Part shown: positions 1-4,377 of the stretch, piece after piece | Layout: each line of letters starts with the position of its first letter | Numbering within the stretch: position 1 is the stretch's first letter | From: a virus | Lineage: Duplodnaviria; Heunggongvirae; Uroviricota; Caudoviricetes | Strand: one strand, 5' to 3' | DNA: 4,377 nucleotides | Virus record (IMG/VR): IMGVR_UViG_2579778674_000005 | Made by a program: the position numbers and the translations under genes | The notes under the pieces: generated by a model | Told to the model about the DNA's origin: nothing | What the model saw: only the letters and a program-made list of their open reading frames with translations | Databases searched by the model: none

Positions 1-57
1 GAGATCAGCACGGCAGACGAAGGGGACGGTGGTCAGGTTGTGGTGATTGGTCGCTGA
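1..57 (+). CDS. I: 3' end of tail assembly protein I (lambda gpI-like); 5' end lies outside the window
   Basis: Frame 1 is open from position 1 to TGA at 55-57 and translates EISTADEGDGGQVVVIGR*. It ends 60 nt upstream of the J start, matching the I-J spacing and gpI C-terminus I recall for lambda. Recollection, not an alignment. Confidence 0.7.
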   Translation, partial: EISTADEGDGGQVVVIGR

Positions 58-75
58 TGAAAAACGTTTTATGTG

Positions 76-103
76 AAACCGCCTCCGGGCGGTTTTGTCG
101 TTT
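76..103 (+). other. Intergenic stem-loop (8-bp stem AAACCGCC / GGCGGTTT, 4-nt loop TCCG) followed by a T-rich tract; possible weak terminator, attenuator or mRNA stability element between I and J
   Basis: Read directly: gAAACCGCCtccgGGCGGTTTtgtcgttt. The inverted repeat is perfect and is followed by TTTTGTCGTTT. Function not established. Confidence 0.3.
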
Positions 104-104
104 A

Positions 105-109
105 TGGAG
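105..109 (+). promoter_or_regulatory. Shine-Dalgarno-like sequence (TGGAG) for J
   Basis: TGGAG lies 8 nt upstream of the J ATG at 118-120; an additional GAGG sits at 113-116. Confidence 0.45.
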
Positions 110-117
110 CGTGAGGA

Positions 118-282
118 ATGGGTAAAGGCAGCAGTAAGGGGCATACTCCGCGCGAAGCGAAGGACAACCTGAAGTCCACGCAGTTGCTGAGTGTGATCGA
201 TGCCATCAGCGAAGGGCCGGTTGAAGGTCCGGTGGATGGATTAAAAAGCGTGCTGCTGAACAGTACGCCGGTGCTGGACTGA
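118..282 (+). CDS. J: J N-terminal fragment (54 codons) ending at the premature in-frame TGA
   Basis: ATG at 118 with an upstream SD; translation MGKGSSKGHTPREAKDNLKSTQLLSVIDAISEGPVEGPVDGLKSVLLNSTPVLD*; TGA at 280-282 lies inside a 12-nt insertion. Confidence 0.6.
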   Translation: MGKGSSKGHTPREAKDNLKSTQLLSVIDAISEGPVEGPVDGLKSVLLNSTPVLD

Positions 283-291
283 GTGCTGGAC
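271..291. repeat. Short tandem duplication: GTGCTGGAC, TGA, GTGCTGGAC (net 12-nt insertion relative to the contiguous reading)
   Basis: Read directly: ccgGTGCTGGACtgaGTGCTGGACactgag. The encoded VLD tripeptide is repeated around a TGA codon. Confidence 0.8.
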
Positions 292-1692
292 ACTGAGGGG
301 AATACCAACATCTCCGGCGTCACGGTGGTGTTCCGGGCCGGTGAGCAGGAGCAGACACCGCCGGAGGGATTTGAATCCTCCGGCTCCGAGGCGGTGCTGG
401 GTACGGAAGTGAAATACGACACGCCGATTACCCGGACCATCACGTCGGCAAACATCGACCGTCTGCGCTTTACCTTCGGTGTGCAGGCACTGGTGGAAAC
501 CACCTCAAAGGGGGACCGGAATCCGTCGGAAGTCCGCCTGCTGGTTCAGATCCAGCGTAATGGTGGCTGGGTGACGGAAAAAGACATCACCATTAAGGGC
601 AAAACCACCTCGCAGTATCTGGCCTCGGTGGTGGTGGGTAACCTGCCGCCGCGCCCGTTTAATATCCGGATGCGCAGGATGACGCCGGACAGCACCACAG
701 ACCAGCTGCAGAACAAAACGCTCTGGTCGTCATACACCGAAATCATCGATGTGAAACAGTGCTACCCGAACACGGCACTGGTCGGCGTACAGGTGGATTC
801 GGAGCAGTTCGGCAGCCAGCAGGTGAGCCGTAATTATCATCTTCGCGGGCGCATTCTGCAGGTGCCGTCGAACTATAACCCGCAGACGCGACAATACAGC
901 GGTATCTGGGACGGAACGTTAAAACCGGCATACAGCAACAACATGGCCTGGTGTCTGTGGGATATGCTGACCCATCCGCGCTACGGCATGGGGAAACGTC
1001 TTGGTGTGGCGGATGTGGATAAATGGGCGCTGTATGTCATCGGCCAGAATTGCGACCAGTCGGTGCCGAACGGCTTTGGCGGCACGGAGCCGCGCATCAC
1101 CTGTAACGCTTACCTGACCACACAGCGCAAGGCGTGGGATGTGCTCAGTGATTTCTGCTCGGCGATGCGCTGTATGCCGGTATGGAACGGGCAGACGCTG
1201 ACGTTCGTGCAGGACCGACCGTCGGATAAGGTGTGGACCTATAACCGCAGTAATGTGGTGATGCCGGATGATGGCGCGCCGTTCCGCTACAGTTTCAGCG
1301 CCCTGAAAGACCGCCATAATGCCGTTGAGGTGAACTGGATTGACCCGAACAACGGTTGGGAGACGGCGACAGAGCTTGTTGAAGATACGCAGGCCATTGC
1401 CCGTTACGGTCGTAATGTCACGAAGATGGATGCCTTTGGTTGTACCAGTCGGGGGCAGGCACACCGAGCCGGGCTGTGGCTGATTAAAACGGAACTGCTG
1501 GAAACGCAGACCGTGGACTTCAGCGTGGGTGCGGAAGGGCTTCGCCATGTACCGGGGGATGTCATTGAAATCTGCGATGATGACTATGCCGGTATCAGCA
1601 CCGGCGGGCGCGTGCTGGCGGTGAACAGCCAGACCCGGACACTGACGCTCGACCGTGAAATCACGCTGCCAAGCCGGGCTGTGGCTGATTAA
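283..1692 (+). CDS. J: J internal fragment (frame 1), from just after the premature TGA to the stop created by the duplication frameshift
   Basis: ORF from the supplied track (GTG at 283). Its translation continues the gpJ sequence (…[33 protein letters not shown]…) and terminates at TAA 1690-1692 inside the second repeat copy, read out of frame. Whether it is translated independently is unknown. Confidence 0.7.
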
Positions 1693-1876
1693 AACGGAAC
1701 TGCTGGAAACGCAGACCGTGGACTTCAGCGTGGGCGCAGAAGGGCTTCGCCATGTACCGGGCGATGTCATTGAAATCTGCGATGATGACTATGCGGGCAT
1801 CAGCACCGGCGGGCGCGTGCTGGCGGTGAACAGCCAGACGCGGACACTGACGCTCGACCGTGAAATCACGCTGCCA
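1467..1876. repeat. Imperfect direct tandem repeat, 2 x 205 nt (copy 1 1467-1671, copy 2 1672-1876), 199/205 identical
   Basis: Manual alignment of the two copies at a fixed 205-nt offset, with no gaps. Mismatches lie at 1530, 1533, 1557, 1590, 1593 and 1635 (copy-1 coordinates). Both copies encode the same peptide, [68 protein letters not shown], in different frames. Confidence 0.9.
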
Positions 1877-3814
1877 GCCTCCGGCACCACGCTGATAAGC
1901 CTGGTTGACGGGCAGGGGAGTCCGGTCAGCGTGGAGGTTCAGTCCGTCACCGACGGCGTGAAGGTAAAAGTGAGCCGGGTTCCTGACGGTGTTGCTGAAT
2001 ACAGCGTGTGGGGGCTTAAGCTGCCGACGCTGCGCCAGCGCCTGTTCCGCTGCGTGAGTATCCGTGAGAACGACGACGGCACGTATGCCATCACTGCCGT
2101 GCAGCATGTGCCGGAGAAAGAGGCCATCGTGGATAACGGGGCGCACTTTGACGGTGATCAGAGCGGCACGGTGAATGGTGTCACGCCGTCAGCAGTGCAG
2201 CATCTGACCGCCGAAGTCACTGCAGACAGCGGGGAATATCAGGTGCTGGCGCGATGGGACACGCCGAAGGTGGTGAAGGGGGTGAGCTTTATGCTTCGCC
2301 TGACTGTGGCAGCAGACGACGGCAGTGAGCGGCTGGTCAGCACGGCCCGGACGACGGAAACCACATACCGCTTCACGCAACTGGCGCTGGGAAACTACAG
2401 GCTGACAGTCAGGGCGGCAAATGCCTGGGGGCAGCAGGGCGATCCGGCGTCGGTATTGTTCCGGATTGCCGCACCGGCAGCACCGTCGCGGATTGAGCTG
2501 ACGCCGGGCTATTTTCAGATAACCGCCACGCCGCATCTTGCGGTTTATGATCCGACGGTACAGTTTGAGTTCTGGTTCTCGGAAAAACGGATTGCTGATA
2601 TCAGGCAGGTTGAAACCAGCGCGCGTTATCTTGGTACGGCGCTGTACTGGATAGCCGCCAGTATCAATATCAAACCGGGCCATGATTATTATTTTTACGT
2701 TCGCAGTGTGAACACCGTTGGCAAATCGGCATTCGTGGAGGCTGTTGGTCAGCCGAGTGATGATGCATCCGGCTATCTGGATTTTTTCAAAGGCGAGATA
2801 GGGAAAACCCATCTGGCTCAGGAGCTGTGGACGCAGATTGATAACGGTCAGCTTGCGCCTGACCTGACTGAAATCAGGACGTCCATTACGGATGTCAGCA
2901 ATGAAATCACGCAGACCGTCAATAAGAAACTGGAAGACCAGAGTGCGGCAATTCAGCAGATACAGAAGGTTCAGGTTGATACAAATAATAACCTGAACAG
3001 CATGTGGGCTGTGAAGCTGCAGCAGATGCAGGACGGACGCCTTTATATCGCGGGTATTGGTGCCGGTATTGAGAACACCCCTGACGGCATGCAGAGTCAG
3101 GTGCTGCTGGCGGCGGACAGGATTGCGATGATTAATCCTGCAAATGGCAACACAAAACCGATGTTTGTTGGTCAGGGTGATCAGATATTCATGAATGAAG
3201 TGTTCCTGAAATATCTGACGGCTCCCACCATTACCAGCGGCGGTAATCATCCGGCATTTTCCCTGACACCGGACGGGCGACTGACGGCGAAAAATGCGGA
3301 TATCAGTGGCAGTGTGAATGCTAACGCCGGGACGCTCAACAACGTTACGATAAATGAGAACTGTCAGATTAAAGGGAAACTGTCAGCCAACCAGATTGAA
3401 GGCGATATTGTCAAAACAGTGGGTAAGGCTTTTCCGCGGGACTCCCGGGCACCGGAGCGGTGGCCATCAGGGACCATTACCGTCAGGATTTATGACGATC
3501 AGCCTTTTGACAGGCAAATTGTTATTCCGGCGGTGGCATTCTGCGGCGCTAAACATGAGCGGGAGAATAACGATATTTATTCGTCATGCCGCCTGATAGT
3601 GAAGAAAAATGGTGCTGAAATTTATAACCGTACCGCGCTGGATAATACGCTGATTTACAGTGGTGTTATTGATATGCCAGCTGGTCACGGCCACATGACG
3701 CTGGAGTTTTCGGTGTCAGCATGGCTGGTAAATGACTGGTATCCCACAGCAAGTATCAGCGATTTGCTGGTTGTGGTGATGAAGAAAGCCACCGCAGGCA
3801 TCAGTATCAGCTGA
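1655..3814 (+). CDS. J: J C-terminal fragment (frame 2); the J-homologous part starts at about 1676 and includes FN3-like repeats and a divergent C-terminal receptor-binding region
   Basis: ORF from the supplied track (GTG at 1655). From [14 protein letters not shown]… onward it repeats and then continues the gpJ sequence, ending at TGA 3812-3814. The first 7 codons are not J-derived in this frame. Confidence 0.7.
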
Positions 3815-3832
3815 ATTTTATAACCCATATAC

Positions 3833-3857
3833 GGGCGCCAGAAATGGCGCCTTTTTT
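3833..3857 (+). terminator. Rho-independent terminator downstream of J (lambda tJ-like)
   Basis: A perfect GC stem (GGCGCC / GGCGCC, palindromic) with a 6-nt loop AGAAAT, followed immediately by TTTTTTATT, begins 19 nt after the J stop. On the minus strand the hairpin is followed by CGTATAT rather than a U-tract, so it is oriented for + strand transcripts. Confidence 0.8.
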
Positions 3858-3870
3858 ATTGCAGAAAAGC

Positions 3871-3876
3871 GAGAGG
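3871..3876 (+). promoter_or_regulatory. Shine-Dalgarno sequence (GAGAGG) for lom
   Basis: GAGAGG lies 5 nt upstream of the ATG at 3882. Confidence 0.6.
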
Positions 3877-3881
3877 TAATT

Positions 3882-4377
3882 ATGCGTAAAGTTTGTGCAG
3901 CCATTTTGTCCGCAGCCATCTGTCTGGCCGTATCCGGTGCGCCTGCATGGGCGTCTGAGCAGCAGGCCACACTGAGCGCAGGGTATCTTCATGCCCGTAC
4001 GAACGCTCCCGGCAGCGATAATCTGAACGGGATTAACGTGAAATACCGTTATGAGTTTACGGACACGCTGGGGCTGATTACGTCATTCAGTTATGCCAAC
4101 GCTGAAGATGAGCAAAAAACGCATTACAGCGATACCCGCTGGCATGAGGATTTCGTGCGTAACCGCTGGTTCAGCGTGATGGCGGGGCCGTCTGTGCGCG
4201 TGAATGAATGGTTCAGCGCGTATGCGATGGCGGGTATGGCTTACAGCCGTGTGTCGACTTTCTCCGGTTCGACTTTCTCCGGAGATTATATCCGCGTAAC
4301 TGACAACAAGGGGAAAACGCACGATGTGCTGACCGGAAGTGATGACGGTCGCCACAGCAACACGTCTCTGGCGTGGG
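3882..4377 (+). CDS. lom: Outer membrane protein Lom (Ail/Lom/OmpX/PagC beta-barrel family); 3' end lies outside the window
   Basis: ATG at 3882 with SD; frame open to the window edge with no stop. Translation MRKVCAAILSAAICLAVSGAPAWA|SEQQATLSAGYLHARTNAPGSDNLNGINVKYRYEFTDTLGL… has a typical Sec signal peptide with an AWA cleavage motif and matches lambda Lom as I recall it, in the same position immediately downstream of J. It is absent from the supplied ORF track, presumably because it has no stop in the window. Confidence 0.85.
   Translation, partial: MRKVCAAILSAAICLAVSGAPAWASEQQATLSAGYLHARTNAPGSDNLNGINVKYRYEFTDTLGLITSFSYANAEDEQKTHYSDTRWHEDFVRNRWFSVMAGPSVRVNEWFSAYAMAGMAYSRVSTFSGSTFSGDYIRVTDNKGKTHDVLTGSDDGRHSNTSLAW
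4254..4283. repeat. 15-nt tandem duplication within lom (TCGACTTTCTCCGGT / TCGACTTTCTCCGGA), in frame, encoding STFSG twice
   Basis: Read directly; 14/15 identical, and the single difference (GGT vs GGA) is synonymous. As I recall it, lambda Lom has a single STFSG at this position (…SRVSTFSGDY…). Confidence 0.8.

Follow-up and report, generated by a model that had tools for sequence, protein, structure and literature searches.

The 12-nt insertion in the J gene of the stretch of DNA analysed here (4,377 nt in all, hereafter the window), together with the in-frame TGA that it carries, very probably represents an assembler mis-join, a false 'heterotype' duplication, and appears on the sequence evidence to be neither a mutation nor a biological feature. 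Relative to the closest intact allele, that of ETEC H10407 (4,145 nt), the window is longer by 232 nt, and three local duplications account for the whole of this excess (232 = 12 + 205 + 15). The first and second of them fall in J and the third in lom.

As deposited, the window comprises the 3'-terminal part of tail assembly gene I (1-57, with a TGA stop at 55-57 and aligned with the closing stretch of the I CDS annotated in ETEC H10407), a lambda-type J (tail tip/host specificity) gene (118-3814), a terminator-like hairpin followed by a T-run between J and lom (3833-3862), which is ordinary and likewise present in intact relatives, and lom, an Ail/Lom outer-membrane protein gene (3882-4377) that is cut by the contig end, all on the plus strand. 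J begins with an ATG at 118 and has its natural stop at 3812-3814, but in the ORF list it is present as three frames, 118-282 (54 aa), 283-1692 (469 aa) and 1655-3814 (719 aa). The I-J-lom synteny, the set of Pfam GpJ domains and a high identity to annotated gpJ all identify it as a lambda gpJ gene. The annotated gpJ-lom region of ETEC H10407 aligns with the window over its full length at 98.5% nucleotide identity, with 30 mismatches outside the three extra segments, and positions 1739-4252 and 4268-4377 are 100% identical to this intact allele. Lambda itself shares the I-J-lom gene order, and over the region compared (codons 1-54 and the residues past the insert) the J of the window differs from lambda J only once, by V for I at position 35. 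What separates the window from lambda J and from the prophage alleles is that the 12-nt and 205-nt duplications break its deposited gene into three ORFs; neither duplication was seen in any other J allele examined.

Positions 268-297 of the window read ccg GTGCTGGAC TGA GTGCTGGAC ACT gag. Codon 54 (GAC) occupies 277-279, the in-frame TGA follows at 280-282, and the GTG at 283 adjoins it and starts the next ORF (283-1692). The equivalent stretch of lambda J is ACGCCGGTGCTGGACACTGAGGGG, and the window has the same sequence plus 12 in-frame bases. The original prediction, that these are 12 extra nucleotides with respect to lambda J, is borne out against lambda J and against all J genes examined; the alignment with lambda J and lambdoid J genes that it called for confirms the 12 nt as extra, and the contiguous reading that it gives for lambda J proves right in both the nucleotides and the protein. 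It was also correct that the insertion keeps the frame and, for the deposited sequence, that a stop stands at 280-282 after codon 54 of J.

A repeat search reports this locus as a pair of 9-mers, 271-279 and 283-291, spaced by 12. The window has three exact direct repeats that are 9 nt or longer and spaced by 9-20, versus a mean of 0.21 in 200 dinucleotide shuffles, and three such repeats were reached in 1 of the 200; short repeats at this spacing exceed the chance expectation. The duplicated unit is, however, better parsed as 12+12 with three differences than as 9+TGA+9. In this parse copy 1, GGTGCTGGACTG (270-281, plus strand), is the end of a left piece and carries G at ref270 and G at ref281 (ref denoting positions in H10407, the alignment reference for the allele comparison described below), while copy 2, AGTGCTGGACAC (282-293, plus strand), is the start of a right piece and carries A at ref270 and C at ref281. 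The TGA thus straddles the join. The left piece closes with G281, which matches the left haplotype (GAC AGT), and the right piece opens with A282, which matches the right haplotype (CCA GTG). T280 is unexplained: all 127 natural alleles compared (127/127) have A instead. An A at 280 would give the codon AGA and no stop, so that the TGA depends on the join plus one unexplained base.

Allelic variation was assessed first with nine fetched alleles and then with 127 natural alleles (119 from IMG/VR and eight fetched records). The two 12-mers differ at three of their 12 positions, namely the first, eleventh and last. The first is a G/A polymorphism at ref270 (minor-allele fraction 0.23) and the last a G/C polymorphism at ref281 (0.22), the ten bases between ref270 and ref281 being invariant among natural alleles; the eleventh is T versus A, with A invariant across the 127. 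Since two of the three differences are common standing polymorphisms, the two copies derive from two different J haplotypes. Each side of the join also has a natural continuation elsewhere. Window 118-279 is found in another locus, where it is followed by AGTGAGGG. The J allele of strain WP8-S17-ESBL-05 matches window 282-551 at 100% identity, A282 included, and in that allele the stretch comes after AGTACGCC (...ACGCC).

The second duplication, of 205 nt, has its first copy at 1467-1671, where it ends the second piece of the window and halts just short of the polymorphic site ref1660, and its second copy at 1672-1876, where it starts the third piece; both are on the plus strand and the join between 1671 and 1672 is blunt. 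This duplication moves the frame by +1 and leads to a TAA at 1690-1692, and it is the combination of the 12-nt TGA with this frame shift that causes J to be seen as three ORFs. The 205-nt copies differ at six positions, all six of them third codon positions, and both states at each are known in natural alleles; the first difference falls exactly 63 nt into copy 2, a distance equal to the largest k tried in the assembly. Copy 2 has an exact natural match with normal flanks, and copy 1 has no exact match in the allele sample. For the piece 283-1671 the best match among complete genomes is 98.4%, which fits a chimeric path or natural mosaicism and is not decisive.

The third duplication is an in-frame repeat of 15 nt (5 codons) in lom. 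Copy 1, GTCGACTTTCTCCGG (4253-4267, plus strand), is of the G haplotype at ref4036, and copy 2, TTCGACTTTCTCCGG (4268-4282, plus strand), is of the T haplotype found in H10407; it is the first base of the 15-mers that differs, and this G/T site has a minor-allele fraction of 0.32. Here too both sides are known in other surroundings: window 4181-4267 occurs in 3 loci, where GGATTATC comes next, and window 4268-4377 in 2 loci, where AGCCGTGT precedes it.

At all three places, then, adjacent copies differ at sites of allelic (here paralogous) variation, as expected of a heterotype duplication. The joins themselves lie on such sites. The right pieces begin exactly on polymorphic positions, ref270, ref1455 and ref4036 (minor-allele fractions 0.23, 0.15 and 0.32), and the left pieces end on or just before ref281, ref1660 and ref4051 (0.22, 0.04 and 0.10), the SNP being included in the left piece at join 1 and joins 2 and 3 stopping just short of it. 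Sites adjacent to the join SNPs are invariant, and positions as polymorphic as those at the joins account for 8-11% of sites in the N-terminal region of J and for 17-22% of sites in lom. It is unlikely that the joins coincide with polymorphic sites by chance, bearing in mind that the boundaries were defined once the data had been seen and that the probability argument is for this reason post hoc.

The origin of the sequence is in keeping with a mis-join. In a search of ~15 billion proteins the 469-aa and 719-aa J fragments were each found on a single contig, AYKD01000101.1 (GCA_000511545.1), and this contig, at 4,377 bp, has the same extent as the window. It is a stand-alone contig consisting solely of the multi-copy prophage I-J-lom region. 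AYKD01 is the genome of E. coli FCH1 (PMC6455142). [quoted passage not shown] The authors report that near-identical multi-copy genes were mis-assembled and that phage and mobile-element genes were enriched in small scaffolds (PMC4270446). In E. coli genomes the window matches 2 places per genome in the median and as many as 14. The setting is therefore one prone to such artefacts, with short reads, scaffolding and a multi-copy, divergent region. Most E. coli probably carry two or more lambdoid prophages each, and FCH1 probably does so as well, with I-J-lom regions a few percent different from one another, a copy number that we infer. Look-ups of the contig list 2 samples, as they do for several unrelated contigs, and the cluster look-up counts one contig; a second listed sample, if it were an independent isolate, would make the artefact reading weaker.

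We propose that, with 90-bp reads and SOAPdenovo v1.05, the I-J-lom region would have become a tangle of allelic branches, and that the contig would be a path through this tangle with four component pieces (1-281, 282-1671, 1672-4267 and 4268-4377). At each join the assembler may have failed to merge two overlapping haplotypes and have set the start of one directly behind the end of the other, a placement that would give rise to false tandem duplications of 12, 205 and 15 nt. At join 1 the left piece would end ...GAC-T-G, where the natural sequence of the AGT haplotype is ...GAC-A-G-T, and the right piece would start A-GTG-CTG-GAC-ACT, where the natural sequence of the CCA/ACT haplotype is CC-A-GTG...; the left piece would then contribute T and G, its final two bases, to the TGA, and the right piece its opening A. 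Concatenation of genuine sequence would not yield T280, and so an extra assumption is required, the simplest being that T280 is a read error retained at a dead-end contig tip; alternatively it may be a private variant. The joins would have been made in silico, and the SOAPdenovo step responsible may have been scaffolding or gap filling. A literature search for SOAPdenovo or GapCloser producing such joins gave general statements only. J in FCH1 is very probably not inactivated, and the J genes of the strain are probably intact.

Two other accounts of the joins were considered and set aside. De Bruijn contig overlaps at k = 63 would fit the 205-nt duplication and fail for the 12-nt and 15-nt overlaps, which are below any k used, and the 63-nt coincidence is seen at only one of the three joins. 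Joins made of a repeat plus non-templated filler (9+TGA, 204+A and 14+T) were rejected on the ground that most of these fillers are haplotype-specific bases of the neighbouring piece.

Neither the 12 nt nor any of the junctions recurs elsewhere. All 4,147 complete E. coli records covering at least 80% of window 230-340 (4,147/4,147) match it in the 80-90% identity band, and among the matches listed all 30 are 99-bp places at 89.2% identity, as expected if the 12 nt are missing. Phage records give the same picture, with 97/97 in the 80-90% band and 99-bp places in 5/5 of the matches listed. No homologous J gene with the same 12 nt and without a stop, the counterexample that the original prediction had itself named, occurs in the E. 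coli or phage records. Neither GTDB representative genomes nor IMG/VR contain the exact junction 32-mer, and a relaxed pattern allowing any three bases between the 9-mers yields in GTDB genomes and IMG/VR only chance matches, in GC-rich genomes and with flanks unrelated to J. In junction-spanning BLAST searches neither the 205-nt nor the 15-nt junction is contiguous in any complete E. coli genome, and overall the three junctions were not found as contiguous sequence in 5,426 complete E. coli genomes, 50,697 phage records, IMG/VR or GTDB representatives.

The 54-aa product does occur elsewhere. Among the 10 matches listed, nine are J genes that end at a contig end and one a J gene that ends at a 100-N scaffold gap; all 10 breaks fall directly past GTGCTGGAC(A), and in no case (0/10) does a stop codon end the product. 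Short-read assemblies do break J right after GTGCTGGAC(A). A count of 892 database blocks with the 54-aa product was dropped as evidence of a break 'hot spot', as the look-up covers this exact product and no other truncation point.

False duplications of this general kind have been described. Kelley & Salzberg 2010 described duplicated overlapping contigs with a median copy identity of 98.1% (PMC2864568), and Ko et al. 2022 described heterotype false duplications in which gaps between the copies were filled incorrectly (PMC9516828). The window resembles this class in that two slightly different versions of one segment stand side by side, unmerged by the assembler, in that the copies differ at allelic sites, and in that genes would be falsely disrupted or duplicated; identity within the 205-nt pair is 97%, compared with the median of 98.1% in Kelley & Salzberg. 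There are also differences. The known class concerns diploid chromosomes, whereas the versions in the window would be paralogous copies from prophages of a bacterium, which is haploid; the window has two tiny duplicates among its three (12 and 15 nt), and its joins are without an N gap; and the class was defined by read depth and mate pairs, whereas the duplications of the window are known from sequence alone.

The alternative that fares best, improbable as we consider it, is that all three duplications are real and arose when the J-lom alleles of co-resident prophages recombined, illegitimately or by template switching, leaving a decayed, non-functional J. The decay would comprise the premature TGA, the frameshifting 205-nt duplication and the in-frame 5-codon duplication in lom. 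The sequence does stand in the public record, exchange between prophages could also supply different alleles in the copies, and prophage tail genes do decay, as in strain AW1.7, where J is interrupted by IS2; moreover, T280 is not creatable by simple concatenation. Against this, recombination would have to have made three independent non-homologous joins within 4.4 kb, each exactly on an allele-polymorphic site, in a sequence that over 1739-4252 and 4268-4377 is still identical to the intact H10407 allele. The junctions are absent from thousands of genomes, and the source is a small stand-alone SOAPdenovo repeat scaffold. A more specific form, in which the prophage J and lom of FCH1 were scrambled by repeated non-homologous template switches, each at an allelic mismatch, seems to us slightly less probable again; if true, it would hint at mismatch-triggered switching that generates heteroallelic micro-duplications.

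Genuine replication slippage, by which the 12-nt tandem duplication in J would be a recent inactivating mutation, is very unlikely. The 9-nt exact repeat, its spacing of 12 nt and its preservation of the frame do recall the short head-to-tail repeats that slippage produces, and the original prediction had offered a slippage product as one reading of the insertion. However, the units of such a duplication should be identical and of one haplotype, and those of the window are not: of the 3 mismatches in 12 positions, those at ref270 (G/A) and ref281 (G/C) are standing polymorphisms. Slippage cannot yield copies of distinct haplotypes. The claim also has to contend with the 205-nt and 15-nt duplications, which lie on the same contig and are built alike.

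It is harder still to credit that the TGA is decoded, whether by programmed readthrough, as selenocysteine or by reinitiation at GTG 283, to give a functional J. The TGA is in frame and the GTG directly next to it, and the original prediction accordingly left room for a full-length J by readthrough or reinitiation; but the frameshifting break at 1672 truncates the protein regardless, J being stopped again at 1690-1692. Recoding of UGA would call for a conserved UGA and a 3' RNA element (SECIS or readthrough signal). None of the homologs among the alleles and the E. coli and phage records compared has the TGA or the 12 nt, there is no match to an Rfam family, and the 69-nt segment that starts at 277 shows no stronger folding than its shuffles (z = 0.01).

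Equally negligible is a transposable-element footprint, in which a 9-bp target-site duplication (GTGCTGGAC) would surround a 3-nt remnant left when an IS of the kind that makes 9-bp duplications was excised. The 9-bp direct repeats on either side of a short spacer do look like a target-site duplication, but only 3 nt lie between the 9-mers, element sequence and IS ends are absent, the 12+12 parse with allelic differences at both unit ends fits better, the 205-nt and 15-nt duplications are left unaccounted for, and excision of bacterial IS elements usually leaves no such footprints.

With a mis-join as the preferred reading, the biological weight of the TGA is small, and there is no evidence for a new form of regulation or inactivation of a lambda-type tail tip gene. 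The finding serves rather as a caution, namely that the small repeat contigs of older SOAPdenovo drafts can hold two prophage alleles head to tail. Joins of this kind mimic in-frame insertions, premature stops, frameshifts and pseudogenes, and they enter protein databases as unique 'fragments', here the 469-aa and 719-aa pieces of J. They may be recognized by a signature that needs no reads: sites already known to be polymorphic distinguish the copies and also coincide with the joins.

A second duplication in J, a 205-nt tandem repeat (window 1467-1876) whose copies are joined bluntly at 1671|1672, is built like the 12-nt duplicate in the same gene. Its copies share 97% identity and are separated by six allelic differences, all of them synonymous, the first of which falls exactly 63 nt into copy 2 (63 being the largest k tried in the SOAPdenovo assembly of strain FCH1). 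The duplication shifts the reading frame by +1, leading to a TAA at 1690-1692. Further downstream, in lom, 15 nt are duplicated in frame (4253-4282), such that STFSG is encoded twice; a G/T polymorphic site distinguishes the two copies, which stem from different lom haplotypes.

At the 12-nt duplicate, window position 280 is T, as opposed to A in all 127 natural alleles compared, and it is through this T that the junction codon becomes a stop. It is also the sole base that lacks a match in any sampled haplotype.

While window 1739-4377 is identical to the reference allele of H10407 except for the extra 15 nt in lom, no match of at least 99% to window 283-1671 was found among 5,426 complete E. 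coli genomes, the best reaching 98.4%. Shorter stretches perfectly match different alleles, 282-551 that of strain WP8-S17-ESBL-05 and 1309-1532 that of H10407. Window 283-1671 may be a chimeric path across several alleles, or may reflect natural mosaicism. The 4,377-bp contig is itself recorded as present in two samples ('samples_with_this_contig: 2'), versus one contig in the cluster table; the second sample may mirror this assembly or stem from an independent isolate, for instance the farm-mate FCP1.

A terminator-like GC hairpin followed by a T-run was detected by scan in the J-lom gap (3833-3862), and a similar hairpin (aaccgcctccgggcggtttt) is visible by eye in the I-J gap (72-95), though not listed in the scan. 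Both look ordinary, because the I-J-lom layout is the same as in intact relatives.

The 54-residue N-terminal J product is indexed in 892 blocks of the collection, and among its occurrences in other draft assemblies ten places were inspected (L002, 9450-9712; L003-L011, in the final ~165 nt of each locus), all with the identical product. In these, GTGCTGGAC(A) is followed directly by a contig end or the start of a 100-N scaffold gap, and the product appears solely because such a break falls there. Immediately 3' of the break lies a common C/G SNP (position 281 of the H10407 reference allele), and J may contain a candidate break hot spot just before this SNP.

What the first reader, a model, noticed from the sequence alone, without database searches (positions are those of the whole stretch)
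118..3814. Removing the two insertions restores an intact 1159-codon J ORF, so inactivation is recent or artefactual
The J span is 3697 nt. Subtracting the 12-nt and 205-nt insertions leaves 3480 nt, exactly 1160 codons, and the supplied ORF track shows no other stop in the relevant frames. The gene is therefore two simple events away from intact, which is unlike a long-decayed cryptic prophage gene. This makes the locus a candidate for reversion to a functional tail tip, for being part of a recently active prophage, or for being a sequencing or assembly problem.
Basis: inference. Interest (0 to 1): 0.5.

Follow-up and report, generated by a model that had tools for sequence, protein, structure and literature searches.

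The report
Assembly-made breaks in phage J gene
The phage tail-tip gene J in this window is broken only by small imperfect tandem repeats that almost certainly arose when short reads from two similar prophage copies were assembled, so the "inactivation" is most likely a draft-genome artefact and not biology.

Summary
J spans 118-3814 (3697 nt). Removing a 12-nt and a 205-nt insert gives a 3480-nt open frame of 1159 codons with no stops. It differs at 5 residues from the ETEC H10407 gpJ and has the full gpJ domain series.

The inserts are not simple events. They are imperfect tandem duplications, and a third one (15 nt) lies in lom. The window is the whole of a 4377-bp contig (AYKD01000101.1) of the E. 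coli FCH1 draft, built from 90-bp Illumina reads with SOAPdenovo v1.05.

- No junction was found in any collection searched: all three are absent from 5,426 complete E. coli genomes and IMG/VR, and each was also scanned against metagenome contigs or GTDB representatives without a J-gene hit.
- Each break point sits on a site that distinguishes two natural J/lom allele types.
- The paired copies carry different alleles' bases, and the six internal differences in the 205-nt repeat are all synonymous.
- The 5' 1.5 kb is a clean block chimera of two allele types with no private bases, unlike seven real alleles.

Best reading (about 0.85): reads from two co-resident prophage alleles were chained with unmerged overlaps. 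Real out-of-register recombination is not excluded (about 0.1). Interest is low.

The parts
1..57 (+). 3' end of the tail assembly protein I gene; the contig starts inside it
   Evidence: Aligns to the end of ETEC_RS06780 'tail assembly protein' in H10407 (L001 14485-15057; window position 1 corresponds to L001 15001).
118..282 (+). J fragment 1: 54 codons, then a TGA created by the 12-nt insert
   Evidence: ORF list. The same 54 residues are the N-terminus of gpJ in H10407 and many other genomes.
271..282 (+). 12-nt insert GTGCTGGACTGA, a garbled repeat of the following GTGCTGGACA; it is in frame but introduces the stop at 280-282
   Evidence: Gap in all 9 natural alleles. Absent from 5,426 complete E. 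coli genomes and IMG/VR. Flanked by polymorphic sites 270 (G/A) and 293 (C/G); the two copies carry G (270) and A (282) at the first of these. Contigs of many other drafts end exactly here.
283..1692 (+). J fragment 2 (469-codon ORF). It stays in the J frame through copy 1, then runs out of frame into a TAA at 1690-1692
   Evidence: Pfam FNIII-A_GpJ, Phage-tail_3. This exact product occurs on one contig only among about 15 billion proteins.
1467..1671 (+). 205-nt repeat, copy 1, carrying the WP8-S17-type ('A') allele bases
   Evidence: Follows the A-type base at 1533, 1557, 1590, 1593 and 1635. The best natural matches (99.0%) are the same genomes that best match the 5' half.
1672..1876 (+). 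205-nt repeat, copy 2, carrying the H10407/DX6-type ('B') allele bases. The junction 1671|1672 shifts the frame by +1
   Evidence: 100% identical to natural alleles in DX6, EC71 and YDC107. Everything downstream of 1738 is identical to H10407. Copy 2 starts exactly on polymorphic site 1467/1672 (A/C), and copy 1 stops just before polymorphic site 1877 (G/T). The junction is absent from all collections searched.
1655..3814 (+). J fragment 3 (719-codon ORF from an incidental GTG); from 1672 on it is the true J frame through to the natural stop
   Evidence: Pfam Ig_J, Ig_J_second, Phage_Tail_Tip, Ig_GpJ_C. Occurs on one contig only.
3833..3862 (+). Terminator-like hairpin with a T-run between J and lom
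   Evidence: 8-pair stem, 6 G-C pairs, T-rich tail. This is a consensus match only.
3882..4377 (+). 5' 496 nt of lom (Ail/Lom outer-membrane beta-barrel); it runs off the contig end
   Evidence: PF06316 Ail_Lom.
4253..4267 (+). 15-nt insert in lom (in frame, +5 residues). It is the interval between two SNPs written twice: once with the A-type base (G at 4253) and once with the B-type base (T at 4268)
   Evidence: Absent from complete E. coli genomes, IMG/VR and metagenome contigs. Bounded by polymorphic sites 4253/4268 (G/T) and 4283 (A/G).

Best explanation
The window is a mis-assembled repeat contig. E. coli FCH1 most likely carries at least two lambdoid prophages whose J-lom regions are about 97-98% identical over the first 2 kb of J. 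One resembles the WP8-S17-ESBL-05 allele ('A'). The other is essentially identical to the ETEC H10407/DX6 allele ('B').

SOAPdenovo assembled the 90-bp reads from both copies into one small scaffold. Where the alleles are similar it alternated between them, giving a block chimera. At three graph forks it chained a piece that ended just before one SNP to a piece that began at the previous SNP, without merging the overlap. The overlaps of 10-11, 205 and 15 nt were therefore written twice.

Two of these false tandem duplications break the J reading frame: one creates a TGA and one causes a +1 frameshift. The underlying J genes are probably intact tail-tip (host-specificity) genes.

Shown:
- The anatomy of the three junctions and their uniqueness.
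- The allele content of each copy.
- The provenance of the contig and the assembly method.
- The intactness of the repaired protein.

Inferred:
- That two alleles co-reside in FCH1.
- The exact assembler step that produced the junctions.
For: 1. Provenance. The window equals the complete 4377-bp contig AYKD01000101.1 of GCA_000511545.1. AYKD01 is the draft of E. coli FCH1 (PMC6455142). FCH1 was sequenced as 90-bp paired-end Illumina reads and assembled with SOAPdenovo v1.05, k 21-63, chosen to minimise scaffold number. The same paper reports that near-identical gene copies hampered assembly and that small scaffolds were enriched in phage and mobile genes (PMC4270446).
2. Copy number. J-like sequence is normally multi-copy: the median is 2-3 places per complete E. 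coli genome and the maximum 14. An isolated 4.4-kb J-lom contig is what a repeat yields.
3. Uniqueness. There are three inserts in 4.4 kb, and the closest homologues lack all of them (4145 against 4377 nt). None of the junctions occurs in 5,426 complete E. coli genomes or IMG/VR. The 205-nt and 15-nt junctions are also absent from metagenome contigs. The 205-nt junction is absent from GTDB representatives, and the 12-nt junction's 21-mer hit only unrelated MAGs there. The two junction-bearing products occur on this contig alone among about 15 billion proteins.
4. Copies are two alleles. The copies are not identical, and their differences are natural allelic variants. All 6 internal differences in the 205-nt repeat are synonymous. 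Copy 2 is an exact natural allele. Copy 1 follows the A-type allele at 5 of 6 informative sites. The 12-nt and 15-nt repeats carry G then A, and G then T, at sites where natural alleles differ in just that way.
5. Break points. In all three junctions the right-hand piece starts exactly on a polymorphic site. In two of them the left-hand piece stops immediately before the next polymorphic site. With local polymorphism densities of 0.09-0.21, the chance of this is roughly 5e-5 (my rough, post hoc estimate).
6. Chimera. From 1 to 1470 the window follows A or B at all 51 informative sites, in 8 blocks, with 0 private bases. Seven real alleles scored the same way show 16-21 switches and 12-23 private sites. 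No natural allele matches this half better than 98.4%, whereas the 3' half has 99.9% matches.
7. Hotspot. Contigs of many other draft assemblies end at GTGCTGGACA, the site of the 12-nt insert, and L003 has a scaffold gap there.
8. Literature. SOAPdenovo gap closure raised indel errors from 4 to 25 on an E. coli benchmark, and contig edges are called a frequent source of misassemblies (PMC3446322). SOAPdenovo2 mishandles overlapping contigs within scaffolds (PMC5368935).
Against: - No reads were available, so no junction has been shown to lack read support.
- Co-residence of two J alleles in FCH1 is inferred, not observed. No other contig of the assembly could be retrieved.
- Some allele switches occur between SNPs only 3-22 nt apart (267/270, 638/660, 1635/1641). 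That is shorter than most k values used, so a simple bubble-popping model with exactly these two parents does not explain every switch. The true parents may themselves be mosaics.
- The two bases TG at 280-281 in the 12-nt junction are not cleanly explained.
- The two papers read document SOAPdenovo indel and overlap errors in general, not this exact duplication signature.
- Natural lambdoid J genes are mosaic, so a real recombinant could also look like a two-parent chimera.
Confidence: 0.85

Rival explanations
1. The lesions are real. In FCH1, two co-resident (or one resident and one incoming) lambdoid phages recombined out of register within J and lom. This left a hybrid J with tandem duplications whose copies derive from different parents. 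The gene is a very recent pseudogene that could revert by deletion between the repeats.
For: The copies carry different natural alleles' bases, and the flanks switch from the A-type to the B-type allele at the 205-nt junction. A single unequal exchange between two alleles would give exactly this. The repaired gene is intact. Multiple J copies per genome are common.
Against: It needs three independent out-of-register joins within 4.4 kb, each with essentially no homology at the join (1671|1672 and 4267|4268 have no microhomology) and each landing exactly on allele-discriminating SNPs. None was seen in any collection searched. The sequence comes from a short repeat contig of a short-read SOAPdenovo draft. 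Contig ends in other drafts cluster at the 12-nt site, which points to graph topology and not to biology.
Confidence: 0.1
2. The duplications are genuine slippage-type tandem duplications in a single J gene, and the copies diverged afterwards by mutation, as in an ageing cryptic prophage gene.
For: Tandem duplications do arise by replication slippage, and J pseudogenes are common in cryptic prophages (general knowledge).
Against: All 6 differences between the copies are synonymous and correspond to existing allelic variants. The 2.5 kb downstream is 100% identical to H10407, which leaves no time for 3% divergence. There are no other stops or frameshifts. The 205-nt junction has no microhomology of the kind slippage uses.
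Confidence: 0.02
3. Base-calling or read-level sequencing errors, rather than assembly, produced the interruptions.
For: The unexplained TG at 280-281 could be a low-quality contig end.
Against: Illumina read errors are substitutions or short indels. They do not produce 205-nt or 15-nt duplications whose copies carry alternative natural alleles. At more than 600 Mbp per strain (PMC4270446), random errors would not reach the consensus.
Confidence: 0.03

Closest known systems
Phage lambda tip attachment / host-specificity protein J (gpJ, TipJ family; PDB 8iyk and related), specifically the ETEC H10407 prophage allele WP_000515474.1
   Same: After repair: the same length as the H10407 allele (1159 aa) with 5 residue differences. 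The same Pfam series: FNIII-A_GpJ, Phage-tail_3, Ig_J, Ig_J_second, Phage_Tail_Tip, Ig_GpJ_C. A 2168-bit match to lambda gpJ chain 8iyk_J. The same I-J-lom gene order.
   Different: As deposited it is split into three ORFs by a TGA and a +1 frameshift. The 5' 1.5 kb is a block hybrid of two allele types not found intact anywhere. The C-terminal receptor-binding third aligns best to solved gpJ C-terminal fragments other than the lambda full-length chain, whose best stretch is 1-836. Its receptor specificity may therefore differ from lambda's (inference).
False tandem duplications and indel misassemblies at contig edges and closed gaps in short-read de Bruijn drafts (SOAPdenovo scaffolding and gap filling)
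   Same: A short-read SOAPdenovo v1.05 draft and a small repeat scaffold rich in phage genes. Duplicated overlaps at points where co-resident alleles fork. The literature reports excess indel and misjoin errors after SOAPdenovo gap closure and trouble with overlapping contigs (PMC3446322; PMC5368935).
   Different: The papers read here do not describe this exact signature, in which an overlap is written twice with each copy carrying a different allele's SNP. The assembler step responsible is inferred. No read-level confirmation is available.
Genuine J pseudogenes of cryptic lambdoid prophages (for example IS-interrupted J in strain AW1.7)
   Same: An interrupted J next to lom in an E. coli genome. 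An IS2-split J is annotated in AW1.7 (hits H21 and H22).
   Different: There is no IS element, no deletion, no accumulated stops, and no presence of the lesions in any related genome. The lesions are allele-hybrid tandem repeats.

Membership tests
Lambda gpJ / TipJ tail tip attachment protein | Full-length colinearity with characterised gpJ proteins | tested here: met
   The repaired product is 1159 aa with no stops and 5 differences from H10407 gpJ. It scores 2168 bits against lambda gpJ 8iyk_J.
Lambda gpJ / TipJ tail tip attachment protein | Complete gpJ domain series, from the N-terminal FNIII-A domain to the C-terminal receptor-binding Ig domain | tested here: met
   Pfam PF24801, PF13550, PF24421, PF24489, PF09327 and PF12421, all far above their cut-offs and covering residues 86-1159.
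Lambda gpJ / TipJ tail tip attachment protein | Position in the tail module: downstream of I, upstream of lom | tested here: met
   The 3' end of I lies at 1-57 and lom starts at 3882. The order matches H10407 and phage records.
Lambda gpJ / TipJ tail tip attachment protein | A single uninterrupted reading frame in the record as deposited | tested here: not met
   Three ORFs, 118-282, 283-1692 and 1655-3814. The cause is the 12-nt and 205-nt inserts.
Lambda gpJ / TipJ tail tip attachment protein | Functions in adsorption (receptor binding, tail tip assembly) | not testable with these tools
   This needs phage induction, plaque or adsorption assays.
Assembly artefact: false tandem duplication from unmerged overlaps of repeat contigs | The sequence derives from a short-read graph assembly, and the locus is a short, isolated repeat contig | tested here: met
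   The window is the whole contig AYKD01000101.1, 4377 bp. 90-bp Illumina reads, SOAPdenovo v1.05.
Assembly artefact: false tandem duplication from unmerged overlaps of repeat contigs | The junctions are found in no independent genome or assembly | tested here: met
   5,426 complete E. coli genomes; IMG/VR; metagenome contigs, 205-nt and 15-nt junctions; GTDB representatives, 205-nt junction; 12-nt 21-mer: only unrelated MAG hits; exact protein look-up.
Assembly artefact: false tandem duplication from unmerged overlaps of repeat contigs | The duplicate copies represent different co-assembled alleles, and the break points sit at graph forks (allele-discriminating sites) | tested here: met
   The copies carry A-type against B-type bases. 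All three right-hand pieces start on polymorphic sites. Six of six internal differences are synonymous.
Assembly artefact: false tandem duplication from unmerged overlaps of repeat contigs | Two or more near-identical copies of the locus are present in the same genome | tested here: inconclusive
   Inferred from the isolated contig, the two-parent chimera and the usual 2-3 J copies per genome. Other FCH1 contigs could not be retrieved.
Assembly artefact: false tandem duplication from unmerged overlaps of repeat contigs | No reads span the junctions, with anomalous depth or mixed bases in the collapsed part | not testable with these tools
Genuine tandem-duplication pseudogene | Copies identical at birth, or later differences random with respect to codon position and to existing alleles | tested here: not met
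   There are 6 internal differences in 205 nt, all synonymous and matching natural alleles, while the 2.5 kb downstream is identical to H10407.

The most novel reading that the evidence does not exclude
The three duplications are real products of out-of-register exchange between two co-resident prophage J-lom alleles. They would give a hybrid tail-tip gene held 'off' by repeats that can be deleted by homologous recombination, making it a reversible switch of prophage infectivity or a snapshot of tail-fibre module shuffling in progress.
Probability: 0.08. Interest if true: 0.35.

Novelty: not a real feature. Interest (0 to 1): 0.08.

Why it matters
If the breaks are artefacts, as argued, the biological content is ordinary: an intact-looking lambda-type J gene next to lom in an E. 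coli prophage.

The practical lesson is about pseudogene calls in short-read drafts. Prophage tail genes are multi-copy, so they come out as small chimeric contigs. Frame-breaking 'insertions' that are imperfect tandem repeats bounded by allelic SNPs should be treated as assembly errors before any claim of gene inactivation, reversion potential or prophage decay. The signature found here is a simple sequence-only screen for such errors: the overlap is written twice, each copy carries a different allele's base, and the break points fall on polymorphic sites.

Tried and rejected
- Looked for the window in 5,426 complete E. coli genomes and 50,697 phage records. There is no exact source; the best match is 98.5% (H10407) and lacks all three inserts.
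- Scanned GTDB representatives, IMG/VR and metagenome contigs for the junction strings. Nothing relevant turned up. The 21-mer of the 12-nt junction hit five Bryobacterales and cyanobacterial MAG contigs. Their flanks are at random identity (7-12 of 40) and nothing else aligns, so these are unrelated sequences.
- Asked whether the exact repaired 1159-aa protein exists intact anywhere, for example in the sister isolate FCP1. It does not. This fits a chimera but does not prove one.
- 'samples_with_this_contig: 2' raised the possibility of an independent assembly carrying the same junctions. The exact-protein look-up shows one contig only, so I take it to be a duplicate listing. This is not verified.
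- Considered microhomology-mediated slippage for the 205-nt repeat. My first pass suggested an AGCC microhomology, but with the break placed by colinearity (1671|1672) there is none.
- One search contained a scripting error: a failed string search was used as an index. Only its list of copy-1 versus copy-2 differences is valid. One search failed on a file name. Both were redone.
- Tried to learn from PMC4270446 whether FCH1 and FCP1 are clonal. The passages found state this only for farm A.
- A strict bubble-popping model with exactly WP8-S17 and H10407 as parents was considered. It does not explain the switches at SNP spacings of 3-22 nt, so the parents are described only as 'types'.
Full report
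**What is in the window.** The window carries four things:
- the last 57 nt of a lambdoid tail assembly gene I;
- a J-like gene from 118 to 3814;
- a terminator-like hairpin at 3833-3852;
- the first 496 nt of lom, which runs off the end.

J is read as three ORFs: 118-282, 283-1692 and 1655-3814.

**Checking the observation.** The closest complete-genome homologue is the ETEC H10407 prophage, whose gpJ is 3480 nt (1159 codons plus stop). A base-by-base alignment shows exactly three inserts in the window and no deletions: 12 nt at 271-282, 205 nt, and 15 nt at 4253-4267 in lom. 3697 - 12 - 205 = 3480.

Every way of excising the two J inserts gives 1159 codons without an internal stop. The product differs from H10407 gpJ at 5 residues. 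It has the complete gpJ domain series and matches lambda gpJ structures strongly.

**What the inserts really are.** None of them is foreign DNA. All three are imperfect tandem duplications.
- The 205-nt unit is 1467-1671 / 1672-1876, and its copies differ at six internal positions.
- The 15-nt unit in lom is repeated with its first base changed (G, then T).
- The 12-nt insert is a garbled copy of the adjacent GTGCTGGACA.

**Provenance.** Exact look-up of the 719-aa and 469-aa fragments returns one record only. That record is contig AYKD01000101.1 of GCA_000511545.1, which is 4377 bp long and identical to the window.
[quoted passage not shown] 2014 (PMC4270446).
- It was sequenced as 90-bp paired-end Illumina reads and assembled with SOAPdenovo v1.05. 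The k-mer (21-63) was chosen to minimise scaffold number.
- The same paper notes that near-identical gene copies hampered correct assembly. It also notes that small scaffolds were enriched in phage and mobile-element genes.
- J-like DNA is normally multi-copy in E. coli, with a median of 2-3 places per genome and up to 14. An isolated 4.4-kb J-lom contig is what a repeat yields.

**Uniqueness.**
- None of the three junctions occurs in 5,426 complete E. coli genomes. The best places are always two pieces spanning the unduplicated length.
- All three are also absent from IMG/VR.
- The 205-nt and 15-nt junctions are absent from metagenome contigs.
- The 205-nt junction is absent from GTDB representatives.
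- Five hits to the 12-nt junction's 21-mer in Bryobacterales and cyanobacterial MAGs are unrelated sequences.
- The junction-bearing products occur on this contig alone among about 15 billion proteins.

**The two copies are two alleles.**
- Downstream of 1738 the window is identical to H10407 (0 differences in 2379 + 110 nt). Upstream it has 30 substitutions.
- Copy 2 of the 205-nt repeat is an exact natural allele, found in DX6, EC71 and YDC107.
- Copy 1 is closest to the WP8-S17-ESBL-05 group, which also best matches the 5' half. It follows that allele at 5 of 6 informative sites.
- All six internal differences are synonymous. That is expected of two functional alleles and is very unlikely for mutations accumulating in a pseudogene.

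**Break points sit on allele-discriminating sites.** I aligned the window with nine natural alleles.
- In every junction the right-hand piece begins exactly on a polymorphic site: 282 (equivalent to 270, G/A), 1672 (equivalent to 1467, A/C) and 4268 (equivalent to 4253, T/G).
- In the 205-nt and 15-nt junctions the left-hand piece stops immediately before the next polymorphic site: 1877 (G/T) and 4283 (A/G).
- In the 12-nt case it stops two bases before 293 (C/G).
- In the 12-nt and 15-nt repeats the two copies carry the two alternative natural bases.

With local polymorphism densities of 0.09-0.21, five exact coincidences have a chance of roughly 5e-5. This is a rough, post hoc estimate of mine.

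Independently, contigs of many other draft assemblies end at GTGCTGGACA, the site of the 12-nt insert. One scaffold (L003) has its N-gap there. This marks the site as a recurrent assembly-graph fork.

**The 5' half is a clean two-parent chimera.** I scored the window against WP8-S17 ('A') and H10407 ('B').
- From 1 to 1470 the window follows one or the other at all 51 informative sites, in 8 blocks, with no private base.
- Seven genuine alleles scored the same way show 16-21 switches and 12-23 private sites.
- No natural allele matches this half better than 98.4%, whereas the 3' half has 99.9% matches.
- The exact repaired protein is not on record.
- Beyond about 2 kb, where A and B are too divergent to be merged, the window is purely B.

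**Interpretation.** The most economical account is that FCH1 holds at least two lambdoid prophages with similar J-lom regions. SOAPdenovo collapsed them into one small scaffold. It alternated between alleles where they are similar. At three forks it chained overlapping pieces without merging the overlaps.

Published benchmarks show that SOAPdenovo gap closure inflates indel and misjoin errors in bacterial assemblies and that contig edges are error-prone (PMC3446322). SOAPdenovo2 also mishandles overlapping contigs inside scaffolds (PMC5368935).

I put this reading at about 0.85. What is shown is the anatomy, uniqueness, allele content and provenance. What is inferred is the co-residence of two alleles and the exact assembler step.

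**Rivals.**
- *Real out-of-register recombination between co-resident alleles* would also produce hybrid tandem repeats. It needs three homology-free joins within 4.4 kb, each landing on allelic SNPs, and all seen only in one short-read repeat contig (about 0.1).
- *Slippage followed by divergence* is contradicted by the synonymous, allele-matching differences and by the 100% identical downstream sequence (about 0.02).
- *Read-level error* cannot make 205-nt allele-hybrid repeats (about 0.03).

**Weak points.**
- No reads were available.
- Some allele switches lie between SNPs only 3-22 nt apart.
- The TG at 280-281 is unexplained.

**Verdict.** The gene itself is an ordinary member of the lambda gpJ family, and its interruptions are most likely not a real feature. 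Interest is low.

Noticed in passing
It is 15 nt, in frame, and adds 5 residues to Lom (STFSG written twice). The first copy has the G variant and the second the T variant of a natural G/T polymorphism. The unit ends just before the next polymorphic site, 4283.
   Followed up: yes
J nt ~163 (window ~280); loci L003-L012: The 54-residue N-terminal J fragment is listed in 892 blocks of the public collection. In nine of the ten places shown this is because the contig ends at ...GTGCTGGACA(G); in the tenth (L003) a scaffold N-gap starts there. The site looks like a recurrent contig-break point in E. coli drafts, just before a C/G polymorphism.
   Followed up: partly
window 1-1470: The 5' part of the contig is a block mosaic of WP8-S17-type and H10407-type sequence: 8 blocks and no private bases. 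Real alleles scored the same way have 12-23 private sites. No natural allele exceeds 98.4% identity to it.
   Followed up: yes
repaired J residues 866-1159 (window ~2930-3811): The C-terminal receptor-binding third aligns best to solved gpJ C-terminal fragments (9wca 'A8 gpJ 713', 8xcj), not to the full-length lambda chain, whose best stretch is 1-836. This allele may therefore recognise a different receptor from lambda's.
   Followed up: no
window 74-101: A G+C-rich hairpin followed by a T-rich run (aaaccgcc-tccg-ggcggttt tgtcgttt) lies between the I stop and the J start. It is conserved with small changes in L003. The terminator scan did not list it, and I did not examine its role.
   Followed up: no
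L001 3157-5772 (ETEC H10407 prophage): The H10407 prophage that carries the near-identical J has an IS66-family element (tnpA, tnpB, ISCro1 transposase) inserted between the head decoration and major capsid genes. That prophage may itself be defective.
   Followed up: no
L021 5322-5364, L024 3586-3628 (cyanobacterial MAGs): The 12-mer GTGCTGGACTGA occurs there as a short tandem array. It is unrelated to J, and it explains the stray hits to the junction 21-mer.
   Followed up: partly

Follow-up and report, generated by a model that had tools for sequence, protein, structure and literature searches.

The question raised by this locus is how a gene for a phage tail tip protein came to contain two nearly identical 205-nt segments lying head to tail, and whether the resulting frameshift belongs to the organism or to its genome assembly. 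The window, meaning the whole stretch of DNA that was analyzed, is 4,377 bp long and corresponds to the entirety of contig AYKD01000101.1 in the draft assembly for E. coli FCH1 (GCA_000511545.1), with all features described below lying on the plus strand. Our analysis indicates that the 205-nt tandem duplication is very probably a short-read misassembly, in which two versions of a prophage J gene were placed in series, and not a biological event.

The AYKD01 prefix belongs to E. coli FCH1 (PMC6455142), which de Been et al. 2014 (PMC4270446) describe as a human faecal ESBL isolate. Their report gives the data as 90-bp paired-end HiSeq 2000 reads with 500-bp inserts at approximately 116x coverage, assembled and scaffolded with SOAPdenovo v1.05 using a k chosen between 21 and 63, and it also mentions near-identical multi-copy blaTEM genes that were misassembled in other strains. 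With reads of 90 bp, no single read can span a 205-nt unit. Strain FCP1 was considered as a clonal sister of FCH1 and set aside; the two strains share a farm of origin, but their assemblies differ in size (4.73 vs 5.06 Mbp), and in the available text of the study clonality is demonstrated only for farm A. The region from J to lom is typically multi-copy in the species: of 5,426 complete E. coli genomes, 4,977 contain matches to the window, in a median of 2 places each and in as many as 14. Among roughly 15 billion proteins, each of the products of the two large ORFs in the window was found exactly once.

Gene order in the window is I-J-lom. Positions 1 to 57 hold the 3′ end of a lambdoid tail assembly protein I gene, recognized by its alignment to the end of the CDS annotated as “tail assembly protein” in H10407/SEC470, where position 3057 of reference locus L001 corresponds to window position 57. 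J, the gene for the tail tip or host specificity protein, follows in three pieces as deposited: a 5′ fragment of 54 codons (118 to 282), ended by a TGA at 280 to 282; a middle fragment of 469 codons (283 to 1692), ended by a TAA at 1690 to 1692 and containing the Pfam domains FNIII-A_GpJ and Phage-tail_3; and a 3′ fragment of 719 codons in the next frame (1655 to 3814), containing Ig_J, Ig_J_second, Phage_Tail_Tip, and Ig_GpJ_C. Downstream is lom (3882 to 4377), assigned to the Ail/Lom outer membrane proteins by PF06316 (Ail_Lom), which runs off the end of the contig. Between J and lom, a terminator scan identified a GC-rich, terminator-like hairpin followed by a T run (3833 to 3852), a match at the level of the consensus only. 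A similar hairpin, AAACCGCCTCCGGGCGGTTTTGTC, occurs between I and J at 76 to 100, where it was spotted by eye and is not listed by the scan. Both hairpins are kept in the reference prophages, and each resembles an ordinary intergenic structure.

The set of J domains together with the I-J-lom synteny, seen with annotated neighbours in H10407, DX6, and EC71, identifies the gene as a lambda-type J (TipJ) tail tip gene. The likeness to bacteriophage lambda, where J (gpJ/TipJ) is followed by lom, lies in this gene order and in the Pfam J domains, and nucleotide identity between the window and the gpJ and Ail/Lom genes annotated in prophages of E. coli is 96% to 98.5%. Unlike lambda J, the deposited J is distributed over three ORFs that are split by inserted segments.

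The largest of these segments is the 205-nt repeat. Tandem Repeats Finder placed it at 1467 to 1876 with a period of 205, 2.0 copies, 97% matches, and 0 indels, and a repeat of this length and identity is far beyond chance. Direct comparison of copy 1 (1467 to 1671) with copy 2 (1672 to 1876), which follow each other head to tail without a spacer, showed identity at 199 of 205 positions (97.1%). The six mismatches, given as copy 1/copy 2, are T/C at 1530/1735, G/A at 1533/1738, G/C at 1557/1762, C/G at 1590/1795, T/C at 1593/1798, and C/G at 1635/1840. In the local reading frame all six are third codon positions, and the codon pairs they produce (GGT/GGC, GCG/GCA, GGG/GGC, GCC/GCG, GGT/GGC, and ACC/ACG) are synonymous. 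A first-pass annotation of this DNA had reported the same coordinates, identity, and six synonymous third-position differences, all of which are confirmed here by the repeat finder and the direct comparison. It had also described a shift in the J reading frame, and the ORFs agree with this: because 205 is not a multiple of 3 (205 = 3 × 68 + 1), the frame of the ORF at 283 to 1692 runs into the TAA at 1690 to 1692, and J resumes in the next frame in the ORF at 1655 to 3814. The borders of the repeat are sharp. The left flank ends in ACCG and the unit in GCCA, the unit starts with AGCC and the right flank with GCCT, and direct comparison found 0 nt of shared microhomology where 1671 meets 1672. 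Counted from their starts, the copies agree over exactly 63 bases before they first differ.

The identity of the two copies can be addressed by comparison with natural J genes, for which we used a set of 85 J loci comprising 56 distinct alleles. Copy 2 is 100% identical to the J of YDC107, EC71, and PS2Canimalfeces3. No exact natural match was found for copy 1, which lies 2 bases from the J allele of 89-3156 and WP8-S17-ESBL-05, an allele that has every one of the six copy-1 variants. Across the 85 natural loci, polymorphism is present at each of the six variable sites. Random substitutions in the unit would be synonymous in 26.5% of cases, so that six of six has a probability of approximately 3.5e-4. 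The proposal of the first-pass annotation that the copies represent two J alleles, each under selection, and not the product of drift in a dead gene is therefore well supported by the natural polymorphism of the sites, by the exact allele for copy 2, and by the low probability of the pattern under random substitution.

The same annotation had drawn attention to the fact that six of six differences are synonymous, and this observation has two sides. It is unlikely under random substitution, as just described, but it is unremarkable between natural alleles. Within the unit, 24 of 31 polymorphic sites in an 81-locus subset are third positions, synonymous changes make up 92% of the pairwise differences among the 56 natural alleles, and of the 131 allele pairs separated by exactly six sites, 53% differ only synonymously. 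Since pairs of alleles are so commonly all-synonymous, the six-of-six pattern is uninformative on how the two copies became adjacent.

The arrangement of the window relative to other genomes is more telling in this respect. Alignment to the closest complete genome (ETEC H10407/SEC470, 98.5% identity) shows that the window contains three additional segments and no more, 12, 205, and 15 nt long; they make up the 232 bp by which the window (4,377 bp) exceeds the 4,145 bp spanned by the closest references. The first-pass annotation had missed the two smaller duplications, one of 12 nt in J that includes the TGA at 280 to 282 and one of 15 nt in lom. In the 12-nt duplication, the first unit GGTGCTGGACTG (270 to 281) has G..G as its allele state, T at 280 being anomalous, and the second unit AGTGCTGGACAC (282 to 293) has the A..C state of the backbone, sites 270 and 293 being natural polymorphisms. 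The TGA at 280 to 282 arises from this duplication and cuts J at codon 55, upstream of the 205-nt repeat. T at 280, which creates the TGA, occurs in 0 of 85 natural alleles, and all 85 have A. Neither allele explains this base, which appears to be an error of consensus or filling made at the join. The stop-carrying 12-nt insertion is absent from all reference J genes. The 15-nt duplication in lom consists of GTCGACTTTCTCCGG (4253 to 4267) and TTCGACTTTCTCCGG (4268 to 4282); it is in frame and repeats the peptide STFSG, and its units are distinguished by a natural G/T polymorphism that is synonymous, with G, the second-allele state, in the first unit and T, the backbone state, in the second.

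The 12-, 205-, and 15-nt duplications thus share one anatomy, in which the backbone state (“B”) gives way to a short patch of the second-allele state (“V”) and B then restarts from an earlier position. In the 205-nt repeat, copy 1, probably the spurious insert, is in the V state and reads TGGCTC at the six variable sites; copy 2 is in the B state, reads CACGCG, and is continuous with the remaining J. The V state of copy 1 is confined to 1530 to 1635 (approximately 106 nt); the sequence directly to its left is B-type, with 1309 to 1529 identical to H10407, and once copy 1 is deleted 1309 to 4377 equals H10407 except at 1735 and 1738. At all three duplications the second copy continues the backbone, and the haplotype of strain 89-3156 matches the first-copy state (G..G at 270/293, TGGCTC, and G..G in lom). 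The copies differ solely at naturally polymorphic sites in all three cases, the T at 280 being the one exception. When the three inserts are deleted, an intact J of 1,159 codons and an open lom are recovered, with no other lesions in either gene, and the repaired 1,159-aa J differs at 4 to 5 residues from the annotated gpJ of DX6 and H10407.

The divergence of the contig from H10407 is uneven along its length. Positions 1 to 1308 contain 29 substitutions, and 1309 to 4377 contain essentially none besides the duplications and positions 1735 and 1738. The sharp change at 1308/1309 could be a natural mosaicism or recombination breakpoint within J, or it could be further chimerism of a collapsed multi-prophage contig.

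Paths through an assembly graph start and finish at sites where alleles vary, a property that recombination junctions have no reason to share. At both 1671|1672 and 4267|4268, the left piece halts just before a polymorphic site (the 1877-equivalent, with G in 3 and T in 82 loci, and 4283, with A in 6, G in 50, and T in 1), and the right piece restarts exactly on one (1672, with A in 9 and C in 76, and 4268, with T in 14 and G in 44). The backbone has the rarer state at each of these four sites, and the local density of polymorphism at the joins is 0.17 to 0.34. None of the three junctions occurs in the 5,426 complete E. coli genomes, where the best matches are two-piece and single-copy, and exact-pattern scans of GTDB species genomes, IMG/VR, and metagenome contigs likewise found the 205-nt junction absent. 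All 85 of the natural J loci that were extracted are single-copy.

The site of the 12-nt join has some history of its own in other draft genomes. A look-up of the 54-aa J fragment, made for carriers of the 12-nt insertion, returned contig-end truncations and not carriers, and the index places this 54-residue truncated product in 892 blocks of the collection. In nine draft assemblies of unrelated E. coli (L003-L011, compared over their last 46 bases), a contig ends at GGTGCTGGACA or at GGACAG, which is the site of the join, 163 to 164 nt into J and just before or on a C/G/T polymorphic site (approximately 279 to 281 / 291 to 293). That nine assemblies end a contig here marks the position as a habitual branch point in short-read assembly graphs. 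Another assembly (L002; GCA_000235085.1, JH377996.1) has a 100-N scaffold gap at 9613 to 9712, at the same 5′ position in J, followed by a shortened J call of 928 residues. This is a different lesion from the 12-nt insertion and a second example of a J gene mangled by scaffolding.

The combination of a short-read SOAPdenovo contig, three duplications of the same anatomy, and junctions that occur nowhere else favours assembly error over recombination. Of the two causes that the first-pass annotation had offered for the repeat, assembly error is thus strongly preferred and real recombination disfavoured, and its view of the duplication as a biological inactivation of J is probably wrong. FCH1 most likely holds at least two lambdoid prophages with nearly identical J-lom regions, the second of which would be represented here by the V patches. 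In a short-read de Bruijn graph, such copies would collapse to a single path with small allelic bubbles, and we infer that scaffolding or gap-filling in SOAPdenovo v1.05 then wrote both versions serially at three places. Each duplication would consist of a short V piece followed by B restarting from an earlier position, and the largest case would add 205 bases and produce the apparent frameshift. The real J in FCH1 is probably intact, with 1,159 codons.

Several details bear on this misassembly more specifically. The copies are near-identical and adjacent, the reads are shorter than the unit, and the breakpoints are at branch points, all of which are hallmarks of a false heterotype duplication, as is the absence of the duplication from independent, better assemblies (here complete genomes and collections of strains other than FCH1). 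The 63-nt identical prefix of the copies equals the largest k tried (63), a suggestive match that is consistent with the output of a contig together with its leading k-mer. When polymorphic sites were sought 63 nt downstream of the two small joins and the contig ends, this k = 63 prefix model did not fit them. A bubble written out with k−1 flanks on both sides was also considered and rejected, as it needs 2k = 101, for which there is no integer k. Against a misassembly, it can be said that 90-bp reads might in principle suffice to assemble a genuine 205-nt duplication whose copies differ at six sites. On the misassembly reading, FCH1 reads that span the junction would be lacking.

What would have to be true for the duplication to be a real feature of the FCH1 chromosome can be judged against the same observations. 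One possibility is a hybrid J pseudogene in a decaying prophage, formed if two co-resident lambdoid prophages underwent illegitimate recombination or a template switch that joined V at 1671 to B at the 1467-equivalent. It would account for copies that are two natural alleles, it has the material it needs in the several J copies usual in E. coli genomes, and prophage tail genes are often pseudogenes, as with the IS2-disrupted J genes among the matches (H21/H22). We nevertheless consider it very improbable, as a homologous switch from B to V would have to be followed within approximately 200 nt by an illegitimate jump from V back to B, with no microhomology at the 205-nt join, and this double event would be needed three times in 4.4 kb, each time leaving a V patch of 12 to 142 nt just left of the join. 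Such a triple B-to-V switch, followed each time within 12 to 200 nt by an illegitimate jump back to an earlier place in B, is very unlikely. J and lom have no other lesions, the junction is in no other genome examined, and the coincidence of the joins with allele-variant sites is not something that recombination predicts. A related idea, that the duplications are physically real and that three short switches of template, from one co-resident lambdoid prophage to another, patched J-lom and each left a small tandem duplication made of one copy per prophage, appears distinctly improbable; if true, it would point to recurrent inter-prophage copy-choice that scars tail genes. A programmed frameshift or a functional split J was considered and rejected in view of the upstream TGA, the absence from every other J, and the intact ORF obtained without the inserts.

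Tandem duplications arise spontaneously in bacteria, and replication slippage within a single J gene could have produced the repeat, with the six differences acquired later through mutation or through gene conversion in which another prophage was the donor. Gene conversion could indeed bring in natural variants, whereas mutation would have to yield six synonymous changes of six, with the low probability given above, and on known polymorphic sites that jointly form a natural haplotype. Conversion, for its part, would have to strike one copy alone in each of three separate duplications. Genuine slippage or unequal crossover should leave homology at the junction and copies that were identical at birth and diverged by unselected mutation; neither was found, and the junction is again absent from other genomes, making this origin extremely improbable. 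Another reading keeps the assembler but changes its input, with contamination or a heterogeneous culture supplying two variants of one prophage that were then written serially. Its sequence signature would be the same as that of two prophages in one genome, separable from it only by read depth, but a mixture is unneeded when multi-copy J-lom is normal in one genome (median 2), and the material sequenced in the study was isolates, not communities (PMC4270446). We regard such a mixed template as scarcely credible.

If the misassembly reading is right, there is no J pseudogene in FCH1 and no recombination event that needs explaining. The broader implication is one of caution, in that SOAPdenovo-era drafts in GenBank and RefSeq can hold small tandem duplications in multi-copy prophage genes, and such artefacts mimic frameshifted pseudogenes whose copies seem to be under selection. 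Misassembled records also feed J fragments to protein databases, where all three products of this contig (54, 469, and 719 residues) can be found. The signature can be screened for: several short tandem duplications in a small contig, with differences on allelic sites and joins on polymorphic positions. Were the duplication real, it would be a modestly interesting case of illegitimate exchange between co-resident prophages.

False duplications of this general kind have been described before. Kelley & Salzberg 2010 reported “duplicated overlapping contigs” with a median identity of 98.1% (PMC2864568), and Rhie et al. 2021 described “heterotype” false duplications that arise from graph bubbles, together with duplications at contig boundaries (PMC8081667). 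The J repeat resembles heterotype duplications in that divergent versions of one locus (97.1% identical here), following separate graph paths, end up side by side and break the gene model. It is unlike them in that the published cases involve the haplotypes of diploids and are usually kilobases in size, while in the J case the versions would come from paralogous prophages of a haploid bacterium, unit size is 12 to 205 nt, and no Ns intervene. Genuine slipped-strand or microhomology-mediated duplications offer a more superficial likeness, namely a head-to-tail repeat in coding sequence that causes a frameshift. The J case departs from them in having no microhomology at the junction, differences that match a natural haplotype, and three events in one 4.4-kb contig with none in other genomes.

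A further comparison is with the software itself. According to the SOAPdenovo2 paper of Luo et al. 2012, heterozygous contigs were dealt with improperly by the original SOAPdenovo, the earlier GapCloser could make wrong choices where highly similar repeats were inconsistent, and SOAPdenovo v1.05 came without the new gap-closure module (PMC3626529). A literature search for explicit reports of tandem-duplication artefacts from GapCloser gave general statements only, besides an irrelevant match to TRITEX, and the SOAPdenovo2 paper does not contain this exact signature of small tandem duplications; the attribution to a particular module is our own tentative one. The errors attributed to SOAPdenovo1 and early GapCloser do belong to the same software generation (v1.05) with which FCH1 was assembled.

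Follow-up and report, generated by a model that had tools for sequence, protein, structure and literature searches.

A J tail tip common in Escherichia coli, with apparently exchangeable shaft and receptor-binding modules and OmpC as its probable receptor

A stretch of 4,377 nucleotides, referred to here as the window, carries the tail-tip gene J (host specificity) of a lambda-like prophage, and we analyzed the distal part of this gene. [quoted passage not shown] We consider this explanation, taken as a whole, to be probable.

The window is the whole of contig AYKD01000101.1 (4,377 bp), from the draft assembly GCA_000511545.1, and all features described here lie on its plus strand. J occupies positions 118 to 3814 and is disrupted in the contig, where it is broken into three open reading frames (118-282, 54 aa; 283-1692, 469 aa; 1655-3814, 719 aa). 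There is thus no intact full-length J reading frame in the window. A direct duplication of 12 nt at 271-282 introduces an in-frame TGA (280-282), and a tandem duplication of 205 nt, whose copies at 1464-1668 and 1669-1873 are 97% identical, results in a +1 frameshift. When both insertions are removed, the repaired translation has 1159 aa and a single stop, which is terminal. Its Pfam matches are Phage-tail_3, FNIII-A_GpJ, Ig_J, Ig_J_second, Phage_Tail_Tip (872-1000), and Ig_GpJ_C (1029-1159), i.e., the domain architecture of lambda gpJ. The full set of hub, FNIII and Ig domains, and Phage_Tail_Tip fibre is present, in a tail gene cluster with lom downstream. Between J and lom, at 3833-3860, we found a terminator-like element, in which a hairpin (3833-3852) with an 8-bp stem, including six G-C pairs, is followed by the T-run TTTTTATT. 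The lom gene, which encodes an Ail/Lom outer-membrane protein according to the gene call, the Pfam family Ail_Lom, and the annotation of E. coli H10407, starts at 3882 and runs past the end of the contig (3882-4377). It carries a tandem duplication of 15 nt at 4254-4283 that is absent from H10407. The functions of J discussed below would apply to an intact allele, such as that of H10407; in this contig, the domain probably does not belong to a functional tail.

We compared the repaired protein of 1159 aa with lambda J (NC_001416). Residues 1-820, which comprise the hub, FNIII, and Ig domains, are 97.0% identical and align without gaps. The first diverged codon is E821, at nt 2795, directly after the motif GYLDFFKG. 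From there on, the identity is 31% in the helical shaft (821-880), which has 28 extra residues, 59% in the upper fibre (881-960), 91% in a conserved island (961-1003), and 45% in the RBD (1004-1159). The DNA identity in blocks of 60 nt is 82-100% up to nt 2794, 13-65% over 2795-3154, 87-93% at 3215-3334, and 42-63% in the RBD, and the GC content drops from 0.587 to 0.500 across the boundary at nt 2795. The initial annotation, made from the sequence alone, had described a protein nearly identical to that of lambda which diverges after GYLDFFKG at about nt 2790, with conserved islands inside the divergent third. Both observations hold, as the break lies 5 bases from the claimed position and the island of residues 961-1003 spans nt 3215-3343. 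An identity of at least 90% between the C-terminal domain and that of lambda, which would have spoken against this divergence, was not found, since the RBD is 45-47% identical.

In lambda, the distal part of gpJ consists of two FNIII domains, an alpha-helical shaft, a beta-sheet prism called the central straight fibre, and an Ig-like RBD (Ge and Wang, PMC11101478). Four bottom loops of the latter insert into LamB (PMC11101478). Lambda gpJ (P03749; structures 8xck, 8xcj, and 8iyk) has the same domain order and RBD fold as the repaired protein, with 97% identity in the hub, FNIII, and Ig part, but its shaft is 28 aa shorter and 31% identical, its RBD is 45-47% identical, and its receptor is LamB. 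The counterpart of the lambda alpha-helical shaft in the window is an alternative, longer module (J 821-880, nt 2795-2974), 95-98% identical to those of 640R1, PhiR55_1, VT1-Sakai, and Stx2-1717. When the shaft and fibre (nt 2720-3334) were modelled with AF2 from the single sequence, the mean pLDDT was 43.5, with blocks of 52-82 only at around J 826-885. In this low-confidence model, where the helix prediction alone is usable, and weakly, helices are placed at around J 812-836 and 842-896. These predicted helices give a weak hint of a shaft four heptads longer than that of lambda. The upper central straight fibre, or upper prism (J 881-960, nt 2975-3214), belongs to the same module as the long shaft, lies within the Phage_Tail_Tip match (872-1000), and is 95-99% identical to those of the same four phages. 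It is followed by the conserved lower-fibre island, or lower prism (J 961-1003, nt 3215-3343), the joint between the shaft and RBD modules, and then by the RBD, at about nt 3344-3811.

Modular swapping of the J tip is textbook knowledge. To place the window in this context, we used a panel of full-length J proteins from H10407, 640R1, PhiR55_1, 2G7b, 4A7, mEp460, phi330, Stx2-1717, VT1-Sakai, and lambda. The hub and FNIII part (1-820) is of the lambda type in H10407 (99.4% identical to the window) and in 640R1, PhiR55_1, 2G7b, 4A7, and mEp460 (97-98%), whereas it is unlike that of the window in phi330, Stx2-1717, and VT1-Sakai (about 71-77%). The distribution of the shaft and upper fibre is a different one: the long type of the window is found in H10407, 640R1, PhiR55_1, VT1-Sakai, and Stx2-1717 (95-100%), and the short type of lambda in 2G7b, 4A7, and mEp460. 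Finally, the segment of the RBD used in published grafts (see below) is like that of the window in H10407, PhiR55_1, 640R1, 2G7b, and VT1-Sakai (92-100%), and unlike it in A8, phi330, 4A7, and Stx2-1717 (65-69%), mEp460 (50%), and lambda (47%). Phage 2G7b joins the shaft and upper fibre of lambda to the RBD type of the window, and Stx2 phage 1717 joins the shaft and upper fibre of the window to a different RBD. These two combinations show that shaft and RBD recombine independently. The divergent third is made of at least two modules, the shaft with the upper fibre and the RBD, that have been exchanged independently on either side of the conserved island. The panel thereby gives direct evidence for the mosaic C-terminal third, and for the modular exchange among lambdoid phages, that had been proposed in the initial annotation.

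The island itself is 86-93% identical to that of the window in all members of the panel except Stx2-1717 (70%). Switches in DNA identity are located in or beside it in 2G7b and 4A7 (near nt 3180), phi330, and Stx2-1717, and this sequence pattern makes the island the likely recombination joint of the two modules. One of these mosaics has been described before: according to Andrews and Fields, the identity between lambda_2G7b J and lambda J exceeds 97% over 982 aa and is 40-60% over the last ~150. This infant-gut phage (NC_049954) has a lambda-like N-terminal part and an RBD 92% identical to that of the window but, unlike the window, keeps the short shaft and upper fibre of lambda.

The segment that specifies the receptor (J 993-1159, nt 3311-3811) is the equivalent of the piece grafted onto lambda J in the chimeras 1A2 and A8, since lambda residue 964 aligns with residue 992 of the window. 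It belongs to the 1A2/VT1-Sakai type of RBD, with gap-free alignments and 153 identical residues out of 167 with VT1-Sakai and 154-157 with 2G7b, 640R1, and PhiR55_1 (157/167 for each of the last two). It differs from the A8/phi330 type in loop architecture and is 69% identical to both A8 and phi330, with 9 gap positions concentrated in two loops. Nor is it close to the LamB-binding type of lambda (J 965-1132), to which it is 47% identical (49.4% by tblastn with the last 174 aa). Within the segment, the Ig-like C-terminal domain (J 1029-1159, nt 3419-3811) was identified by both a profile match and a fold model. The match to Ig_GpJ_C (PF12421) has an E-value of 2.7e-37 and a score of 128.3 bits, against a cutoff of 26.2, and covers profile positions 1-135 of 135. 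The AF2 model of the last 174 residues, for which the alignment depth came from protein matches that were mostly short fragments, has a mean pLDDT of 84.2. A structure prediction of this kind had been suggested in the initial annotation, and it returned an Ig-like RBD closest to the solved tips of A8 and lambda gpJ. Indeed, the top four Foldseek matches were 9wcb, 9wca, 8xck, and 8xcj (E-values from 5e-20 to 6e-17, TM 0.71-0.72), with 66% identity for 9wcb (A8 gpJ, TM 0.71) and 48-49% for 8xck and 8xcj (lambda gpJ, TM 0.71-0.72). Sequence matches in the PDB were also found to A8 gpJ (E = 1.6e-142) and lambda J (E about 1e-120).

The receptor of this RBD type can be deduced from engineered particles. 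Brodel et al. (2024, Nature 632:877, PMC11338833) grafted natural J C-termini after lambda residue 964, and the particles carrying the A8 and 1A2 chimeras use OmpC in place of LamB (PMC11338833). The sequences of 1A2 and A8 are given in the supplement of PMC11338833 as recoded DNA with OCR errors, and 1A2 was compared by frameshift-tolerant alignment. Over the last 178 residues of 1A2, we counted 166 matches with VT1-Sakai, 152 with the window, 110 with A8, and 95 with lambda, the mismatches with VT1-Sakai being at OCR-damaged sites. Hence, 1A2 carries the RBD type of the window. In other words, 1A2 equals VT1-Sakai (Sp15) wherever the OCR text is readable, and the VT1-Sakai RBD is of the same type as that of the window. 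The two differ from the window elsewhere in the protein: 1A2 has the shaft and fibre of lambda upstream of residue 964, and VT1-Sakai J, itself truncated, is of another kind in its hub and FNIII part (about 71%). Efficient delivery of DNA by 1A2 was obtained only with the EDL933 variant of OmpC, and LamB-positive K-12 was not transduced (PMC11338833). In the source data of PMC11338833, delivery is 98.7% at an MOI of 233 in MG1655 carrying the EDL933 OmpC, 5.2% at an MOI of 50 in wild-type, LamB-positive MG1655, and 2% in the lamB/ompC double deletion strain with the OmpC of K-12 (MG1655). From these values, the RBD type of the window uses OmpC, not the LamB of K-12, and discriminates between OmpC alleles.

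The grafts also delimit the region involved. Since replacing the end of lambda J was sufficient in 1A2 and A8, the receptor can be set by the last ~167 residues alone (nt 3311-3811), and the shaft module is not required. The initial annotation had attributed receptor choice to the C-terminal ~250 residues; the determinant is indeed C-terminal, but only the last ~167 need to be swapped. The ~92%-identical RBD of 1A2 needs a suitable OmpC allele in a lamB/ompC deletion strain, which points to OmpC as the likely receptor here too. By analogy, the exact J allele of the window probably uses it. The proposal that the tip recognizes a receptor other than lambda's LamB is supported by an RBD that is 47% identical to that of lambda and ~92% identical to the VT1-Sakai type present in the OmpC-dependent 1A2. 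Functional phages are known with this RBD type, namely 2G7b, 640R1, and PhiR55_1; we found no receptor data for the PhiR phages in the Laub-lab papers.

More distant relatives use the same porin. Phage phi330 makes no plaques when ompC is deleted, complementation rescues it, and its RBD is 99% identical to that of A8, for which the structure bound to the EDL933 OmpC has been solved (9wcb, "Open state of A8 gpJ 713 central tail fiber with OmpC G17"; closed state, 9wca). A8 gpJ and phi330 J have the fold of the window (TM 0.71) and share with it an identical stretch of 28 residues at the start of the grafted segment. They differ by a hairpin (ENFNSNNQQS) that is 6 residues longer and by a loop equivalent to DSRAPERW that is 6 residues shorter. 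They also accept the OmpC of K-12, whereas the 1A2 type does not.

Three variable loops of the RBD can be aligned with regions of phi330. The loop DSRAPERW (J 1036-1043, nt 3440-3463) aligns with the phi330 loop T918-Y921; it has the length of its lambda counterpart and is 6 residues longer than those of A8 and phi330. The hairpin KHERENNDI (J 1073-1081, nt 3551-3577) aligns with the phi330 hairpin E953-S962, which an AlphaFold3 prediction places inside the OmpC barrel. It is 6 residues shorter than in A8/phi330 and differs from VT1-Sakai/1A2 by R1076K, N1078H, and N1079T. The loop VNDWYP (J 1132-1137, nt 3728-3745) aligns with phi330 A1015-P1020, a predicted contact with the OmpC rim, and shows D1134N relative to VT1-Sakai/1A2. 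In total, 14 of the 167 grafted residues differ between the window and VT1-Sakai/1A2, and four of them are in these putative contact loops (R1076, N1078, N1079, and D1134). It is conceivable, if doubtful, that the H10407-type allele, with these four residues and cysteine 1070, recognizes OmpC alleles or a second porin outside the coverage of 1A2 and A8. Should this be true, it would be a useful added specificity for engineered lambda particles.

Taken together, the product of nt 2795-3811 would form the distal portion of the trimeric central tail fibre in a lambda-like prophage. This portion would be built from a longer alpha-helical shaft and upper beta-prism (821-960), a lower-fibre joint (961-1003), and an Ig-like RBD within 993-1159. 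In an intact J, the bottom loops of the RBD would dock onto the trimeric porin OmpC, not LamB, and would favour certain OmpC alleles over others. By analogy with lambda, docking might then be followed by a twist of the fibre and the opening of the tail tip.

Other receptors have to be weighed against OmpC. The RBD might still bind LamB, perhaps a variant unlike that of K-12, as had been raised in the initial annotation. Two of the three variable loops are equal in length to those of the LamB-binding lambda RBD and not to those of A8 or phi330, and the J of phage 21, which has also diverged, natively uses LamB. However, the RBD is just 47% identical to that of lambda, and with the ~92%-identical RBD of 1A2, delivery reaches 5% in LamB-positive MG1655, although this RBD is active in a lamB deletion background when the EDL933 OmpC is provided. 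This makes the use of LamB, or of one of its variants, very unlikely. A shift within the OmpC-using type, where loop substitutions relative to 1A2 would have led this allele to another outer-membrane protein (e.g., OmpF) or to several porins, is unlikely as well, if less so. Changes of receptor by J need few substitutions, as seen in phage 21 and lambda: the J of phage 21 passes from LamB to OmpC by a single mutation and then to OmpF, with one to four substitutions, and lambda J has evolved the use of OmpF (PMC11101478). Moreover, 4 of the 14 differences from VT1-Sakai/1A2 fall in loops aligned with predicted OmpC-contact loops. Against this, the differences are conservative in number, and PhiR55_1 and 640R1 have the residue of the window at some of the differing sites, which therefore look like ordinary polymorphism within the type. 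Besides, no member of the 1A2/VT1-Sakai RBD type is known to use another receptor. OmpC is retained as the probable receptor.

A separate question is whether the region has any present function. It could be the terminal part of a prophage gene in decay, or a mis-assembly of several paralogous J genes could have produced the contig, in which case the allele would not be real; we give this reading about an even chance. There are three tandem duplications (12, 205, and 15 nt) within 4.4 kb, none of which occurs in the closest complete genomes, and the window is one entire short contig of a draft assembly. The number of J copies per E. coli genome has a median of 2-3. Up to the 205-nt repeat, the window shows 97% identity to H10407, and beyond the repeat about 100%; its 5' part is a mixture of different alleles. 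Truncation of J also has a precedent in VT1-Sakai, where it is annotated as caused by mutation. Among complete E. coli genomes, we did not find the window with its duplications, and the best matches were in two pieces or without the 12 nt. A collapse of the two J copies of H10407 in the 5' half was considered and rejected: of 49 variable sites, 15 agree with copy 1, 17 with copy 2, and 17 with neither of them, and the source therefore does not simply resemble H10407. Real decay of J and an assembly that is collapsed or chimeric are equally plausible.

These concerns apply to the 5' half of the gene. In contrast, three complete genomes, those of H10407 and two others, have an intact annotated gene that matches nt 2790-3811 at 100% identity, and the C-terminal module is therefore real, intact sequence. 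Decay or mis-assembly is in this sense compatible with the two-module, OmpC-binding explanation and not opposed to it. The closest known system is the gpJ of ETEC H10407 (WP_000515474.1, NC_017633.1 1326189-1329668), to which the repaired protein is at least 99% identical in each segment. There, J is intact (1159 aa), has the same lom downstream, and is preceded by homologues of the tape measure, M, L, K, and I genes. The window differs by the 12-nt and 205-nt duplications and by the 1.7 kb of its 5' part, just 97% identical.

The tip described here is not new. It is annotated in RefSeq, and for a near-identical RBD, which already serves in engineered delivery vectors, OmpC has been assigned functionally as the receptor. 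As an ordinary and common J tip, it has little weight as a discovery. Its interest is rather that shaft and RBD are swapped separately from each other at a conserved joint, the one already exploited by engineers, and that the variant first seen as divergent is the norm among E. coli prophages, lambda's tip being the exception. Isolated temperate phages and O157 prophages carry the C-terminal third of J in the window at a DNA identity of 92-95%. Among 5,426 complete E. coli genomes, 3,365 have a match over at least 80% of the length of the RBD (nt 3335-3811), with about 3,000 records at 90% identity or more. The C-terminal third of lambda is matched at a coverage of at least 80% in 95 of the 5,426. 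Hence, the J tip of the window is the predominant one in E. coli, and the LamB-binding tip of lambda is rare. The top matches listed for the latter are laboratory strains, three of them DE3 lysogens.

The reading frame of the tail-tip gene J (118-3814, plus strand) is interrupted by a direct duplication of 12 nt at 271-282 (GTGCTGGAC TGA GTGCTGGAC...), which brings in an in-frame TGA past codon 54. Further downstream, the frame is moved by +1 by a 205-nt tandem duplication, whose copies (1464-1668 and 1669-1873) have six mismatches between them. The 12-nt duplication was found neither in lambda, nor in the enterotoxigenic Escherichia coli strain H10407, nor in the best complete-genome matches, and the 205-nt one was found neither in H10407 nor in any of the top matches among complete E. 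coli genomes.

The identity between the window and H10407 passes from 97% to about 100% at the 205-nt duplication. Since the switch falls at this very place, the sequence comparison suggests either that paralogous J genes were joined wrongly or that recombination really took place and left its scar. The window corresponds in full (1-4377) to contig AYKD01000101.1 of the draft assembly GCA_000511545.1, and multi-copy prophage genes on short stand-alone contigs are prone to collapse. In the 5' 1.7 kb, alleles of both H10407 copies of J are mixed, and the best identity of this part to any complete E. coli genome is 98.0%. H10407 itself carries two prophages (loci L001 and L012) whose J genes differ in their 5' half, show near-identity across the 3' 2.7 kb, with one distinguishing site, and are accompanied by identical Lom proteins. 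This pattern suggests that the resident prophages have recently undergone gene conversion or shared modules. In the Stx1 prophage VT1-Sakai (locus L004, 753-4225), the annotation splits J into two overlapping ORFs and describes it as "truncated by a mutation". Hence, a broken J with the type of receptor-binding domain seen in the window also occurs in well-finished genomes.

The GC content of J falls from 0.587 (118-2794) to 0.500 (2795-3811), the change occurring at the boundary where the gene departs from its lambda counterpart. The fall is smaller in lambda J (0.583 to 0.541). The drop is consistent with a separate history of the distal modules of J. The minus strand also contains an ORF of 353 aa antisense to J (2189-3250), which probably arises only from the codon composition of the sense strand.

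Between J and lom, we found a terminator-like hairpin at 3833-3860 (GGGCGCC AGAAA TGGCGCC, followed by a T-run), and a rho-independent terminator is annotated at the equivalent position in phage mEp460. Within lom, TCGACTTTCTCCGGT occurs twice as a 15-nt tandem duplication (4254-4283), absent from H10407, that adds STFSG in frame. Together with the two in J, it brings the tandem duplications in this 4.4-kb contig to three.

Follow-up and report, generated by a model that had tools for sequence, protein, structure and literature searches.

A doubled STFSG motif in the prophage lom gene of an Escherichia coli FCH1 draft scaffold is most likely an assembly artefact

The lom gene at the end of a short scaffold of Escherichia coli FCH1 encodes the pentapeptide STFSG twice in a row, and the question raised by this locus is whether the doubling belongs to the prophage or was produced during the assembly of the draft genome. 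The scaffold, called the window hereafter, is the whole stretch of DNA that was analysed. Its 4,377 bp correspond to coordinates 1–4377 of the GenBank record AYKD01000101.1 (GCA_000511545.1), so the window is the complete record; exact look-ups of the two large J fragments led to this contig and to no other. A first-pass annotation had described two adjacent in-frame 15-nt repeats at 4254–4283, differing by one synonymous base and adding a second STFSG. As the cause it had offered either a technical artefact common to the duplications or a replication history prone to slippage. The description was borne out by the sequence itself, by TRF and by the translation. With regard to the cause, the evidence favours the technical artefact. 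The SOAPdenovo origin of the scaffold, the natural alleles present in the copies, the position of contig ends in other drafts and the uniqueness of the doubling make it very likely that the doubled STFSG arose during assembly, as an uncollapsed overlap between contigs, and does not represent a biological variant of Lom.

The window carries the 3′ end of a gene resembling gene I of phage lambda, followed by the tail tip gene J and by lom (Table 1). The same order was observed in H10407, 89-3156, YDC107 and ETEC1738, and there a side tail fibre gene comes next. The fragments of J matched the Pfam families Phage-tail_3, Ig_J, Phage_Tail_Tip and Ig_GpJ_C. Among 5,426 complete E. coli genomes, the nearest relative of the window was a prophage of ETEC H10407, in which an intact J of 3,480 nt (encoding gpJ) precedes an Ail/Lom gene of 199 codons (WP_001233112.1). 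The base-by-base alignment with this prophage showed 30 substitutions, 29 of which were located before position 1310 and none past position 1738. It also showed exactly three insertions in the window, those of 12 and 15 nt given in Table 1 as junctions 1 and 3, and one of 205 nt placed by the alignment at 1531–1735. All three are imperfect tandem copies of the adjacent sequence, in agreement with the earlier remark that several short tandem duplications occur within 4.4 kb. The 12-nt and 205-nt insertions break J, the latter by a frameshift since 205 is not a multiple of three. When 4253–4267 is left out, the segment 1739–4377 is 100% identical to H10407. A 12-nt near-repeat at 211–233 (EGPVEGPV) is native, because H10407 carries the same stretch without a gap.

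Table 1. Position of the genes and of the three junctions in the window.
Feature	Position	Strand	Remarks
Lambda I-like tail assembly protein gene, 3′ end	1–57	+	Alignment to the 3′ part of H10407 ETEC_RS06780 ("tail assembly protein")
Tail tip / host specificity gene J	118–3814	+	Three ORFs: 118–282, 283–1692, 1655–3814
Junction 1, 12-nt insertion	271–282	+	Alignment gap against H10407; GTGCTGGAC at 271–279 and 283–291, TGA between
Junction 2, copy 1 of the 205-nt repeat	1467–1671	+	TRF; 89-3156-type haplotype TGGCTC at six variable sites
Junction 2, copy 2 of the 205-nt repeat	1672–1876	+	H10407/YDC107-type haplotype CACGCG at six variable sites
lom, Ail/Lom family outer membrane beta-barrel	3882–4377	+	First 165 codons as written; runs off the scaffold end
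Junction 3, extra 15 nt	4253–4267	+	GTCGACTTTCTCCGG, first STFSG; alignment gap against H10407; first base is SNP1, G allele
Junction 3, second copy	4268–4282	+	TTCGACTTTCTCCGG, second STFSG; first base is SNP1, T allele; SNP2 (A) at 4283

The repeat in lom consists of an exact 14-mer, TCGACTTTCTCCGG, present at 4254–4267 and again at 4269–4282 with a single T (4268) in between. The segment 4247–4286 thus reads CGTGTG TCGACTTTCTCCGG T TCGACTTTCTCCGG AGAT. It was reported by TRF at 4254–4282 with a period of 15, 1.9 copies, 100% matches and a score of 58, and a repeated 14-mer of this sequence was encountered in none of 200 dinucleotide-preserving shuffles. Since the reading frame of lom starts at 3882, position 4254 is the first base of a codon and the two units are in frame. 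The codons TCG, ACT, TTC, TCC and GGT are followed by the same series ending with GGA, a synonymous change, giving STFSG STFSG. The in-frame length fits selection acting on a real event, yet one in three random lengths would also be in frame. Because T4268 differs from both G4253 and A4283, the 15-mers mismatch at one position whatever the register chosen.

This single difference corresponds to a polymorphism found in nature. Among 84 natural alleles compared as a panel (80 IMG/VR loci and four complete genomes), the site SNP1 (reference position 4036) was polymorphic, with 74 G and 9 T, G being the majority allele (74/83). The site SNP2 (reference position 4051), directly 3′ of the 15-nt unit, was also polymorphic, with 79 G and 4 A. 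All four haplotypes at SNP1/SNP2 exist in the panel (GG in 72 alleles, TG in 7, TA in 3 and GA in 2). The H10407 haplotype is T/A, and the segment 4268–4377 of the window is identical to H10407. The first copy of the repeat carries G at SNP1 and the second copy T, so that both natural alleles are present side by side. As the removal of 4253–4267 restores the identity with H10407, the extra 15 nt represents a fragment of a G allele that extends from SNP1 to just before SNP2.

A slipped-strand duplication is recognised by copies that are identical or randomly mutated, and by microhomology at its boundaries. In the 15-mer, the sole difference sits on the natural SNP at reference position 4036, and no microhomology is shared by the two flanks, the H10407 context being GCCGTGT, then TTCGACTTTCTCCGG, then AGATTAT. 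A genuine in-frame 15-nt slippage duplication in the lom gene of FCH1, followed by a point change or a gene conversion at SNP1, is the alternative that survives best, and we consider it quite unlikely. The sequence is as this alternative would have it, in frame, and the site is in principle tolerant, as part, by alignment, of an extracellular segment of variable length in which Lom of lambda and OmpX differ. The genuine event would however have to produce two non-identical copies whose difference falls on a natural SNP, with both natural alleles represented, within 2.6 kb of surrounding DNA otherwise 100% identical to H10407 and with no flanking microhomology.

It would also have to coexist on the same short scaffold with two more imperfect duplications, both inactivating J. 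At junction 1, the succession GTGCTGGAC-TGA-GTGCTGGAC creates an in-frame stop in J (the sequence across the junction, 274–290, is GCTGGACTGAGTGCTGG). The repeated 9-mer lies between the polymorphic sites at reference positions 270 and 280/281, and the TGA filler matched the natural sequence of neither flank. At junction 2, the two copies of the 205-nt repeat show six differences (2.9%), as compared to one base between the next 2.5 kb and H10407. The six sites are all natural polymorphisms, and both six-site haplotypes occur intact in the allele panel, that of copy 1 (TGGCTC) in two alleles. Copy 1 was 99.5% identical to J of a different allele type, for which 412 records, that of strain 89-3156 among them, reached ≥99%, and the segment 1672–2200, covering copy 2 and its downstream flank, was 100% identical to J of YDC107. 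Along the window, the allele type is H10407-like up to 1530 and 89-3156-like up to 1671. At 1672 the sequence restarts from the position homologous to 1467, this time in the H10407/YDC107 type. On this comparison, the two 205-nt copies read as two different natural J haplotypes placed in series, a pattern which is unlike a duplication in place followed by random mutation and which fits both branches of a fork laid one after the other. The distance from the start of copy 2 to the first site at which the copies differ (1735) is exactly 63 nt, which is also the largest k value tried in the assembly, and copy 1 ends directly before the polymorphic site at reference position 1660.

The boundaries of the segments coincided with variant sites at the three junctions. 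The first base was polymorphic in all three downstream segments, and of the three sites that follow an upstream end, two or three were polymorphic. A naive product of the local SNP densities for the five boundary coincidences amounts to 6e-4 to 2e-3, this calculation being post hoc. When exact offsets of k = 63 were sought between polymorphic sites and the scaffold ends or the other segment ends, the nearest ones were off by one (reference positions 65, 4081 and 4147).

Other draft assemblies break at the same places. The 54-aa N-terminal J fragment which results from the premature stop of the window has entries in 892 blocks of the protein collection, and nine out of ten listed locations were at a contig end. 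These contigs end with GTGCTGGACA or GTGCTGGACAG, at most one base away from the 12-nt insertion (279/280). In the case of lom, partial N-terminal proteins of 127 aa (ending with SRVSTF) and 128 aa (ending with SRVSTFS) belong to clusters of 882 and 3,300 sequences, respectively. Three such lom contigs end with CTTTCTC, CTTTCTCC and CTTTCTCCG; all have the G allele at SNP1, and their ends are 1–3 nt from the end of the upstream segment in the window (CTTTCTCCGG, 4267). Since the contig ends of other drafts match both small insertions, both are at recurring contig-break positions, and the location of the lom junction at such a hot spot further weakens the case for a genuine duplication.

The doubling was found in no other record searched. 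The doubled junction had no unbroken match in the 5,426 complete E. coli genomes, where the best match spanned 563 nt of the 578-nt query, and none in phage records, where the best match showed 93.9% identity, also over a 563-nt span. Four matches to a 66-nt junction query had an apparent "high coverage" and consisted of two overlapping pieces on a single-copy stretch of 47–51 nt. The 20-mer specific to the doubled junction is TTTCTCCGGTTCGACTTTCT (4259–4278 in the window). The length of lom was 199 codons in all of the 80 best IMG/VR loci. In the alignment of Lom cluster representatives, STFSG was single in 25 of 25, and residues S125, F127, S128 and G129 were invariant, which again does not favour a genuine event. 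The doubled protein of 204 aa, completed with the H10407 C-terminus, was absent by exact look-up from about 15 billion sequences, as compared to a cluster of 6,993 sequences containing the single-copy protein, variants lying inside 90% clusters being invisible to these uniqueness searches. A search of GTDB species representatives and IMG/VR with a degenerate sequence covering TCN-type coding of STFSGSTFSG returned 46 matches, all to unrelated low-complexity or repeat proteins, none of which was a Lom.

Internal duplications of another kind do exist in lom. Other singleton Lom proteins from public drafts showed internal duplications of +14, +16, +16, +60 and +76 residues. One Lom protein (P0036), with a translated Nextera mosaic-end dimer inside its duplicated segment, is with certainty a chimera. 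Two others (P0020 in ABADHE010000064.1 and P0027 in DANANB010000083.1) have a duplication of 48 nt, or 16 residues, which is in frame and tandem as in FCH1 and lies one strand earlier than the FCH1 15-mer. The copies are 100% identical, and a native direct repeat of 9 nt, GATGGCGGG, marks their boundaries at a spacing of 48 nt (loci L142 and L143). These duplications recur in two different lom alleles and, at L142, on a contig with an intact J. To judge by these features, real in-frame tandem duplications probably occur in lom, and perfect cases in two unrelated assemblies are a point in favour of a genuine event in FCH1. The FCH1 15-mer nevertheless lacks the slippage hallmarks of the 48-nt cases, as its copies are non-identical and no microhomology is present.

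The way in which the FCH1 genome was obtained is relevant to the preferred reading of an assembly artefact. According to de Been et al. (2014), HiSeq 90-bp paired reads from 500-bp inserts (BioProject PRJNA224245) were assembled with SOAPdenovo v1.05, a short-read assembler of the 2011 era, k values of 21–63 were tried and the version with the fewest scaffolds was kept. The article gives 162 scaffolds, an N50 of 92 kb and a 116× coverage, and its authors mention that the correct assembly of nearly identical multi-copy genes was hampered. In the words of its developers, the original SOAPdenovo handled "heterozygous contigs improperly", and it occasionally made false contig–contig relationships (PMC3626529). 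The same source indicates that GapCloser could make wrong picks among highly similar repeats and that v1.05 did not have the improved gap-closure module. In an independent benchmark, gap closing by SOAPdenovo led to significantly more SNP, indel and misjoin errors, the number of indels in E. coli rising from 4 to 25, and contig edges were often misassembled. We found no explicit published report of SOAPdenovo making tandem duplications, the published statements on heterozygous contigs, false links and gap-closure errors being general.

In the complete E. coli genomes, the region was found at 14,935 places in 4,778 of the 5,426 genomes, with a median of 2 and a maximum of 14 places per genome, and lambdoid prophages matching the window were present in 4,977 of the 5,426. 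The J–lom tail region exists as several near-identical prophage copies in most E. coli. A stand-alone scaffold of 4.4 kb in an assembly with an N50 of 92 kb is the expected product of a repeat, and from this short isolated scaffold and the two alleles inside it we infer that FCH1 itself is multi-copy for the region. The locus thus combines the features by which an assembly artefact is recognised: a multi-copy region on a short-read draft scaffold, copies that carry alternative pre-existing variants with boundaries at variant sites, and junctions at places where assemblers break contigs.

We propose the following scheme for the formation of the three junctions. FCH1 would possess at least two near-identical J–lom copies, and the de Bruijn graph would consequently have been split into contigs wherever these copies differ. 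The scaffolder and the gap filler would then have strung the contigs together, the overlap between adjacent ends going unrecognised. In lom, the upstream contig, with G at SNP1, would stop just before SNP2 and the next contig would open just after SNP1. These two contigs would truly overlap in the 14 nt that separate SNP1 from SNP2, and an end-to-end join with one filled T, the H10407-type allele of SNP1, would yield exactly G-TCGACTTTCTCCGG-T-TCGACTTTCTCCGG-A. Positions 4253–4267 would then correspond to the 3′-terminal 15 nt of the upstream contig, and positions 4268–4282 the 1-nt fill plus the start of a final contig of 109–110 nt. A fork at SNP2 on the G-bearing path would need about three lom alleles in FCH1. 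In J, a branch contig of 205 nt, composed of the 63-mer fork node and 142 nt of one allele, would be followed by the other branch, the contig of the other allele, which opens with the same 63-mer. A 9-nt overlap and 3 filled bases would make up the insertion of 12 nt. This behaviour of SOAPdenovo v1.05, with fills of one and three bases and fork branches placed in series, is a putative reconstruction made from the sequence.

False duplications by mis-assembly are a general phenomenon that Kelley and Salzberg reportedly described in Genome Biol in 2010. When tandem, those arising from mis-assembled near-identical variants place two slightly different versions head to tail, as seen here. The FCH1 scaffold shares with this class the pre-existing variants, the boundaries at branch points of the graph and the short-read de Bruijn origin. 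It differs from it in that the bacterium is haploid, the "alleles" being presumably paralogues from separate prophage copies. A further difference is the very short length of two overlaps out of three (9 and 14 nt, with 3 and 1 filled bases), so that the joins mimic slippage duplications inside coding sequence.

Two further alternatives can be weighed against this scheme. A true recombination event, illegitimate or unequal, between two prophage J–lom copies residing together in FCH1 and leaving hybrid junctions would account for the different natural allele in each copy and for the mosaic structure of the window, in which the substitutions relative to H10407 are confined to the left part. It is nonetheless very improbable, since it would require three independent misaligned exchanges (of 12, 205 and 15 nt) in 4.4 kb with no internal repeats to sponsor them, and it would leave unexplained the non-templated TGA, the 63-nt offset and the coincidence with the contig ends of unrelated assemblies; such a structure was seen in none of the 5,426 complete genomes. 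Equally hard to credit are chimeric reads or library molecules, produced by PCR template switching between lom alleles and faithfully assembled: the adaptor-containing Lom described above demonstrates that library chimeras can reach public lom sequences, but rare chimeric reads should be out-voted at a 116× coverage, and a cause at the level of the assembler accounts better for three events that share one scaffold and each fall on a branch point of the graph.

The protein itself is of a well-known type. The 165-aa lom product matched PF06316 and PF13505, as did all its relatives, and phmmer gave an E-value of 6e-48 with the solved structure of lambda Lom (9wso_C) and of about 1e-19 with OmpX and Ail. 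The assignment of the gene to lom in the Ail/Lom family, already made in the first-pass annotation, is upheld by these matches, and the gene is an ordinary member of this family (PF06316). It is typical of the Ail/Lom/OmpX/PagC/Rck proteins (9wso for lambda Lom, 1qj8 for OmpX and 3qra for Ail), is located 3′ of J in the lambdoid tail module and has a single-copy version of 199 aa. Judged by eye, the N-terminal sequence MRKVCAAILSAAICLAVSGAPAWA resembles a signal peptide. The H10407 homologue terminates with GYKF, beyond the end of the window, and the last strands are missing from the 165-aa product.

In the alignment with OmpX, the first STFSG is opposite residues 91–95 and the second opposite residues 96–100, which we take to be the place where strand 5, at its extracellular end, passes into loop 3. 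The expectation that the insertion would fall in a segment alternating between strand and surface loop was thus supported. In the alignment with lambda Lom, HMMER opens gaps opposite the extra STFSG (SR---WSGSTM--DY), and no family representative has this extra motif. An AlphaFold2 model of the single-copy representative, computed with a 26-sequence alignment, had a mean pLDDT of 43.4 and showed residues 111–135 as one long strand. As this model is too poor to define strand boundaries, the placement rests on the sequence alignments with OmpX and lambda Lom.

Should the duplication be real after all, which is unlikely, FCH1, a human-gut isolate, would make a Lom, a protein of an adhesin family, with a five-residue surface extension at the tip formed by strand 5 and loop 3. 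Strand 5, at its outer end, and loop 3 would both be extended, making an exposed hairpin longer, and such a change would probably be tolerated. An otherwise invariant S-x-F-S-G motif would be doubled, surface recognition would possibly be changed, and the prophage tail region would be subject to frequent small duplications. The artefact being favoured, the suggestion that an altered-loop protein is probably still made is most likely moot.

The window is of interest mainly as a case of data quality, in which a deposited GenBank scaffold would contain three join artefacts resembling slippage duplications. Owing to these artefacts, J would be split by gene callers into three fragments, and Lom would pass for a variant without parallel. 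Singleton Lom "variants" of a similar kind, one with an adaptor inside, sit in public protein collections. In old short-read drafts, short in-frame duplications in multi-copy prophage genes should be checked for alternative natural alleles in the two copies, for boundaries located on SNPs between paralogues and for contig breaks at the same base in other assemblies. For the biology of FCH1 and of the Ail/Lom family, the weight of the finding is small: beneath the doubling, lom is an ordinary prophage gene of this family, and the doubled motif is most likely absent from the bacterium. The real FCH1 gene is expected to be a lom of the usual 199 codons with a single STFSG, next to an intact J.

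The J gene (tail tip/host specificity) of the window is disturbed by two sequence additions (see table). The 205-nt tandem repeat shifts its reading frame, and each copy corresponds to a separate natural J haplotype. The first difference between the copies lies 63 nt past the start of copy 2. This repeat looks like a fork in the k = 63 assembly graph, the two branches of which were set in series. The 12-nt insertion creates an in-frame stop in J after codon 54. The TGA lying between the two motif copies differs from the natural sequence of both flanks, and the ends of many public draft contigs are located at most one base from this insertion. The neighbouring near-repeat is native to J and does not belong to the insertions: the J gene of the ETEC H10407 prophage possesses it as well.

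Repeats and duplications in J and lom.
Feature	Position	Gene	Description
205-nt tandem repeat	window 1467-1876	J	copies 97% identical, six differences
12-nt insertion	window 271-282	J	GTGCTGGAC twice, TGA between
12-nt near-repeat GAAGGGCCGGTT, x1.9 (EGPVEGPV)	window 211-233	J	without gap in H10407 J
48-nt duplication	L142 (ABADHE010000064.1) 5295-5401	lom	perfect, in-frame, 16 residues (MAGPSVRVNEWFSAY-)
48-nt duplication	L143 (DANANB010000083.1) 2197-2301	lom	perfect, in-frame, 16 residues (MAGPSVRVNEWFSAY-)

The scaffold ends at window position 4377 within lom, 2 bases short of a common polymorphic site (ref 4147, G55/A28). This is consistent with a branch point of a further repeat copy; the simple branch-point model misses by one. 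Relative to H10407 there are 30 substitutions, with 29 located before position 1310, one at 1738 and none beyond. The scaffold is a mosaic of allele types (1-1310 versus 1739-4377). It could reflect a genuine prophage mosaicism, or co-resident prophage copies could have been merged into a chimeric consensus.

Duplications were also observed in lom of other drafts. The two contigs with the 48-nt duplication belong to unrelated E. coli drafts, and in both the native direct repeat GATGGCGGG flanks the duplication. The Lom family protein P0026 shows a 42-nt version, located at the TGGTTCAGCG repeat. These duplications may mark a true hot spot of slippage in lom. Three singleton Lom proteins from public drafts (P0016, P0017 and P0036) show internal duplications of 76 and 60 residues, and VSYTHLDVYKRQ in one of them is a translated Nextera mosaic-end dimer; chimeric or mis-joined lom genes therefore exist in public protein collections. 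The structure of phage lambda Lom has been solved (PDB 9wso chain C, 206 aa) and was compared here by sequence alignment. Its coordinates would place the border between strand 5 and loop 3 exactly.
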